A stretch of DNA of 64,000 bases from an uncultured Gammaproteobacteria bacterium (GTDB lineage Bacteria > Patescibacteriota > Patescibacteriia > UBA9934 > GWF2-40-263): positions 163,442 to 227,441 of the forward strand of contig CAYOCD010000001.1 in the NCBI GenBank assembly GCA_964402425.1, given 5' to 3'. Of the stretch, positions 1 to 64,000 are shown piece after piece. Below the pieces are notes generated by a model. That model did no database searches. It was not told the origin of the DNA and saw only the letters and a list, made by a program, of their open reading frames with translations. How positions within the stretch are numbered: position 1 is the first letter of the stretch; each line of letters opens with the position of its first letter. Both the position numbers and the translations under genes were made by a program.

Positions 1-1215
1 CTTTGTGATAGAAATAGGCGCCACCGCAACAGACATAGACCCCGCATCATTACGTGCCACCTGAAGCAAATCGCTCACCAAATGATTCAAGTGTTCACTT
101 GCCTGATTGATCGCATCCAAATTATCTCGCATGGATTTTGGAACTTTTTTGACATCGTCTTGAACAAGCTCAAGAAATCCACGAATAGCAAACACAGGAG
201 CTTTCAATTCATGAGCTGCCAAAAAAACAAACTCATCTTTCAATTTGGCGACATCTCGTGCTTTTTCAAGCTCACGCGCTTGCGACTCCTTTAATTGTTG
301 GTTCTTTTGCTTTAGTTTTTTTGTTTCTGTTGAAAGAGCCTTGTTCAACATTTCAATTTTCTCACGTTTATTCACTTCACCATGCACACTCCGAAGAAGC
401 ATGAACACAAAGAACACAACCAAAACGACAGCAAGAAGCCTTAACAACATTTCCGCCAACGAGTTTGAAAGAAAAAATTCAAACAAGAAAAGAATCGTAA
501 CGAGTGTGGAAAAAACCTCCACACTCAAGATTTTTACATTCAACGCATGGTACTTTACCATCGCATACGCAACAAGAAGAGCAAATGGAATAGCAGAAAG
601 AAAAACAATCGGATAGATAGAAATTCCGTAAGCAGGTAAAAATGCCAAAGGACCTATTGAATCCAAAATGAAAAACCCGATAAGAAGAAATTTGATTTGT
701 TGTTTCTTCACCCCTTCTGCCTGTCGATAAAATCGATACAAATTTATAAAATACAAAACGAAATACGAGAGAAAATAGACAAGAAAAAGTGCGTGTAGTG
801 GTTGTGCACGTGTATGAACCCCCCATGCATATTTAAACAAATCCTTTACAAGATAATCCGTTTGCGTGAGAGGAAAAAAACAAAAGGCAAGCACATATCC
901 TATGCGCAAAAGGAGTTTTTGTTTTGTATTTTCAGAATAAACAAGACCGAAATGATAAAGAAAAATAGGGATAAGTACGACACCCCCATAAATAAATCGA
1001 TCCCAAAAAATAGCAGATTGATCATTCGTTGCGTTGAAAAGCTCAAAGGTACCAAACAACCAAACCGTAAGCGCAAGCGAATAGAGAAAAAAGAGAATGG
1101 AAAGTGAAGAAGATGGTTTTTTAATCCAAACAAAAAAACCAAGCGTGATTGTAAATATCGCTCCTAGTAACGGAAGCATTGAATATGCAGATGTAATCAA
1201 CAAAAGATTCATCAT
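1..1215 (-). CDS. Sensor histidine kinase with multi-pass (7TM-type) N-terminal membrane domain; C-terminal ATPase part runs off the window 5' edge
   Basis: Manual minus-strand translation from ATG (top about 1213-1215) gives MMNLLLITSAYSM..., about seven hydrophobic helices, then QQLKESQARELEKARDVAKLKDEFVFLAAHELKAPVFAIRGFLELV (classic HisKA H-box) reading through position 1. It is absent from the ORF track because no stop lies inside the window. The plus-strand ORFs 82..294 and 245..616 and minus 479..826 are out-of-frame artefacts. Confidence 0.75.
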   Translation of the reverse strand, partial: MMNLLLITSAYSMLPLLGAIFTITLGFFVWIKKPSSSLSILFFLYSLALTVWLFGTFELFNATNDQSAIFWDRFIYGGVVLIPIFLYHFGLVYSENTKQKLLLRIGYVLAFCFFPLTQTDYLVKDLFKYAWGVHTRAQPLHALFLVYFLSYFVLYFINLYRFYRQAEGVKKQQIKFLLIGFFILDSIGPLAFLPAYGISIYPIVFLSAIPFALLVAYAMVKYHALNVKILSVEVFSTLVTILFLFEFFLSNSLAEMLLRLLAVVLVVFFVFMLLRSVHGEVNKREKIEMLNKALSTETKKLKQKNQQLKESQARELEKARDVAKLKDEFVFLAAHELKAPVFAIRGFLELVQDDVKKVPKSMRDNLDAINQASEHLNHLVSDLLQVARNDAGSMSVAVAPISITK

Positions 1216-1265
1216 GTATTTTAAGTATAACAAAAAAAGAAAGTTGTGAGAACAACTTTCTGAGT

Positions 1266-2357
1266 TCAGATCTTTTTTAAGTGTGACGACCGCGGCGCAA
1301 GCTTGAGACCCATCTGTTCACAATCGTGTCCAATGGACTCTAATGCATTCATTTGAACATTTCCTACTTCAGAATTTGCCCAACCTTGATGCGCATGCGC
1401 CATTGTTCCGCCAGAACATGCGTATGTCACAAACGGTTTGAGACGCATCATGTAAGACATGTCACATGTATCAGGTATGAGCACAAGCCCACCGTCCACA
1501 TGACACAAATCTTTACGTGAGCGCAGAACTCCTTCCGAAAGAGGATCTGGCACGGAAAAATTCAAGACAGCAGCCCCGTGTGGAATGAACGAGATCAACC
1601 CATTCGCTCTCGGCTTGTTTTTTCCCGTTACCCACACACGACAATCTTGCATGTCATGCAACTGCGTCACGTGAATCACGTTCGCCTGAAATTCAAACGG
1701 AAGTTCTTTTTGAATTTCCACAAATCGCTCGCGCGAATTCGTGTAAGCCTTAAAGACAAATCCTTTCTTGGCGAGGTGTAAGATCACCGCACGCCCAATT
1801 TTTGAGGTTGGACCGATCATGGCAATAGGCTTTCGTGCCCCATGCTCCAAATACAGCTCTTCAAGCCGCTTGATCACAAACCAAGCTGTGCATGTATCGC
1901 CATGGATGATGGGAATGTTAACCCCCGATTGCATGTACAGCCACTTCCCTCCCTGCGTAAGGGATTCATCTTTTGTCAAAGCGCCAAGACCGACCACATC
2001 TACACCCAATTCATTTTGGGCAAATAGCGTTGCGGCCAAGATCCGCTGTCGAATTTGCTCATGGCGGTTTTTCAAAAGAAAGTGCCACCCGAAATTATTG
2101 ATGAGAATTGTGTATCCATAGACACGATCATTCACTCGAAACGAGTCAACAACCTTGAACGATTCTTTGCGAAACAAGAAAAAAATACTCACCAGAAGAC
2201 AGATCGGGTAAAGCGGAAACAGAAAGAACGGGAATCCCGACTGCTTATGCAAAAAAGCAAACGCCTTGTGGTTCAATAACCAATTCCAAGGCTCTACGTA
2301 ATGCGCAATAAAGGCATATTTTTTGGTTTGCAACATGAGTCTTTTCCTCCACAACAA
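1266..2357 (-). CDS. NAD(P)-binding oxidoreductase resembling the cyanobacterial acyl-ACP reductase (AAR) / semialdehyde dehydrogenase-like family, with an N-terminal hydrophobic insertion
   Basis: 363-aa ORF. HGDTCTAWFV and IAMIGPTSKIGRAVILHLAKKG (GxxGxIG Rossmann) parallel AAR TGNTHTAYVI / VAVVGATGDIGSAV. An N-terminal TM-like segment FPFFLFPLYPICLLVSIFFLF is present. The family call is by recalled similarity only. Confidence 0.5.
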   Translation of the reverse strand: MLWRKRLMLQTKKYAFIAHYVEPWNWLLNHKAFAFLHKQSGFPFFLFPLYPICLLVSIFFLFRKESFKVVDSFRVNDRVYGYTILINNFGWHFLLKNRHEQIRQRILAATLFAQNELGVDVVGLGALTKDESLTQGGKWLYMQSGVNIPIIHGDTCTAWFVIKRLEELYLEHGARKPIAMIGPTSKIGRAVILHLAKKGFVFKAYTNSRERFVEIQKELPFEFQANVIHVTQLHDMQDCRVWVTGKNKPRANGLISFIPHGAAVLNFSVPDPLSEGVLRSRKDLCHVDGGLVLIPDTCDMSYMMRLKPFVTYACSGGTMAHAHQGWANSEVGNVQMNALESIGHDCEQMGLKLAPRSSHLKKI

Positions 2358-2369
2358 CTGTACTCCCTC

Positions 2370-2409
2370 AGTACAGAGAGCTGTCTCTTCAGAAACAGCT
2401 CTCTGTACT
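2370..2409 (-). other. 15-bp perfect inverted repeat hairpin (agtacagagagctgt / acagctctctgtact, 10-nt loop) between the response-regulator stop and the oxidoreductase start; no T-run
   Basis: Seen directly in sequence. Lies within the 51-nt spacer of the HK-oxidoreductase-RR operon, so it may be an intra-operon attenuator or processing hairpin. Confidence 0.35.
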
Positions 2410-2801
2410 CACGAAACAGTAAGCCCAAGCAAAACCTGAATCTTTTCAATAAAATCCTTTTCCTCTATTCCTTTATGCATGTACTCAATCTTATACGCTT
2501 GTTTTAATGTACGCTCAACATCTAGAGACAAATCTTCTGCCGTCAGCATGGAGATAGGTGTTTCCCCCAACTCACCTTCTTGTCGTAATCGAATCGCTGT
2601 TTTCATGCCATCTTCATCACCCGGCATATGCATATCCATCAAAATCAAATCAGGTTTCATGCGACGAGCCATTTCTCTTCCTTCTACACCATTATGGGCA
2701 TAAAGCGTGTTATATCCCAACTTTGATAAACGCCCACCAAAAAGACGCTGAATGAGCGGATCATCATCAATGAGGAGTATGCATTTGAGTTTTTCAGCCA
2801 T
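2409..2801 (-). CDS. Single-domain response regulator (CheY-like receiver, no output domain)
   Basis: 130 aa: ILLIDDD...LILMDMHMPGDEDG...K motifs of the REC domain (Asp pocket, phospho-acceptor D, conserved K). Confidence 0.8.
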   Translation of the reverse strand: MAEKLKCILLIDDDPLIQRLFGGRLSKLGYNTLYAHNGVEGREMARRMKPDLILMDMHMPGDEDGMKTAIRLRQEGELGETPISMLTAEDLSLDVERTLKQAYKIEYMHKGIEEKDFIEKIQVLLGLTVS

Positions 2802-2833
2802 ACGAAGAAGAGTTTGAACTTTTTACAAACCAA

Positions 2834-3604
2834 TTATACCTGGAGCAATGCAAAATACCAATGAAACAAAGAGGAACCTGTCAATAGAACAATAACGGTT
2901 CCCGTAACAAGAAAAGTTCCAAATGGCATTCGTGTTTTACGGTTTACTCTCTTAAGAAGAAGCAAACCACCTCCAACAATCGCCCCAATGAAATACGAAA
3001 GAAAAAGAGCAACAAGTCCATTTGTAACCCCAAGTAAACATCCCATCAACACCCCCATACGGATATCTCCCCCACCAACCCATGCACCTTGAGACAAAAG
3101 AAACTGTACCAGAAAAAAACCACCAACAACAACCATGCCAAGCAACATGGATGATAAGGAAATTATCTGGAAACCCGTATTCATCACAAATACAAACACA
3201 ATTGCAGGGATAGTGAATTTGTCTGGAATTAACATGTAACGGAGATCGTACACAAATAAAAGCACGAGTATCGATCCGATCACACAATCCCGAAACAAGA
3301 CAGGAGAGGAAGTTGCACCCTGCAGAAATCGAGTCAGAAAAAGAACAAAAAGAAAACCAATCGCCGTCTCTAAAAGAAGGTACTGCCAATCGATCTTATG
3401 TTTACAATTCCGACACCTTCCACCAAGAAACAAGAAGCTCAAAACAGGAATAAGATCAAACGCACGAATTGTTGTATGACAATGCATACATTTAGATCGT
3501 CCGTACACAACTGTTTCGTGTTCAGGTGCTCGAAAAATAATCACATTTAAAAAACTTCCAACACAGGCCCCAAGAAGAAAACCCAAGAGAAGCAACATAA
3601 GCAC
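2834..3604 (-). CDS. pilD: Type IV prepilin leader peptidase (A24 family, PilD-like)
   Basis: 256 aa, polytopic. An N-terminal CxxC...CxxC zinc pair (CMHCHTT...CRNCKHKI) is followed by the peptidase A24 membrane core with conserved Asp-containing loops (GGGDIRMG). Confidence 0.85.
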   Translation of the reverse strand: MLMLLLLGFLLGACVGSFLNVIIFRAPEHETVVYGRSKCMHCHTTIRAFDLIPVLSFLFLGGRCRNCKHKIDWQYLLLETAIGFLFVLFLTRFLQGATSSPVLFRDCVIGSILVLLFVYDLRYMLIPDKFTIPAIVFVFVMNTGFQIISLSSMLLGMVVVGGFFLVQFLLSQGAWVGGGDIRMGVLMGCLLGVTNGLVALFLSYFIGAIVGGGLLLLKRVNRKTRMPFGTFLVTGTVIVLLTGSSLFHWYFALLQV

Positions 3605-5023
3605 CTATTCCTTTGCGACCGGCAATTGATGCACAACGGCCTTCACTTCTTTTTCTGAACTCAATTTCTTTTTGACCACCGAAACAATCTTGTTAATATC
3701 AACAATTTCTTGTGCGCCGGATTCCATATCACGAATGATAATTGTTCCGTCCAACACTTCTTTTTGTCCAAGAATGATGGTGTATTGAACCGCGAGTTTA
3801 TTCGCCGCTTCAAGTTGAGCTTTCAAAGCATTCTTTCCAAAAGCTTCCGCAACTGGAATTTGTGCCATACGGAAATCTTCATACAATTTGAGACCAACAC
3901 GACGCGCAGCATCTCCAAGTTGTGCAAAAAAGACTTGTGGTTCAGGACGTTGCGGTGGATTGATTCCCATTTCTCCAAGCGCCTTTGCCACACGATCCAT
4001 TCCGATTGCAAATCCACATGCGGGCGTTGGACGACCGCCGATCAGTTCAACAAGTCCGTTGTAACGTCCGCCGCCACCGAGCGCATTTTGTGCGCGCTCA
4101 CCGTCATCCGTATCAAGAACGAATTCAAATACAGTGTGCGTATAATAATCGAGTCCGCGTACAAGATGTGGATTCAATACGTATGGAACTTGAATTTCCT
4201 CAAGGAACTCGAGCACTTTTGTGAAGTGTTCTTTTGATGCATCATCAAGCCAATCCAAAATCTGAGGCGCTTCTGCAAGCAACTCTTTCATTCCTTCTTC
4301 TTTACTATCAAGTAAACGAAGAGGGCTCTTTTGCAAACGGCGCTTATCATCTTCTGATAATTTGTTGCGATGTGGGCGGAAATAACTTGTGAGCTCTGCC
4401 AAGTATGCCTGGCGAGATTCTGGTGTGCCAATAGAGTTCACCTGAACTTTTACATTGAGTCCAAGATCTTTAAAAATTTGATATCCAAGCACAATGAGTT
4501 GAGCATCCATGATGGGCTCATGTGTTCCAAACACTTCAAATCCCGCTTGATAAAACTGGCGATATCGCCCAGCTTGTGGACGATCGTGACGGAACATTGG
4601 TCCTTCATACCAGAGCTTTACGGGTTGGGGACGATCTAACATTCCATGATTGATATATGCACGGGCAGCTGAAGCGGTTGCTTCAGGACGAAGCGCAACC
4701 ATGCGCTCTGACGGATCCACGAATGCATACATTTCTTTTTCAATAATATCTGTTTGTTTTCCAACAGTACGTTGAAATAAATCTGCACGCTCCAAAACAG
4801 GAAGATCAATACGATCAAACGTATATGCCTCTGCCAAGTTACGAACCGTGTCACGCACAAAATTCCACTTCCCTTGTTCTTCAGGCAAAATATCACGGAA
4901 TCCACGCAAAAGTTCTGGCGGAGCTTTTGCTCCACTTTTCTTTTCTTTTTCTTCTCCTCCTTCTGCTTTCTTTGGAGCAGGTGCCGGCTTTGGAGCTTCT
5001 TTCTTTTTATTGAATGGGGACAT
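3605..5023 (-). CDS. hisS: Histidyl-tRNA synthetase with a Lys/Ala/Pro-rich N-terminal extension
   Basis: Class II motifs: LRPEATASAARAY, GGGGRYNGLV (GGRYD-type), GFAIGMDRV. Start chosen at MSPFNKKKEAP (ATG); the ORF track allows 5050 via an upstream in-frame start. Confidence 0.9.
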   Translation of the reverse strand: MSPFNKKKEAPKPAPAPKKAEGGEEKEKKSGAKAPPELLRGFRDILPEEQGKWNFVRDTVRNLAEAYTFDRIDLPVLERADLFQRTVGKQTDIIEKEMYAFVDPSERMVALRPEATASAARAYINHGMLDRPQPVKLWYEGPMFRHDRPQAGRYRQFYQAGFEVFGTHEPIMDAQLIVLGYQIFKDLGLNVKVQVNSIGTPESRQAYLAELTSYFRPHRNKLSEDDKRRLQKSPLRLLDSKEEGMKELLAEAPQILDWLDDASKEHFTKVLEFLEEIQVPYVLNPHLVRGLDYYTHTVFEFVLDTDDGERAQNALGGGGRYNGLVELIGGRPTPACGFAIGMDRVAKALGEMGINPPQRPEPQVFFAQLGDAARRVGLKLYEDFRMAQIPVAEAFGKNALKAQLEAANKLAVQYTIILGQKEVLDGTIIIRDMESGAQEIVDINKIVSVVKKKLSSEKEVKAVVHQLPVAKE

Positions 5024-5089
5024 ACAAAAAATAATGATGACGAGAAACAAGTAATAAGAATAAACGTGTAATGCTACAAAAAAACTTTT

Positions 5090-5698
5090 CTACAAATTAA
5101 ACGTTGGATCTGGAAATGTTGAGGCGCGATTAAGAGGCAATCCTCTTACCCAGACACGTCCAATAAACTGCTCTCGTTTTACCGGTCCGAAACTGCGAGA
5201 ATCCATACTTTCTGGACGATTATCACCCATGACCCAATACTCATCCGCCCCGAGCGTAGACTTTTTCATGCCATCTGTCGAGACATCTCCCAAATACGCT
5301 TCTGTCAATAACACTCCGTTTGGATGATCTTCATTATAGATAGTGACGTGTCCCCCACTTACCTCTACAGTCTCTCCGGGGAGTCCGATCACGCGTTTGA
5401 TAAAAAACTCGCTTGGATTACGCGGGTAACGAAATACCACGATCTCTCCACGCTCCGGTGTGCGCAAACGATAGGAAAGTTCATCAATAATCAGATATTC
5501 AGAATCGTAAAAATTTGGTTCCATGCTCGCCCCTTTCACATAAAACGGCTGAATGAGAAAGTAACGAATTGGAATAATAATAGCGCTTGAGATGAGAATA
5601 ATCTGAATCACTTCAACGAAAAATAAAGCAACAGACGATCCAACAGGTCCGAGTTTTTTTAAAAAGATCGGTTCCAATTTTTGAAAGGTTTTTGACAT
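5090..5698 (-). CDS. lepB: Signal peptidase I (S26 family)
   Basis: 202 aa, N-terminal TM anchor, catalytic GASMEPN (Ser) box, KRVIGLPGE, and GDNR box. Confidence 0.9.
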   Translation of the reverse strand: MSKTFQKLEPIFLKKLGPVGSSVALFFVEVIQIILISSAIIIPIRYFLIQPFYVKGASMEPNFYDSEYLIIDELSYRLRTPERGEIVVFRYPRNPSEFFIKRVIGLPGETVEVSGGHVTIYNEDHPNGVLLTEAYLGDVSTDGMKKSTLGADEYWVMGDNRPESMDSRSFGPVKREQFIGRVWVRGLPLNRASTFPDPTFNL

Positions 5699-5811
5699 AG
5701 GAAAAGCAGAAAGGGGTGAGTAGAAAGTAGAAAGGGAGAGACAAGGAGGCGGAAAAATAAAAAGGGAATTCCTAAACCCTTTCTATTCTCTACTTTTTCT
5801 CCAGGATATCA

Positions 5812-5842
5812 AAAAAAAAGACCCTGGACAAGGGTCTCACGT
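5812..5842 (-). terminator. Rho-independent terminator downstream of the transglutaminase-like gene
   Basis: On the minus strand: gagacccttgtccagggtctc hairpin followed by a T9 run. On plus it reads aaaaaaaaagaccctggacaagggtctc. Confidence 0.65.
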
Positions 5843-5861
5843 TCTTAATCGCATACTTGTT

Positions 5862-6710
5862 TTACTCAGCAGAAAGAAACTTCGCGAGCTCGTGATCATA
5901 GACGAATTTCCCCATTTCTCCCCCATTTTCAAGGGTACCAAAGAAATTTTGTGCAGGATCCAAGATGATCGGTCCTGTTCCCTCTTGTTCAAATCGTGCC
6001 CAGGCATGGCTAAAAAAGTTCGGAATATAGCAACGACACACAGACATGCTCCCGTGTGTCAAGTCAATTTGAGAAAGAAGCTCAAACATTCCAACAAGGA
6101 AAAGAACCATGTGCCGACACACCCCTGTTTGTGCGATCAAATATGCATCGAGCGAGAGTTCGGCATCTGGTTCAATCTTTGCTTGCCGGAACACATCTGA
6201 TGTTTTGTGTTCGTTGTATGGCAAACATTTTTTTGTGTACTGAAACAAAGCTTCTGGCAACCCAGATTGAAATGTCTGAACCAATCCTTCACGTGTGATG
6301 TCGAGTTGGATATCCCCATTTATAAACCGTGTTCTTATGACACTAAATCGATTTTCAATAAAGGATCCACACAACGCACGCAAAACACGACTTGAAGAAT
6401 CAACAAAAATCGCTTCCCGTGCTCTATGTCCCAAATACACCCCATCAAGAACCCGTGTTCCTGTTCCAATAATATGTCGTCCACGGAATCGACCAAACGG
6501 AGCAAAAGGATCGGATCTGTTTGGAGATTGATAATCCGGATGACCAAGCAATCGTTCAATCGCAATCGCCGTATTTGAAAACCGCGAACGATCAATCCCG
6601 TCACTTGATCGACCCAATCCCGCAAGGGTGTCTGTTATTTCTTGATCAGATTGACGTTGAAAAAGCTCGTCAACCCGTCTTGCGTTGAATAGGCTTTCGA
6701 TTTCCATCTC
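5862..6710 (-). CDS. Transglutaminase-like superfamily protein (putative Cys-His-Asp cysteine protease fold)
   Basis: TGVCRHMVLFLVGMF (G-x-C core), FSHAWARFE (H-A-W-x-E), ILDPAQN (Asp). Start taken at MEIESLF, ATG preceded by gtgaggt. The track's longer start at 6797 overlaps the divergent LCP gene. Confidence 0.6.
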   Translation of the reverse strand, partial: EMEIESLFNARRVDELFQRQSDQEITDTLAGLGRSSDGIDRSRFSNTAIAIERLLGHPDYQSPNRSDPFAPFGRFRGRHIIGTGTRVLDGVYLGHRAREAIFVDSSSRVLRALCGSFIENRFSVIRTRFINGDIQLDITREGLVQTFQSGLPEALFQYTKKCLPYNEHKTSDVFRQAKIEPDAELSLDAYLIAQTGVCRHMVLFLVGMFELLSQIDLTHGSMSVCRCYIPNFFSHAWARFEQEGTGPIILDPAQNFFGTLENGGEMGKFVYDHELAKFLSAE

Positions 6711-6821
6711 ATACCTCACACAAAGAACTAAACGCAATCTATGGGAAGAACCTGTTTGCGTCAAATAAAACAATTCAAGCGCTTGTTTTATGAACACAAA
6801 ATTGATACAATCGCCCTACCT

Positions 6822-8408
6822 ATGGAGCATCCAAAAATCGATTTCCTGAAAGAAAAATACGATCTTAAAAAACCAGACGAAAAACCGTTTCTTTTTTTTC
6901 GCAAGCGCCTGATCGCCTTTTTTTTCGTTTTAGCAACCATTGGGGCTGTATTCTCTTTTCAGGTCCATACAACATCTGATACCAGCGGAAGTCCTACAGA
7001 ACTTTCCCTTTTTTCGATTATCAAAAATTTTATTTTACCGAGCGATGATTTACTCATGGGAGAACAAGAAGATCGGGTCAATTTTTTGTTAACAGGAATC
7101 GGTGGAGAAGGTCATGCGGGTCCACAACTCACAGATACTATTTTATTTGCGAGCTATCGTCCTTCCACAAAAAAACTCGCGTTTCTTTCTCTTCCTCGCG
7201 ACATGACTGTTCAGATCCCCGATCGCGGATATCAAAAAGTCAATCACGTAAACGCTTATGCTGAAACCGAAAAACCTGGCACGGGAGGTGAGGTAACAGC
7301 ACAATTTATCGGCAACACACTCAAACAACCTGTTCATTATTATTTACGCGTTGACTTTAATGGATTTGCTGAATTTATTGACGCCATTGGCGGGGTGGAT
7401 GTCTATGTCGATCACCCATTTACAGATCCAGCCTATCCTATTATCGGAAAAGAAAAAGACACGTGCGGAAACTCCAAAGCATCCATGAATGCCACAGCAG
7501 AAGAACTTTCAAATTCCACATCAGGACCATCTATTCTTCCTCCAGATTACAGTTGTCGATTTACAAATCTTACATTCAAAGAAGGGCTCACACACATGAA
7601 CGGTACAACAGCCCTTGCCTTTGTCCGCTCTCGTCACGGAAACAACGGAGAAGGTTCAGACTTTGCACGTTCACGCAGACAACAAAAAATTATGCTTGCG
7701 GTAAAAGACAAAATCTTTTCCGCTTCTACTTTTTTAAATCCAGTTCGCATCACAGGAATTTTTGACACGCTTCAAAAAAACATCTCCACGAATCTTTCTG
7801 TTTCTCAGCTCATGCGTCTTGGAAAAGAGTTTCGTGATTTACAATCAGAAGAAGTTATTAGTCATGTCATTGACGATTCTCCCAACTCCCCTCTTTACGC
7901 CACAAACTTGAATGGAGCGTATGTCCTTCTTCCAAAGAATGATGACTGGACCACTCTTCAACAAATGGCTCTCTATATTTACACTCCAGAACCAACAACA
8001 ACCCCCAAACCAAAAATCGCAGAAACACCAGCAGCAAAAACAGAACCGGTTGTTCGTGTAGAAATTCAAAATGGCACAGATGTAACAGGTCTTGGTGTTC
8101 GAGCCTCACAGTTACTCACGGCAAATGAAGAGTTTCACGTTGTCAAAGTTGGCAATGCTGTCACGCGCGACTACAACCACACCGTCATTTATGACCTCAC
8201 AAATGGCACAAAAACAGATGAATTAAAGGCTCTTCAAACGTTTTTTCAAGCAGACATCGCCAAAGCTTCCGGATGGATGCAAAACAATGAGGTCGTCCAA
8301 AAACAAGTTGCCGTCACCCCAGATGAAACAAAGCCCCTCACAACGGGTTCAAAGGTTGACTTTTTGGTCATTCTCGGGCAGAGTGCGCGAGATATCGTCA
8401 TGAAATAA
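6822..8408 (+). CDS. LytR-CpsA-Psr (LCP) family cell-envelope phosphotransferase with N-terminal TM anchor and C-terminal LytR_C-like domain
   Basis: LLTGIGGEGHAGPQLTDTILFASY, LSLPRDM, VNHVNAY, VRSRHG...DFARSRRQQ are LCP signatures. Start at MEHPKIDFL; the track's 6741 is an alternative. Confidence 0.8.
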   Translation: MEHPKIDFLKEKYDLKKPDEKPFLFFRKRLIAFFFVLATIGAVFSFQVHTTSDTSGSPTELSLFSIIKNFILPSDDLLMGEQEDRVNFLLTGIGGEGHAGPQLTDTILFASYRPSTKKLAFLSLPRDMTVQIPDRGYQKVNHVNAYAETEKPGTGGEVTAQFIGNTLKQPVHYYLRVDFNGFAEFIDAIGGVDVYVDHPFTDPAYPIIGKEKDTCGNSKASMNATAEELSNSTSGPSILPPDYSCRFTNLTFKEGLTHMNGTTALAFVRSRHGNNGEGSDFARSRRQQKIMLAVKDKIFSASTFLNPVRITGIFDTLQKNISTNLSVSQLMRLGKEFRDLQSEEVISHVIDDSPNSPLYATNLNGAYVLLPKNDDWTTLQQMALYIYTPEPTTTPKPKIAETPAAKTEPVVRVEIQNGTDVTGLGVRASQLLTANEEFHVVKVGNAVTRDYNHTVIYDLTNGTKTDELKALQTFFQADIAKASGWMQNNEVVQKQVAVTPDETKPLTTGSKVDFLVILGQSARDIVMK

Positions 8409-8441
8409 AAGAATGGTAATTCGACTTTTTCACGTTCCCCT

Positions 8442-9809
8442 ATGACCTCCAACAATCTCCCAACCGTCGCGCTCATTGGTCGCACGAACGTTGGAAAATC
8501 CACTCTGTTCAATCGCATGATCGAACAATCAAAAGCCCTGGTCTCTGCAACGGCAGGTACCACACGCGATCGAAACGATGGCGAGTGTTTGTGGCGCGGA
8601 AGAACGATTCGAGTTGTGGATACCGGAGGATTAGATGTCAACAAACAAGACGAAATCGAAAAAAACATTTTGATCCAATCAGAGCTTGCCATGAAAGAGG
8701 CGGACATTATTTTATTTGTTGTCGATCTAAAAAATCCCCCACTCCCTACAGACCTTGAACTCGCAAGCAAACTCTGGAAAACAAAAACACCTATTATCGT
8801 TGTTGGAAACAAAGCAGAAAAAGCCGCGGAACGCCGACGCGCCCACCAACCCGATTGGCGCCTTCGTGGGCTCCCAGCCCCTATCGCCGTCTCTGCAACA
8901 CAAGGCTCTGGTGTTGGAGATCTCCTTGATCTTGTTTATGAAAAACTGACAGAGATCGGCAAACATCCCGTTGACTATAAAGAATTAAACGCAACACGTG
9001 TTGCGGTCATTGGAAAACCAAACGTCGGAAAATCCACTCTGTTAAACGCCCTCGTTGGAACAGATCGATTTATCACGAGCTCCATCGCACACACAACACG
9101 CGAACCAAATGACGTTCTGTTACACATCGGAGACAAAAACTATTTGATTTACGACACGGCCGGAATGCGTAAGCATGCAAAAATCAGCAAAGGTGGTGGA
9201 CTTGAAAAAATGGCCGTTGATAAAAACGAGTGGGTCATTCGTCAATCAGATGTTTCTCTCCTTGTCCTAGACGCAACAGAACCCATCGGTACACAAGAAA
9301 AACACCTCGCAGGAATTTTGGGGGACTCAGGAGCGGGTGTAATTATCATCGTGAACAAATGGGACTTAGTAAAAGACAAAGACACAACCACCATCAATGA
9401 TTACAAAAAATATCTTGCTGGTGAACTCCCATTCATCACATGGGCTCCGGTTATGTTCGTGAGTGCTCTCACAAAACAACGCACAAGCACCATCTTTAAA
9501 ATGATCGATGAAGTAAACCATAACAGAAGCATCGAAATCGACATGAAAGAATTGGACGGTTTCTTACGAGAAGCTCTTCGCACTCACCTTCCCTCTCTTG
9601 GAAAAGGAAAGAATCCTCCAAAAGTTATGGGGCTTAAACAAGTCTCCACAAAACCCCCAAAATTTGATCTCACCTTAAAAGCACAGCGTACAGACGCCCT
9701 TCACCCAAGCTATCTCCGTTTTATTGAGAACCGCTTGCGTGTCTTGCATGATTTTCGTGGAACACCAATCAATATAAAAGTAAGAATTGCAACAGCTGTA
9801 TCAAAATAA
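8442..9809 (+). CDS. der: Ribosome-biogenesis GTPase Der/EngA (tandem GTPase domains plus KH-like C-terminus)
   Basis: Two G1 boxes GRTNVGKST and GKPNVGKST, DTGG/DTAG, NKAE/NKWD. Confidence 0.95.
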   Translation: MTSNNLPTVALIGRTNVGKSTLFNRMIEQSKALVSATAGTTRDRNDGECLWRGRTIRVVDTGGLDVNKQDEIEKNILIQSELAMKEADIILFVVDLKNPPLPTDLELASKLWKTKTPIIVVGNKAEKAAERRRAHQPDWRLRGLPAPIAVSATQGSGVGDLLDLVYEKLTEIGKHPVDYKELNATRVAVIGKPNVGKSTLLNALVGTDRFITSSIAHTTREPNDVLLHIGDKNYLIYDTAGMRKHAKISKGGGLEKMAVDKNEWVIRQSDVSLLVLDATEPIGTQEKHLAGILGDSGAGVIIIVNKWDLVKDKDTTTINDYKKYLAGELPFITWAPVMFVSALTKQRTSTIFKMIDEVNHNRSIEIDMKELDGFLREALRTHLPSLGKGKNPPKVMGLKQVSTKPPKFDLTLKAQRTDALHPSYLRFIENRLRVLHDFRGTPINIKVRIATAVSK

Positions 9810-9811
9810 TC

Positions 9812-9849
9812 AAAAAACTCGACGCATTCACGTCGAGTTTTTTGTTTTC
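9812..9849 (+). terminator. Rho-independent terminator after der
   Basis: aaaaaa-ctcgacg-cattca-cgtcgag-ttttttgttttc: 7-bp GC-rich stem plus T-run. It is followed by a cataat -10-like box ahead of pth. Confidence 0.8.
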
Positions 9850-9875
9850 TTTGGAATATGGCATAATCTTCGTAT

Positions 9876-10400
9876 ATGAAATTGATTGTTGGACTTGGAA
9901 ATCCTGGAAAGAAATATGAACGAACACGTCACAATGTGGGGTTTTTGGTTGTAGAAGAACTTGCAAAACAATTAAACGTCCCCTTTAAAAACAAAACGTC
10001 GTTTGTGGCAGAAGTAGCAGAAGGAGATGGAATAACCCTCATGAAACCACAGACCTTCATGAATGTAAGTGGTCGCGCCGTAAAATCATATCTCACAAAA
10101 CACAAATGCACATCTGAAGATGTTTTAGTTATTTATGACGATGCAGACATACCATTTGGAGAGATCAAATTCAAACAAGGCGGATCTTCTGCGGGACACA
10201 ACGGCATGCAGTCCATTATTGATCAATTTGAAAAAGGAACATCCGTCGCACGCATTCGCATTGGAATTGGTCGTCCAACACACATAGACACACCCCTTGA
10301 TGTGTTCGTCTTACAAAAATGGACAAATGAAGAGGAAAAGAACATCCCCAACATGATCAAAACAACGATTGAAAAAATACATGCCCACATCGGATCTTAA
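9876..10400 (+). CDS. pth: Peptidyl-tRNA hydrolase
   Basis: MKLIVGLGNPG...HNG motifs; 174 aa. Confidence 0.95.
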   Translation: MKLIVGLGNPGKKYERTRHNVGFLVVEELAKQLNVPFKNKTSFVAEVAEGDGITLMKPQTFMNVSGRAVKSYLTKHKCTSEDVLVIYDDADIPFGEIKFKQGGSSAGHNGMQSIIDQFEKGTSVARIRIGIGRPTHIDTPLDVFVLQKWTNEEEKNIPNMIKTTIEKIHAHIGS

Positions 10401-11490
10401 ATACTGGCTCGCCCTTACCCGCATTCCAAATTTTGGTGCGGTACGGATCGGAAAATTATTTCGCGCGTTCCCAACCATGGAACGCGCGTTTTCGGCATCT
10501 GTTATGGATTTACTCGAGGCGGGTTTTGATGCAAATCTCGCAAACCATTTTTTACAAACACGCATTCACATAAGTCCAGAGCAAGAATTAGAAAAATTAC
10601 ACAACGCAAATGTACAAGCGGTCACAAGACGTGATCCTGAATATCCACCTCTTCTTTCTAAAATTTATGATCCGCCAGCTGTTCTTTTTTTTCGCGGAAC
10701 TCTTCCTGACCCATCTCTAAAACACATCGCTGTTGTCGGCACACGCCAACCATCCAAATACGGAACATACGCGGCAGAAAAAATTGTTGGAACCCTTGCC
10801 GAATCCGGTGTTGTTATTGTAAGTGGACTTGCCTATGGCGTTGATTCCCTTGCGCACGAATCAACAATTCAACACAACGGAAAAACAATTGCCGTTTTAG
10901 GTTCGGGGGTTGATGCCCCTTCTATTTACCCGGCTGGTAATCGCACCATCGCGTCTCATATTCTTGCACACGGCGGCGCGATTGTTTCAGAATATCCTGT
11001 TGGGACTCTTCCCCTTCCGTTTCATTATCCACTTCGCAATCGCATTATTGCTGGACTCGCACACGGAACTCTTGTCATTGAAGCTGCACAAAAATCCGGC
11101 TCTCTTATCACTGCACGTGCGGCACTAGAAGGTGGAAGAGATGTTTATGCCGTTCCAGGAAACATTGATTCAGAAAAGAGCGAAGGGCCGAATAATCTTT
11201 TAAAGATGGGGGCGGTCCCTGTTACGTGTGCAGAAGATATTCTTGGAATTGCAAACACATCCATTCCCTCAAAAGAAAAATCACGCACAGCCCCTGTTTA
11301 CACATATGAACCACGCTCAGAAACAGAGCGTGTCATTCTTGCGCAACTTGCAAAAGATCCTGTACACGCAGATGAAGTTGCACGTGCAACCCTTCTCCCA
11401 ATTGAAGCCCTCGGAAGCGTTCTCACACTCCTTGAAATGAAAGGAATTATAAAACATGAAGGCGGTCGTTATTATACGCGTCAAAAATAG
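10381..11490 (+). CDS. dprA: DNA processing protein DprA (Smf)
   Basis: Rossmann-like core VSGLAYGVDSLAHE, GSGVD, IDSE..GPNNLL, plus a C-terminal winged-helix. Start at MPTSDLKYW overlaps the pth end by about 20 nt. Confidence 0.9.
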   Translation: MPTSDLKYWLALTRIPNFGAVRIGKLFRAFPTMERAFSASVMDLLEAGFDANLANHFLQTRIHISPEQELEKLHNANVQAVTRRDPEYPPLLSKIYDPPAVLFFRGTLPDPSLKHIAVVGTRQPSKYGTYAAEKIVGTLAESGVVIVSGLAYGVDSLAHESTIQHNGKTIAVLGSGVDAPSIYPAGNRTIASHILAHGGAIVSEYPVGTLPLPFHYPLRNRIIAGLAHGTLVIEAAQKSGSLITARAALEGGRDVYAVPGNIDSEKSEGPNNLLKMGAVPVTCAEDILGIANTSIPSKEKSRTAPVYTYEPRSETERVILAQLAKDPVHADEVARATLLPIEALGSVLTLLEMKGIIKHEGGRYYTRQK

Positions 11491-11521
11491 CGACAAGTTG
11501 ACGAAACAGTTTTGATAAAGC

Positions 11522-13849
11522 ATGATGCCTCTGAATATGTCACACAAACTCATCATTGTTGAGTCTCCAACGAAAGCAAAAACGATCACAAAATTTTTAG
11601 GACGCGACTATCGCGTCTTATCTTCGTTTGGACACATTCGTGATTTGCCGACAAAAGAAATTGGCGTCGATGTTGAGAATGGGTTTGTGCCAACATACAT
11701 TGTCCCCCCAAACAGCAAATCACATGTTACGGAATTAAAAAAAGCAGCAAAGGATGCAGATGAAATCTTATTCGCGTCCGATGAAGACCGCGAAGGAGAA
11801 GCGATTTCTTGGCATGTCGCGGAAGTTCTTGGAATCAATCCTGCAAAAGCAAAACGCATCACCTTTCACGAAATCACCAAGTCCGCAATCGAACACGCGC
11901 TTGCAAACCCAAGATCGATTGATCAAAACCTTGTAGACGCTCAACAGGCTCGTCGCATTCTCGATCGTTTAGTGGGTTATGAACTTTCACCGTTTCTTTG
12001 GAATAAAGTTCGTCGCGGACTCTCTGCTGGTCGTGTGCAATCTGTTGCGATGCGGTTAGTTGTTGAGCGCGAACGTGAACGCATAGCGTTTAAAATAGAA
12101 GAATACTGGTCCATTGAAGTTGTGTGTGAAAAACTCGGCATGGACTTTCCAGCAAAGCTTGTAGAAGTTGATGGGAAGAAAATCGCTGTTGGTGGATCCG
12201 AAGGTGCGGGCGAAAAGCTCGAAATCAAAACAGAAAAAGAAGCACGCGCGATCGTTGACGCTGTCACAGGCAAACCGCTGAACGTCATTGATGTTGTAAA
12301 AAAAGAAGTTTCAAAAGCACCCCCACAACCATTCACCACATCAAGTTTACAGATCGATGCCAACAACAAACTCGGCATGAGCGCAAAACAGACCATGACG
12401 CTCGCACAACAACTTTACGAAACGGGACGTATTACTTATATGCGTACAGACTCCGTAAACTTGGCCGATAAATTTCTTGATGAAGCACAAACATTCCTCG
12501 CATCTGAATTCGGAAAAGAATATGCGACGGGATCAAAAAAATATAAAACAAACAAAAAAGGCGCACAGGAAGCCCATGAAGCGATCCGTCCAACAGATCC
12601 AGCAACAACTCCAGAATCCATTCGTGCAGATCTTGAGCCACGTCTCTGGAAGCTCTATGACTTGATCTGGCGCAGAACGATCGCATCGCAAATGCCAAAC
12701 GCTCGTGTAAACCAAGTGCGTGTGGATATGGACGTTGAAAAACACACCTTCCGTGCAAATGGTTCGAGTATTCTCTTTGATGGCTACACAAAAATCTATC
12801 AAGCCACAAAAGAAAAATTCTTGCCTGACATGAAACAAGGTGATGTTGTAAACACAAAGTCCATCGAACCCATTCAACATTTTACAGAACCTCCCGCAAG
12901 ATATTCGGATGCAACACTCGTCAAAGTCCTTGAGGAATACGGAATCGGTCGTCCTTCCACCTACGCCCCAACCATCAGCACCATTATTGATCGCGGGTAC
13001 GTGGAACGTGATGACAACAAAAAACTCGGTCCTACAGACATTGCCATGATCGTATCCGATCTTCTCGTGGCACACTTCCCACAAATCGTGGATTACACAT
13101 TCACCGCAAAACTGGAAAAAGAACTTGATGATGTCGCGGAAGGTGAACTCGAGTACGGCCCCATGCTCGAACAATTCTACAAACCATTTCACCAAAATCT
13201 CATCGATAAAAACAAAGCCCTGACGCGCGATGACGTGATGCCAGACCGCATTCTCGGAAAAGATCCAGAGTCCGGACTCGATATTATTGCAAAGACAGGA
13301 CGTTACGGAGCGTTCGTTCAAATTGGCCCTTGGAGCAAGGAAGACCAAAAGGCCAAAGTAAACAAGCCAAAGAGTGCATCCATCCTCAAGGGAATGAATA
13401 TTGAATCGATCACCCTCGAGGAAGCGCTCAAATGTCTTGAACTCCCTCGAACACTCGGCACAACAAAAGAAGGCAAAACCCTCAAGGCGGCCGTTGGACG
13501 ATTTGGTCCGTATGTCACAGACGGAAAACTCTACGCCTCACTCAAAGAACCGTTTGATCCTTTATCTATCACGTTCGATCAAGCAGAAGAATTGATTGCC
13601 CTCAAAGAAATCTCTTCACGTCCACTTGCAGAACTCGGCGAGGATCCAACTACAAAAGGCGCGATCGTCGTGCGCACAGGAAGATTCGGTGCGTACGTCA
13701 CAGACGGAAAAACAAATGCATCCCTTGGAAAAACCATCGATCCTCTCACCCTCACACATGAGGAAGCGGTCGAGATCCTTATAAAAAAACGTGCGGCGCC
13801 TGTCAAAAAATTTGGCAAACGCGCATCAAAAAAAACTCAGGCTGAATAA
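11522..13849 (+). CDS. topA: DNA topoisomerase I
   Basis: N-terminal TOPRIM (LIIVESPTKAKTI, DEDREGE), an active-site Tyr region, and C-terminal repeats (GRFGPYVTDGK / GRFGAYVTDGK). Confidence 0.95.
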   Translation: MMPLNMSHKLIIVESPTKAKTITKFLGRDYRVLSSFGHIRDLPTKEIGVDVENGFVPTYIVPPNSKSHVTELKKAAKDADEILFASDEDREGEAISWHVAEVLGINPAKAKRITFHEITKSAIEHALANPRSIDQNLVDAQQARRILDRLVGYELSPFLWNKVRRGLSAGRVQSVAMRLVVERERERIAFKIEEYWSIEVVCEKLGMDFPAKLVEVDGKKIAVGGSEGAGEKLEIKTEKEARAIVDAVTGKPLNVIDVVKKEVSKAPPQPFTTSSLQIDANNKLGMSAKQTMTLAQQLYETGRITYMRTDSVNLADKFLDEAQTFLASEFGKEYATGSKKYKTNKKGAQEAHEAIRPTDPATTPESIRADLEPRLWKLYDLIWRRTIASQMPNARVNQVRVDMDVEKHTFRANGSSILFDGYTKIYQATKEKFLPDMKQGDVVNTKSIEPIQHFTEPPARYSDATLVKVLEEYGIGRPSTYAPTISTIIDRGYVERDDNKKLGPTDIAMIVSDLLVAHFPQIVDYTFTAKLEKELDDVAEGELEYGPMLEQFYKPFHQNLIDKNKALTRDDVMPDRILGKDPESGLDIIAKTGRYGAFVQIGPWSKEDQKAKVNKPKSASILKGMNIESITLEEALKCLELPRTLGTTKEGKTLKAAVGRFGPYVTDGKLYASLKEPFDPLSITFDQAEELIALKEISSRPLAELGEDPTTKGAIVVRTGRFGAYVTDGKTNASLGKTIDPLTLTHEEAVEILIKKRAAPVKKFGKRASKKTQAE

Positions 13850-13863
13850 GCCTGAGTTTTTTC
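13836..13863 (+). terminator. Bidirectional rho-independent terminator overlapping the topA stop codon
   Basis: aaaaaaa-ctcaggc-tgaataa-gcctgag-tttttt. The loop contains the TAA stop. A-run upstream and T-run downstream would serve the convergent minus-strand gene too. Confidence 0.8.
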
Positions 13864-13899
13864 TTACGTCATCCTGAACACAATCAAAGAGTCTCACGT

Positions 13900-14916
13900 T
13901 TATGATCGTCCACGACCCTTTCCTTTTCCACCGCCGCCACCCTTCCCTTTCTTTTTATTCCCTTGCTTTGACTCCGCGATCGCCGTGCGTGCAGATAATT
14001 CTTTTTTAACTCTTTCTCGAAATTCTGCCTTTGCGGCAAGTTTTACATCCCTCTCAGGATCATCATCACGAATAACTTCCTTATAAAGCGTCTCTTCCTC
14101 CGTTGTCATGTGTCGAATAAGCAAAGATTCTTCCTCACTCGCTTTTCGTTTTTCTTGTCGTTTGGACAAATCATCTTCGACTGTTTTCAAAATCTCCTTC
14201 TTTTTCTCTTCGTCCCCATTTTTATAATTGTATTCTTCAAGGGGGGTCATGAATGACTGAAGTATTTTTTCCTGATTTCTTTTTTCTGTTTCTATTTTTT
14301 TATTTTCCGTTGTTTCCGCTTTCTTCAAATCTGACTCATCTTTTTTTGCTTTTGTCTCTAGATCTTTTTTTGCTTTTTCCAAAGCGGCTTTTTCTGCTTT
14401 CAAAATCGGCTCTGCTTTTTTTGCAGCTTCTTTATCAAGCTCTTCCCACGTTTTCTTTGGTTCGCTCAAAAGCCATGTGCCAACAAGCGGAATCTTTGCG
14501 ACCCCTGGCATATTTTTTTTTATCATGTTTTTTCCCCAGTTATCAATTCCAACCAAAAGAGCACTGCCTTTGTATCCAAACCATTTTGGCAATGAAACAG
14601 CCTTATCTTCTGTTTTAAGCGCAACGTATGTTCCTGCAGGCCAAATCAACTTTGATTTATTTGGATTTTCTGCCAATCCTTTTAATGCATCTGGAATTTC
14701 CTCTGCCGGTTCCCACTCTTTCAAAATTTGAGCAATCTTATCACGGGATTCTACAGTATCTTCTTTTAAGAGTTGTTCAATGTATCTTTGACGTTCCTTA
14801 TGCGCCTGTTCAGCTTCTTCTTTTCTCTTCTTTTGTTCTTCTTCACTTTCTTCTCGTTCAACAACAACTTCCGACGCATCTGGTGGTGGTATGGTTTCAG
14901 GAGATCGCTCTGTCAT
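13900..14916 (-). CDS. Hypothetical Lys/Glu-rich coiled-coil protein with a central globular segment and a Gly/Lys/Arg C-terminal tail
   Basis: ORF 13900..15063. Start taken at internal MTERSPET to avoid a 44-nt overlap with divergent rel. KKGKGGGGGKGKGRGRS tail; no recognisable catalytic motifs. Confidence 0.5.
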   Translation of the reverse strand: MTERSPETIPPPDASEVVVEREESEEEQKKRKEEAEQAHKERQRYIEQLLKEDTVESRDKIAQILKEWEPAEEIPDALKGLAENPNKSKLIWPAGTYVALKTEDKAVSLPKWFGYKGSALLVGIDNWGKNMIKKNMPGVAKIPLVGTWLLSEPKKTWEELDKEAAKKAEPILKAEKAALEKAKKDLETKAKKDESDLKKAETTENKKIETEKRNQEKILQSFMTPLEEYNYKNGDEEKKKEILKTVEDDLSKRQEKRKASEEESLLIRHMTTEEETLYKEVIRDDDPERDVKLAAKAEFRERVKKELSARTAIAESKQGNKKKGKGGGGGKGKGRGRS

Positions 14917-15019
14917 AAAAAAAGATGAAAATTGATACTTTATTTTGGCACAGGAAACACGTTTTGTCCAAAAAATCTTTACAGGCAGACGAGCGCAATG
15001 TATCTTAGAATAGCCCTCT

Positions 15020-16522
15020 ATGGATACCATGCGCACATACGATGATCTTGAAAATCTCGTCAAAACACACTATCAAAATCCGGATCTTGCCCTCTTGCGC
15101 AAAGCTTTCGAGCGTGCAGATCTGGCGCATGCAAAAGTCGTGCGTTTAACCGGTCAACCCTACATCACACACCCTCTTGCTGTTGCATATAGACTTGCGG
15201 AAATGGGTTTGCATCTGAATGTTGTGGCAGCCGGGTTGCTTCATGATGTCTTAGAAGATTCTGGAATGACAGGAGATGAAATGCGCGCAGATTTTGGTGA
15301 TGATATCACAACACTCGTCGAAAGTGTCACAAAATTAAAACACGCCGTCCACTACAGAGGAGAAGAACGATACGCAGAAAACATGCGCAAAATGTTTTTG
15401 GCCATGGCTTCTGATGTGCGTGTGGTCTTCATGAAATTTGCAGATCGATTGCATAATTTGCAAACACTTTACGGTCAACCAAAACACAAACAACTACGCA
15501 TTGCACGCGAATCCCTTGAAATTTATGCACCAATTGCCGGACGTCTTGGCATGAGTGAAATCAAAGGAGAACTTGAAGACGGCGCATTTGCTTACATTCT
15601 CCCAAAAGAATTTGAGCGTGTAAAAGAAATCATGGATGTGAAAGTTCGTGAGCGCGGAGCGCAAGTCAGCCGCATCATTGATCAAACAGAAAAACTCATC
15701 TCTGTCAGTCGTATTCTCAATTATCAAGTCTACGGCCGCGTGAAGCGTTTGTATAGCTTGTATAAAAAAATGCTCCGTTACGGCGATGATATTGAAAAAA
15801 TTTATGACCTCATTGCTATTCGCGTAATCGTTTCAAGTGTAGAAGAATGTTATGCCGTCCTTGGGATGATTCACCAACGTTGGCGTCCACTTCCCGGACG
15901 TATTAAAGACTACATCGCCCAACCAAAACCAAACGGGTATCAATCGCTTCACACAACTATTTTCGCAGACGATAAAACGATTGTGGAATTCCAGATTCGT
16001 ACACGGGAAATGCATGAACTCTCCGAGTACGGCGTCGCCGCTCACTGGAGATATAAAGAAGACGGATCGCGCGATGTTCAAAACATGCGCTGGATGGAAG
16101 AGCTCATGCTCATTCAAAAAGAACTGGAGAGTAAAAAAGATTTCATGGAACAGCTTGAGATCATGAAAATCGATGTCTTCAAAGATCGCATTTTCGTCTT
16201 TACTCCAAAGGGCGACGTCATCGATTTGCCAGAAGGCGCCACTCCCGTAGATTTTGCCTACGCCATTCACTCCCAAATCGGGAACAAATGCACATCGGCC
16301 AAAGTAAATGATGTTGTCCGTAACTTGGATATCACCCTCCATTCTGGAGATATTGTAGAAATTATTACAAACAAAAACCGCCGCGGACCAAATCCGGATT
16401 GGAGTAAGTTCGTCAAAACACGCTACGCAAAAAGCAAAATACGTGACGCAACAAAATCAAGTGTGCGCGCATGGCTCTCAGGAATGCTCAAATCAAAAGA
16501 TGATCCTGCAAAGAAAAAATAA
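15020..16522 (+). CDS. rel: Bifunctional (p)ppGpp synthetase/hydrolase Rel/SpoT, short form (HD + synthetase + TGS, no ACT/RRM)
   Basis: HD: HPLAVA...LLHDVLED. Synthetase: RVKRLYSLYKKM, IRVIV, YQSLHTT. TGS: VFTPKGDVIDLPEGATPVDFAYAIHSQIG. The protein ends right after TGS. Confidence 0.9.
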   Translation: MDTMRTYDDLENLVKTHYQNPDLALLRKAFERADLAHAKVVRLTGQPYITHPLAVAYRLAEMGLHLNVVAAGLLHDVLEDSGMTGDEMRADFGDDITTLVESVTKLKHAVHYRGEERYAENMRKMFLAMASDVRVVFMKFADRLHNLQTLYGQPKHKQLRIARESLEIYAPIAGRLGMSEIKGELEDGAFAYILPKEFERVKEIMDVKVRERGAQVSRIIDQTEKLISVSRILNYQVYGRVKRLYSLYKKMLRYGDDIEKIYDLIAIRVIVSSVEECYAVLGMIHQRWRPLPGRIKDYIAQPKPNGYQSLHTTIFADDKTIVEFQIRTREMHELSEYGVAAHWRYKEDGSRDVQNMRWMEELMLIQKELESKKDFMEQLEIMKIDVFKDRIFVFTPKGDVIDLPEGATPVDFAYAIHSQIGNKCTSAKVNDVVRNLDITLHSGDIVEIITNKNRRGPNPDWSKFVKTRYAKSKIRDATKSSVRAWLSGMLKSKDDPAKKK

Positions 16523-16546
16523 TCCCATCATGGGATTATTTTTTTG
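16521..16546 (+). terminator. Rho-independent terminator after rel
   Basis: aatccca-tca-tgggatt hairpin starting at the stop codon, then atttttttg. Confidence 0.75.
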
Positions 16547-16548
16547 AT

Positions 16549-16575
16549 AAAAAACCATCTGTTTTTGACAGATGG
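16549..16575 (-). terminator. Rho-independent terminator for the convergent minus-strand hypothetical gene
   Basis: Minus-strand reading: ccatctgtcaaaaacagatgg followed by tttttt. Confidence 0.7.
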
Positions 16576-16622
16576 GCAAAAGAGTTTACGCGTCGAAACA
16601 TCAATAACTTTCGACGTAAGAA

Positions 16623-17093
16623 TCAAGTGTTTAACTGCGGCACCACAACACGATATCTATAACCTGCAGACCACGCATCGCCGTAGTCGAGACGGTAGAA
16701 AATGGCGTACAGACCATTTGTGAATTCGTTCACACGAGCAACAAAGAACTGGTCATCTTCCTTAAAAAGGAAGAATGTGGAGTAACCGTCCTTACGAAGC
16801 CTAGACCGATGTTTCTCACAAAACTCGATGATCTGATCTTGTGTAAACGCAAGCTTGTCGAAATGTGAATTGAGCGAGCCAAACATTTGCACAAACGTTA
16901 CCCTCTCAATCTGTTCATACACAGAGACATTTGTGGCCAAGGTTGCACTACGACGCTTGTCCAGATCCCATCTCGCGAATTCCTTATCAACACCGATAGA
17001 AAACGTCCTTGTCGCAGTCGAGATGAACCGGGAACCATCACACGCACCAATGGTGATCACCTCACCTTTGAACAACTGATTCATGACTGTCAT
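16623..17093 (-). CDS. Hypothetical protein (about 156 aa), no recognisable domain
   Basis: ORF 16623..17153. Start taken at MTVMNQLF because of a strong SD gaggtgaggtg 7 nt upstream. Slightly GC-richer than flanks by eye. Confidence 0.5.
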   Translation of the reverse strand: MTVMNQLFKGEVITIGACDGSRFISTATRTFSIGVDKEFARWDLDKRRSATLATNVSVYEQIERVTFVQMFGSLNSHFDKLAFTQDQIIEFCEKHRSRLRKDGYSTFFLFKEDDQFFVARVNEFTNGLYAIFYRLDYGDAWSAGYRYRVVVPQLNT

Positions 17094-17211
17094 AACACAC
17101 CTCACCTCTCGATGGTGGGAAAATGTTTCTGCCCTGTGCAGAGCCAAAGACAAACCTTACCGGAGACACTGAAAGTAGATGGAATCGGGATTTTTGTCAA
17201 TGGTTATACAC

Positions 17212-17240
17212 AAAAAAAATAGGCATGAGCCTATTTTTTT
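17212..17240 (-). terminator. Bidirectional terminator overlapping the parB stop
   Basis: aaaaaaaat-aggc-atga-gcct-attttttttc: short stem flanked by A9 and T8 runs. Confidence 0.65.
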
Positions 17241-18091
17241 TCACTTAACAATTCAAGCAAATCCATGAGTTCTGGACGTGAGTAAAACGTAATCTCAATC
17301 TTTCCCTTTCCGTTCGACTCAGTGATATCAACCTTAGTTCCCAAAATCTCACGCAATTTCTTTTCATGTGCTGCAATATTTGGATCTTTGCCGATCGGCA
17401 TGGAACGTTTAGACGTGATACCCGTTACACGCGCTTCCGTTTGTCTGACGGTCACTCCCCCATTCAACATTTGTTCAAAGAGGTCATGTTGTTTTTTTGG
17501 ATCTGTCTCTGCAAGCAATGTTCGAGCATGTGACTTTGAGATGCGCCCTTCTTTAAGGGCATCAAGAATGTCTGACGGAAGATCGAGCAAACGAATAATG
17601 TTTGCCACATTCGATCGAGACTTTCCGACACGCATGGCAACCTCTTCTTGTTTCAAATTGAATTCGTCGATGAGTGCCTTGTACGCAATCGCTTCTTCCA
17701 CAGCATTCAAATCCTGACGTTGAATGTTTTCAATAAGAGCAAGCTCAAGTTTCTGTTGCTCATTTGCTTCTCTGACAATCACAGGCACCGTCTCAAGACC
17801 GAGCGCGCGAGCGGATCGCAAACGACGTTCACCTGCAATCAATTCATATGCACCGTTCGAGCGGGTTACAACGAGCGGTTGGAGGATTCCGTGTTCTTTA
17901 ATGCTCGCAATCAAATCCTCAAGGTCGCTCGGAGAAAAATGATGGCGCGGCTGATGTGGATTCTCTTTAATGTCATTCGGTGGAATCTCTAAAATTTCTT
18001 TCCGTGCGGATGGAATGACGCGCTCAGTAAGTGTATGTTTTTGTGGAATGAGGGACCCAAGACCTTTTCCAAGAGCAGATGGATGATTCAT
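17231..18091 (-). CDS. parB: Chromosome partitioning protein ParB/Spo0J
   Basis: ParB N-terminal box GILQPLVVT, ELIAGERRLRSA, HTH VGKSRSNVANIIRLL, and a C-terminal dimerisation region. Confidence 0.9.
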   Translation of the reverse strand: MNHPSALGKGLGSLIPQKHTLTERVIPSARKEILEIPPNDIKENPHQPRHHFSPSDLEDLIASIKEHGILQPLVVTRSNGAYELIAGERRLRSARALGLETVPVIVREANEQQKLELALIENIQRQDLNAVEEAIAYKALIDEFNLKQEEVAMRVGKSRSNVANIIRLLDLPSDILDALKEGRISKSHARTLLAETDPKKQHDLFEQMLNGGVTVRQTEARVTGITSKRSMPIGKDPNIAAHEKKLREILGTKVDITESNGKGKIEITFYSRPELMDLLELLSEKK

Positions 18092-18100
18092 AACGATCGA

Positions 18101-18874
18101 TTAAAGAGCACCTTCAGCTCGCAAAATAAATTCATGCGCGAGTCGTTCATAAGACTTTGCTGCTTTACTCAGCGGATCATATCCAAGAATCGTCTTTCCA
18201 AATGATGGCGCCTCTGCCAAACGAATACTGCGCGGAATCACTGAGCGAAAAATTTTATCTGGAAAATGGCGATAAAGTTCTTGGAGGACTTCTTTTGAAA
18301 GTTTTGTTCGGGAATCATACATAGTGATCACCGCCCCCATAATCTCCAGATTTGGATGAATGTTTGCACGCACAAGGTTTACTGTATTCATCAGGTCTCG
18401 GAGACCTTCAAGGGCATAAAACTCGGCTTGCACCGGAATAAGAATAGAATCAGACGCAACAAGTCCGTTGAGGGTAAGCATTCCAAGTGATGGTGGATTA
18501 TCGATCAAAATATAATCGTAATCATTTCTCACAGACAACAAGGCTTTACGAAGATAATGCTCGCGCTCTTCAACGTTTACAAGCTCAACAGATGCACCAG
18601 CAAGAGCCTCCGTTGCGGGGAGTACACGAAGACCTTCATGTGCGGTTGGAAGAATCAATGACTTGAGTGAATGAGACCCAACAAGCGCTTCATACACACC
18701 CGCATTCAGTGCCCTGTGATCAATTCCCGCACCGGAAGTTGCGTTTGCTTGCGGATCTAAATCAACAAGCAAAACAAACTTCCCCGCCTCTGCAAGATAC
18801 GCAGCGAGATTCAAAGTAGTTGTTGTTTTTCCAACACCACCTTTTTGATTTACGACGGAAATAATATGTGCCAT
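18101..18874 (-). CDS. parA: Chromosome partitioning ATPase ParA/Soj
   Basis: Deviant Walker A NQKGGVGKTTTT, DLDPQAN, IDNPPSL. Start at MAHIISV; the track's 18901 start adds 9 aa. A TATAAT-like box lies just upstream. Confidence 0.9.
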   Translation of the reverse strand: MAHIISVVNQKGGVGKTTTTLNLAAYLAEAGKFVLLVDLDPQANATSGAGIDHRALNAGVYEALVGSHSLKSLILPTAHEGLRVLPATEALAGASVELVNVEEREHYLRKALLSVRNDYDYILIDNPPSLGMLTLNGLVASDSILIPVQAEFYALEGLRDLMNTVNLVRANIHPNLEIMGAVITMYDSRTKLSKEVLQELYRHFPDKIFRSVIPRSIRLAEAPSFGKTILGYDPLSKAAKSYERLAHEFILRAEGAL

Positions 18875-18922
18875 AGCTGACAGAATTATACAGAAGTTCA
18901 AGAAGAAACGAAAGAACGATCA

Positions 18923-20191
18923 TTAATCACGATCACGATATCCCAAATCTTTTAACGAACGATGAGCAAAATAAGGATCGTCCTTCATCTTGGTTCCATG
19001 GTTGGACACCCGAAGTTGCTCGTTTCCTCCTTGTGTTCGTCTTTTCGCGAAATAATCAGATGCGATCACTTGAACATTCCCATCTTTATTTACGATGGTA
19101 TTCTTTTTTTCCACTCGATCTTGAATAATCCATGTGTCCTTTGAATCACACATAAAACCATCAACAACCGGCAATGTATCCCGATCAAATTCAGCGGCCA
19201 ATGTTCGCAAGATGGGATTCAGGAGATTAAAGAACGTTCCCTCTCTCAAACCTTTCACAAGAACACTTGATTCAGGCAATACAAGTACAGACTCGTATGT
19301 TCCTCCTCTTGTGTTATAGAATCCACCAGACATCGATCCATCACTTCCCGCATCAAATTTATTTAATCCGGCAGGATATCTGGATTGAAATCGTAAAATC
19401 ACTTTTGTGGGCGATGTCGGGTGCGGTATGATTTGCAACTCATTTGGATCCACCATGCTATCGCGTTTTAATTGACATCGTTCTGCGGGAGGAACTTGAT
19501 CGGAAAAATGTTTTAAAAGTTTTTCTGTGTCTTCGCTTTTATCATCAAAAATTTCAAACCCTCTATGATCCCCACTCATTTTCCCTATTTCTTGCGCAGA
19601 AACACCAAACGCTTTTCCTGTTACGATTCCGTAATAACTTACATCTTCAAGACATGACATCACGACCCATGTTATCTGACGCTTTTTAAAAACATCCATT
19701 TTTTCTGTCTCCTGAATAACAAAGGGGTTTTTAAAATCGTAAAAAAAATGGGGTCGCAATGTTTTAAACGTTTCTTTATCTTGTCTTCGTTGATCAAGCA
19801 TAAGACCATCAAAGACTTGTTGAGCGTCTTCAAGAGAAAGAGCTGTTTTGTCCCCTAAAATAAAGGAGGATTTTTTGCCCGCTAAAAAACGATCTAGATT
19901 TGCTCTTACAATACGAAAACTTGGTCGATTATTCTTTCTAAGTTCAATATATCGATCAATAATCACCTTATTTTTTTCTGAAATTTTTTCCCAAAGTTTA
20001 TCAGTTGTCTCCATAGCAACCCGATCTTTTTCTCTCATTTGTTCCAAGCTAAAATCAACAGGAGCTTCTCTGGATGACAAGAGAACAGAGCGGAGATCCG
20101 TTACTTTAAACTGTGAAATCAATTCTTCGCGAGAAGGAGAAATGCGACTTTTGTCTATTGCAGGAGAACCATGACCACCTTCTGAAAACAT
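18923..20191 (-). CDS. Hypothetical 422-aa protein immediately upstream of parAB (the position usually held by rsmG/mnmG), no recognisable motifs
   Basis: Long uninterrupted ORF. Codon usage looks like neighbours. No Walker, HTH or methyltransferase motifs were found. Confidence 0.55.
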   Translation of the reverse strand: MFSEGGHGSPAIDKSRISPSREELISQFKVTDLRSVLLSSREAPVDFSLEQMREKDRVAMETTDKLWEKISEKNKVIIDRYIELRKNNRPSFRIVRANLDRFLAGKKSSFILGDKTALSLEDAQQVFDGLMLDQRRQDKETFKTLRPHFFYDFKNPFVIQETEKMDVFKKRQITWVVMSCLEDVSYYGIVTGKAFGVSAQEIGKMSGDHRGFEIFDDKSEDTEKLLKHFSDQVPPAERCQLKRDSMVDPNELQIIPHPTSPTKVILRFQSRYPAGLNKFDAGSDGSMSGGFYNTRGGTYESVLVLPESSVLVKGLREGTFFNLLNPILRTLAAEFDRDTLPVVDGFMCDSKDTWIIQDRVEKKNTIVNKDGNVQVIASDYFAKRRTQGGNEQLRVSNHGTKMKDDPYFAHRSLKDLGYRDRD

Positions 20192-20256
20192 AAGGTATCG
20201 ATTATTACCAAGCGCTTATCAAAGCAGACTATAGCATAATGTTGTTGATTTAAAAA

Positions 20257-20287
20257 CAAAAAATCACCACGTGCATGATGATTTTTT
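20257..20287 (-). terminator. Imperfect hairpin plus T-run between the tRNA-Met/repeat unit and the downstream ORF promoter region
   Basis: aaaaaatca-ccacgtgcatga-tgaatttttt. A/T stem with a bulge around an internal cacgtg/catg palindrome; runs on both sides. Confidence 0.4.
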
Positions 20288-20290
20288 GTG

Positions 20291-20418
20291 TATAAAACAT
20301 TCAAAGTGAGATGCATCGCGCTGTGCTGGAGGAGAAAAATCTTTGAGTCGTAGACAGACCTACGGCGAAAAGATTTTTCTCCGAAGCGCAAGCGAGGCGC
20401 TCATTTTGAATGTTTTAT
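20291..20418. repeat. Palindromic MITE-like element copy A (about 128 nt): 19/20-bp terminal inverted repeats around a GC-rich core with a nested 14-bp perfect hairpin
   Basis: TIRs tataaaacattcaaagtgag / ctcattttgaatgttttat. Inner ggagaaaaatcttt...aaagatttttctcc with cgtag/ctacg at the centre. Abuts the tRNA-Met 3' end. Confidence 0.6.
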
Positions 20419-20494
20419 GGTAGCTGGAGAGGGGGTCGAACCCTCGACCTCGGGCTTATGAGTCCCGCGCTCTAACCAACTGAGCTACCCAGCC
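20418..20494 (-). tRNA. tRNA-Met (CAU), elongator type, CCA encoded
   Basis: Minus-strand GGCTGGGTAGCTCAGTTGGTTAGAGCGCGGGACTCATAAGCCCGAGGTCGAGGGTTCGACCCCCTCTCCAGCTACCA. Cloverleaf folds with anticodon loop CUCAUAA, T-loop TTCGACC, and 1-72 / 7-66 G-U pairs. Confidence 0.9.
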
Positions 20495-20621
20495 GTAAAA
20501 ACTTTCAAAATTGGCGATCTTTCGGCTTGCGCTCCGCGCGCTCCATCGAAGGGCATTTAAGCCCATCTCCGTCGCATGCTCGCGCTACACCGAAATCTCA
20601 TCCAATTTTGAAAGTTTTTAC
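20495..20621. repeat. Palindromic MITE-like element copy B (about 127 nt): perfect 20-bp terminal inverted repeats around a GC-rich about 87-nt core
   Basis: gtaaaaactttcaaaattgg ... ccaattttgaaagtttttac. The core shares gagcgcaagc and tgagat blocks with the reverse complement of copy A. Abuts the tRNA-Met 5' end. Confidence 0.6.
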
Positions 20622-20652
20622 ACTTACATTCATTGGATGAGCCTTGATTGTA

Positions 20653-20738
20653 TGGTGCCGACAGTGGGACTTGAACCCACATGAGTTTCCCCACACGATT
20701 TTGAGTCGTGCGCGTATACCAGTTCCGCCATGTCGGCC
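20653..20738 (-). tRNA. tRNA-Leu (CAA), long variable arm, CCA encoded
   Basis: GGCCGACATGGCGGAACTGGTATACGCGCACGACTCAAAATCGTG...GGGTTCAAGTCCCACTGTCGGCACCA. Same architecture as E. coli tRNA-Leu; anticodon loop CUCAAAA. Confidence 0.9.
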
Positions 20739-20791
20739 TATTAAGGTAGCGATAAGATATCAAAATCACAAAAAAATGTCCAGCGGCTAAG

Positions 20792-20820
20792 TTGACGCAT
20801 TTATTCAGATCCTGTATAAA
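20792..20820 (+). promoter_or_regulatory. Sigma-70-type promoter for initiator tRNA (TTGACG-17 nt-TATAAA)
   Basis: ttgacg catttattcagatcctg tataaa, with the tRNA 5' end about 19 nt downstream. Confidence 0.7.
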
Positions 20821-20838
20821 TATCACGCTAGGTTTTAC

Positions 20839-20915
20839 CGCGGGGTAGAGCAGCCTGGCAGCTCGTCGGGCTCATAACCCGAAGGTCATTGGTTCAAATC
20901 CAATCCCCGCAACCA
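20839..20915 (+). tRNA. Initiator tRNA-fMet (CAU), CCA encoded
   Basis: CGCGGGGTAGAGCAGCCTGGCAGCTCGTCGGGCTCATAACCCGAAGGTCATTGGTTCAAATCCAATCCCCGCAACCA. C1:A72 mismatch and three G-C pairs in the anticodon stem (GGG/CCC) are bacterial initiator hallmarks. Confidence 0.9.
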
Positions 20916-20917
20916 AA

Positions 20918-20947
20918 AAATCCATCACAAAATGTGGTGGTTTTTTG
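20918..20947 (+). terminator. Terminator after tRNA-fMet
   Basis: ccatcaca-aaa-tgtggtgg (one U-G pair) followed by ttttttgttggttttt. Confidence 0.55.
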
Positions 20948-21018
20948 TTGGTTTTTCGCCATTTCTGCCTTCTTCGCCCCTTTCCGCTCTTTCCTTTCCG
21001 TGCTATACTTCTTTCATT

Positions 21019-21483
21019 ATGACACTGACCACTCACGCAACTTTAGGTGCTGTTCTTGCCGGAGCGGCCGGAAATCCAGTTCTTGCATTCATTTTCGGAT
21101 TTATCTCCCACTTTATTATTGACATGATTCCGCATGGAGATTCCGGATTAGCAGACAACTTTCGTGTGCACAAGCGCCGACGAAAACAAGCTGTCGCTTA
21201 TGTCGCTGTGGACGCAATCATCGCCATCTTCTTTGTCCTCATGCTTGCAAACACAAGAGACATCATCTCCGTTCGCAACTTTACCTGGGGTATTATTGGT
21301 GGAGTTCTTCCAGATCTCCTTGTTGGTCTTTACGATTTAACAAAATCCCCTCTCCTAAAATGGTTCTTCAAGATGCATTTTTACTTCCATGACTTCTTTA
21401 TAAAACGAAGAGGAGAAGTTCCGCTCTATTACGCGCTCATGGCACAAGTTGTCCTCATTGCATACCTACAAACAAAGCTTTAA
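21019..21483 (+). CDS. Small polytopic membrane protein, possibly YdjM/DUF457-like metal-dependent hydrolase
   Basis: ORF from 20932. Start taken at MTLTTHATLGAV (ATG) because the 5' part overlaps the tRNA terminator. His/Asp-containing HFIIDMIPHGD between TM helices. Confidence 0.45.
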   Translation: MTLTTHATLGAVLAGAAGNPVLAFIFGFISHFIIDMIPHGDSGLADNFRVHKRRRKQAVAYVAVDAIIAIFFVLMLANTRDIISVRNFTWGIIGGVLPDLLVGLYDLTKSPLLKWFFKMHFYFHDFFIKRRGEVPLYYALMAQVVLIAYLQTKL

Positions 21484-21485
21484 CC

Positions 21486-21512
21486 AAAAAAACCGGCATA
21501 GCCGGTTTTTTT
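21486..21512 (+). terminator. Bidirectional rho-independent terminator between convergent genes
   Basis: aaaaaaa-ccggc-ata-gccgg-ttttttt. Confidence 0.75.
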
Positions 21513-21534
21513 ATTTCCTCCATTTTTCTTTTTT

Positions 21535-22704
21535 TTAAATCTCCCCAACCTTTCCGACGTCTTCAATCATTTTCAATGTTTCTTTTGCGGTTTTCTCCCA
21601 CGAAAACTGCCTTGCTCTATCAAGCCCATCTTGACGCAACATCTTCACCCCTTCCGGAAGAAGAACACATTGTGCCATTGCAAGCGCAAATGATTCTGCA
21701 TCATCGACACACATCACCGCATCTCCCCCAACTTCCACAACAGCATCTGAACGAGACGCAATCACAGGTGTTCCAACAGCCATCGCTTCAAGAACAGGAA
21801 GCCCGAATCCTTCATCAAAGGATGGAAAAACAAATACGGATGCACGCGCAAGAAGTGTCCACTTTTCTTCTTCTGAAACTGTTCCTAAAAACTGAATGAC
21901 TCCTTCTGGCTCCAAATCCAACCAAACACGATTCACTTCTTCCACCAATCGAAACACCTCTTCTGTTCCCCATCCTTTTTTTCCAGCAATGACAAATCGT
22001 ACCGTAGTTGCACATTCCGGATGTTGGCGTAAAAAAAGGTCAAACGCTTCAATCGCGAGCGTGAGATTTTTGCGCGGTTCGATCGTTCCTAATGACAAAA
22101 TAACATCTCGATCGAATGGAAAACGTTTTGATGTCGCATCAAACGAAAATCCTTTTGGAATCTGAACCCCTTCATAAACAACAGCTGTTTTTGCCGCAAC
22201 CGACGGGAACAATCGCACAACACGTTCAGCTGTTGTGCGTGATACAGCAAGCAAACGGTCTGCTCGGCGAATAGAACGTGGCACAATCACACGTGTAGAA
22301 AAGTCTTGATTTGGAAGCGCAGAAAACCATTCTGGATGTTCATAAATAGCAACATCATGAACGGTGATCACAGATCGTTTGAACCAACCAAATGGAAGTT
22401 GGCCAAACGGACTAAAAAATACATCTGCACGACATAAAAGAAAGCGTAATGGCAACAAAACATGTCGTGAAAAAAATGGTACGTCTGAAATCCATGGTCG
22501 CATCACAACAACCTTGCTTTGTGCCCCCTCAATCAACATACGTAAACGATCAGGAGAAAGCACTTTTGGAGGACATAAAAAAAAGGTATGATCTGTTTTT
22601 TGTTTTACCAAATGCGAAACAACTTCCCACGAATAATGTTCAATCCCCGCCCCCACACCCCCTGATTCATCACAAAGCGTCTCTCCGTCAATAACAATAC
22701 GCAT
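21535..22704 (-). CDS. Glycosyltransferase family 1 (GT4, GT-B fold)
   Basis: C-terminal EGFGLPVLEAMAVGTPVIAS...E motif of GT4 retaining glycosyltransferases; 389 aa. Confidence 0.85.
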   Translation of the reverse strand: MRIVIDGETLCDESGGVGAGIEHYSWEVVSHLVKQKTDHTFFLCPPKVLSPDRLRMLIEGAQSKVVVMRPWISDVPFFSRHVLLPLRFLLCRADVFFSPFGQLPFGWFKRSVITVHDVAIYEHPEWFSALPNQDFSTRVIVPRSIRRADRLLAVSRTTAERVVRLFPSVAAKTAVVYEGVQIPKGFSFDATSKRFPFDRDVILSLGTIEPRKNLTLAIEAFDLFLRQHPECATTVRFVIAGKKGWGTEEVFRLVEEVNRVWLDLEPEGVIQFLGTVSEEEKWTLLARASVFVFPSFDEGFGLPVLEAMAVGTPVIASRSDAVVEVGGDAVMCVDDAESFALAMAQCVLLPEGVKMLRQDGLDRARQFSWEKTAKETLKMIEDVGKVGEI

Positions 22705-22705
22705 A

Positions 22706-23152
22706 CTAAAATAAGTTTATGGAAGCTTCTGTAAGCGAAAGAACGATGAGACCAGATGCAAGCATTCCAAGAATAATGGATGGAATGGCAAATCGTGGAT
22801 TTAAACGAAATAAAATAGCAAGAATGCACGCAGTCCACACACCCGTTCCTGGATAAGGAATAGCAACAAAAATAAAAAGAGAGAATGAACCGAAGCGATT
22901 AAGTGTTTTGCTGTGTTTTTCTGAAAGTCGAAAAAAATACCGTTCAAAAATCTCATGCATCTTTGGTGAATAAATCGAAAGAGCTGTAATGAATTTTGGT
23001 AAATATAAAAAAAGCAACACGAGTGGAATCAGATTTCCAATCGCAGACCACATGTAGGCCGAAAATGCGGAGAGATGAAAAATCCCGATTCCAACAGGTA
23101 TCGCCGCACGCAACTCAACAACAGGCATGGCTGCCAAAAGGACAATGGCCAT
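22706..23152 (-). CDS. Small membrane protein of the COG2426 / putative small multidrug-export (PF06695-like) family
   Basis: AAMPVVELRAAIPVGI motif and four TM helices. Start taken at MAIVLL (ATG 1 nt after the upstream stop); longer track start 23323 would overlap the upstream gene. Confidence 0.55.
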   Translation of the reverse strand: MAIVLLAAMPVVELRAAIPVGIGIFHLSAFSAYMWSAIGNLIPLVLLFLYLPKFITALSIYSPKMHEIFERYFFRLSEKHSKTLNRFGSFSLFIFVAIPYPGTGVWTACILAILFRLNPRFAIPSIILGMLASGLIVLSLTEASINLF

Positions 23153-23153
23153 T

Positions 23154-24167
23154 TCATTGGGTACGAAGCGGATCAAGTTGAGGATTTCTTGGGTCATACG
23201 TGAGTTGTCCATTCCATTTAAATGTTTGATAAGACCAAACCGCAAGCGACTTAATATCCTGAAAACGGTCCTCATTGGTTTCTGAGCCCAGAACAACAAC
23301 GATAATATCCCCTGCCCCTTCATGATTCAAAACCGTTCCAAGGCAATAACCGGCTTCCGGCAAAAAACCCGTCTTCCCCGCAATGATACGATAGGGCGGC
23401 TGATTGATGAAACTCAAAAGAAGCTGATCGGTACTTTTAAGGTCGTAGGTCTTTCCGGAAGCGGTTGTAATCGTGAATTGATCGTGTGCTGTTGCATCAC
23501 GAATGATTTCATTTTGAGCGACAACATCAAGCAACTTTACCAAATCAGAAACAATCGATTCGTTCCGTGGCGACAATCCTGTCGGATCTGCAAAATGCGT
23601 ATGTTCCATTCCCATTGAAACAGCTGTCTTGTTCATTTTTGTAACAAAATCCTGAATACTCATTCCAGACAATCGAGCAAGCGCAGCTGTGGCAGAATTA
23701 TCTGAACTGATTAGACTTGCGTACAAAACATCTTTCACTGTTGCATCATCACCAAACCCAATATGCTGCACTCCTCCCGCACGAAAATCCTCCGCTTGAA
23801 GTTTTGCGGGAGCCCCAAGATCTGGATTTGTGCTCAAAAAAACAAATGCGGTCATGAGTTTTGTGATTGATCCTATTGAACGCGGGGTATCAATATTTTT
23901 TTGAAACAAAATCTGTTTTGTTTTTCGATCAACCACAATCGCACTTTCTGCCGATGTCACAACACCAAGACTATTTGGACGAATCTTTGTTGGGGCTGCA
24001 TTTGTCGATGGTGACAAATGTGCGTTTGGTAAAGTAAAAAAATTATACAATGAGGGCGCTTGTTTCTTTGATTGCGTTGCAAGACGTTCAATATCACTTA
24101 CATCAACCGGAAACACTTGCAGCAAAGTAGATGCGAGAATGATTTGCGTTAAAAATTGTAAGATCAT
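23154..24167 (-). CDS. D-alanyl-D-alanine carboxypeptidase (S11 serine peptidase, low-MW PBP)
   Basis: SITKLMTA (SxxK), SSDNSA (SxN), KTG triad, N-terminal signal/anchor. Confidence 0.85.
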   Translation of the reverse strand: MILQFLTQIILASTLLQVFPVDVSDIERLATQSKKQAPSLYNFFTLPNAHLSPSTNAAPTKIRPNSLGVVTSAESAIVVDRKTKQILFQKNIDTPRSIGSITKLMTAFVFLSTNPDLGAPAKLQAEDFRAGGVQHIGFGDDATVKDVLYASLISSDNSATAALARLSGMSIQDFVTKMNKTAVSMGMEHTHFADPTGLSPRNESIVSDLVKLLDVVAQNEIIRDATAHDQFTITTASGKTYDLKSTDQLLLSFINQPPYRIIAGKTGFLPEAGYCLGTVLNHEGAGDIIVVVLGSETNEDRFQDIKSLAVWSYQTFKWNGQLTYDPRNPQLDPLRTQ

Positions 24168-24715
24168 ACAACTGTTTCGTCCGGAGTGGTTTTCAAGAGT
24201 TCATCAATAGATTCATTGGTGTGAAATGATTCGTATTCTGGTAATTCCTCAAGATGCGTGAGGCCAAGTTTGCGCATGAAATCAATGGAAACTGAATAGA
24301 CAGGCTGTAAGCGTGTACGGTCCTGTGTTTCCTCAATAAATCCGCGAATAAGCAAGTTGCGCAAAATCACTCCGCAGTTTACCCCGCGAATTTGTTCGAG
24401 CTCTGGGCGAGTAACTGGTCCGCGATATGCAATAACCGTTAACGTCTCAAGCGATGGTTTTGTAAGCGGCGAAGTTGCATCCTTCTTTAAAAAACTTGCG
24501 ACATCCTCAGACGCATCCGGGTTTGTGACAAACTGAACTTTCCCTTCTTGTTCAAGCAAGTGGATTCCAGAAGTCTCACGATTATAACGTGTGCGAATAT
24601 CTTCAATCGCTTCCAAAGCAACCTCCGACGAAACATCAAAATATTTTCGAAGTTGCTCGATGGCGATTGGTTTTGCCGCAGCAAAGAGAATGGATTCAAT
24701 GTTGGTTGTAAGCAT
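24164..24715 (-). CDS. scpB: Segregation and condensation protein B
   Basis: Tandem winged-helix ScpB pattern LETLTVIAYRGPVTRPELEQIRGVN; 4-nt overlap with the downstream gene. Confidence 0.85.
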   Translation of the reverse strand: MLTTNIESILFAAAKPIAIEQLRKYFDVSSEVALEAIEDIRTRYNRETSGIHLLEQEGKVQFVTNPDASEDVASFLKKDATSPLTKPSLETLTVIAYRGPVTRPELEQIRGVNCGVILRNLLIRGFIEETQDRTRLQPVYSVSIDFMRKLGLTHLEELPEYESFHTNESIDELLKTTPDETVV

Positions 24716-24717
24716 AT

Positions 24718-25410
24718 TTAATCAATTCTCTTAATCTCAATATCTTCAAACGAATCTCCTTGCACCACATGCACAACGCGTTGTTTCACGAGCTCGAGCA
24801 GGGCAAGAAAACTAATCACTGTTTCTACTTTTGATTTTCCTGTTCCAACAATATCCCGAAACGTGAATCGGGCGCGCTGCATAATTGCGTCGCGAATTTC
24901 ATCAAAACGTTCCTTTACAGATACAACACGCTCAAGGGCAACTTGTTTCAAGTTAAAAAATGGTTCGAGGTTCTTTAGAAGTTTTGCGAATGATTCACGC
25001 ATTGTCTCAATCGCAAGCCCTTCTGGAATGACAAGTTCAAGAACCTTGATGGTCTCCGGCTTCTCACGCGGAAATAATTCAATCTTTGCATTGAATTGCT
25101 TCTCAAGGTGCGCCGAAAGCTCCACAAACTGTTTATACATTTTAAGTTGCGCCGCAAGGTCTGACGTATCTTCTTCTTCCACAACCGGATCCGGAAGGAG
25201 TAATCGTGATTTTATGAGAAGGAGTCGTGTTGCGACAATCAAGAAGTCTGCAAGCTCATCTGGTGGCGGTTCATTTTTCTCAATATGCGCAAGATAGGAC
25301 TCGGTCACATGTGCAAGCGAAACTTCCGAAATCGAAAGAGACTCGGCTTCGATGAGTTCGAGCAAAAGTTCAAGCGGCCCCGTAAATTGTTCCGATTCAA
25401 TCTCAAACAT
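24718..25410 (-). CDS. scpA: Segregation and condensation protein A
   Basis: FTGPLELLLELIE N-terminal ScpA signature. Start at MFEIESEQ; the track's 25500 start adds 30 non-conserved residues. Confidence 0.8.
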   Translation of the reverse strand: MFEIESEQFTGPLELLLELIEAESLSISEVSLAHVTESYLAHIEKNEPPPDELADFLIVATRLLLIKSRLLLPDPVVEEEDTSDLAAQLKMYKQFVELSAHLEKQFNAKIELFPREKPETIKVLELVIPEGLAIETMRESFAKLLKNLEPFFNLKQVALERVVSVKERFDEIRDAIMQRARFTFRDIVGTGKSKVETVISFLALLELVKQRVVHVVQGDSFEDIEIKRID

Positions 25411-25565
25411 GTCTTTTGTGTCATCCTGAGCAAAGCGAAGGATCTCTCCCTGCAAATTATGTGTGTATTTTACCTGATCGAGAGACAACACGCAAAACAA
25501 AAAACCCGAGTTTTCCCCAGGTTTTTTCGCTCTTTCCTCCCTTTATCCTTTCTACTCTCTTCTTT

Positions 25566-26963
25566 TTACTTCAACTGAATATGCACATCATCGAGTGCAC
25601 GCTTTGGCATCTCGCTTGGAGCGCCCATCATAACGTCTCGAGCGTCTCCCGTCTTTGGAATCGCGATGACTTCACGGATGTTTGGCTCGTTTGCAAGGAT
25701 CATGATCAATCGATCAAGTCCTGGTGCAATTCCTCCATGTGGAGGCGCGCCAAAGGAGAATGCTTCGAGCATGTGACCAAATTGTTCGTTGATCTGTTCA
25801 TCCGTAAAGCCCATCACTTCGAAGACTTTGCGAAGCGCGTCCGGTTTATGGTTACGAATACTTCCTCCACCCGCTTCATATCCATTGAGAACGATATCGT
25901 ATTGCGTGGTCAAAATATCGCCGATATTCTTTTTCTCCATCAGCATTTCCATGTGTTCCGGCTTTGGAGATGAGAATGGGTTGTGTGTAAAGGTCCATCC
26001 TCCTTCTTCCGTCTTTTCAAAGAATGGGAAATCGATCACCCATCCGAACGCAAGAAGGTTTGGATCGTCTTTGTCTTCTCGAAGGTCAGGCTTGTCGGAA
26101 CCATATTTTTCCATTGCTTCTGCGTACGACAATCGCGGAAATGGAATTTGTTGAATGCGTTTTTCTGGCGCGCAGACTTTTACCATTTCAATCATCATCG
26201 CTTCGACCAACCGCATCACATCCTCACGATCAACAAACGACATTTCCATGTCGAGTTGTGTGAACTCTGGCTGACGATCTCCGCGTTGATCCTCGTCTCG
26301 GAAACAACGTGCAACTTGAAAATAACGCTCAACACCGCCAACCATCAAAAGCTGTTTGAACTGTTGCGGAGATTGTGGAAGCACATACATTTTTCCTGGG
26401 TGGACACGAGATGGAACAAGAAATTCACGTGCGCCTTCTGGCGTTCCTTTCGTAAGAATCGGCGTCTCAACTTCGACGAAGCGTTGCTCGTGAAGAAACT
26501 TGCGAAAGAATGTTTCGACGTTGTCTCGAAGTACTAAATTGCGATGCATGCGCTCAGATCTAAGATCAAGATAACGATACTTCAAACGAAGCTCTTCGTT
26601 AATGACGCGTGTATCGGAATCAATCTGGAACGGAAGTGTCTCTGATGTATTCAATACGGTAACCGACTTGATGCCGATCTCGATCGTGCCGGTGATCATC
26701 TCAGGATTAATCTGCTTTGCTCCACGTGCCTTAACCTCGCCCTCAATTTCGAGAACATATTCTGGTTTCAAACTATCGACAATGGCCGCGGTTGCTTCAT
26801 CGAGGTCTGGCTTATAGGCCACAACCTGAACGAGTCCGGACGCATCTCGCAAATCGATAAACACAAGCTTATCCCCCATTTTTCGGAGCGTATTGACCCA
26901 TCCGTTCACACGAACGGTTTGGCCGATGGATTGAGGAGTGTCTGAAATAAATGTTCTTTTCAT
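25566..26963 (-). CDS. aspS: Aspartyl-tRNA synthetase, bacterial-type motifs but lacking the GAD insertion domain
   Basis: N-terminal OB anticodon-binding domain, motif 2 FRDEDQRGDRQPEFTQLD, motif 3 GGIAPGLDRL. Sequence passes directly from motif 2 to ...YGSDKPDLR with no GAD. Start at MKRTFISD. Confidence 0.9.
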   Translation of the reverse strand: MKRTFISDTPQSIGQTVRVNGWVNTLRKMGDKLVFIDLRDASGLVQVVAYKPDLDEATAAIVDSLKPEYVLEIEGEVKARGAKQINPEMITGTIEIGIKSVTVLNTSETLPFQIDSDTRVINEELRLKYRYLDLRSERMHRNLVLRDNVETFFRKFLHEQRFVEVETPILTKGTPEGAREFLVPSRVHPGKMYVLPQSPQQFKQLLMVGGVERYFQVARCFRDEDQRGDRQPEFTQLDMEMSFVDREDVMRLVEAMMIEMVKVCAPEKRIQQIPFPRLSYAEAMEKYGSDKPDLREDKDDPNLLAFGWVIDFPFFEKTEEGGWTFTHNPFSSPKPEHMEMLMEKKNIGDILTTQYDIVLNGYEAGGGSIRNHKPDALRKVFEVMGFTDEQINEQFGHMLEAFSFGAPPHGGIAPGLDRLIMILANEPNIREVIAIPKTGDARDVMMGAPSEMPKRALDDVHIQLK

Positions 26964-27206
26964 AAAAAAATCCAGCTCTTTGGCTGGTTTCATTGGCGTT
27001 TTTCGCGGCAACAAAGAGACCAGCTTGATTAGCTGTTATCATCGTTATTATTTGCAAGAGAAACGCAGTGCATAAGTGCAAGTATTGTTGCAAAGGGGGG
27101 AAAGATTGTCAAACAAAAGAACATCGAATTGTTGACAAAACAGCATAACCACCTTAAGGTTGGGCCGTCGATAACGACAAATCTACTTCCGAAAAGAGGC
27201 AAAAAA

Positions 27207-28337
27207 ATGAATTGGAAATGGTGGACAAGTTCTCCTGCGGTACCTGCTGAAAAGCATCGAGACGCGCCACGAGAAAAAAAGCCGAAAAAAAGTACGTCGG
27301 TTTCGCTCGGGATTGCCTTTGATGATTTTCAAAACCTTTATGAACAATCCGTGTTGTGGGCCTTTAAAAAAGGCCAACCAATGGATCGCGACTCCCCAAT
27401 GGCGAGATGGAATTATCGAGAAGGTCCTGTTGTAGATCTTGAAAACACAGACGCTTTGAGACGAGGGTATTATCACCCTAATGGTGATCTCGATCAGATG
27501 CGTCAAATTGCCAGAGCGGATGTCATGAAAAACATCCCTGTTGATCTTCTCCTTGAATTTTTGAAAACCAAGGAAAGCAAAGATCTTCCGAACACACTCT
27601 ATGGTTTGTGCAAAGAAGCGATTGAATGGGCACGTCAACAAGATCTTATCAAGAAAGAACACTACAACCGAACAATGGACGATCAGCAAATCAAATCTCT
27701 CATCGAGACACATCAGGTTTCCTACTCTGTCATCTTGCACTACATCAAGAGCAGAATTGATGAAGAAGCCGATCGATTCCTTGGTTTCAACTCTGAACTT
27801 GAGATCATGATCAGTAAATACAAAAAAGGGCTATGGGAAGCTCAAGATCTTCTTACATCTGTTAAGAAAGATCTTCGAAATCCAACAGCTGCACGGCAGT
27901 TTCCTTACCTTCTTCGCGAACAACAGCAACTCGAAGAAACAATTTCCCGATACAACACAACAATCATCGCCCTTGAACATCACAAAAGATCACTCAGAAC
28001 ATTCTTTGAACTCTGTCGGAAAAAAATACAGATCTTAGAAGAACCTCTTGTACACGCACAACGCAGCCGTCGAATCGCGCGCGTTGTCGAAGAAGCAAAA
28101 CAAGGTGAGCTCGAAGCTCAACAGCTCATTTTGTCCACTCTGACCGATTTGTCCGGACGTCTCTGTTTGTTTCACGAAGAAATGATCGATCTCCTCACAA
28201 ATGTTGGCACAACCGTTGCCCCCATAATCAATAGTGCCGAGGAAAATCCACATGAAATTGTTCGAACCCTTGACTCTGTCGTCGAACGTTTCATGAGCGA
28301 ACTCACTCATGCACTCCCCACTTCTCCAGCCCCATAA
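27207..28337 (+). CDS. Hypothetical helical protein (about 376 aa)
   Basis: Start at MNWKWW with SD aagagg 8 nt upstream. No motifs recognised; the N-terminal basic stretch PREKKPKKSTS was noted. Confidence 0.5.
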   Translation: MNWKWWTSSPAVPAEKHRDAPREKKPKKSTSVSLGIAFDDFQNLYEQSVLWAFKKGQPMDRDSPMARWNYREGPVVDLENTDALRRGYYHPNGDLDQMRQIARADVMKNIPVDLLLEFLKTKESKDLPNTLYGLCKEAIEWARQQDLIKKEHYNRTMDDQQIKSLIETHQVSYSVILHYIKSRIDEEADRFLGFNSELEIMISKYKKGLWEAQDLLTSVKKDLRNPTAARQFPYLLREQQQLEETISRYNTTIIALEHHKRSLRTFFELCRKKIQILEEPLVHAQRSRRIARVVEEAKQGELEAQQLILSTLTDLSGRLCLFHEEMIDLLTNVGTTVAPIINSAEENPHEIVRTLDSVVERFMSELTHALPTSPAP

Positions 28338-28340
28338 CAC

Positions 28341-28366
28341 AAACATCCAAATGGATGTTTTTTTAA
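28341..28366 (+). terminator. Rho-independent terminator
   Basis: acatcca-aa-tggatgt followed by ttttttt just after the stop. Confidence 0.7.
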
Positions 28367-28429
28367 TACAACCACGGCTTTACAGAAAACAAACAAAAAA
28401 CCCATTCAATAGAATGAGTCAGATAACGA

Positions 28430-29263
28430 CTACCAGGTCTCCCGATGCTTCTTTCCATCAAGCAAATTGTCATGCGATCTTGTTTGGTGAGTTGTATTAG
28501 AACTTCCACCCGTTGATTCGCTGTAGTGATCACCAAAGATCCCTTCTCGATCTCGAGATATGGACTTCACTCCACCATCAGTACCGCGCGTCTCTCGATA
28601 GTGACCGCCGATGATGCCCTCACGATCACGTGTGCGCCCAATCACCTGTCCGGAAGCAGATCGATGCTCACGGTAATTGTCACCAGGTAAACCCTCTGCA
28701 TCGCGCGACTCGCTAATAAACTGACCTCGGCTGTTGTATGTTCGCCAAACAACATTACTGAGAAAATCCGTCTCTCTTACTGTCTTAAAGGGCTTGAACT
28801 TAAAGAGTTCTCTACAATCTTTGCACCGATTGGGCGGGTCCCATCCCTGCTTTACACAGTTGATGAGCGTGCCTGTTGGAATCGTAAATGTGCTCCCGCA
28901 ATGCGAGCACGACTTATACTGAGGCGGATGATTTTGCTTACATGTTTTGCAAAACACAGGAGGATGATCCCAGTCACGATTCGCATGAATCGTTCCACCA
29001 CATCCTTCACAAGGCTTATCATACCACTTGGCTTTCTGTGTTTCTTTGCAACCCGCACAATAGCGAGGAGGATTACTCCACTCTCGGTGAACACGTATGG
29101 CCGCACGACAAGACTCACACGGCTTTTCGTACCACATGCTTTGTCGCGTTTCCTTGCAAGATTTACAAATCGACGGAGGATTTGTCCAATCTTCATGAAC
29201 GCGTATTTCGCCTCCACAGTCTCCACAGGAAACGGTGTACCAACCGGCCATGACTCCTCCCAA
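28430..29263 (-). CDS. Cys-rich repeat protein: four tandem CxxC...CxxC zinc-ribbon-like modules then three R/D/E/G-rich C-terminal repeats; function unknown
   Basis: Repeats WYxxxCxxCGGxIxVHxDWxxPPxxCKxCKET x3 plus a degenerate fourth, then SRDREGIxGxHYxE-type units x3. GC-richer than neighbours by eye. The overlapping minus ORF 28852..29322 is rejected. Confidence 0.6.
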   Translation of the reverse strand: MGGVMAGWYTVSCGDCGGEIRVHEDWTNPPSICKSCKETRQSMWYEKPCESCRAAIRVHREWSNPPRYCAGCKETQKAKWYDKPCEGCGGTIHANRDWDHPPVFCKTCKQNHPPQYKSCSHCGSTFTIPTGTLINCVKQGWDPPNRCKDCRELFKFKPFKTVRETDFLSNVVWRTYNSRGQFISESRDAEGLPGDNYREHRSASGQVIGRTRDREGIIGGHYRETRGTDGGVKSISRDREGIFGDHYSESTGGSSNTTHQTRSHDNLLDGKKHRETW

Positions 29264-29326
29264 GAAACGCCTTTTTGGGACATTTCTCTAAAACTCTTAA
29301 CATCAAAACGCATTTTCGTCAATCAT

Positions 29327-29357
29327 AAAACCAAAGGCATTTGAAACCTTTGGTTTT
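29327..29357 (-). terminator. Rho-independent terminator downstream of asnS
   Basis: aaaaccaaagg-catttgaaa-cctttggtttt: 11-bp stem, followed on minus by a T-rich tract. Confidence 0.7.
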
Positions 29358-29372
29358 ATGTCTATTTTCTCT

Positions 29373-30671
29373 TTATGGAGTCAATCGATTGATCAATCGT
29401 GGAAATGGAATGGTTTCGCGAATGTGTTGAAGTCCGCACATCCAGGCTGTAATGCGTTCGAGTCCATAGCCGAAACCAGAGTGAGGAACGGATCCGTATT
29501 TACGCAGATCGAGATACCACTGAAATGGTTCAATCGCGAGATTGTGTTCACGCATTCTCTCGAGAAGCGTTTCGTAATCATCCTCACGTTGTGAACCTCC
29601 GATAATTTCGCCGTACCCTTCTGGTGCGAGCATGTCGTTGTTCAAAACGAATTCTGGATTTGCAGGATCGCGCTTCATGTAAAACGCTTTCACAGCCGCA
29701 GGATATTTTTCAATAAAGATCGGGCGATCAAATTGTTGTGTAAGAATTGTCTCATCGTCCGCACCCAAGTCATCCATATCTCCAATGTCGCTCCCGAGCT
29801 CGCGCAACTTCGCGATCGCTTCTTGGTGCGTCATGTGAACGAACGGCGCTTGGATTGCTTCGAGAGGTTTTGTGTCACGCTCAAGAACTTTAAGTTCGTG
29901 CTGACAGTTTGCAAGAACATCATGAACAATGCGGCAAATGAGTCCTTCCTGAATTTGCATGTTGCCTTGATGCTCAACAAAGGCAGCCTCTGCATCCATC
30001 ATCCAGAATTCTGTGAGGTGACGGCGTGTCTTTGATTTTTCTGCGCGGAACACTGGCCCAAAGTCGAATGCACGACCAAGGGACATGATTCCCGCCTCAA
30101 GATAAAGCTGACCAGATTGGGAGAGATACGCTTTGCCCATGTCGAAATATTCCATTTCGAAAAGCTCTGTTGTTCCCTCGCAAGAGGTTGGTGTAAGAAT
30201 TGGTGTATCAAATTTTACAAAATCATTTTCAGCAAAGTATGCGTACGTAGAGTTGATGATTTGGTTTCGAACGCGTTGAATCGCCCACTGTTTATCGGAA
30301 CGAAGCCACAAATGACGTTCGTCAAGCAAGAAGTCTGGACCATGATCTTTTTTTCCAATCGGAAATTCATCGGTCGCAAGCGCAACAATCTCAAGTCCAA
30401 GTCCATCAAGTTCAAATCCACTTGGTGCACGTGTATCTTCTTTTACACGACCAAGAACGCGAACAGAAGATTCGAGACGCAATGACTCGAGTGCTGTCCA
30501 CGTTTCTTCCGATACATCCGCTTTTGAATACACAATCTGTACACGAGCGGATCCATCACGCAACTGCAAAAAGAAAATTTTTCCGCTGGAACGAAAGTTG
30601 TATGCCCAACCTTGCAGTTGAACTTCTTGACCAACGTATTGGCCGATCGATTTGATGAGAGTTGAGATCAT
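29373..30671 (-). CDS. asnS: Asparaginyl-tRNA synthetase
   Basis: Class IIb core FRAEKSKTRRHLTEFWMMDAE, motif 3 GFGYGLERI, N-terminal OB domain. Start taken at MISTLIK. Confidence 0.9.
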   Translation of the reverse strand: MISTLIKSIGQYVGQEVQLQGWAYNFRSSGKIFFLQLRDGSARVQIVYSKADVSEETWTALESLRLESSVRVLGRVKEDTRAPSGFELDGLGLEIVALATDEFPIGKKDHGPDFLLDERHLWLRSDKQWAIQRVRNQIINSTYAYFAENDFVKFDTPILTPTSCEGTTELFEMEYFDMGKAYLSQSGQLYLEAGIMSLGRAFDFGPVFRAEKSKTRRHLTEFWMMDAEAAFVEHQGNMQIQEGLICRIVHDVLANCQHELKVLERDTKPLEAIQAPFVHMTHQEAIAKLRELGSDIGDMDDLGADDETILTQQFDRPIFIEKYPAAVKAFYMKRDPANPEFVLNNDMLAPEGYGEIIGGSQREDDYETLLERMREHNLAIEPFQWYLDLRKYGSVPHSGFGYGLERITAWMCGLQHIRETIPFPRLINRLTP

Positions 30672-31444
30672 ACATGTTTGCATGCCTCTCGCATGGAGAC
30701 AGCGGGAATAACGGGAAAGTGAGCGATGATAAGAGATTCGATTGTTTCGTGAAAAGAAGCAAGGGTGTTTCCTGATAAATGCGGACGGAGTTGCTCTGGA
30801 AATTCTTGTGTGAGAGCGAAGCGCAAAAGTTTTAGTGTAACGTCATCAATGAGACGTGCGGAAAACCATTGCTCGCGATCTTTTTCAAAACAGATTGAAC
30901 AGATCACTCCCCCTTTAAGGGCATGCCATCGATAATTTCCCTCGCGAATCGCAAGGCGACACACAAGACAATGGCTCAATTCTGGATGATACCCGAGATG
31001 GGATAAAAATTTCAAGGCAAACGTCGCAAGCAGAAATCCGGCGCGTTCGGCCGTAATTTCAGGGATTTTTTCAACAAATTCAAGCCAATTCATCAAAAAA
31101 TCATATAAATCTTCGTCGAGTTCGTGGGTGCGCGTCCCAAGATCCACGAAGGCAAACGCGTTTTGAACGAGTGTTGTCTTTGTTAAATTCTCGTATACAG
31201 ATCTGAATCCACGCAGTCGATCTGTTCCTGCGACAGTAAAATACTGTCGGCCGTCGACAAGTAGCAGTCGAACTTCTGCGTGCGCTTCAAGATGCGGAGT
31301 GAGTTTTGCAAGTGGCTTTGATCCTCCACGCGCCACAAACTCAATCTTTCCATGCTCCCGCGTAAACGCAGAATACGACCGATCATGTTCTCTATAAGGC
31401 CGCCACGAAAGCACGAGCGCCGTTGTCTCGAACAATACAGACAT
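30668..31444 (-). CDS. recO: DNA repair protein RecO
   Basis: N-terminal OB fold, C-terminal zinc finger CLVCRL...CSIC; about 258 aa. Confidence 0.85.
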   Translation of the reverse strand: MSVLFETTALVLSWRPYREHDRSYSAFTREHGKIEFVARGGSKPLAKLTPHLEAHAEVRLLLVDGRQYFTVAGTDRLRGFRSVYENLTKTTLVQNAFAFVDLGTRTHELDEDLYDFLMNWLEFVEKIPEITAERAGFLLATFALKFLSHLGYHPELSHCLVCRLAIREGNYRWHALKGGVICSICFEKDREQWFSARLIDDVTLKLLRFALTQEFPEQLRPHLSGNTLASFHETIESLIIAHFPVIPAVSMREACKHV

Positions 31445-31445
31445 A

Positions 31446-31838
31446 TTAAACGCGATTCAAGTACGATTGAAGAATGATCATGGCCGCAAGCGCATCTTCT
31501 TCTGCTTCCGCCCCTTCCTCATTCATCAACCGACGACTTTCCGCTGTTGTGAACGATTCGTCTTCTTCTTCAATCGGGAGGTCTGTAAACTTTTTTAACT
31601 TGTCGACAAACGCACGAACAATCGCGATTTGTTTTTCGTTCGAATGATTTCCAACCGCACTTGGAATCCCAATGACAACTCCTTCCATATCCTCTTTTTT
31701 GAGAATCGAAACAATATCCCGAATCGCTTCGTCTCCTTGTTTCCAGATCACTTCAAGCGGCACAGCAATTTTTGTTTCTGTGTCACCAAACGCGAGTCCG
31801 ATTTTTCGTTTACCGTAGTCGATTCCAAGGAGGCGCAT
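31446..31838 (-). CDS. ruvX: Putative pre-16S rRNA nuclease / Holliday junction resolvase-like YqgF (RuvX)
   Basis: MRLLGIDYGKRKIGLAFGD (RNase H-like YqgF signature), acidic tail. Confidence 0.85.
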   Translation of the reverse strand: MRLLGIDYGKRKIGLAFGDTETKIAVPLEVIWKQGDEAIRDIVSILKKEDMEGVVIGIPSAVGNHSNEKQIAIVRAFVDKLKKFTDLPIEEEDESFTTAESRRLMNEEGAEAEEDALAAMIILQSYLNRV

Positions 31839-31840
31839 AC

Positions 31841-32161
31841 TTAAAGTTCTTTCGAAGAAATAATCTTCTTTCCCACCGCACCCGCGAACAATCGAATCGC
31901 CGGGCGGTCTTCTTTTTTATATATGATTGGAACTCCGAGAAGTGTTTTACATTTCGGACATTCGAGATTCGACTTCAGCCATTTATGTGTGTCGACATTC
32001 ACCATCCGATCAAGATACATCCGTTTCAGAATTCCCGGTCCGTCTTTTTGATAAATCACAATCGGCGCTATGCACGATTCGCAAAACACCTGAAGCCAAC
32101 GCGAAAATCCTCCGCGTGCTTTTTTGAACTTATCCGATTGGAATTTTGAATTTTTAGACAC
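31841..32161 (-). CDS. Small hypothetical zinc-ribbon protein (CxxC...CPKC)
   Basis: 106 aa; Cys pairs FCESC and ECPKC about 45 aa apart. Confidence 0.45.
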   Translation of the reverse strand: MSKNSKFQSDKFKKARGGFSRWLQVFCESCIAPIVIYQKDGPGILKRMYLDRMVNVDTHKWLKSNLECPKCKTLLGVPIIYKKEDRPAIRLFAGAVGKKIISSKEL

Positions 32162-32163
32162 AG

Positions 32164-32496
32164 TTATTTTAACTTTGCTTTTCTACGCGCTTCATAATTC
32201 CATGGAGTCTCTTTTGAGATACGATCAGGTCCCGCATCAAAAACATACTCCTCGATAAATGGAATAACGATATCTCTGTGAAACTTTTCTCCACGAAACT
32301 TATCTGAATCATTCCAAATATAGACTATTGCTTGAGCTTTCCCGCCCATACGTAAAGCTTTAACAACTTTCCGAAGTGATGTGGACTTTATATCTTCCAG
32401 TTCAAGTCCATTTTCTTTCATGAGAGTCTGCAGCTGATCCGCAACCATATTCCCTTCTGCAATTTCGCGCTCAATTTGTTCGCGTCCTTCAGACAT
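32164..32496 (-). CDS. Hypothetical 110-aa protein in the position usually taken by infA/rpmJ after map
   Basis: No IF-1 OB signature. Charged N-terminal helix; not assignable. Confidence 0.45.
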   Translation of the reverse strand: MSEGREQIEREIAEGNMVADQLQTLMKENGLELEDIKSTSLRKVVKALRMGGKAQAIVYIWNDSDKFRGEKFHRDIVIPFIEEYVFDAGPDRISKETPWNYEARRKAKLK

Positions 32497-32505
32497 ATAA
32501 AAATG

Positions 32506-33288
32506 TTAGATGGGTAATGGTGTCAAAATTTCTGTACCGTTTTTTGTGATCGCAATCGTTACTTCAAAATGCGCACCAATCGACCCATCCGCCATAACAA
32601 CCGCCCAACCGTCATCTGCAGTATCAACGCGATAATCTCCACCCATCCCAAACATCGGCTCAAGGGCAAGACACATTCCTTCTTTCAATTTTACAAATGG
32701 ATATTGTGGCGAAACAAAATTCGGCACGTGTGGTTTCTCATGTACCGCATGACCAACTCCGTGACCAACAAGCGCACGAACATTTCCGTATTTATGTGGT
32801 TTCACAATTTTTTCAATTGCGGTACTAATGTCTTTCACATCACCACCGACATGTGCAGCCGCGACTCCTGCGAGCAGGGCTTCTTTTGTGACCGCAAGAA
32901 GTTTTACAATCTTCTCAGGTGGATTCTCACCGACATAAACTGAAACAGCCATGTCTGTACACAATCCTTTGTACCAGCATCCAATGTCGAGTCCGAGAAC
33001 ATCCCCTTCGATAAGGACACGATCGCGATTTCCGAGTCCATGCACAATCTCTTCATTTACGGAAAGACAAATCGTACTTGGAAATGGTGTATCCAATGGC
33101 GAAGATTTGTAATGCAAAAATGATGGCGTTGCGCCTTCTGCCCGCATGCTCGCCTCACCAATCGCATCAATCTCACGAAGAGTCATTCCTGGACGCACCG
33201 AATCAACCGCGGCTTTAAGCGCACGGGAGAGAATGTGGCCACCTTCGCGCATGGCGTCGATTTCTTGTGGAGTCTTAATGAGGGACAT
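32506..33288 (-). CDS. map: Methionine aminopeptidase type I
   Basis: Metal ligands in D..D...H...E...E context (GHGVGHAVHE, ALEPM). Start at MSLIKTPQEID overlaps the adk end. Confidence 0.9.
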   Translation of the reverse strand: MSLIKTPQEIDAMREGGHILSRALKAAVDSVRPGMTLREIDAIGEASMRAEGATPSFLHYKSSPLDTPFPSTICLSVNEEIVHGLGNRDRVLIEGDVLGLDIGCWYKGLCTDMAVSVYVGENPPEKIVKLLAVTKEALLAGVAAAHVGGDVKDISTAIEKIVKPHKYGNVRALVGHGVGHAVHEKPHVPNFVSPQYPFVKLKEGMCLALEPMFGMGGDYRVDTADDGWAVVMADGSIGAHFEVTIAITKNGTEILTPLPI

Positions 33289-33940
33289 AGCAGAATTGTT
33301 CAATGGCGTCGACGAGTCGTTTTTGGACTTCTTCCACCGTACCAAGACCATCAACGTGATGAATTGGAATTCCTGTTTGGACGTATTCGTCGATCACAGC
33401 AAATGTTTCTGTTTGATAAATTTGTAATCGTTTTTCGATCGCTTCAGGTACATCATCTTTTCTGACAAACAATGTTCCGCCATCCGGTGTTTTTTCTCCG
33501 GCAACATGCCCATCTTTTGTGCTGTAAATTTTTCCCGTCTTGTCATCAGTCAATCGTCCTTTCAAACGTTCAAGCGAAACATCATGTGGAATGTGAATGA
33601 TAATCAGATGCGATGGACGATCAAAATCAAATGCCTTCGCCTGCGCGCGATCACGTGGAAAACCATCAAGAATGTATCCATCCTTCGCATCAGGATTCGC
33701 AAGACGACGCTTTAACAAATCGGCGGCGTCCATGTCTGCAATCAATTTTCCTTCTTCCACAATTGGCGCAAATCGCTTTCCCACATCTGAACCTGTCGAA
33801 ATCTCATCACGAATCAACTGCCCCATGCTGAACGTTGGGATGCCGAATTCTTCCGAAAGTAAGTGAGCTTGAGTTCCCTTTCCGCTTCCTTGAGGTCCAA
33901 ATAAAATGACCTTGTAGGGCTTGTTTTGAAGTTGATGCAT
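33275..33940 (-). CDS. adk: Adenylate kinase
   Basis: P-loop GPQGSGKGTQ and LID region; 221 aa. Confidence 0.95.
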   Translation of the reverse strand: MHQLQNKPYKVILFGPQGSGKGTQAHLLSEEFGIPTFSMGQLIRDEISTGSDVGKRFAPIVEEGKLIADMDAADLLKRRLANPDAKDGYILDGFPRDRAQAKAFDFDRPSHLIIIHIPHDVSLERLKGRLTDDKTGKIYSTKDGHVAGEKTPDGGTLFVRKDDVPEAIEKRLQIYQTETFAVIDEYVQTGIPIHHVDGLGTVEEVQKRLVDAIEQFCYVPH

Positions 33941-34034
33941 ACTGTATTGAATGTGAAGAGTAAGCCCCTCATTCTCATCTCGACGGACAGGAATGAATGC
34001 TTGGGTAGTATAGCAAATATCGGATTTTTGGCGA

Positions 34035-34063
34035 GAAAAAAGCCCCGATGAACCATCAGGGCT
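34035..34063 (-). terminator. Terminator after the inserted secY-adk ORF
   Basis: Minus strand: agccctgatggttcatcggggct followed by tttttt. Followed by a TATACT -10-like box ahead of adk. Confidence 0.6.
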
Positions 34064-34418
34064 TAAGGATCCTAAAAGAGGTACATTTCTTACGTCGATT
34101 CCTTCCGAACTCTTTCACTCCTCCGCGATACTGAACAGAATCTTCATAACGAGACTCAAGTTGAAGTGTCACACCCGGAGTGACAAGGCGGCGACTTGTC
34201 TCTGAAAACCAAGTCCACGGAAACAATTCATCTCCCGACGGATCCTCAGGATCCATTTTTTCCACGACAAATTTCTTTTCCTCACATCTTCGAAACAGAG
34301 TCCGAAAGACAAAACCTTTGTCTGTCACAGAAACGACAGTCCCGATTTGTTGAGACAAGAGCGTTACGGCCGTGGGTTGCTCCTGCCAAAATCTACGAAC
34401 AAGGCCGATTGATGCCAT
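34056..34418 (-). CDS. Hypothetical 120-aa protein inserted between secY and adk, with its own promoter-like sequence, SD and terminator
   Basis: The ORF track starts with TTG at 34454. ATG at MASIGLV has SD ggtgga 6 nt upstream. A TTGACG-17-TAAGTT promoter-like sequence lies just downstream of the secY terminator. Confidence 0.45.
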   Translation of the reverse strand: MASIGLVRRFWQEQPTAVTLLSQQIGTVVSVTDKGFVFRTLFRRCEEKKFVVEKMDPEDPSGDELFPWTWFSETSRRLVTPGVTLQLESRYEDSVQYRGGVKEFGRNRRKKCTSFRILKP

Positions 34419-34496
34419 GAGATATCCACCCATTCTTATGTTAAGAAATGCCAATGAAACTTAGCAAGCAATCATCGCCGCGTCAATGCTGTGCTA

Positions 34497-34523
34497 TCAA
34501 AAAACAGCCCCGAAGAGCTGTTT
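34497..34523 (-). terminator. Terminator after secY
   Basis: Minus strand: aacagctcttcggggctgtt followed by ttttgatagc. Confidence 0.6.
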
Positions 34524-34531
34524 TCTTTCAT

Positions 34532-35794
34532 TTATAGATCGTACTCACGCATGGTGAGTTGTGCCTCAATCTGTTTCACACTATCAATCACAACTGCGAC
34601 GATAATGAGAATGGATGTTCCACCAATGACGAGATTTTGGCTTCCTGTAAAGTGCTGCACGATGAGTGGCAACACGGCAATAACTGCCAGGAATGTTGCT
34701 CCAAGGAGCAACAAACGATTCGTCACAAAGCTGAGATAATCTGCTGTGTGTTTTCCTGGTCTAATTCCAGGGATGAATCCACCTTGCTTTTGAATATTTT
34801 CCGCCACTTGTTCCGGGTGAAAAATCACCGATGTGTAGAAGTAGGCGAACAAGAAGACAAGAGCAAAGAATGAAACTCCGTAGAAGAGTTGATTTTGGAA
34901 GATTTGCAATACCTGCGTTGCCGCATCACGCAAAAATGGTGTTTTTGCATTCAAGAAAAACTGTGCGAGAACGGTTGGAAACAAGATGATAGAAATTGCG
35001 AAAATGATTGGAATAACTCCACCCATATTCAAACGAATTGGAATGTGTGAGCTGACACCACCCGCAAGACGTGACCCTTGAATATGACGAGCATATTGTA
35101 CAGGAACATTTCTTTGAGCTTCATTCATGATAACAATTCCGATAACAGTCACAATAACGACCACAACGAAAAGGATCAATGTTATGAGCTGACTCTTGTC
35201 ATAAACAGCAAGCGATTGGCTCAAAATGGTTGGAAGTCCTGCTACAATTCCAGAAAGAATAATGATTGAAATTCCATTACCGATATTCTTTTCCGTAATC
35301 AATTCTCCAAGCCACATAAGGAAAATCGTTCCTGCGGTCATACTAATGATCGCAAAAAGAATTGATGTGCTTTGAATTCCTGTAAAAAATTGACCTTGTC
35401 GCGAAAGAAGCAAAATCAAGCTGTAGGCTTGAATAAAGCTTAAAGGCACTGCGAGCCAACGTGTCCACATGCTGATTTTCTGTCTTCCTGATTCTTCTTT
35501 TTGCATTTGCTCAAATGCAGGTACAATCATTCCTAACAATTGGAAAATAATCGACGCTGTGATATAAGGCATGACCCCCATAGCTACAACCGAAAAATTT
35601 TGCAATGTCCCACCGGAAAAAATATTCAAAAGTCCTAGAAATTGATTTTTTGAAAACACTTGTGCAAGTGCACTCGCATCAATTCCTGGAGCAGGAATAT
35701 GTGCTGCAATACGAAAAATCACGAGCATAAGGAGAACAAAGAGCAAGCTTGAGCGTAGCTCTCTTGTTTTCCAGATGCGAAGAAGAGTGTTCAT
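34532..35794 (-). CDS. secY: Preprotein translocase subunit SecY
   Basis: 420 aa, 10 TM helices, conserved plug/hinge motifs. Confidence 0.95.
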   Translation of the reverse strand: MNTLLRIWKTRELRSSLLFVLLMLVIFRIAAHIPAPGIDASALAQVFSKNQFLGLLNIFSGGTLQNFSVVAMGVMPYITASIIFQLLGMIVPAFEQMQKEESGRQKISMWTRWLAVPLSFIQAYSLILLLSRQGQFFTGIQSTSILFAIISMTAGTIFLMWLGELITEKNIGNGISIIILSGIVAGLPTILSQSLAVYDKSQLITLILFVVVVIVTVIGIVIMNEAQRNVPVQYARHIQGSRLAGGVSSHIPIRLNMGGVIPIIFAISIILFPTVLAQFFLNAKTPFLRDAATQVLQIFQNQLFYGVSFFALVFLFAYFYTSVIFHPEQVAENIQKQGGFIPGIRPGKHTADYLSFVTNRLLLLGATFLAVIAVLPLIVQHFTGSQNLVIGGTSILIIVAVVIDSVKQIEAQLTMREYDL

Positions 35795-35830
35795 AGAGGG
35801 AGATTTGAAAGACGAGGATGTTCCGAAAAA

Positions 35831-36265
35831 CTACACAACAGATCCACCAGCTTGTTCAATCTTTTCTTTTGCAGAAGCAGATACAAGGCAACCTTGAAGA
35901 ACAATCTTTGAAGCAATTGTTCCTTTTCCAAGAACTTTAATGGTTGCTGTCGCATCTGTAATAAGTTTTTTTGCAAGCAAGTGTTTTGGGGTAATTTTAC
36001 CTCCATCAATAAACATTTTTGCAAGATCTCCAATATTCAAAACTTGAGCTTTTGGATTCTTTGCTTTAAATCCACGTAATTTTGGTGTGGAAAGAATGAT
36101 TTTGCGCATTCCTTTCAACTTCAATCCAGAAACACCAGAACGTGCCCCTTGTCCTTTAACTCCACGACCGGAGTAAGTTCCTTTAGATCCCAAACCACGA
36201 CCGATATATTTTCGATCCTTTTTTGAGTGTGGACTTGGTTTCAGTGTGTGAAGTGAAAGTGACAT
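35831..36265 (-). CDS. rplO: 50S ribosomal protein L15
   Basis: GRGxGSGKGKTSGRG-type Gly-rich N-terminus. Start taken at MSLSLHTL; abuts rpsE with no L30 gene in between. Confidence 0.9.
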   Translation of the reverse strand: MSLSLHTLKPSPHSKKDRKYIGRGLGSKGTYSGRGVKGQGARSGVSGLKLKGMRKIILSTPKLRGFKAKNPKAQVLNIGDLAKMFIDGGKITPKHLLAKKLITDATATIKVLGKGTIASKIVLQGCLVSASAKEKIEQAGGSVV

Positions 36266-36269
36266 ACAA

Positions 36270-36857
36270 TTATTTTTTGGAATCATTCAATGATTGAATG
36301 GCAAGAAACGTTGCGTGAGCGATGTTGATTTTATTATTTGAGTTCAAAATTTTTGAAACAGCATTTGGTACACCCGCGTATTCAAGAATAACACGCATTG
36401 CACCCCCGGCTTTTAATCCAGAACCTTTTGGTGCTGGCTTCAACATAACAATTGCAGAACCTAACTTTACCGTTACGGCATGAGGTAAGGTCTCTTGAAC
36501 CATCGGAACAGTGATCAGGGTCTTTTTTGCTTGTCGGTAAGCTTTATCAACAGCAATTTGTACGTCTGCACCTTTTGCAACACCAAATCCAACACGTCCT
36601 TTTCGATCACCAATAACAAGCGCGCAACGGAAAGACATGCGCTTACCACCAGCTGTCACACGTGTAACACGTGCAAGGTCAAGAATTTTTTGATCAAATT
36701 CTCTTGGTTCTTTTTGCTCGCGACCTGGGCGTTTTCCGCCTTTTCCGCGTGTATCACCTTTTCCACCAAAAGATTTTTCCCCAGAAGCAGAACCTGCTCC
36801 GCTGGGCTTTTGGCCAGATGATGTTTTTGGTCGTGTAGTTGTTTGTGCGTTTGTCAT
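36270..36857 (-). CDS. rpsE: 30S ribosomal protein S5 with a Gly/Lys-rich N-terminal extension
   Basis: dsRBD plus S5 C-terminal domain. Extension is about 50 aa. Confidence 0.95.
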   Translation of the reverse strand: MTNAQTTTRPKTSSGQKPSGAGSASGEKSFGGKGDTRGKGGKRPGREQKEPREFDQKILDLARVTRVTAGGKRMSFRCALVIGDRKGRVGFGVAKGADVQIAVDKAYRQAKKTLITVPMVQETLPHAVTVKLGSAIVMLKPAPKGSGLKAGGAMRVILEYAGVPNAVSKILNSNNKINIAHATFLAIQSLNDSKK

Positions 36858-36864
36858 ACAAAAA

Positions 36865-37215
36865 TTAGAACTTCAAACCACCGGCGCGAGCTCCTTCTGC
36901 CAAAGAAGCAACACGACCATGATAACGAAATGATCCGCGATCAAATACAACCGTTTCCACACCGGCAGCAATCGCTTTTTTCGCGATCATCATACCAACC
37001 TCTTTTGCAACCTCAATAGGTGACGCATCGGATTTCATATCCATATCAGATGAAGAGGCAATTGTAATACCCTTATCATCATTGATGAGCTGAACATAAA
37101 TATGCTTTAAACTGCGCGAAACACTCAAACGAGGTTTGAGTTCAGTTCCATGCATAGCAATACGTGTGCGATGTGCGCGTCGTGCGCGACTAAGTTGTTT
37201 TTTCAATCCGTTCAT
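36865..37215 (-). CDS. rplR: 50S ribosomal protein L18
   Basis: Order and sequence match. Confidence 0.95.
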   Translation of the reverse strand: MNGLKKQLSRARRAHRTRIAMHGTELKPRLSVSRSLKHIYVQLINDDKGITIASSSDMDMKSDASPIEVAKEVGMMIAKKAIAAGVETVVFDRGSFRYHGRVASLAEGARAGGLKF

Positions 37216-37224
37216 ACGTTTGTG

Positions 37225-37782
37225 TTAAGCAGCTGCCTTTTGTGATTTACCAGCCTTGCGACGAACTACTTCATCTGTATACTTAATTCCCTTTCCTTTA
37301 TATGGTTCAGGCTTTCTTACTTTTCTAATACGTGCAGCAATTTCACCGACAGCCTCATTATCAATTCCGATAATTGTAATGATGTTGCCTTCAACCGTAG
37401 CTGAAATTCCTTCCGGAAGAAGGAACGGGACATCATGCGAATAACCAACAATCAAGTTCAACACACGTCCTTGAAGATTTACGCGATATCCAACTCCATT
37501 TACTTCTAATTTTTTTGTAAATCCTACCGTAACACCCGCAATCATATTTGCAATCAATGTACGTGCGGTTCCCCACTGGGAACGGTTAACCTTTTCTGTT
37601 TCATCTTCCACGGAAACAGTGAGATGTTTTCCTTCCGCATCTTCTGTGAGAGCAAGCGAAACAAGCGGATGAACAGTCCGTGACAAAGATCCTTTTGGTC
37701 CTTTCACCGTAATGAACTTGTCATCAACAGTTAATTCGACACCTTGAGGAATAAGAATGGGTTTTTTTCCAACACGTGACAT
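37225..37782 (-). CDS. rplF: 50S ribosomal protein L6
   Basis: Order and sequence match. Confidence 0.95.
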   Translation of the reverse strand: MSRVGKKPILIPQGVELTVDDKFITVKGPKGSLSRTVHPLVSLALTEDAEGKHLTVSVEDETEKVNRSQWGTARTLIANMIAGVTVGFTKKLEVNGVGYRVNLQGRVLNLIVGYSHDVPFLLPEGISATVEGNIITIIGIDNEAVGEIAARIRKVRKPEPYKGKGIKYTDEVVRRKAGKSQKAAA

Positions 37783-37793
37783 ATCGTTTTTTT

Positions 37794-38186
37794 CTAATAA
37801 ACTTCACAAATCACTTCCCCACCAAGATGGCGAGCATGTGCTTCTTTATTGGTCATGAGTCCGTTTGATGTGGATACGATTGAAATACCGAGTCCAGACA
37901 AAATGGAGCGCAAATCTTCCGATTTGGTATAAACACGACGTCCTGGCTTACTTACGCGTTGAATAGATTGAATTGCTGGGAGATGATTTGTATATTTCAA
38001 ATCAATTTGAATCATCGGAAATTTTGATTCCGTTGTCATCACAGCTTTTACAATAAATCCTTCTTTTTCAAGAATTTTTGCAATCGCGAACTTGATGTTC
38101 GAGTACGGCAAAGCAAGCGCAGCTTTTTTAACAGCTTGTGCATTACGAATGCGTGTGAGCATGTCTGAGATTGGGTCTGTGATCAT
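37794..38186 (-). CDS. rpsH: 30S ribosomal protein S8
   Basis: Order and sequence match. Confidence 0.95.
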   Translation of the reverse strand: MITDPISDMLTRIRNAQAVKKAALALPYSNIKFAIAKILEKEGFIVKAVMTTESKFPMIQIDLKYTNHLPAIQSIQRVSKPGRRVYTKSEDLRSILSGLGISIVSTSNGLMTNKEAHARHLGGEVICEVY

Positions 38187-38187
38187 A

Positions 38188-38373
38188 TTACCAACTTGAT
38201 TTTCTTACACCTGGAATTTCTCCCTTGTTAGCCAATTCCCGAAAACAAATACGGCATAACTGAAACGCGCGCATAAAACCACGGTTTCTACCACACTTCC
38301 AACAACGACGATGGATGCGGGTTGAAAACTTTGGTTGCTTTTTGGATTTCGCAATTTGATTTTCTGTTGCCAT
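38188..38373 (-). CDS. rpsZ: 30S ribosomal protein S14 type Z (zinc-binding, 61 aa)
   Basis: CWKCGRNRG...CRICFRE C4 motif. Confidence 0.95.
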
Positions 38374-38375
38374 AT

Positions 38376-38918
38376 TTATGCGTCTTGTTTGAGAGGAAGT
38401 CTCAAGTGTTTGAGCAAAGCTTCTGCTTCTTTATCTGTTTTTGCGGAAGTCGCAATTGTTACTTGGATTCCGTGAGTAATTTCAATTTCTTCAGTTGAAA
38501 TTTCAGGAAAAGCCATGTGCTCTTTAAATCCCATTGAATAGTTTCCATTTCCATCAAAAGATTTTTTTGACAAACCACGGAAATCACGGACACGTGGCAA
38601 AGAAACACTGATCAATTTTTCTAGAAAGTCCCACATGCGCTTTCCGCGAAGTGTGACCATTACACCCACAACACTTCCTTCACGAATTTTGAATCCAGCA
38701 ATGGACTTACGTGCTTTTGTAGTAACCGGCTTTTGACCCGTAATTCTCTTTAAGGTATTTTGTGCTGTTTCAAGGAATTTTGCATCTTTCATGCCAGGCC
38801 CAACTCCAATATTCAGTGTCACTGTATTGATTACAGGCACTGCATTCACATTTTTGTACCCAAACTCTTTCATGAGTTCAGGAACGACAGATGTTTTGTA
38901 TGAATCTTTGAGTGACAT
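38376..38918 (-). CDS. rplE: 50S ribosomal protein L5
   Basis: Order and sequence match. Confidence 0.95.
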
Positions 38919-38923
38919 AATGT

Positions 38924-39247
38924 TTATTCAATATCCTCGACAGTTCCTTTTTTTCGAAGCACACGGATCTTTTTCTTTGTACCTTCAGTTTCGATCATCT
39001 TGTATCCAATTCGACCATGAGCTCCAGACTTTTCTGAAACGAGCTGCACGTTAGATATATGAATAGGTGATGGAAATTGAATTTTTTGCCCCGCATGTTC
39101 TCCGCGCCCTTTCATGTGCTTTGTAAGAATGTTAATTCCATCTACAACCACACGCTCGAGACCTGGAAAAACCTGAAGTACTTTCCCTTCTTTGTTTCTA
39201 TCTTTTCCGGTCAAAACCCGGACTTTGTCGCCTGTTTTGATTTTCAT
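38924..39247 (-). CDS. rplX: 50S ribosomal protein L24
   Basis: KOW motif GDKVRVLTGKDRNKEGKV. Confidence 0.95.
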   Translation of the reverse strand: MKIKTGDKVRVLTGKDRNKEGKVLQVFPGLERVVVDGINILTKHMKGRGEHAGQKIQFPSPIHISNVQLVSEKSGAHGRIGYKMIETEGTKKKIRVLRKKGTVEDIE

Positions 39248-39258
39248 AGAAGGGTGAT

Positions 39259-39630
39259 TTAGAGCACTTCTGGTGCAAGAGAAATAATTTTATTATATCC
39301 ACCAGCACGCAATTCACGAGCAACCGGTCCAAAAATACGTGTACCTTTTGGATCCTTTGTCTTTTTATCAATGATCACAGCTGCGTTTTCATCGAAACGG
39401 ATGTAAGTTCCATCTTTTCGGCGCGTCTCTTTGCGAGTACGCACCATAACAGCGGTGATAACATCACTCTTTTTAACAGCAGCGTGTGGAACAGCTTCCT
39501 TCACAGAGCAAACAACGAGTTCGCCCAAGTGAGCATAGCGCTTTTGGAAGCCTCCGAGTACGCGAATAACCATGAGCTTTTTAGCCCCTGTATTATCTGC
39601 AACTTTGAGCATTGAGAATTCTTGTACCAT
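39259..39630 (-). CDS. rplN: 50S ribosomal protein L14
   Basis: Order and sequence match. Confidence 0.95.
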
Positions 39631-39709
39631 AGATTGAAAATTTGTAGTTGGTCGTTCGAGTCAAGAAATGAATAATCATTCCCTCACATCGAACGACGAA
39701 CTGTTTGTT

Positions 39710-39955
39710 TTACGCAACAACGGTCCAACGTTTCGTCTTCGAAAGAGGACGGCATTCTTTAAATGAGACCATTTGTCCAATTTCATATGTACCCGTTGGT
39801 GCATGCACATGAAACTTTTCACTGCGCACATAACGCTTTCCATATTTTGGATGCACGAGTGTTCGGTCAACACGAACCACAATTGTTTTATCCATTTTGT
39901 TGGATGTAACAACCCCAGTAAATGCGCGTCGAATTGTGCTAATCTTTGTGTTCAT
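39710..39955 (-). CDS. rpsQ: 30S ribosomal protein S17
   Basis: Order and sequence match. Confidence 0.95.
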   Translation of the reverse strand: MNTKISTIRRAFTGVVTSNKMDKTIVVRVDRTLVHPKYGKRYVRSEKFHVHAPTGTYEIGQMVSFKECRPLSKTKRWTVVA

Positions 39956-39958
39956 ACG

Positions 39959-40153
39959 TTATGTGTTCTTTTGAGATTCGTGGACGAGTGTGCGCATGCG
40001 TGCCATTTGCTTTTTAAGCAAACGAATTTCGCGTACGTTCTTAACTTGATTTGAAGACAACTTGAACTCGAGAGCCTTCAGCTTTTCTCCTGCATCATGA
40101 ATATCATGCAAAAGCGCATCTGGAGTTTTTTGTCGGAGAGTTTTTGCATCCAT
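39959..40153 (-). CDS. rpmC: 50S ribosomal protein L29
   Basis: Order and sequence match. Confidence 0.9.
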   Translation of the reverse strand: MDAKTLRQKTPDALLHDIHDAGEKLKALEFKLSSNQVKNVREIRLLKKQMARMRTLVHESQKNT

Positions 40154-40158
40154 ACAGG

Positions 40159-40578
40159 TTAAGCAATTTCACGAGAAATGATCTTGGTCTTGAGCGGAAG
40201 CTTACTTGCTGCGAGCGTAAGCGCATGACGCGCAAGCTCTTCAGAGATTCCCCCCATTTCGAACATGACTGTTCCAGGACGAATAACTGCAACATAGTGA
40301 TCTACCGCACCCTTTCCTTTACCCATAGGCATTTCTGAACCTTTAGAGGTGACTGGTTTGTCTGGGAAAATTCGGATCCAAACTTTTCCACCACGCTTAA
40401 TGGCACGTGTCATTGCGCGACGAGCAGCTTCAATCTGACGTGAGGTTACCCATGCTTCTGATGTTGCTTTGATAGCAAAATCTCCGAACGCAACGGTTGT
40501 CATGCGAGTAGCAAGACGTTTTCCGCGTGCGCGTCCTTTATGGGATTTGCGATGTTTTACCTTCTTCGGCATTAACAT
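40159..40578 (-). CDS. rplP: 50S ribosomal protein L16
   Basis: Order and sequence match. Confidence 0.95.
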
Positions 40579-40589
40579 AAATTTCTATC

Positions 40590-41240
40590 CTATGCTTTTT
40601 TATCGAAAACCTCTCCGCGATTAATCCACACCTTAATTCCGATAGCTCCCCAGATTGTACGAGCTGTAACGGAAGCATAATCAATATCTGAACGAAGGGT
40701 ATGTAATGGAATCTTTCCTTGTGCAAGCATTTCTCGACGCGCAATTTCTGATCCATTCAATCGTCCGCTAATGACCACCTTCACTCCTTTTGCACCAGCT
40801 TTTGTAACGCGCTCAAGAGTTCCTTTCATGACACGACGAAATGGCATGCGTTTTTCAATATCAGCAGCAATTTGTTGTCCAACAACCATTGCAGAAAGAG
40901 ATACATTTTGAACCTCTTTTACATTAATGGACATTTTTACTCTCTTTCCAGGAAAAAACTTTGATTTGATTTTTTTTGAAAGATCCTCGATCCCTGTTCC
41001 GCCACGACCAATGATAATTCCTGGCTTTGCGGAGTAAATCTGAATCTTAATTTCCTGACGAGTACGCTCGATTTCAACTTTTTCAATCAACGCATCCTTT
41101 AATGTCTTCATGAGAAACGCACGAATCATGACATCTTCTTGCAAAAGTTTGACGTAATTTTTTGAATCCGCGAACCAAAGACTGTCCCACCCTTGTGTGA
41201 CTCCGATTCTGAACCCTCTTGGATTTACCTTATTTCCCAT
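40590..41240 (-). CDS. rpsC: 30S ribosomal protein S3
   Basis: KH plus S3-C domains. Confidence 0.95.
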   Translation of the reverse strand: MGNKVNPRGFRIGVTQGWDSLWFADSKNYVKLLQEDVMIRAFLMKTLKDALIEKVEIERTRQEIKIQIYSAKPGIIIGRGGTGIEDLSKKIKSKFFPGKRVKMSINVKEVQNVSLSAMVVGQQIAADIEKRMPFRRVMKGTLERVTKAGAKGVKVVISGRLNGSEIARREMLAQGKIPLHTLRSDIDYASVTARTIWGAIGIKVWINRGEVFDKKA

Positions 41241-41248
41241 AGAAGTGA

Positions 41249-41686
41249 TTATTCAGTCTTAGCGATTACGGTCTTTTTTATAGCCTGTTTCTTTGGAGCC
41301 TTTTTTTCTTTTTTTGTTTCTTCATTTTCTTTTGAAGAAACACTCCCTTTTTGTTCAACCGCTTCAAGAATGATTGAGATGTGCGTACTGCGTTTACGAA
41401 TTGGCATTGCACGACCATGTGCACGTGGTTGCCAACGATCCAAAATCGGACCTTCGTCTGCTGTAATAGATGTAATTTTCAAATCTTCTTTATTCATTTG
41501 AAAATTATTCACTGCATTTGCAATTGCTGAATTCAAAAGTTTCAGCACCGGTTCAGCGGCGAGTTTATTTGCAAAACGAAGTTGTGTTTGCGCTTTTTCC
41601 ACACGAGCACCACGGATAAGGTCAATCACGAGACGAACCTTCCGAGATGACATGCGAATATGGCGAGCGTGAGCTTTCACTTGCAT
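41249..41686 (-). CDS. rplV: 50S ribosomal protein L22 with Lys-rich C-terminal tail
   Basis: Core plus ...ENEETKKEKKAPKKQAIKKT extension. Confidence 0.95.
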   Translation of the reverse strand: MQVKAHARHIRMSSRKVRLVIDLIRGARVEKAQTQLRFANKLAAEPVLKLLNSAIANAVNNFQMNKEDLKITSITADEGPILDRWQPRAHGRAMPIRKRSTHISIILEAVEQKGSVSSKENEETKKEKKAPKKQAIKKTVIAKTE

Positions 41687-41699
41687 ACATGTTCAATCA

Positions 41700-42026
41700 C
41701 TATTTTTTCTTTGCAGCAGGTTTTGCTGCTGGTTTTGGAGCAGCTTTTGCTGCTTCAGATTCTTTTTGAAGCTTACCTCCATGTCGGACAAATTTACGTG
41801 TCGCGGAAAATTCTCCAAGTTTGTGTCCAACCATGTTTTCTACAACACGAACTTTGATAAAGTCTTTTCCGTTATGTACTGCAAATGTGAATCCGAGCAT
41901 TTCTGGCGTAATCGTGGAAGCGCGGGCCCATGTTTTGATTGGTGTTTGATCTCCTGCTTTCAGCTTACCGATCTTTTTGATCAGTTTAGGATGAACGTAG
42001 GGACCTTTTTTCAAACTGCGTGACAT
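41700..42026 (-). CDS. rpsS: 30S ribosomal protein S19 with AAKPAAKKK-type C-terminal tail
   Basis: Order and sequence match. Confidence 0.95.
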
Positions 42027-42030
42027 AGGA

Positions 42031-42876
42031 TTACTTACCGCCGACGAATCGGCCCTTCTTACGACGTTGAATGATGAGTTTATCTGAAGCTTGTTTACGA
42101 CGTGTCTTCACACCCAATGCTGGTTTTCCAGATGGTGTCTTTGGGTGTTTCAAACCAATTGAGTTACGAGCTTCTCCTCCACCGTGTGGGTGATCCACTG
42201 GGTTCATAGCTTTTCCACGAACAGTTGGACGAATTCCACGATGTCGTGTACGACCAGCCTTACCCCAACGAATCAATCGTCGATCTGGATTTGAGGTTTG
42301 ACCAATAGTAGCCATGCACTGCTTAAAGACCATGCGAATTTCTCCAGATGGCAATTTGATTGTGGCATACGAACCTTCTACGGCCATAAGTTGCGCCGTA
42401 GAACCAGCTCCTCGAACCAACTGACCACCTTTTCCAGGTTGAAGTTCTATATCATACACTTGAATTCCGACGGGAATATGTTCTAGTGAAAATCGATTTC
42501 CTGTCTGAATTTCACCTTTTTGTTTTGAAGAAACAACTGTATCACCAACTTTCAAACCAATAGGAGCTACAATATAGCGTTTTTCTCCATCTTTATAAAA
42601 GAGAAGAGCAATACGAGCACCGCGATTTGGATCATATTCAATGGTTGCTACTTTAGCAGGGACATCAAACTTGTCACGCTTTGCATCCACAAGACGAATG
42701 CGTTGTTTTGCACCGCCACCCTGATGTCGAACGGTAATTTTTCCATTCGAACGACCAGCAAATTTCTTTTTGTGAATAGTAAGAGACTTCAACGGCTTAA
42801 AAGCTGTGAGATCTTCAAAAGTATCCACACTTGAATTGCGGCGTCCTGCAGTCGTTGGTTTATAGCGTTTAACTGG
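42031..42876 (-). CDS. rplB: 50S ribosomal protein L2
   Basis: Start taken at [10 protein letters not shown]; conserved H-rich C-terminus. Confidence 0.95.
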
Positions 42877-42910
42877 CATAAGTGTTGTTAGTTCTCGTCG
42901 CAAGATCCAA

Positions 42911-43291
42911 TTAGACCCCTTCGTAAATATTCAAGGTTTTTCCTTCTGGTAATGTAACAATCGCTTTCTTCCAAGCCTTGCGATGTCCATCAACTTTTCC
43001 ACGACGCACGTATTTTCCACGCACATTTTGGATATTCACAGATTCTGGTGTGAGACCGTACATTTTACGTACAGCATTCGCGATTTCAATTTTATTCGCA
43101 GACTTTGCTACAGCAAAGACATATGAATTTTTTGAAGCAAGAATAGCGCTTTTTTCAGTAACGATCGGGCGAATAAGCACAGAAGAAATAAATGGGGCAA
43201 GTTTCTTTGCTTCAGAAACAGAAACCTCTTTCTTTTCTTTTGCCACCTTTGGCGCTTTCGTTGTTAAATTGTTTTTTTTGAAAATTCCCAT
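42911..43291 (-). CDS. rplW: 50S ribosomal protein L23 with N-terminal extension
   Basis: Order and sequence match. Confidence 0.9.
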
Positions 43292-43295
43292 ACCG

Positions 43296-43931
43296 TTACG
43301 CTCGCTTGTAAGTTTGAGTGACCATGTCGATTGCCTCTTTTGAGATCAATACAACATCTGCTTTTAAGAGATCGACAACGTTTAATGTGTTTGCTGGCAT
43401 TGTTACAACCCCTTTCATGTTCTGTGCTGCAATTGCAACATCTTTTTGTGCCGGTGGAAGAACAATGAGTGTTTTCTTTTTTGAAATTGGCAAATTCTTG
43501 AGAATCATTCCTAATTCTTTTGTTTTTCCATCTTTGAGGTTTAACTCATCGATAGCAACAAAACGATCAGACGAAACCTTTTCAGACAAGATCATTGCAA
43601 GCGCTTTTCGTTTTGCGCGCTTGTTAATTTTCAAAGAAAAATTACGGTCATTACGTGGTCCGAAAGTGATTCCACCACCAACCCAAATTGGGGATTTTGT
43701 AGAACCGTGTCGAGCACGTCCTGTTCCTTTTTGCTTCCATGGCTTTTTACTTGAACCAGCAACTTCTCCACGTGTTTTTGTGTGTGCAATTGCTTCACGA
43801 GAGTTTGCTTGTTGAGCAACAACAGCTTCGTGAATAAGTGCAGGATTCATTTTCACATCAAATAAACTCGCTTCGAGCGTGAGCGATCCAACTTTTTCAC
43901 CTTTTGTATTGAGGAGGGATACTACTGCCAT
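43296..43931 (-). CDS. rplD: 50S ribosomal protein L4
   Basis: Order and sequence match. Confidence 0.95.
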   Translation of the reverse strand: MAVVSLLNTKGEKVGSLTLEASLFDVKMNPALIHEAVVAQQANSREAIAHTKTRGEVAGSSKKPWKQKGTGRARHGSTKSPIWVGGGITFGPRNDRNFSLKINKRAKRKALAMILSEKVSSDRFVAIDELNLKDGKTKELGMILKNLPISKKKTLIVLPPAQKDVAIAAQNMKGVVTMPANTLNVVDLLKADVVLISKEAIDMVTQTYKRA

Positions 43932-44554
43932 AATTGTTTTCTTTCATGTGAACGAACCAAGATAAGTCCTCCACGCGCTCCTGGAATTGCACCCTTGACT
44001 GCAAGTAAGTTTTTATCTGCATCAAAGGAAACAATTTCGAGATTTTTAACAGTCACACGCATATCACCCATATGCCCACCCATGCGTTGACCCTTGATAA
44101 CTTTTCCTTGGCGCTGAGAACCAATGGAACCTCCCATACGTTGCTGGTCCTTGTTACCATGAGTTGCCTTACTTCCAGAAAAGTGGTGACGCTTCATAAC
44201 ACCAGCAAATCCGCGTCCTTTAGAAACACCGACAATATCAACTTTTGTACCAGGAATAAAATCACTTACACGGATTTCAGCTCCGCGTACATAATTCTCT
44301 GGAACACGCGCCACACGAAATTCACGCAAGGTTTTCACTTGCGGAAGATCAAGGAGGTGCCCCGCTTCACTCTTAACGAGTAATTTGGTTGTAACCTCAG
44401 ATCCGACTTGAACCGCAACATAACCGTCGCGTGATTCTTCGCGGATTTGGGTAACAATATTTGGCTCAGCTTTAATAAGCGTAACCGGAACGACGGTACC
44501 GTCATCCTTAAATTGTTGTGTCATTTCAACTTTGCGTCCGATGATAAATGGCAT
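43922..44554 (-). CDS. rplC: 50S ribosomal protein L3
   Basis: Start taken at MPFIIGRK; the longer track start adds 4 aa. Confidence 0.95.
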   Translation of the reverse strand: MPFIIGRKVEMTQQFKDDGTVVPVTLIKAEPNIVTQIREESRDGYVAVQVGSEVTTKLLVKSEAGHLLDLPQVKTLREFRVARVPENYVRGAEIRVSDFIPGTKVDIVGVSKGRGFAGVMKRHHFSGSKATHGNKDQQRMGGSIGSQRQGKVIKGQRMGGHMGDMRVTVKNLEIVSFDADKNLLAVKGAIPGARGGLILVRSHERKQLWQ

Positions 44555-44566
44555 ACGTGTTTTCAA

Positions 44567-44858
44567 TGCTTACTAGCACAAAAGCTAGAAGTCGACAGTT
44601 ATTCTACTAAATAACAATCGGCTTCTAGCCCCTAATACAATATCTCCAAAATACTGGAGTAAAACGTTTGTACGAAGGAATTGTTGCTTACAATGTAATA
44701 ATCTCCGAAACAATCTTTCAAAGCTCAGGAAGGTTTTCTTGCAGGTACAAACCAAATGCGTAAGATCTTTCTTCCTTGTTTAATTGATTGGTTGATTTCC
44801 GTCAGGCTTCAGAAGCAAAGAAGACTTCTTTTTCTCTGAAGCCTGACCGAAGTCAGGG
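44567..44858 (-). other. Unusually long (about 290 nt) structured non-coding spacer between rpsJ and rplC
   Basis: Contains a 13-bp inverted repeat gtcaggcttcaga...tctgaagcctgac (about 44800-44850) and an 8-bp IR gctagaag...cttctagc with nested gttatt/aataac (about 44590-44640). No ORF of 60 aa or more. Confidence 0.5.
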
Positions 44859-45194
44859 TTATGTTTTGATTTCGACATCGACACCTGCTGGGAGGTTTAA
44901 ACTCATCAGAGCATCAATGGTTTTGTCTGTTGTTTCTGTGATGTCGATAATGCGTTTATGAACACGCATTTCGAACTGATCACGAGAATCCTTATGAACG
45001 AAGGTGGAGCGGTTAACGGTGTATTTCTTCTTCTCTGTTGGAAGAGGAATTGGACCAATCACTTTTGCTCCCGAACGCTCGATTGTTTTTAAAATTGTTT
45101 CTGTAGCTTGATCAATGATCTTGCTATCATACGCACGAATTTTAATACGCAAGCGAGGTTTGTCTTCTTGTTCTTTTTTTGTTGTATTCGTCAC
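44859..45194 (-). CDS. rpsJ: 30S ribosomal protein S10
   Basis: Order and sequence match. Confidence 0.95.
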
Positions 45195-45250
45195 AATAAT
45201 GAAAGAAAGAACGATGTGTAAGAGGCGAAAAGCGCCCCTTACACGTTAAA

Positions 45251-46444
45251 TTACTTGATAATTTTTACAACGATTCCAGCTCCAACTGTTTTTCCACCTT
45301 CACGAATTGCGAAGTTCATCTTTTCTTCCAAAGCAACAGGGTGAATGAGTTTAACAGTTGCGCTAACAGTATCTCCAGGCATAACCATTTCTGTTCCTTC
45401 TGGAAGAACAACTTCACCTGTTACGTCTGTTGTACGAACGTAGAACTGTGGCTTATACCCCTTAAAGAATGGTTTATGACGTCCACCCTCTTCTTTTGTA
45501 AGAGCGTAAATTTCTGCTTCGAATTCTGTGTGAGGTGTAATGGATCCTGGTTTTGCAAGAACCATTCCGCGCTCTACATCTTCTTTCTTGATTCCACGAA
45601 GCAAGATTCCTGCATTGTCTCCAGCAAGACCTTGTGACAAAGACTTGTTGAACATTTCGATTCCTGTAACGATTGTTTTTTGTGGTTCTTCATGGATTCC
45701 GACCAATTGAACTTCATCGTTCAAATTGATGGTTCCGCGTTCAATACGTCCTGTTACCACTGTTCCACGTCCTTCAATAGAGAAGACGTCTTCAATTGGC
45801 ATGAGGAGTGGCTTGTCTGTTTCACGAACGGGTTCTGGAATATAGGAATCAAGTGCTGCAACGATATCCATGATGCACTTTGATGCTTCTGCATCTGTTG
45901 GGTTGTTGAGTGCCTTAAGAGCTGATCCGCGAATAACAGGCACTTCGTCACCTGGGAATTTGTATTTTTTCAAAAGATCGCGAACTTCTTCCTCAACAAG
46001 ATCAATAAGTTCTGGATCATCCACCATGTCAACTTTGTTTAAGAAGACCACCATGGCAGGGACTCCAACTTGGTGTGCAAGCAAGATGTGCTCACGTGTT
46101 TGTGGCATTGGTCCGTCTGCAGCTGATACAACCAAGATCGCACCATCCATCTGAGCAGCACCCGTAATCATGTTCTTGATGTAGTCCGCGTGTCCTGGAC
46201 AGTCCACGTGAGCGTAGTGACGCTTTTCAGACTCATATTCACAGTGGGCAGTAGCGATGGTAATTCCACGAGCTTTTGACTCTGGAGCTTTATCCAAATC
46301 GTCCATTCCCTTTGTTTGTGCAGCAAGTCCTCTCGCACCCAAAACGGCGAGGAGGGCAGCTGTTGTTGTGGTTTTTCCGTGGTCAACGTGACCAATGGTT
46401 CCAACGTTAACGTGCGGCTTGGTGCGCGCAAATGCTTCTGCCAT
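45251..46444 (-). CDS. tuf: Elongation factor Tu
   Basis: [18 protein letters not shown]. 397 aa. Confidence 0.97.
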
Positions 46445-46556
46445 AGATATGAGAAAGGGCTAAGTGCCCAAAATTAATTTTTGCTTATTTTATCGAAAAG
46501 AGTTGGCCTTTCGAGACAGGCGAAAGTATAGCAAACCCTTTAAAAACATGCAAGTC

Positions 46557-47075
46557 TTACTCGATCGGTTCGAGATAAAACTGTTCTTCCCCAAATTCAT
46601 CCTCATTTTCCTCTAATTTAGGCGAAATTTCTTTATTTACGGCTTCCGAACTTATTTCTGACAAGTGGGGCAACTCTGGCTCCTGTGTATACTTTTTATA
46701 TTGCTCTTCAAGATCTATAACTTCATCTTCTGACATTTTTGTCAGATCCCAGGTTTCACCATCTTCACCAGCTGGTTTCATACTAGCCCAAATGTCTGAT
46801 GATTTTTCCCCATGAGGAATATCCTCTTTCACTGATACTGCAACTTCACCTTCCTCAACCCAACTCACATCATTTGGAAAGCTAGAAGTGGGAGGAAGAT
46901 GGCTCTCAAGATCACTTAGCTCTGTTTCTGGGTCGAAAAACTCAGTATTTCTGAGGTTTTCATACTGATCGAGCCCCATAACCACGTAAACGTCTTCCCC
47001 ATTTGGGTCTGTGACGATCATGGTGTCCCCTGTTTTCTGCACAAGGTTCAAGATGCGTTTGAGCTGATCTTTCAT
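46557..47075 (-). CDS. Acidic hypothetical protein with an N-terminal Phd/YefM-antitoxin-like fold segment and a long Asp/Glu-rich tail
   Basis: MKDQLKRILNLVQKTGDTMIVTDPNGEDVYVVMGLDQYENL resembles Phd/YefM N-domains. The alternative TTG start at 47111 overlaps the upstream kinase stop in a TTGA arrangement. Confidence 0.5.
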   Translation of the reverse strand: MKDQLKRILNLVQKTGDTMIVTDPNGEDVYVVMGLDQYENLRNTEFFDPETELSDLESHLPPTSSFPNDVSWVEEGEVAVSVKEDIPHGEKSSDIWASMKPAGEDGETWDLTKMSEDEVIDLEEQYKKYTQEPELPHLSEISSEAVNKEISPKLEENEDEFGEEQFYLEPIE

Positions 47076-47107
47076 ATGAGCGCATTTTAGTTGATTTCGA
47101 CCTTGTG

Positions 47108-48136
47108 TCAAGCGTCTTTTGTAATGATTTTCTCAATAATTTTGCGCTTTTTCAAATAATCTTTAAACTCCGTAATTTGTCCGTTTGTACGAGCGAGATT
47201 ATGCGCTCGTCGAGATGGGTATCGAGAAGAATCCCAACCAAAATAGGTGTCCTCGAAATAATCTGTCATAAATCGGCAAGCAAGTTCGAGGGTAATCGTG
47301 CCAATAGCTTTACCAATGTATTTTTGCTCTGTTTTCTTTAAAAACGAAGCATTTGATCGATACCCTTTCCAGGCGGCACGAAATAACGGAATCGAAAACC
47401 TATTTTTTGAATCATCTTCCCCACCACCACACCAAGAACGAAATGCATCTCCAAGCTCAACAAGAACAGGTCGATGATTCACCGTATCGAGATCAACAAG
47501 AGCTTTCGCCTTCCCTGCCGCATCAAACAAAATATTTGAAATTTTTGGATCCCCATGAATAACCCGCAAAGGAATTGTTTTTGGCAAAAAAAATTTTGGA
47601 GTCTGCTCGAGAAGAAACACGACATCATCAAGCACATCAAACATAAGTTCTGAATCACGATACATCTCAACCGTTTGTCGAAATGTTTCGAAAATCTTTT
47701 CTGTATCATGCAAAACTTTTTTTGATTGAAATATATACGGCATGTTTACAACCGTTTCATGAAATCGCGCATAGATCTTCCCCGCTTCCATCGCCATCTT
47801 TGCATCCTTTAATAAGGAAATGGTTTTTCCGGGAATATATGTTTGTACACGCCACTTCCATTCCCCATCATCAACGAGTACCTCACCTGTTTTCGAAAGA
47901 ACACATTCAGGTGCAAGAAATTTTTCTTCCTTTAAATACTTCGTCACAGCCAAAAAATCCTTCGCAATTTCCGGTGACGCAAGTACCGGGTGCAAACGTT
48001 GAATGATATACTGTTTGCGATCATTCTTTATGAGAAATGTTTGATGAATAAGTCCGCTTGCGAGTTGTTTTGTTGTGACAACGTGATCAAACCCGAATGC
48101 CTTAAACACTTTTTTTGGAATCATATGTTTTTTCAT
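47108..48136 (-). CDS. Aminoglycoside-phosphotransferase / choline-kinase-like (APH superfamily) kinase
   Basis: Brenner motif HGDPKISNILFD and DLD (VDLDTV); 342 aa. Confidence 0.75.
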   Translation of the reverse strand: MKKHMIPKKVFKAFGFDHVVTTKQLASGLIHQTFLIKNDRKQYIIQRLHPVLASPEIAKDFLAVTKYLKEEKFLAPECVLSKTGEVLVDDGEWKWRVQTYIPGKTISLLKDAKMAMEAGKIYARFHETVVNMPYIFQSKKVLHDTEKIFETFRQTVEMYRDSELMFDVLDDVVFLLEQTPKFFLPKTIPLRVIHGDPKISNILFDAAGKAKALVDLDTVNHRPVLVELGDAFRSWCGGGEDDSKNRFSIPLFRAAWKGYRSNASFLKKTEQKYIGKAIGTITLELACRFMTDYFEDTYFGWDSSRYPSRRAHNLARTNGQITEFKDYLKKRKIIEKIITKDA

Positions 48137-48667
48137 TATTTTATTCTCGGGATCATCGGTATTGGTTCAAGTATTTATCTTATTCATGCAACACGAGAGT
48201 TGATTCGTGTCATGATTCCAACAATTGCAGGCGGTGGAATCTTTGTCGGAACACCCGCTGTGGCAATTGCAACCATGATTGAACTCGCCGAAATAAAACC
48301 AACGGATATCGTCATGGATCTTGGAAGTGGCGATGGTCGATTACTGATCGCGGCTGCAAAAGCTGGTGCAAAAAAATCGATTGGCTATGAGATTCAACAT
48401 TGGCTTGTTAAACAATCTCGGGAGTTGGTCGAGAACGAACATTTAAAAGACAAAATTGAAATACATCCTGATTCATTTTGGCATGTAGATGTATCGAACA
48501 CAAATCTTGTTCTGCTCTATCAAATTTCATACGCCATGAAAGGGATTGAAAAGAAACTACAAAAAGAATTACCAGTCGGCGCAAGAGTGGTTGCGAATGG
48601 ATTTAAATTTCCAAAGTGGAAAGAGGAAAAAACGATTGATAATGTTCGACTCTATATCAAAAAATAA
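48125..48667 (+). CDS. Class I SAM-dependent methyltransferase with N-terminal TM helix
   Basis: Motif I VMDLGSGDGRLLIAAAKAGA. Start at MFFHYF overlaps the divergent kinase start by about 12 nt. Later ATGs at about 48212 or 48275 are alternatives. Confidence 0.6.
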   Translation: MFFHYFILGIIGIGSSIYLIHATRELIRVMIPTIAGGGIFVGTPAVAIATMIELAEIKPTDIVMDLGSGDGRLLIAAAKAGAKKSIGYEIQHWLVKQSRELVENEHLKDKIEIHPDSFWHVDVSNTNLVLLYQISYAMKGIEKKLQKELPVGARVVANGFKFPKWKEEKTIDNVRLYIKK

Positions 48668-48842
48668 ATTCAAATGTTACAGACATCACTCTTGTAAATG
48701 ATCTCAATGAGGTAATTGGAGCAAAAGATATTTATCGCATCACAATCCTTTGAGTCACAAATTCGTAATAGGATCTTTTTCTTTGATCTTGTGATGATTA
48801 TGTACGGAAACAATCGATTGGCACAAAATATTCGCGTAAACA

Positions 48843-48874
48843 AAAACCGAGACTTATGAGTAGTCTCGGTTTTA
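48843..48874 (-). terminator. Rho-independent terminator downstream of the SPFH gene
   Basis: aaaaa-ccgagact-tatgagt-agtctcgg-tttt. Confidence 0.75.
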
Positions 48875-48885
48875 GATATATTCCT

Positions 48886-49638
48886 TTACTTTGCACCATC
48901 TCCCTTCATAAACGAAACGGCCTCTTGTACGGTTGTCATAAACTGTGCAGGAAAAATAATTGTGGAATTTTTCTCTACACTAATCTCTGCCATTGTTTGC
49001 AATGTTCTCAACTGAAGTGCAACTGGATGAGATGCAATGATGTCTGCCGCTTGTCCGAGTTTCACCGCCGCCTGAAACTCACCTTCCGCTGCAACGATTT
49101 TTGCACGGCGCTCACGTTCCGCTTCCGCCTCCTTTGCCATCGCGCGTTGCATGTTCTCCGGTAAGAAAATATCTTTAATTTCTACAACAGTTACCTGAAC
49201 TCCCCATGGTTCTGTATGAGAATCAATAACGTTTTTAATTTGCGAATTGATTGCTGCCGTTTGAGATAACACTTGATCCAATTCAAATTGCCCAATAACA
49301 TTACGAACGGTTGTTTGCGAAATTTGGTTTACCGCTTCATACACATTCTCAATTGCCAAAACGGATTTTGTGGAATCAACCACGTGATAATACGCCACAG
49401 CCGCAATGTCGATCGAAACATTATCTTTCGTGATAATTTTTTGTGACGGAATGTTCATGGTAATTGTTCGCAATGTCACCTTCGTCATTTGCTCAAGGAT
49501 TGGAACAAGAATGATCAAACCAGGACCACGCACACCCGTACATTTTCCAAGAAAAAAGATCACGCCACGATCATACTCTTTTACAACACGCAGTGAGAGA
49601 CTCAGAACAATTAAGGTGGCAAAAATGATGAAATACAT
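48886..49638 (-). CDS. SPFH/Band-7 (stomatin/prohibitin-like) membrane protein
   Basis: N-terminal TM, SPFH core, C-terminal coiled coil [27 protein letters not shown]. Confidence 0.85.
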
Positions 49639-49734
49639 ACAAATTTATTAACGAATAAACAATGAATACATAACTCTTCATATCTTCATCTAAAAACTCC
49701 CGATACGCAAGCATGCTTAAAACCGAATAGGGCC

Positions 49735-49777
49735 TTTTAAAAAAACATCTCGACAATTTCGAGATGTTTTTTCTTTT
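49735..49777 (-). terminator. Bidirectional terminator downstream of fusA
   Basis: aaaaaaa-catctcga-caatt-tcgagatg-ttttttctttt. Confidence 0.75.
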
Positions 49778-49778
49778 C

Positions 49779-51878
49779 CTAGTTTCCAACGCGTCGGTTT
49801 TGACCTCCACGCTTTTCGATAATTTCTTTTGCAACTCCGCCTGGAACAGCGTCGTAGTGATCAAATTCCATGGAGTAACTTGCGCGACCTTGGGTCATGC
49901 TGCGAAGCGTTGTTGCGTAGCCGAACATTTCTGCGAGCGGAATAAACGCGAGGATAACTTTTGCTCCTGAGCGGTCTTCCATACTTTGAATTTGTCCGCG
50001 CTTTGCGTTCATGTCTCCAACAACGGATCCCATGAAGTCTTCCGGGGTAACGGCTTCAACTTTCATGATCGGCTCCATAAGTTCCACACCAGCTTTCTTG
50101 GCCGCGTCTTGGAATGCCATAGATCCCGCGATCTTAAAGGCTGCTTCTGAAGAGTCGACATCGTGGAATGAACCATCGGTTAAGATAACTTTAACATCCA
50201 AAAGTGGGTATCCAGCAAGAACTCCGCGATCTGCAGCTTCATGCGCACCTTTTTCAATTGGGTTAAAGAACTCTCTTGGAACAGATCCACCTTTGATTTC
50301 TTCTTCGAATTCGAATCCGGATCCTGGTGGCAATTTTTCGATACGCACAACCGCGTGTCCGTATTGTCCCTTTCCACCTGTTTGACGAACGTATTTTCCT
50401 TCTCCTTCCGCGTTTCCTTTAATAGTTTCGCGGTAAGAAACTTGTGGAGTTCCAACGTTACAATCAACCGAAAACTCACGCTTCATACGATCCACAATAA
50501 TGTCCAAGTGCAATTCTCCCATTCCGGAAATAATAACTTGGTTTGTCTCCTCGTCCGTACGAACGCGGAAGGTTGGATCTTCTTCAGCCAATTTTTGAAG
50601 AGCAACTCCCATTTTTTCTTGGTCGCCCTTTGTTTTTGGCTCAATAGCGATAGAGATAACTGGTTCTGGGAACACAATTGCCTCAAGCAAAATTGGGTTT
50701 TCAGGATCACAAAGTGTGTGACCAGTAAATGTTTCTTTAAGTCCTACCATAGCCGCAATTTCTCCGGCATAGACTTCTTGAACTTCTTCACGTGTGTTTG
50801 CGTGCAAACGAACGATACGTCCGACACGTTCTTTTGCTCCGTTTGAAGAGTTCAAAATGTAGGTACCTGCTTTTACGGAACCAGAGTACACACGGAAGAA
50901 GGCAAGCTTTCCAACAAATGGATCCGCTGCGATCTTAAACGCAAGTGCTGCAAATGGTTCAGAGTCAGACGAATGACGATCGATAACTTTTTCATGATCA
51001 TCTGGGTCTGTTCCGTGAAAAGACGGAACATCAAGCGGGCTTGGCAAGTAAGCAACGACCGCATCCAACAAAAGTTGAACACCTTTGTTTTTAAGCGCGG
51101 AACCACACATGATTGGAATGAATTCGTTTGAAATGGTTGTACGACGAATAACAGGATTCATTTCTGCTTCTGTAATGAATTCACCTGCCAAATACTTTTC
51201 CATCAACTTTTCATCATTCTCACAAACAGCCTCAACGAGAATAGTTCGGTATTCTTCTGCTTTTGCCTTGTATTCTTCTGGAATGTCTGTTTCCTCTACT
51301 TCACGTCCCGCTTCATCGCGATACATGAATGCACGCATCTTCAACAAATCAATAATTCCGTTGAATCCACCTTCTGTTCCAATTGGAAGTTGGATGCAGT
51401 ATGCACGCTTTGTTAAACGATTGTGAACAGAAGCAACATCTTTATAAAAATCTGCTCCTGTGCGATCGAGTTTATTGATGAACACAATGCGAGGCACTTT
51501 AAAATCATCCGCATAGCGCCAGTTTGTTTCAGATTGTGGCTCCACTCCGGCAACACCATCAAAAACAGCAATTCCTCCGTCCAAAACACGCATGGAACGC
51601 TTCACCTCAACGGTAAAGTCGATGTGTCCTGGAGTATCGATCAAGTTCAATTGATGATCTTTCCAAAAACAGGTTGTTGCAGCGGCTGTAATGGTAATTC
51701 CACGTTCCTTTTCTTGTTCCATCCAGTCCATGGTTGCAGCACCTTCGTGCACTTCACCAATTTTGTGTTTCTTTCCTGTATAAAAAAGCACGCGTTCAGA
51801 AACGGTTGTTTTTCCCGCATCAATGTGGGCAAAAATTCCGAAGTTACGAACGTCTTGCAATGGGTATTCTCTAGGCAT
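49779..51878 (-). CDS. fusA: Elongation factor G
   Basis: [17 protein letters not shown], five-domain length of 699 aa. Confidence 0.97.
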
Positions 51879-51920
51879 AAAGAATGATAGAAAGATTTGA
51901 GGAGGTTAAAAAGTTGGAAT

Positions 51921-52388
51921 CTACTTAGCGAAGTGAGCAAAGGCACGGTTGGCTTCTGCCATACGTTGTACATCCAATTTCTTCTTAACAGCATCCCCTT
52001 CTCCATTTGCAGCTGCAAGCAATTCATCTGCAAGCTTTTCTGCCATACGGCGGCCTTTCTTTGCACGAGCAGCTGTAATAATCCAGCGGAATGTCAAAAG
52101 ATAACGACGATCACCACGAACAGACATTGGAACCTGGTAGTTTGCTCCTCCAACACGTTTACTCTTCACTTCCAAAGAAGGCATAACGTTTTTAAGAGCT
52201 TTTTCAAATGTTTCAATTGGGTCTTCGCTTGTTTTTTTATTCATGAGTTCAAACGCGTCATACACAATTCCTTGTGCAACGGTCTTTTTCCCGTTTTGCA
52301 TGATGGTGTTCACAAGTTTTGCAACAACAACATTTCCAAACTTAGGGTCTGGGGTAATCTCACGTCGGGTCGCTTTTTTTCCGCGCAT
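51921..52388 (-). CDS. rpsG: 30S ribosomal protein S7
   Basis: The track start at 52430 is a TTG. ATG at MRGKKATRREITPDPKF matches the canonical S7 N-terminus. Confidence 0.9.
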   Translation of the reverse strand: MRGKKATRREITPDPKFGNVVVAKLVNTIMQNGKKTVAQGIVYDAFELMNKKTSEDPIETFEKALKNVMPSLEVKSKRVGGANYQVPMSVRGDRRYLLTFRWIITAARAKKGRRMAEKLADELLAAANGEGDAVKKKLDVQRMAEANRAFAHFAK

Positions 52389-52460
52389 AATGTTATGAAA
52401 TAATCGAATGGAATTTATTCCCCGACTCAAGAATCAGGTACTCCATTCATGAATGAAATT

Positions 52461-52889
52461 TTACGCCTTTTTTACTTTTGGACGTTGTGCACCGTATTTT
52501 GAACGGCCTTGCATACGACCCTTTACTCCTTGAGCATCATACACACCACGAACGATGTGATAACGCACACCAGGAAGATCTTTCACGCGACCACCTCGAA
52601 TCATGACGATAGAGTGCTCTTGAAGATTGTGACCTTCACCTGGGATGTAGGCATTTACTTCTGTTCCGTTTGAAAGACGCACACGAGCGATTTTACGGAT
52701 AGCAGAGTTTGGCTTCTTTGGAGTCATGGTTGCAACCTTCACACAAACACCACGCTTAAATGGACTTCCTTTAATAAGGGAGGTTTTTTTGCGGTGCAAG
52801 GAGTCAAAGGTGTACTGCATGGCAGGAGACTTTGACTTGGATCCTTTGCTCGTGCGTCCTTTACGAATAAGTTGATTGACTGTTGGCAT
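52461..52889 (-). CDS. rpsL: 30S ribosomal protein S12
   Basis: [12 protein letters not shown]...PKKPNSA. Confidence 0.97.
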
Positions 52890-53060
52890 AGTGATGAGTT
52901 TAGGCTCGAAGAAAGCCGGATGGCCAAAGGGCCAATAAAGACATTATAAGAAAAATAAAACTCAAATAAATTGAGGTCGACGAATTTCTGAATTTCAGCA
53001 GCGTTTTATGTGGCCAAAAGATATCACGGAGATGGAAAAGCGTCAAGAATATTAAGGAAA

Positions 53061-53094
53061 AGAAAAACCCCAAGTGTTCAGAGAACACTTGGGG
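53061..53094 (-). terminator. Strong rho-independent terminator after the helicase gene
   Basis: Minus strand: ccccaagtgttc-tct-gaacacttgggg (12-bp stem) followed by tttttctttt. Confidence 0.8.
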
Positions 53095-53105
53095 TAAGAA
53101 AACCT

Positions 53106-56100
53106 CTACTGCAGGAGTTGCGTCGGCAATCCAGGGAACATGTTGAGACCGTCTTTGAGAACACGCTCGACATCGACCTTCGTCTTCCCCACCTTGCGAT
53201 AGAGACTGATTTTGGTCGAACCATTCCCGGGAATCACATGACACCACCAGGGTTCGCCTGCATTCGGGTACCGGGACAGATCGTCGCCATAGGGAGCATC
53301 GACAAGCTCGCGCTTGTACTCTGCAACCATGGTTCCGTTGCCGCGATCTCTGAACGTGAGGCAAACAACTTCACCCGATGTCACTTTTCGCTTGAGGTCA
53401 TCAACAAATGCGAGTTCGGCTTCAAGAGCCTTCTTCGCCTCGTCGAGTTCCGCAAGCCAAATTTCAATAAGCTCTTTATCTTCCACAAGTGACCGTGGAA
53501 GCCGGATCACATTTGAACGAACCACAACGCATTCTTCGCGATCAATGCGTTGACGTTCAATACGCGCCGCATTTTCACGCTCCAGCCGTTCAACGATCTC
53601 CGCATATCGCCGCAGTTCATTCGGCGCCGTCGTGAGATCAAACGCGTTCGTGCTATTCACACGCACACACGTAATCTCACGCTGATTACTATCACGGAAT
53701 TCCATCCGCTTTCCGCCCGAGTAATCGAACACGTACCCAAGGGCACGCACACGAGCATCGAGCACGGCGAACTCTTCGCGTAGTGGAGCGAATTCGGCTT
53801 GCGCCTTTTCGCGCGCCTTGCGCGTTTCTTCTTCGCGACGAGCATGCTCTGCGGCCACCTCACGTTCACGCTGCAGTTCTGCCGCGTGTTCCGCTTGGTA
53901 CGCCTTGAGCGCGTCGCCTGTGAGTATATCTTCTGACGTTATGGTGTTCATCGCAGCGACAACGAGTTCAGGTGTGGATTCCGCCACAATCTTTTTCGCA
54001 ATCGCTTTCGTGAACTGATCCACATACGGCTGAATGCGCTTGCGGCGCTCTTCTCCATAAACATACAACGCACTCGTCGGAAAATTCTGCTGCCACAGCT
54101 TTGCGAGCTGCGGTGCATTATTAACGAAAAACCCAAACCCGTCCGAAAGCTGCATTGCAACCAAAGCGGCAATGGACGGAATGAGCGTTTCCGGAATCGT
54201 CTCCAAGGTTTTACGCTCGAGTTCGATTCCGTTCCAGGTGCGACAACAAACGAACATCTCAGCACCGCTCGAGAAAATATTTTCTCGTGCCACACTAACC
54301 ACAGTCTTACACGCTTCCACCGGAACAAGTTCCGACAACCATTTCTCGTCAATCGCATGACATCCGTGCATGTAGGTTTTGGTTCCACGATCGCTCGTGG
54401 TTCCCATTGCCTTCGTGCACACAAGCAATTCCGGCGGATCATCTCCAAACAGCGCAGAGCCGGGAGAGATGAACGTCGTGCGATCGTTCCAGGAATAATT
54501 GAACCGCCCAGACTTCTGAGCGATATTCACAATGAGCCCCGAGGCAACAGCCTTGCGGAGCTTGAGGGAATCTTGCGACGACGAATAGGTAACCCCTTCC
54601 TGCTCGAGCGTGCTCATCAGTTGATCGCGCAAACGATCCACCTGAGTGAGCGCACGAGACGAAAGGAAATTCTCCCTCGCCCACCGATGATCTCCGTCGG
54701 TCCGGTCCCAGTCCCGCCACACCTTGAGAAAAGTGAGCAAGTCCGAGTTCGGATCGTCAAAGCCTTTCTTCGCCCGACGAGCTTCTTCACGCTTGTCCTT
54801 CGGAGCAACGAAGATCGGCCTCGTGCCGGCAAGGCACGCAGCGATCGTGATCACTTCATCGAGACATTCGTGCCGTTCGCCCTCGAGAATCATGCGCCCA
54901 ATCATCGGCTCCACATGGAACCGCTTCATCCGCATGCCATCCTTCGTGACCTCGCCGTCCGCATCGAGCGCACCGAGCAGCTTCAGACGCGTTTCCGCAT
55001 CCTTCCACTGCACAGTCTTCGGTGCATCCATGAGATCTAGGGCGAGAATTTCCGAAAGCGTATACTTCAGGCAGCGCAAATCCAGGAGCACTTGATCGAG
55101 CGACATGCGCAGGATCTCGGGCTTCGTGAACGCCACGCGGCTTTCGAAATCTTCCTGACTGAACAGACGATGGCAGATGCCATCTTGAGTTCGACCCGCC
55201 CGGCCCTTACGCTGATCGCAACCGGCACGAGAGTGCTCGGTGACTTGCAGCGCAGACATCGACGCATCCACGTACACCGTTGCCTTGATCTGTCCAGAGT
55301 CGACCACGTGTCGAACTCCGTCAATCGTGAGCGAGGTTTCCGCGATGTTCGTCGCCACAATGATGCGGCGGCGACCATCCACCTTGAACACTTCTTTCTG
55401 ATCATCCGGCGCCTGCGAGCCGTAAAGCGGCAGGAACCGATAGCGCGACAATTCGCGTTCCTTTTCCTTCTCGAGAGCATTCACGACTTGCGTGATGCTT
55501 GCTTGATCAGGGAGAAACGCAAGAATGTCGCCCGGCTCATTGTTGTGCAAGATCTCGAGAATCTTCTCGATCATTGCCTTGACCATGTCGCCGCTCTCCG
55601 GCGTCTCCTTCGCGTAGCGGACCTCGACCGGGAAAACCCGACCAGGAACCGTGAGCACAGGAGCGTTGCCGAAGTACTTCGAGAACTTCTCCGTATCGAT
55701 CGTGGCCGACATGACCACAACCTTGAGGTCTGCACGCTTCGGGAGCACGCTCTTCACGAGCGCCATGAGAAGGTCTTGATTCACGCCGCGCTCATGCACC
55801 TCGTCGAGGCAGATGACGCTGTAGCGATGAAGAAGCGGATCCGAATGGAGCTGGTTCAGCAGCACACCTTCGGTGATGTACGCGAGTCGCGTTTCATCTC
55901 CGAGCATACGATCCTGTCCAATCTGGTAACCCACCACAGCCCCGAGATCGGTGCCGTAGAGTTCAGACACCCAGTCTGCGAGCATGGTCGCAGCCGGCCG
56001 CCGAGGTTCGGAAACCCCGATTAGCTTGTGGCTACCGAGTCCGGCCCGCAAAAGCGCGAGCGGACCCTTGGTCGACTTTCCCGCGCCGGTTTGGGCGGCG

Positions 56101-56180
56101 AGAATGACAACCTGGTTTTTACGAACAAGGTCGAGAAACTCGGCCTCATATGCATCAAACGGAAGAATGAGTTCAGACAC
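53106..56180 (-). CDS. DEAH/RHA-family ATP-dependent helicase (HrpB/HrpA-like) with an uncharacterised about 440-aa C-terminal extension; visibly GC-rich gene
   Basis: Motif I AQTGAGKST, II LDEVHER, V TNIAETSLTIDGV, VI QRKGRAGR, then HA2/OB-like. The C-terminal half is rich in coiled-coil/charged segments. GC is clearly above flanks by eye. Confidence 0.8.
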   Translation of the reverse strand: MSELILPFDAYEAEFLDLVRKNQVVILAAQTGAGKSTKGPLALLRAGLGSHKLIGVSEPRRPAATMLADWVSELYGTDLGAVVGYQIGQDRMLGDETRLAYITEGVLLNQLHSDPLLHRYSVICLDEVHERGVNQDLLMALVKSVLPKRADLKVVVMSATIDTEKFSKYFGNAPVLTVPGRVFPVEVRYAKETPESGDMVKAMIEKILEILHNNEPGDILAFLPDQASITQVVNALEKEKERELSRYRFLPLYGSQAPDDQKEVFKVDGRRRIIVATNIAETSLTIDGVRHVVDSGQIKATVYVDASMSALQVTEHSRAGCDQRKGRAGRTQDGICHRLFSQEDFESRVAFTKPEILRMSLDQVLLDLRCLKYTLSEILALDLMDAPKTVQWKDAETRLKLLGALDADGEVTKDGMRMKRFHVEPMIGRMILEGERHECLDEVITIAACLAGTRPIFVAPKDKREEARRAKKGFDDPNSDLLTFLKVWRDWDRTDGDHRWARENFLSSRALTQVDRLRDQLMSTLEQEGVTYSSSQDSLKLRKAVASGLIVNIAQKSGRFNYSWNDRTTFISPGSALFGDDPPELLVCTKAMGTTSDRGTKTYMHGCHAIDEKWLSELVPVEACKTVVSVARENIFSSGAEMFVCCRTWNGIELERKTLETIPETLIPSIAALVAMQLSDGFGFFVNNAPQLAKLWQQNFPTSALYVYGEERRKRIQPYVDQFTKAIAKKIVAESTPELVVAAMNTITSEDILTGDALKAYQAEHAAELQREREVAAEHARREEETRKAREKAQAEFAPLREEFAVLDARVRALGYVFDYSGGKRMEFRDSNQREITCVRVNSTNAFDLTTAPNELRRYAEIVERLERENAARIERQRIDREECVVVRSNVIRLPRSLVEDKELIEIWLAELDEAKKALEAELAFVDDLKRKVTSGEVVCLTFRDRGNGTMVAEYKRELVDAPYGDDLSRYPNAGEPWWCHVIPGNGSTKISLYRKVGKTKVDVERVLKDGLNMFPGLPTQLLQ

Positions 56181-56194
56181 GTGTCACCTCTGAT

Positions 56195-56275
56195 TTTGTG
56201 TCATTGCGAGGAGTTCGACGACGAAGCAATCTTAACGAAAAGGTTGCTTCGCTTCGCTCGCAATGACAGTTGCCT
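56195..56275 (-). other. Long (about 75 nt) nested inverted-repeat hairpin in the helicase 5' leader
   Basis: gtcattgcgag...ctcgcaatgac outer 11-bp IR enclosing gaagcaatc...ggttgcttc. Confidence 0.45.
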
Positions 56276-56400
56276 AAAATGGTTCGGTTTTATCGAACAA
56301 TCGTACAAAAACTCAGACGAACTTCGCCTAATTTTTGACGGATAACTATATCACAAAAATGCACTTTTGTCAAGTGTTTACGGGGACTTTTTGTATTTTT

Positions 56401-56430
56401 TCAAACAAAAAACCCGAGAAATTTCTCGAG
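56401..56430 (-). terminator. Terminator downstream of the BtpA-like gene
   Basis: Minus strand: ctcgagaaatttctcggg followed by ttttttg. The stem is a perfect palindrome cgagaaatttctcg. Confidence 0.65.
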
Positions 56431-56435
56431 CAGTA

Positions 56436-57128
56436 TTAATGAGTTTCCCCCATTGCATCCGCAAAAGTGCGAACGCGAGCGGGATTCAGTTCTGTGTGTG
56501 AATCACTGATTCCGGTCGCGACAAGGAAATAGTCGGCGTACGGAAGGAATAAACGAATGTTTTCTGGAGTCATACCGCTTGCAATCGCAAGGGGCTTGTC
56601 CGGAACCGCTTCTTTCATGAGACGAATCTTGTCGACATCCGGAGCCGATCCTGTTCCAGAACCGCTCGTTGTGATGACGTCCACAAATGGTGCGGCGAGC
56701 TTGGCATCCGATGCCGGATCGCCAAACTGTGGTTGATACTTGAATGCGACTCCTCCAAAGAACAATCCTTTCCACCGCTGAGCCGTAGCCTTTTGAATCG
56801 CACGATACCGACGTGCGTTATACGAAGGATCCGCAAGGTCAGCGCGAATATCAACGGAATCAACCCAGATCCCGGAAACATCCGGAGGAACAATCGTAAG
56901 TATTTGTGCCGGTTCAAGACCAAGACAATTCAGTCCGATCCAAGCTCTTGGAAACAACCTGCGTATCTGACAAAAAATAGTCAGAAGTTGCTGTGATGTG
57001 ATTGAGTGATTGATGAGAAAAATTCCATGTGCACCATTCTCAAACGCAACATGCACATTGCGCAAAGCTTGCGCGGAATATTCCACATGGATGACGGGAA
57101 GAAATGCGCGCTTCGGAAGATGAAACAT
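56436..57128 (-). CDS. BtpA/SgcQ-family TIM-barrel protein (tentative)
   Basis: LPVIHVEY...GAHGIFLINH N-terminus and ITTSGSGTGSAPDVDKIRLMKEAV...AIASGMTPENI resemble BtpA family motifs. Start at MFHLPKRAF. Confidence 0.5.
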   Translation of the reverse strand: MFHLPKRAFLPVIHVEYSAQALRNVHVAFENGAHGIFLINHSITSQQLLTIFCQIRRLFPRAWIGLNCLGLEPAQILTIVPPDVSGIWVDSVDIRADLADPSYNARRYRAIQKATAQRWKGLFFGGVAFKYQPQFGDPASDAKLAAPFVDVITTSGSGTGSAPDVDKIRLMKEAVPDKPLAIASGMTPENIRLFLPYADYFLVATGISDSHTELNPARVRTFADAMGETH

Positions 57129-57206
57129 GGAACACCTCAACAAAATGAACTAAAGAAACGTTAGCGAAAAAACATGATTACGTCAACATTTCTTCCCAAT
57201 AAAAAA

Positions 57207-57245
57207 CATCTCCGTTACGTGGAGATGTTTTTATTTTTTGTATCA
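57207..57245 (-). terminator. Bidirectional terminator
   Basis: aaaaaac-atctccg-ttacg-tggagat-gtttttatttttt. Confidence 0.7.
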
Positions 57246-57264
57246 ATAGAACGGACATCTTTTT

Positions 57265-57948
57265 TTACAACGAAGAAAATAACAATCCTTGATACGCCGC
57301 GCAGCTTGCGCCGGATAATGCGTCACAAATGGCGTATGCAGGAGTTGAAATAAAAAAGAACACATTGAAATTTGTGAGGAGCGCAACAAAAACGGCAAAC
57401 ATCAAAATTTGTGGACCACGAACCGCAACAAAACTTCTGAGCTTTTCATGTTTTGGTGCATCAAAAAGGGCAAAAAATAATTTTGAGCCATCAAGTGGAT
57501 GAATTGGAATCACGTTGAAAAGCGCCAAAAATAAATTTAACAGAGTCAGAAAAAACAGAAAAGCTGTGAGTAAGCTGTACGGAGACAACCCGCCATTCAC
57601 AACCAACAATCGAAACGCAATAGAAGAAATAGTTGCGATGGTGAGATTTGAAACAGGCCCCGCAAGCGCAATCATGACAGAATCCCACTTAGGATTTTTT
57701 AAATTGTATGGATTAAACGGAACTGGTTTTGCCCAACCAAATCCAAATAACAAAAGTGGAATAAATCCAAACAGATCCACGTGTGCAAGCGGATTCAATG
57801 TTAATCGCCCTTCACGTTCTGCGGTTTGATCCCCTTTCCATTTTCCGACAAGCGCATGCGAAAATTCATGAACCGTAAGCGAAATTAAAATAGCGATCGT
57901 CCAAGCAAACGCAAGAGGGGGTGAAGAAAAAAGTAAAGTAAGAAACAT
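57265..57948 (-). CDS. Site-2 protease family zinc metalloprotease (M50)
   Basis: HEFSHAL zinc motif in a TM helix, LDGSKL second motif, polytopic. Confidence 0.85.
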   Translation of the reverse strand: MFLTLLFSSPPLAFAWTIAILISLTVHEFSHALVGKWKGDQTAEREGRLTLNPLAHVDLFGFIPLLLFGFGWAKPVPFNPYNLKNPKWDSVMIALAGPVSNLTIATISSIAFRLLVVNGGLSPYSLLTAFLFFLTLLNLFLALFNVIPIHPLDGSKLFFALFDAPKHEKLRSFVAVRGPQILMFAVFVALLTNFNVFFFISTPAYAICDALSGASCAAYQGLLFSSL

Positions 57949-57951
57949 AAT

Positions 57952-59250
57952 CTAAACACGTTTAATTTGAGCACCTACACCACGAAGTTTCTCTTCCAGA
58001 TTTTCATATCCTCGATCAAGATGTTCGATTCCTGTCAGAGTTGATGTTCCGTCCGCAATAAGCGCAGCAACTACGAACGCGAGTCCTGCACGAATATCTG
58101 GAACTTCAACTTCTGCGGCACGCAATTTTGACGGACCATTGATGACAGCCGAATGTTTGTAATTCATCCCTTTAAATCGACAAGTAATTTCTCCGAGGCA
58201 ATTTGAAAACAATGCGATGTCTGCTCCCATTTTTTTAAGAGCTTCTGTGTATCCAAAACGTTCTTCATAAACCGTTTCATGTACGACACTCGTTCCTTCC
58301 GCTTGTGTAAGCACTGTCACAAATGGCTGTTGCCAGTCTGTCATAAATCCCGGATGTGTATCTGTCTCAAGTTCGATTCCTTTGAGTGGTCGTGTTCCGC
58401 GAAACAAAATTCCGTTTTGTTTCACTTCATATTCCCCGCCAATTCTACGCACAGCATTCAGAAACGTCATCATGTGTGCATGCTCCGCACCACGAACAAG
58501 AATCTCCCCACGTGTTCCAATCGCCATCGATGCATAGGACGCCGCTTCCATACGATCCGGCATAATTGTGACCTCTGTGCCACGCAATTTTTCCACACCA
58601 AAAATTTCAATCCATCGTCCAGAATTAATTTGAATGATCGCCCCCATGTTTTGCAGCATCATGATCAATTGTTTCACTTCAGGTTCTCCAGCCGCATTAC
58701 GAATCGTCGTTCGACCTTCTGCAAGCACACTGGCGAGAATAGCTGTTTCTGTTGCCCCGACGGAAGGATAAGCGAGTTCAATCAACGTTCCTTTTAATCG
58801 TTTTGGAACGGTTGCGTGATAACCGTTTTCTGTTTCAACGATTTGCGCCCCCATCTTTGAGAGAATTTCAATGTGAAAATTGACCGGACGTGGTCCAATA
58901 GCATCTCCTCCAACTCGAGGCACAAAGGCTTCTCCCGCACGATGCAAAAGAGGTGCAAGGGCCAAAATACTAATACGATTTTTTCGTGAAAGCGAAGTTG
59001 CGTTTGTAGAGCTGATTGATGATGTTGTCACACAAACTTCGTTTGGACTTCGCCAGTCAACCTTTGCGCCGACCGCTTCAATAATTTCTTGCGTGATTTG
59101 TGTTTCTTGTTGGCGCGGAACATTTTTGAGCACAACAGGTTCATCTGTGAGCAATGATGCGATCAGCATTTTTGATGCAGCATTTTTTGCTCCAGAGACA
59201 GCAATCTCTCCAACAAGTGGCTTCCCGCCCATGATTTGAAAAACAGACAT
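57952..59250 (-). CDS. murA: UDP-N-acetylglucosamine 1-carboxyvinyltransferase
   Basis: 432 aa EPSP-synthase fold; SGAKNAA N-terminal motif, catalytic Cys-region loop. Confidence 0.95.
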   Translation of the reverse strand: MSVFQIMGGKPLVGEIAVSGAKNAASKMLIASLLTDEPVVLKNVPRQQETQITQEIIEAVGAKVDWRSPNEVCVTTSSISSTNATSLSRKNRISILALAPLLHRAGEAFVPRVGGDAIGPRPVNFHIEILSKMGAQIVETENGYHATVPKRLKGTLIELAYPSVGATETAILASVLAEGRTTIRNAAGEPEVKQLIMMLQNMGAIIQINSGRWIEIFGVEKLRGTEVTIMPDRMEAASYASMAIGTRGEILVRGAEHAHMMTFLNAVRRIGGEYEVKQNGILFRGTRPLKGIELETDTHPGFMTDWQQPFVTVLTQAEGTSVVHETVYEERFGYTEALKKMGADIALFSNCLGEITCRFKGMNYKHSAVINGPSKLRAAEVEVPDIRAGLAFVVAALIADGTSTLTGIEHLDRGYENLEEKLRGVGAQIKRV

Positions 59251-59257
59251 AAAAAAA

Positions 59258-59557
59258 TTAATGAAGTGTTAAAGGCCCTCGTTTATTTCCAAAATCTTGT
59301 GCAATCTTTCGGATTATTCGATTCGTTTCTTTGAGCGCTTCACGTGCAGCCGTAAGATCTATTTCCATTTTGTGAACATCTTCCCACCCAGCCTCTGGAT
59401 CCGCCTGTGCAACAACGAGTTCTTTTGTACGTTCATCAATTTGTTTTCCAAGATACTCACGTTGTTCTTCAAGTGTAAGCAATTGACGATCGCCAAACAT
59501 GGCGAGGGCTTCTACACCAGTCATGGGTGGGACATAAGGAAGTTTTTCTCGTTCCAT
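59258..59557 (-). CDS. Hypothetical 99-aa protein
   Basis: No motifs; 1-nt spacing to the upstream gene suggests co-translation. Confidence 0.45.
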   Translation of the reverse strand: MEREKLPYVPPMTGVEALAMFGDRQLLTLEEQREYLGKQIDERTKELVVAQADPEAGWEDVHKMEIDLTAAREALKETNRIIRKIAQDFGNKRGPLTLH

Positions 59558-59558
59558 A

Positions 59559-59972
59559 TTATTTATTTACAAATTCTTCAAACGCTTTTTCATCATCAAA
59601 CGGCAAAAAATCTTTGTGATGTTCTGGTGGTTTAAACCCATCATATTTTTTATTCCTGATGCCACACCAATATTTTTCTGTTTCTCCGGCAATCGCACCT
59701 GCATAACGAAACCATCCGTTTGCATATCCGCAGTAAGCACATCCAATTTTTTCATACCACGTGAGATACGAAAGCTTGTGTCGATCCATGCGAATAAAAT
59801 CTTTTCGTTGAAGACGAGAAATCCCCATCAAGCGAAATCCGATCTGATGATAAAATTCAAGAGAGATATCAAACAGAACAAGTGGAATGAACTGAAAGAA
59901 GACAAGGGGTGTATAGAAAGTAAATCGAAACTTCATTCTTGGTCGATGATTCAAAATCTGACGATATTTCAT
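59559..59972 (-). CDS. Hypothetical membrane-associated protein with CAYCGY...YWCG cysteine motifs
   Basis: Start taken at MKYRQIL; the track's longer start at 60023 runs into the divergent nrtR promoter region. Confidence 0.45.
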   Translation of the reverse strand: MKYRQILNHRPRMKFRFTFYTPLVFFQFIPLVLFDISLEFYHQIGFRLMGISRLQRKDFIRMDRHKLSYLTWYEKIGCAYCGYANGWFRYAGAIAGETEKYWCGIRNKKYDGFKPPEHHKDFLPFDDEKAFEEFVNK

Positions 59973-60074
59973 ACATATACAGTTAACGCACACAGTATAC
60001 GTCTCCTCCCTGCTTTTTTCCACACGTCTATGAGATAGATAAACTTGACGTTACAGATATTCTCTGATACTTTG

Positions 60075-60089
60075 TGTGTAATTTACACA
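60075..60089 (+). promoter_or_regulatory. 15-bp palindrome TGTGTAATTTACACA 8-22 nt upstream of the nrtR start codon (candidate operator)
   Basis: Perfect 7-1-7 palindrome preceded by a TTGACG -35-like hexamer about 30 nt upstream. Confidence 0.4.
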
Positions 60090-60096
60090 AACAGAT

Positions 60097-60756
60097 ATGT
60101 CCCAACAAAAAATCATCGTTGCTGTTGATACGGTCATCTTTACCGTTCATGATGACGAACTCTGCGTACTCCTCATTCAAATGAAAAAAACACCGTACAC
60201 AGGACTCTGGGCCTTCCCTGGCGGTCGAGTCGAAAATACTGAAACGACAGAACAAACCGCAATTCGTATTTTAAAAGAACAAACCGGTGTTTCAAACGTT
60301 TACCTTGAACAACTCAAAACCTTTGATTCTATTGAGCGAGATCAGCTGGAGCGTGTCATCTCCGTTGCCTCCTTTGCCCTTATCTCCTCATCAGATATTC
60401 ATCTCACAACAACCGACAAATACGCAGACGTAAAGTGGTGGCCGATCAAAAAGCTTCCAGAATTAGCCTACGACCACAAATATATCGCCAAAGAAGCGAT
60501 CGTTCGATTAAAAAGCCGGCTTCAGTACACAAACATCGCCTGGAGTCTGCTTACCGACGAGTTTACCCTCACAGACTTACAGCGTATTTACGAAATTATT
60601 CTTGATACCACCATAGATAAACGTAACTTCCGTAAGCGAATCCTCGCCCTCGACCTCATCTCCTCCGTCGGCAAGAAACGTGGCGGCGAAGCAAACCGCC
60701 CAGCAGAGCTTTACAAGTTCAAGCACAAAAAGCTTGAATATGTGGAGATTATGTAG
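60097..60756 (+). CDS. nrtR: NrtR-type regulator: Nudix (ADP-ribose-binding) domain fused to a C-terminal winged-helix DNA-binding domain
   Basis: Nudix box GGRVENTETTEQTAIRILKEQTG (degenerate GX5EX7REUXEEXGU) and a C-terminal NFRKRILALDLISSVGKKRGGEANRPAELYKF typical of NrtR wHTH. Confidence 0.75.
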   Translation: MSQQKIIVAVDTVIFTVHDDELCVLLIQMKKTPYTGLWAFPGGRVENTETTEQTAIRILKEQTGVSNVYLEQLKTFDSIERDQLERVISVASFALISSSDIHLTTTDKYADVKWWPIKKLPELAYDHKYIAKEAIVRLKSRLQYTNIAWSLLTDEFTLTDLQRIYEIILDTTIDKRNFRKRILALDLISSVGKKRGGEANRPAELYKFKHKKLEYVEIM

Positions 60757-60905
60757 GGAAAGGGCGGAAGTGGCAGAGAGGGCAGAAAAGGCGGAAAGGA
60801 ACGAAAGAAACAAGAGCCAATTTGGCTCTTTTTTGTTCACGCTTTCCACCCCATCCCTTTCCGCCCATTCCGCCTTTTCAGCCTTTTCCGCCCTTTTTCA
60901 TTACG
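60757..60905. repeat. About 150-nt imperfect inverted repeat (purine-rich GGCGGAAAGG-type arm / pyrimidine-rich CCTTTCCGCC-type arm) centred on a perfect intrinsic terminator (about 60811-60836)
   Basis: Left arm gggaaagggcggaag...ggcggaaagg. Centre aagagccaa-tttggctct-tttttt. Right arm ctttccacc...ccgccttttcagccttttccgccc. Plus ORF 60680..60910 and minus ORF 60577..60849 here are spurious. Confidence 0.6.
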
Positions 60906-60914
60906 TTTGACATA

Positions 60915-60939
60915 AGTAAGTGTCTATATTACACTTACT
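60915..60939 (+). promoter_or_regulatory. 25-bp palindrome AGTAAGTGT-n7-ACACTTACT overlapping TTGACA / TATAAT-like hexamers upstream of pncA (candidate operator)
   Basis: 9-bp perfect arms. TTGACA at about 60907 and TATAAT at about 60939 are 26 nt apart, so the promoter assignment is uncertain. Confidence 0.4.
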
Positions 60940-61122
60940 ATAATTTAAAGGACATTTCAAACAAAAAACACCTAAGAAAAACCATTGACATTTTGCGCAA
61001 AATTGGATATTCTTCCCCGTCCTAAGGTGGTGTTTTTCAATGAATACATCTGCGGAAAACACAGGGTTTCCCGCAGATGCCGTTCGTTGAACGTCCCCAT
61101 GGTGGGGATTGAGGTGAGAGCC

Positions 61123-61881
61123 ATGTTGAATGATGAAGGTTTGATTCAGATCGGAAAGGGTGATGCGGTCATCGTCGTCGATGCCACGGGAGCATTCGGT
61201 CCGGACGGCGGACTGCCCGTGCCCGGCGCCCTTGAGATCATCAAGGTCATTCGAGAACTCGTCTTGAAGTTCAAGCGCCGTCAGCGCTTCAACGTCTTTG
61301 ATGCGCACCCAAGAGGTCACATCAACTATCGCACCTCCTACGTGAAGCGGGCCCGTGGTCCGCTCAACATCACGGAAGTTCTGGGCAATAAGATCAAGAT
61401 TGCGAGTCATGCACTCTTCACCCGCGAAGATTTGATCGCCTACCTCATGCGTCTGAATCGGCACGAAACACTCCTCTGGGACGAACATGCCGAAATGACC
61501 ACAAGCGAGATTCGTCTCTTCGACGGTCTGCGCGATCTCGAAGACGCATTCGTCCTTCACTTCCCGAAGGGCACGGATCCAAAAATCGACAGCTACAGTG
61601 CGTTTCGCGATACGCTTTGGATGCCGACCGGTCTTGGTCGCATTCTAAAAGAACGTGGCATCAAACGTGTATTCATCGTCGGTCTTGCGTTCGACTTCTG
61701 CGTTGGCTTCACAGCTGAAGACGCCGCGCTCGAAGGTTTCGAGTCCTACATCGTCCGCGACGGTACACGCTCTGTCGGCCTTCCCGCCGAAGGTGACTAC
61801 CCCGGTTCGATTGCCTTCATGGAAGCGCGTCTCATCGCTCGCGGTGTAAAGTGCATCAACTCGAATCAGATCCAAGCCTAA
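61123..61881 (+). CDS. pncA: Nicotinamidase / pyrazinamidase (isochorismatase-like cysteine hydrolase)
   Basis: VIVVDATGAFGPDGGLPVPGA (D...G), IVGLAFDFCVGFTAEDAALEGF (catalytic Cys). Start at MLNDEG with SD gaggtgag 8 nt upstream; the track ORF begins at 60985. GC-rich. Confidence 0.8.
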   Translation: MLNDEGLIQIGKGDAVIVVDATGAFGPDGGLPVPGALEIIKVIRELVLKFKRRQRFNVFDAHPRGHINYRTSYVKRARGPLNITEVLGNKIKIASHALFTREDLIAYLMRLNRHETLLWDEHAEMTTSEIRLFDGLRDLEDAFVLHFPKGTDPKIDSYSAFRDTLWMPTGLGRILKERGIKRVFIVGLAFDFCVGFTAEDAALEGFESYIVRDGTRSVGLPAEGDYPGSIAFMEARLIARGVKCINSNQIQA

Positions 61882-61947
61882 TTCACTCGCTCTTTTAGCC
61901 CCCCTCGCTCTTCATCTCGAAGGGCCCTTTTCTTAAGCACCTCAACC

Positions 61948-61990
61948 AGTGGGATGCTTCAATCAAAGGTTCGGAACAAGCAGGAGGTCG
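61948..61990 (+). promoter_or_regulatory. Conserved 5'-UTR motif copy 1 (TGGGAYGCTTCAATCAAARGYTCRGAACA...AGGAG) immediately upstream of nadD
   Basis: agtgggatgcttcaatcaaaggttcggaacaagcaggaggtcg followed by the TTG start. Contains the gttcggaac palindrome. Confidence 0.55.
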
Positions 61991-61991
61991 T

Positions 61992-62627
61992 TTGAAAGAA
62001 GAATGCAACGAACAAAAACCACGGACAATCCTCTACAGCGGGAGTTTTGATCCTCCGGGATATCACAACACAGCAACAGCAAAAGCTCTCGCAGATTTTG
62101 CATCGGAAAATGACGTCGTTTGGATTCTTCCTTACGGAGGTCGTCCGAAAAAAAACGGAATCTCGAAATGGCAGGATCGCAGAGAGATGATTCTCCGTGC
62201 GCTGTGTGGATCCAAAAAAACCATTCTGGATTTCATGGATCTCAAACACAGAGAAATGACACCGAACATTGATATGGACCGACGCTTTCGAGACAGACAG
62301 CCGAACCGTGAGGTGTGGCATGTAATCGGAGCGAATATGATTGTGGGTGGAGCAAAGAAACAGTCGAAGATTCATCAGAGGTGGAAAGAGGGACCTTGGG
62401 TCTTTGACCACTTGAACTTCATTATTCTTGTAACACCAAATTCACCAATCAACAAAGAAGACCTTCCTCCGCGCCACAATATCCTGAGAGTGAACACTCA
62501 AGGGACAAGTCAGGAAATTCGGAATCGGGTATCGCGCGGCGAACCGATCGATCATCTTGTTCCTTCGAACGTACTTTCGTACATTCAGGAACACAAACTG
62601 TACTTTCCCAACTCTGCAGAGACCTAA
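61992..62627 (+). CDS. nadD: Nicotinate/nicotinamide mononucleotide adenylyltransferase (NadD-like), TTG start
   Basis: ILYSGSFDPPGYHN (nucleotidyltransferase (H/T)xGH-type motif) and C-terminal SQEIRNRVSRGEPIDHLVPSNVLSYIQEHKLY (ISSTxIR-like). SD caggagg 4 nt before TTG. Confidence 0.75.
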   Translation: MKEECNEQKPRTILYSGSFDPPGYHNTATAKALADFASENDVVWILPYGGRPKKNGISKWQDRREMILRALCGSKKTILDFMDLKHREMTPNIDMDRRFRDRQPNREVWHVIGANMIVGGAKKQSKIHQRWKEGPWVFDHLNFIILVTPNSPINKEDLPPRHNILRVNTQGTSQEIRNRVSRGEPIDHLVPSNVLSYIQEHKLYFPNSAET

Positions 62628-62661
62628 AAAAATCTCTGCCTTTTTCTCAAGCGCCCCAAAT

Positions 62662-62704
62662 GCTGGGACGCTTCAATCAAAAGCTCAGAACACAAGGAGA
62701 CTCG
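62662..62704 (+). promoter_or_regulatory. Conserved 5'-UTR motif copy 2 immediately upstream of the first LOG/SLOG-like gene
   Basis: gctgggacgcttcaatcaaaagctcagaacacaaggagactcg followed by ATG. About 75% identical to copy 1 over 43 nt, with an identical 12-nt core GCTTCAATCAAA. A terminator-like hairpin gcagaga...tctctgc overlaps the nadD stop just upstream. Confidence 0.55.
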
Positions 62705-63478
62705 ATGTCTATCATCATTCCTTCCCTGTTCATAAAGAACCAAGGAGATCAGTCAGTGAAGATCGCTCTGAAGCTGACGACCGCTCGGCAACGAGTTGTT
62801 GTACGGATCACGGGTGGATGCGGATATATGTCTGACGAAGACACGCAAGATTTTCTCTCGCTCTTCGCGGAAGCGTTCTCTGGTTTTGCGGGCGCCATGC
62901 TCTTTGGTGGCACACGCATGATCGAGAAAGAAAACGCTTCAAGAATTGTCCCCGGGATCACCGAGATTCCGTCGCACATTCGCGAGCGTTGTCCAGAAAT
63001 GGTTTCGCTTGGAGTCGTTCCAAGAACCTCTGACATTAAAATCACAGAACACGGACTCGTGGTTTCGGAGAGTGATGAGGATGCGTATCGCACCATCATT
63101 CATCCAAGCCAAGACATGTGCCTGCTGGTTCAAGTGTCTCCGGATCAACCGGCCATTTGGGATGCCGAGTTCGAAGAGTGCCTTCAGATCACGCGCGACC
63201 TGCGCGAGTTCGCGGAGTTCAAGTCACTACTCGTTGTTTACAACGGTGGTGGCGTGACCGAACGCGAACTTCTTGCAACAGCAAAACAGGGCTGGCCGAT
63301 TCTGCTCATCAAGGGCAGCGGCCGCATCGCGGATGCGTACGCAGCGAACACGAAGTTCCTTGCCGCACACCCAAATGTTCGCGTCGCAGAAAAAGATTCT
63401 GACGACATCAGGCAACATCTCATTTCATTCGGGATGCTTCCCCCGGAGAAACTGCGTCTCGTGAAATCACGGGCGTAG
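62705..63478 (+). CDS. Rossmann-like protein with LOG/SLOG-like glycine motifs (paralog A), function unknown
   Basis: RITGGCGYM (compare GGGxxGxM) and LFGGTRMIE (compare PGGxGTxEE). Start at MSIIIPS with SD aaggag 6 nt upstream; the track ORF begins at 62660 inside the UTR motif. Confidence 0.55.
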   Translation: MSIIIPSLFIKNQGDQSVKIALKLTTARQRVVVRITGGCGYMSDEDTQDFLSLFAEAFSGFAGAMLFGGTRMIEKENASRIVPGITEIPSHIRERCPEMVSLGVVPRTSDIKITEHGLVVSESDEDAYRTIIHPSQDMCLLVQVSPDQPAIWDAEFEECLQITRDLREFAEFKSLLVVYNGGGVTERELLATAKQGWPILLIKGSGRIADAYAANTKFLAAHPNVRVAEKDSDDIRQHLISFGMLPPEKLRLVKSRA

Positions 63479-63503
63479 AAAATCAGGAAGTACGTTGGTG
63501 ATC

Positions 63504-64000
63504 ATGACAACGACAGCCAGAACCGTAACAGGGGCAGGTGGGAAAACTTACCTGCTTATCCAAGACAAGCGTGATCAAATCCCCACAACGTTCGCCCTCA
63601 TGGCAACGCGTGCGGGAGAGAAAGTATGTTTGCGCATCAGTGGCGGATGCAAAGGAATGGATGGTGATGATAAGCGTGCCATGATCGGCTTTTTCCTGAT
63701 GGCCCTCGAAGGCTTCAAGGGAATGATCTGGTCGGGTGGCACACGTCAGTTCGACAAAGACATCGTTCTTGACCCCATGGTCACGGACATTCCCGGTTTC
63801 ATCGCAGCCTCAAATCCCGAATGTGTTGCACTCGGCTCCGCTCCGCGTACGGACGTCTTGCGCCTCACGGGCGAATCACATCTGATGCTCGACGATTACG
63901 GCACCGCGCCGAATCCGGCCATGAATGCAATTCTGCTTGTGCAGGATGGTGCGGAAGGCAAACTCGACTGGGACGGCGATCTGAATGCCGCCTTCGAACT
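63504..64000 (+). CDS. Paralog B of the LOG/SLOG-like Rossmann protein (3' end beyond window)
   Basis: Manual translation MTTTARTVTGAGGKTYLLIQDK...RISGGCKGMDGDD...IWSGGTRQFDKD...LLVQDGAEGKLDWDGD aligns with paralog A (RITGGCGYMSDED...LFGGTRMIE...LLVQVSPDQPAIWDAE). Confidence 0.55.
   Translation, partial: MTTTARTVTGAGGKTYLLIQDKRDQIPTTFALMATRAGEKVCLRISGGCKGMDGDDKRAMIGFFLMALEGFKGMIWSGGTRQFDKDIVLDPMVTDIPGFIAASNPECVALGSAPRTDVLRLTGESHLMLDDYGTAPNPAMNAILLVQDGAEGKLDWDGDLNAAFE

What the first reader, a model, noticed from the sequence alone, without database searches (positions are those of the whole stretch)
61948..62704. Repeated about 43-nt 5'-UTR motif (core GCTTCAATCAAA) upstream of nadD and the first LOG-like gene
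Two copies share about 75% identity over 43 nt with an identical 12-nt core. Each ends in an SD plus start codon. A weaker TTCAATGAA-containing version sits about 75 nt upstream of pncA. Such gene-by-gene repetition of a UTR motif inside one regulon is the signature of either a transcription-factor operator (NrtR box candidates are palindromic around GTTC..GAAC / GCTT..AAGC here) or a cis-regulatory RNA element that controls translation of each cistron.
Basis: seen in the sequence. Interest (0 to 1): 0.6.

Follow-up and report, generated by a model that had tools for sequence, protein, structure and literature searches.

The report
Repeated double-hairpin spacers in NAD operon
The two similar stretches are real copies of a structured spacer (a hairpin, a short CCTTTTCT tract, then a second conserved hairpin) that sits between almost every gene of the NAD-salvage operon of this uncultured Uhrbacteria (CPR) bacterium and its relatives; it most likely acts on the operon's RNA rather than as the binding site of the NrtR repressor.

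Summary
The two copies (61924-61978 and 62638-62692) are 78% identical over 55 nt. They belong to a family of at least 23 elements in syntenic NAD clusters of six or more Candidatus Uhrbacteria lineages.

Each element has four parts:
- a variable GC-rich hairpin (H1) just after the upstream gene;
- an almost invariant C(C/T)TTTTCT tract;
- a conserved second hairpin, H2 (type A here; type B further down the operon);
- a purine tract that can pair back to the pyrimidine tract.

All copies lie on the coding strand. None was found outside the NAD cluster in about 134 kb searched. The elements are 84-94% identical between lineages whose fourfold-degenerate sites are near saturation, and the stems show some compensatory changes. 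Distant CPR NAD operons keep the same architecture with unrelated sequence.

The likely NrtR operator is elsewhere. It is a perfect 21-bp GT-N7-AC palindrome at 60917-60937 inside a sigma-70-type promoter, once per cluster.

My best reading is an operon-specific intercistronic RNA "punctuation" module (a weak attenuator or 3' protector plus a long hairpin for processing or protection). The mechanism is inferred, not shown. General masking of the ribosome-binding site was tested and not supported. Rfam has no match.

The parts
61907..61925 (+). H1 of copy 1: GC-rich hairpin GCTCTTC-ATCTC-GAAGGGC, 25 nt after the pncA stop codon and directly next to the pyrimidine tract
   Evidence: Flagged as terminator-like. 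Folded.
61926..61969 (+). Type A element, copy 1. CCTTTTCT tract 61926-61933. Base helix P1: 61926-61930 pairs with 61965-61969. Hairpin H2 61935-61959 (AAGCA-C-CTCA..TGGG-A-TGCTT, with a C.A mismatch).
   Evidence: Covariance model R1 gives 62.7 bits, E 8e-12. Fold. Pair counts.
61983..61994 (+). Shine-Dalgarno GGAGG and TTG start of the 211-aa nadD-like adenylyltransferase (61992-62627)
62616..62639 (+). H1 of copy 2: GCAGAGA-loop-TCTCTGC. The nadD-like stop codon TAA (62625-62627) lies in its loop, an arrangement conserved in L013, L018 and L020.
62640..62683 (+). Type A element, copy 2. CTTTTTCT tract 62640-62647. P1: 62640-62644 pairs with 62679-62683. H2 62649-62673 (AAGCG-C-CCCA..TGGG-A-CGCTT).
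   Evidence: R1 gives 61.5 bits, E 1.6e-11. Fold z-score -2.3. The A-U to G-C and C-G to U-A changes relative to copy 1 are compensatory.
62695..62707 (+). Shine-Dalgarno AAGGAG and ATG start of the first SLOG (LSDAT_prok) protein (62705-63478)
60917..60937 (.). Probable NrtR operator: perfect 21-bp palindrome TAAGTGT-CTATATT-ACACTTA with a GT-N7-AC core, between the -35 TTGACA (60907) and TACACT. It is not part of the repeated element.
   Evidence: Family consensus from PMC2330246.
60985..61013 (+). Second sigma-70-type promoter-like site (TTGACA-17-TATTCT). This and the site at 60907-60935 are the only ones found for the whole cluster.
   Evidence: Conserved in L012, L013, L018 and L143.
61036..61122 (+). 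Conserved structured pncA 5' leader. It has a long hairpin with base TTCAATGAA/TTCGTTGAA and core 61047-61079, then a CCCC..GGGG hairpin that abuts the Shine-Dalgarno sequence. It is architecturally analogous to the repeated element but not homologous to it.
   Evidence: (I11).

Best explanation
The motif is one member (type A) of an operon-specific family of structured intercistronic RNA modules. These modules punctuate the polycistronic NAD-salvage mRNA: pncA, nadD-like, SLOG, SLOG, pncB, Nudix, radical SAM, nadE.

Each module reads, 5' to 3' on the mRNA:
- H1, a stable hairpin of variable sequence that closes the upstream cistron;
- the near-invariant tract C(C/U)UUUUCU;
- H2, a conserved irregular hairpin;
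- a purine tract (AAAGG or GAAGG) that pairs back to the pyrimidine tract. Together these form one long hairpin of about 45-50 nt stacked against H1.

Proposed action (inferred). The operon is transcribed from the NrtR-controlled promoter region upstream of pncA. At each junction, H1 with its short U-tract acts as a weak attenuator and as a 3' barrier to exonucleases. The long double-stranded H2 hairpin serves as a processing or 5'-protection structure, for example an RNase III-type site of the kind found between phage T7 early genes. Individual cistrons would then get their own stability and dosage.

Shown here: the anatomy, the orientation, the restriction to the operon, strong purifying selection, the pairing, and the absence of internal promoter-like sites.

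Inferred, not shown: termination efficiency, any cleavage, and any effect on expression.
For: Anatomy. Every intercistronic gap of 73 nt or more that carries an element has H1, the C(C/T)TTTTCT tract and H2. There are 5 in the window genome (L001), 2 in L012, 4 in L013, 4 in L018, 5 in L068/L143, and further copies in L019, L020 and L131. In every copy examined, H1 ends 0-2 nt before the tract.

Strand and specificity. Covariance models R1 and R2 hit only these copies at E<1e-7, always on the coding strand. Reverse-strand scores are E>0.01. There are no hits elsewhere in the 64-kb window or in the flanks, 134 kb in all. Every true hit of a metagenome pattern scan was in a NAD cluster.

Structure.
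- 94% (type A) and 81% (type B) of cells are paired, against 31-62% when the partner is slid.
- 3 pairs (type A) and 6 pairs (type B) show changes on both sides. For type B, 0 of 500 shuffles reach this.
- The three type B copies in L018 have different inner stems that all still pair.
- Type B folds with z-scores of -4.5 to -5.9.

Selection. Elements are 84-94% identical between lineages in which fourfold-degenerate sites are only 28-60% identical.

No internal promoter-like sites. The only sigma-70-type sites in the cluster are the two upstream of pncA. In contrast, the 26 control intergenic regions outside NAD clusters mostly show a terminator with a long T-run, commonly followed by a TTGACA-type promoter-like sequence, and none shows the full H1 + Y-tract + H2 arrangement (one, L146 3764-3848, adjoining that NAD cluster, partly resembles it).

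Deeper conservation. Distant CPR NAD operons (L144, L145, L146) have no sequence match. They keep the same plan with other sequences: a strong hairpin, a short pyrimidine tract (CUUUCC; absent in L146), then a long hairpin that closes on a purine tract such as AAAGG.
Against: - No transcript data exist, so neither 3' ends at H1 nor cleavage in H2 is shown.
- The U-tract (4-5 U after one or two C) is weaker than the genuine terminators of these genomes. It shrinks to CUUUCC or disappears in distant lineages, so termination may be negligible.
- Covariation rests on few sequences, and the alignments were fitted to the model.
- Conserved C.A mismatches on the coding strand would be G.U pairs on the opposite strand. 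Simple folding is often more stable for the reverse complement. Wobble asymmetry therefore does not settle the strand.
- The very high primary-sequence conservation of the lower stem and the tract is more than a generic stabiliser needs. It hints at a specific partner that I could not identify.
Confidence: 0.55

Rival explanations
1. Regulated riboregulator. H2 plus the invariant pyrimidine tract is the binding site of a dedicated trans-acting factor: an RNA-binding protein (possibly encoded in the operon) or a small NAD-pathway ligand. That factor would tune read-through, stability or translation gene by gene, in the way PyrR acts at repeated attenuators in the Bacillus pyr operon.
For: The primary sequence of the tract and the lower stem is far more conserved than neutral sites. 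Mismatches and 1x1 loops in the stems are conserved. The element is restricted to NAD operons and repeated before each cistron. The pncA leader carries an analogous long hairpin.
Against: Types A and B, and the L144 family, have unrelated hairpin sequences, so there is no common ligand pocket. The conserved hairpin lies downstream of the terminator-like hairpin, not upstream of it or overlapping it, so the classical antiterminator logic does not apply. There is no Rfam match, including to the known NAD+ riboswitches. No candidate RNA-binding protein was found in the cluster.
Confidence: 0.15
2. Translational control by masking. The pyrimidine tract pairs with the Shine-Dalgarno region of the downstream gene (a fourU-like or anti-SD hairpin), so that each cistron is translated only when the hairpin is opened.
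For: In several type B and L144-type copies, the purine strand of P1 is or overlaps the Shine-Dalgarno sequence, for example GAAGGAG 8-12 nt before the start.
Against: In both window copies, and in most type A copies, the paired purines lie 15-25 nt upstream of the real Shine-Dalgarno sequence. The distance from element to start ranges from 53 to 191 nt. Across 29 junctions the predicted unpaired probability of the Shine-Dalgarno sequence equals that of shuffled controls, 0.33 against 0.33.
Confidence: 0.07
3. DNA-level operator. The palindromic H2 is bound by NrtR or another dimeric transcription factor. It would act as an internal operator or roadblock that stalls RNA polymerase at the preceding hairpin.
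For: H2 is an inverted repeat. Type B has an 11-N(4-6)-11 layout and high sequence conservation. NrtR is encoded next to the cluster.
Against: There is no GT-N7-AC core and no 21-bp symmetry. The canonical NrtR box is present once per cluster, in the promoter. The spacer length varies from 4 to 6 between copies. Within one genome the two arms change together to unrelated sequences (L018 and L068 copies). The non-palindromic flanks (CCTTTTCT and GAAG) are the most conserved parts and have a fixed orientation relative to transcription.
Confidence: 0.05
4. Recombination junction. The repeated elements are primarily boundaries for the exchange of gene cassettes within NAD operons. They would act either as homology arms or as folded single-stranded DNA sites for an unknown recombinase, and any expression role would be secondary.
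For: The window pncB is only 29% identical to the pncB of L013 and L068. The nadE of L013 is 22% identical to the window nadE. In both cases the flanking elements are conserved and homology breaks at the element edges. The SLOG pair is flanked by two type A copies in L012 but is absent from L013. L068 lacks the nadD-like gene and has one chimeric type A copy whose 5' part resembles window copy 1 and whose 3' part resembles copy 2. The reverse-complement strand often folds better.
Against: No recombinase or integrase gene is in or next to any cluster. There are no attC core sites (RYYYAAC / GTTRRRY), and loop lengths vary, which is incompatible with a tyrosine-recombinase core. Orthologous copies keep position-specific flanks, so they are stably inherited. 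Breakpoints at the only conserved non-coding sequence are expected from ordinary homologous recombination.
Confidence: 0.08
5. The similarity is a passive by-product. Intergenic spacers were copied along with genes when the operon was assembled, and they have no function beyond supplying a hairpin and a ribosome-binding site.
For: Window copy 1 (pncA to nadD-like) is absent from the same junction in L012, L013, L018, L019 and L020, so it is a recent duplicate.
Against: Elements are 84-94% identical across lineages whose synonymous sites are near saturation. Some are conserved next to genes that have been replaced. The architecture persists with different sequences in distant CPR lineages.
Confidence: 0.05

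Closest known systems
RNase III processing hairpins between the early genes of phage T7 (R0.3, R0.5, R1.1 and others)
   Same: Both are a family of related, irregular hairpins of about 50 nt with internal loops, repeated in the intercistronic gaps of one polycistronic transcript and co-oriented with it. After cleavage the T7 hairpins leave a 3' hairpin on the upstream message. This comparison is from my own knowledge.
   Different: No cleavage is shown here. Type A has only about 14 base pairs including P1. Each element is preceded by a separate hairpin, H1. The host is a CPR bacterium, and the operon is metabolic and chromosomal.
PyrR-dependent attenuators of the Bacillus subtilis pyr operon
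   Same: Both have a conserved RNA hairpin plus a terminator-like hairpin, repeated in the leader and in the intercistronic regions of a single nucleotide-metabolism operon.
   Different: In pyr, the protein-binding hairpin lies upstream of and overlaps an antiterminator and terminator. Here the conserved hairpin follows the terminator-like hairpin. No alternative pairing and no binding protein are evident.
REP/BIME intercistronic palindromes (for example E. coli malE-malF) and other intercistronic stabiliser stem-loops
   Same: Both are stable hairpins placed after a cistron inside an operon, and they can protect the upstream message and cause partial termination.
   Different: REP elements are dispersed genome-wide in hundreds of copies. 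These elements were found only in the NAD operon and carry an invariant CCUUUUCU tract and a second conserved hairpin.
NrtR operators (Rodionov et al. 2008, PMC2330246)
   Same: Both are associated with NAD-metabolism genes next to an NrtR gene.
   Different: NrtR sites are 21-bp palindromes with a GT-N7-AC core in promoter regions. That description fits 60917-60937 and does not fit the repeated motif.
Integron attC sites
   Same: Both are an imperfect hairpin after each gene of an array. Structure is more conserved than sequence across lineages, and gene content varies at the boundaries.
   Different: There are no R''/R' core sequences and no integrase. The elements are short (28-45 nt). All the genes belong to one pathway, and the junctions are inherited orthologously.

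Membership tests
NrtR operator | 21-bp palindrome with a conserved GT-N7-AC core (PMC2330246) | tested here: not met
   Neither type A nor type B contains it. Searching for TAAGTGT-N7-ACACTTA with up to 3 mismatches finds only 60917-60937 in the cluster.
NrtR operator | Located in the promoter region of NAD genes and bound by NrtR, with release by ADP-ribose | not testable with these tools
   The motif lies between cistrons where no promoter-like site is found. Binding needs EMSA.
Known RNA families, including NAD+ riboswitches class I (nadA) and class II (pnuC) | Match to the Rfam covariance model | tested here: not met
   cmscan of 60700-64000 and of L001 7900-13500 at E<=10 and E<=5 gives no hit on any element.
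Intrinsic (Rho-independent) terminator | GC-rich hairpin followed immediately by a U-rich tract | tested here: inconclusive
   H1 plus CCTTTTCT passes a simple consensus scan in 3 of 5 junctions of L001. However, there are only 4-5 T after 1-2 C, against T5-T8 in genuine terminators of the same genomes. The tract decays in distant lineages.
RNase III substrate (T7-like) | Roughly two turns of double-stranded RNA, often with an internal loop, cleaved by RNase III | not testable with these tools
   Type B forms about 18 pairs over 20 rungs with ΔG -24 to -25 kcal/mol. Type A forms about 14 pairs. Cleavage is untested.
PyrR-type or other protein-dependent attenuator | The conserved binding hairpin precedes or overlaps an antiterminator-terminator pair | tested here: not met
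   The order is terminator-like H1 first, then conserved H2. H1 and the sequence upstream of it are not conserved.
FourU or anti-SD translational hairpin | The Shine-Dalgarno sequence of the regulated gene is sequestered in the hairpin | tested here: not met
   Shine-Dalgarno accessibility equals that of shuffled controls over 29 junctions. The spacing to the start codon is variable.
REP/BIME-type dispersed repeat | Many copies dispersed across the intergenic regions of the genome | tested here: not met
   There are no covariance-model hits outside the NAD cluster in 134 kb. Only part of each genome could be searched.
Integron attC | RYYYAAC and GTTRRRY core sites flanking the hairpin, and an integrase nearby | tested here: not met
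   The core sites are absent from alignments A2 and A3. No integrase is among the called genes.

The most novel reading that the evidence does not exclude
The elements are a previously undescribed class of operon-specific structured RNA. Its architecture, but not its sequence, is conserved across Parcubacteria NAD-salvage operons, with one copy in front of every cistron. The invariant CCUUUUCU tract and lower stem would be read by a dedicated factor (a protein or a metabolite of the NAD/ADP-ribose pathway). That would add gene-by-gene post-transcriptional control on top of NrtR. The repeated copies would also serve as the junctions at which whole genes (pncB, nadE, the SLOG pair, nadD-like) are swapped between lineages.
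Probability: 0.2. Interest if true: 0.75.

Novelty: new variant of a known kind. Interest (0 to 1): 0.5.

Why it matters
CPR bacteria are uncultured, have tiny genomes and depend on salvage pathways, and almost nothing is known about how they regulate genes after transcription starts. This is a concrete, testable case:
- a nine-gene NAD operon with no promoter-like sites apart from the two just upstream of its first gene;
- a canonical NrtR box;
- a conserved structured module at each gene junction, under stronger selection than the coding sequence around it.

If the modules set cistron-specific RNA stability or read-through, they show how a minimal organism tunes enzyme stoichiometry without extra regulators. 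If they bind a factor, they are a new riboregulator class.

The coincidence of gene-replacement breakpoints with the modules also suggests a simple route for modular operon evolution. For genome annotation, the result separates the true NrtR site from a look-alike repeat.

Tried and rejected
- Rfam at permissive thresholds on the window region and on the downstream operon gave nothing on the elements. The only hits were spurious miRNA-like matches to the long purine/pyrimidine inverted repeat at 60757-60897.
- Coding explanation. The 12-mer is read in different frames relative to the two downstream genes. The ATG at 62660 that would extend SLOG1 is not conserved in relatives. Rejected.
- Internal promoters. 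No sigma-70-like sites in any junction, and no sigma-54-like or ECF-like spacing on inspection. Rejected.
- NrtR operator. Rejected on motif grounds.
- General Shine-Dalgarno masking. Tested and not supported.
- Third copy upstream of pncA. Not detected by either covariance model.
- Viral contig scans for both types returned only chance coding hits.
It gives only a partial answer on genome-wide distribution.
- Assigning the strand by G.U against A.C asymmetry was inconclusive. Both kinds of non-Watson-Crick pair are conserved, and the reverse complement often folds better. A stricter stem-only count failed on bulged stems.
- Xer/dif-like 11-6-11 sites and attC were considered and rejected, because the spacer varies and the core sequences are missing.
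- Two literature searches found no description of such elements.
Full report
**Observation.** The window ends in a NAD-salvage cluster:
- NrtR, a Nudix plus winged-helix regulator, 60097-60756;
- a nicotinamidase-like isochorismatase, 61123-61881;
- a divergent 211-aa nicotinate-nucleotide adenylyltransferase-like protein, 61992-62627;
- two SLOG (LSDAT_prok) proteins, starting at 62705 and 63498.

The reported repeat is real. GCTTCAATCAAA occurs exactly twice in 64 kb. The two intergenic regions share 55 nt at 78% identity, 61924-61978 against 62638-62692. The best 43-nt window has 34 of 43 matches, against a maximum of 25 in 300 shuffles. Each copy is followed by a Shine-Dalgarno sequence and a start codon.

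**The repeat belongs to a larger family.** A metagenome contig identical to the window (L001; window coordinate = L001 coordinate + 56203) continues the cluster with pncB, an ADP-ribose-pyrophosphatase-like Nudix, a radical SAM protein and a glutamine-dependent NAD synthase.

Apart from the 19-nt SLOG1-SLOG2 gap, every junction shows structured spacers. Five of the six carry the full module (the SLOG2-to-pncB gap is the composite variant described below):
- a GC-rich hairpin of variable sequence (H1);
- directly after it, C(C/T)TTTTCT;
- a second hairpin (H2);
- a purine tract.

The two window copies have H2 = AAGCR-C-CYCA..TGGG-A-YGCTT, which I call type A. The three junctions after pncB, Nudix and radical SAM have H2 = CAC-x-CGCCGAC..GTCGRCG-x-GTG followed by AAG, which I call type B. 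The pncB leader carries a composite variant.

Minimum-free-energy folds consistently pair CCUUUU with the downstream AAAGG or GAAGG. This helix (P1) encloses H2 and gives one long irregular hairpin that abuts H1.

**Relatives.** The adenylyltransferase-like protein has only six 90%-identity clusters among 5.8 billion proteins. Their contigs, plus a GTDB genome (Candidatus Uhrbacteria, L018), are syntenic. They share MurA, an M50 peptidase, BtpA and a DEAD/HA2 helicase on one side, so the organism is a CPR bacterium.
- Type A follows the adenylyltransferase-like gene in all of these lineages, whatever gene comes next.
- Type B follows pncB and the genes after it.
- A metagenome pattern scan added two more lineages (L068 = L143, which is Uhrbacteria RIFCSPHIGHO2_12_FULL_47_12, and L131). 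Their stems are more diverged.
- Window copy 1 (pncA to adenylyltransferase) is missing from that junction in L012, L013, L018, L019 and L020, so it is a lineage-specific duplicate.

**Structure, strand and specificity.** On hand-specified structures, 96% (type A) and 78% (type B) of cells pair.

On alignments built with the covariance models:

| Measure | Type A | Type B |
|---|---|---|
| Cells paired | 94% | 81% |
| Cells paired when the partner is slid | 31-62% | 36-49% |
| Pairs changed on both sides | 3 | 6 |
| Shuffles reaching that number | 19 of 500 | 0 of 500 |

. These alignments lean towards the model, and the sample is small.

The clearest evidence for structure comes from L018 and L068. 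Copies within a single genome have unrelated inner stems that still pair, for example CGCCGAC/GTCGGCG against ACTTCA/TGGAGT and TGCTGAC/GTCGGCA.

Models R1 and R2 find the known copies at E 1e-7 to 1e-17, always on the coding strand. They find nothing comparable in the rest of the window or in the flanks, 134 kb in all.

Strand assignment from wobble pairs is ambiguous. P1 and some stem positions carry U.G on the coding strand. However, conserved C.A mismatches would be G.U on the other strand, and the reverse complement often folds better.

**Selection.** Between L001 and L013, fourfold-degenerate sites in conserved residues are 28-38% identical, which is close to saturation. Between L001 and L012, L018 or L068 they are 50-63% identical. 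The elements are 84-94% identical in the same comparisons. They are therefore under strong purifying selection on primary sequence, especially the pyrimidine tract and the lower stem.

**Gene swaps at the elements.**
- The window pncB is only 29% identical to the pncB of L013 and L068.
- The nadE of L013 is 22% identical to the window nadE.
- In both cases neighbouring genes are 58-90% identical. DNA homology stops within a few nucleotides of the replaced gene and resumes at CCTTTTCT or at the operon terminator.
- L012 carries the SLOG pair between two type A copies, where L013 has a single copy.
- L068 lacks the adenylyltransferase-like gene and has one chimeric type A copy, with a 5' part like window copy 1 and a 3' flank like copy 2.

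Recombination between copies has therefore reshaped the operon.

**Where NrtR binds.** Published NrtR motifs are 21-bp palindromes with a GT-N7-AC core (PMC2330246). TAAGTGT-CTATATT-ACACTTA at 60917-60937 is a perfect example. It lies between TTGACA and TACACT of a sigma-70-type promoter. The same half-sites occur once per cluster in L012, L018 and L068, and L013 has a close variant. A second promoter (TTGACA-17-TATTCT, 60985-61013) follows. No promoter-like site occurs at any internal junction. The repeated motif has no GT-N7-AC core.

**Controls and deeper conservation.** Twenty-six co-directional intergenic regions outside NAD clusters in these genomes were folded. Most are a hairpin with a long T-run, commonly followed by a canonical TTGACA-type promoter-like sequence, or are REP-like palindromes. 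None shows the full H1, pyrimidine tract, H2 arrangement; one (L146 3764-3848, next to that lineage's NAD cluster) has a strong hairpin followed by a small CCUUC/GAAGG hairpin and so partly resembles it.

The radical SAM protein is found in NAD clusters across Parcubacteria. In three distant lineages the covariance models find nothing. The junctions there still show a strong hairpin followed at once by a second, long hairpin, usually opening with a short pyrimidine tract (CUUUCC in L144; absent in L146) and, in L144 and L145, closing on a purine tract such as AAAGG. In L144 there are nine such junctions, with CUUU/AAAG invariant and five inner pairs changed on both sides. The architecture is therefore older than any one sequence family.

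**Mechanism.** The element is anchored to the end of the upstream gene, since H1 abuts the tract in every copy examined. Its distance to the next start codon is variable, 53-191 nt. Predicted Shine-Dalgarno accessibility is the same as in shuffled controls. General translational masking is therefore not supported.

H1 plus CCUUUUCU looks like an intrinsic terminator, but it has a shorter U-tract than genuine terminators in these genomes. The tract shrinks further in distant lineages.

With no promoter-like sites apart from the two upstream of pncA, the most economical reading is an RNA-level punctuation module. H1 acts as a weak attenuator and a 3' exonuclease barrier. The long P1-H2 hairpin acts as a double-stranded processing site or 5'-protective structure. 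This is analogous to the RNase III sites between T7 early genes, or to intercistronic stabilisers (comparison from my own knowledge).

The pncA leader has an analogous long hairpin whose base is TTCAATGAA/TTCGTTGAA. Each cistron, including the first, would thus be preceded by a long hairpin and followed by a closing hairpin.

The unusually strong sequence conservation leaves room for a specific, unidentified binding partner. None of these functional steps has been observed; they are inferences from anatomy.

**Verdict.**
- The NrtR-operator reading is rejected in favour of the palindrome at 60917-60937.
- The cis-acting RNA reading is supported in general, but not as a translational switch.
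- The element family is absent from Rfam, and two literature searches found no description of it.
- I classify it as a new variant of a known kind (intercistronic structured elements), of moderate interest. It would rank higher if a specific factor or ligand is found.

Noticed in passing
window 60907-61013: Two tandem sigma-70-type promoters lie upstream of pncA. The first contains a perfect 21-bp NrtR-type palindrome (60917-60937), and the second (TTGACA-17-TATTCT) has none. The spacing between the two varies from about 80 to about 280 nt among relatives.
   Followed up: partly
window 61016-61125: The pncA 5' leader of about 100 nt is conserved in five lineages. It has a long hairpin (base TTCAATGAA/TTCGTTGAA, core 61047-61079 with a conserved A.C mismatch), then a CCCC..GGGG hairpin that touches the Shine-Dalgarno sequence. 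There is no Rfam match. It could be a regulatory leader in its own right.
   Followed up: partly
window 60757-60897: A long imperfect inverted repeat lies downstream of NrtR: 41-nt arms, 80% complementary, purine-rich GGCGGAAAGG-type against CCTTTCCGCC-type. It surrounds a bidirectional terminator-like hairpin at 60812-60830. This repeat caused the spurious miRNA hits in Rfam.
   Followed up: no
window 53071-53091: A perfect palindrome CAAGTGTTC-AGA-GAACACTTG with a GT-N7-AC core lies just past the 3' end of the 1024-aa ORF (53106-56180, minus strand), which is probably the DEAD/HA2-type helicase seen at the syntenic position in L012 and L013. It could be a second NrtR-like site or simply a terminator.
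   Followed up: no
window 61000-64000; L012 9149-13995; L013 9140-18212: The NAD cluster has 50-54% GC against 43-49% in the flanking chromosome in each of three lineages (window profile). This suggests an old acquisition or a distinct compositional constraint.
   Followed up: partly
L001 8229-9491 and 11340-13310 (beyond the window end); L013 12369-13643 and 16182-18212: pncB and nadE have been replaced in situ by distant homologues (29% and 22% identity) in otherwise syntenic clusters.
   Followed up: partly
L001 10256-11203; L143-L146: A radical SAM protein of about 315 aa and unknown function (weak MoaA-like or SPASM-like matches only) lies between pncB and nadE in the NAD-salvage clusters of the Parcubacteria lineages examined.
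   Followed up: partly
window 62705-63478 and 63498 to beyond 64000: Two tandem SLOG (LSDAT_prok) proteins are embedded in a NAD-salvage operon next to an ADP-ribose-pyrophosphatase-like Nudix. Their presence varies between lineages in a cassette-like way.
   Followed up: no
L012 about 8930-8960 and the 3' end of the locus; L013 IGR 12096-12368; L068rc 4978-5163: REP-like GC-rich palindromes that begin with GTAG (for example GTAGGGGACGGTCGCGACCGTCCCCTAC) and short CCCCTCC..GGAGGGG hairpins are inserted at variable places in the intergenic regions of relatives, including inside the loop of the pncB-leader hairpin.
   Followed up: no
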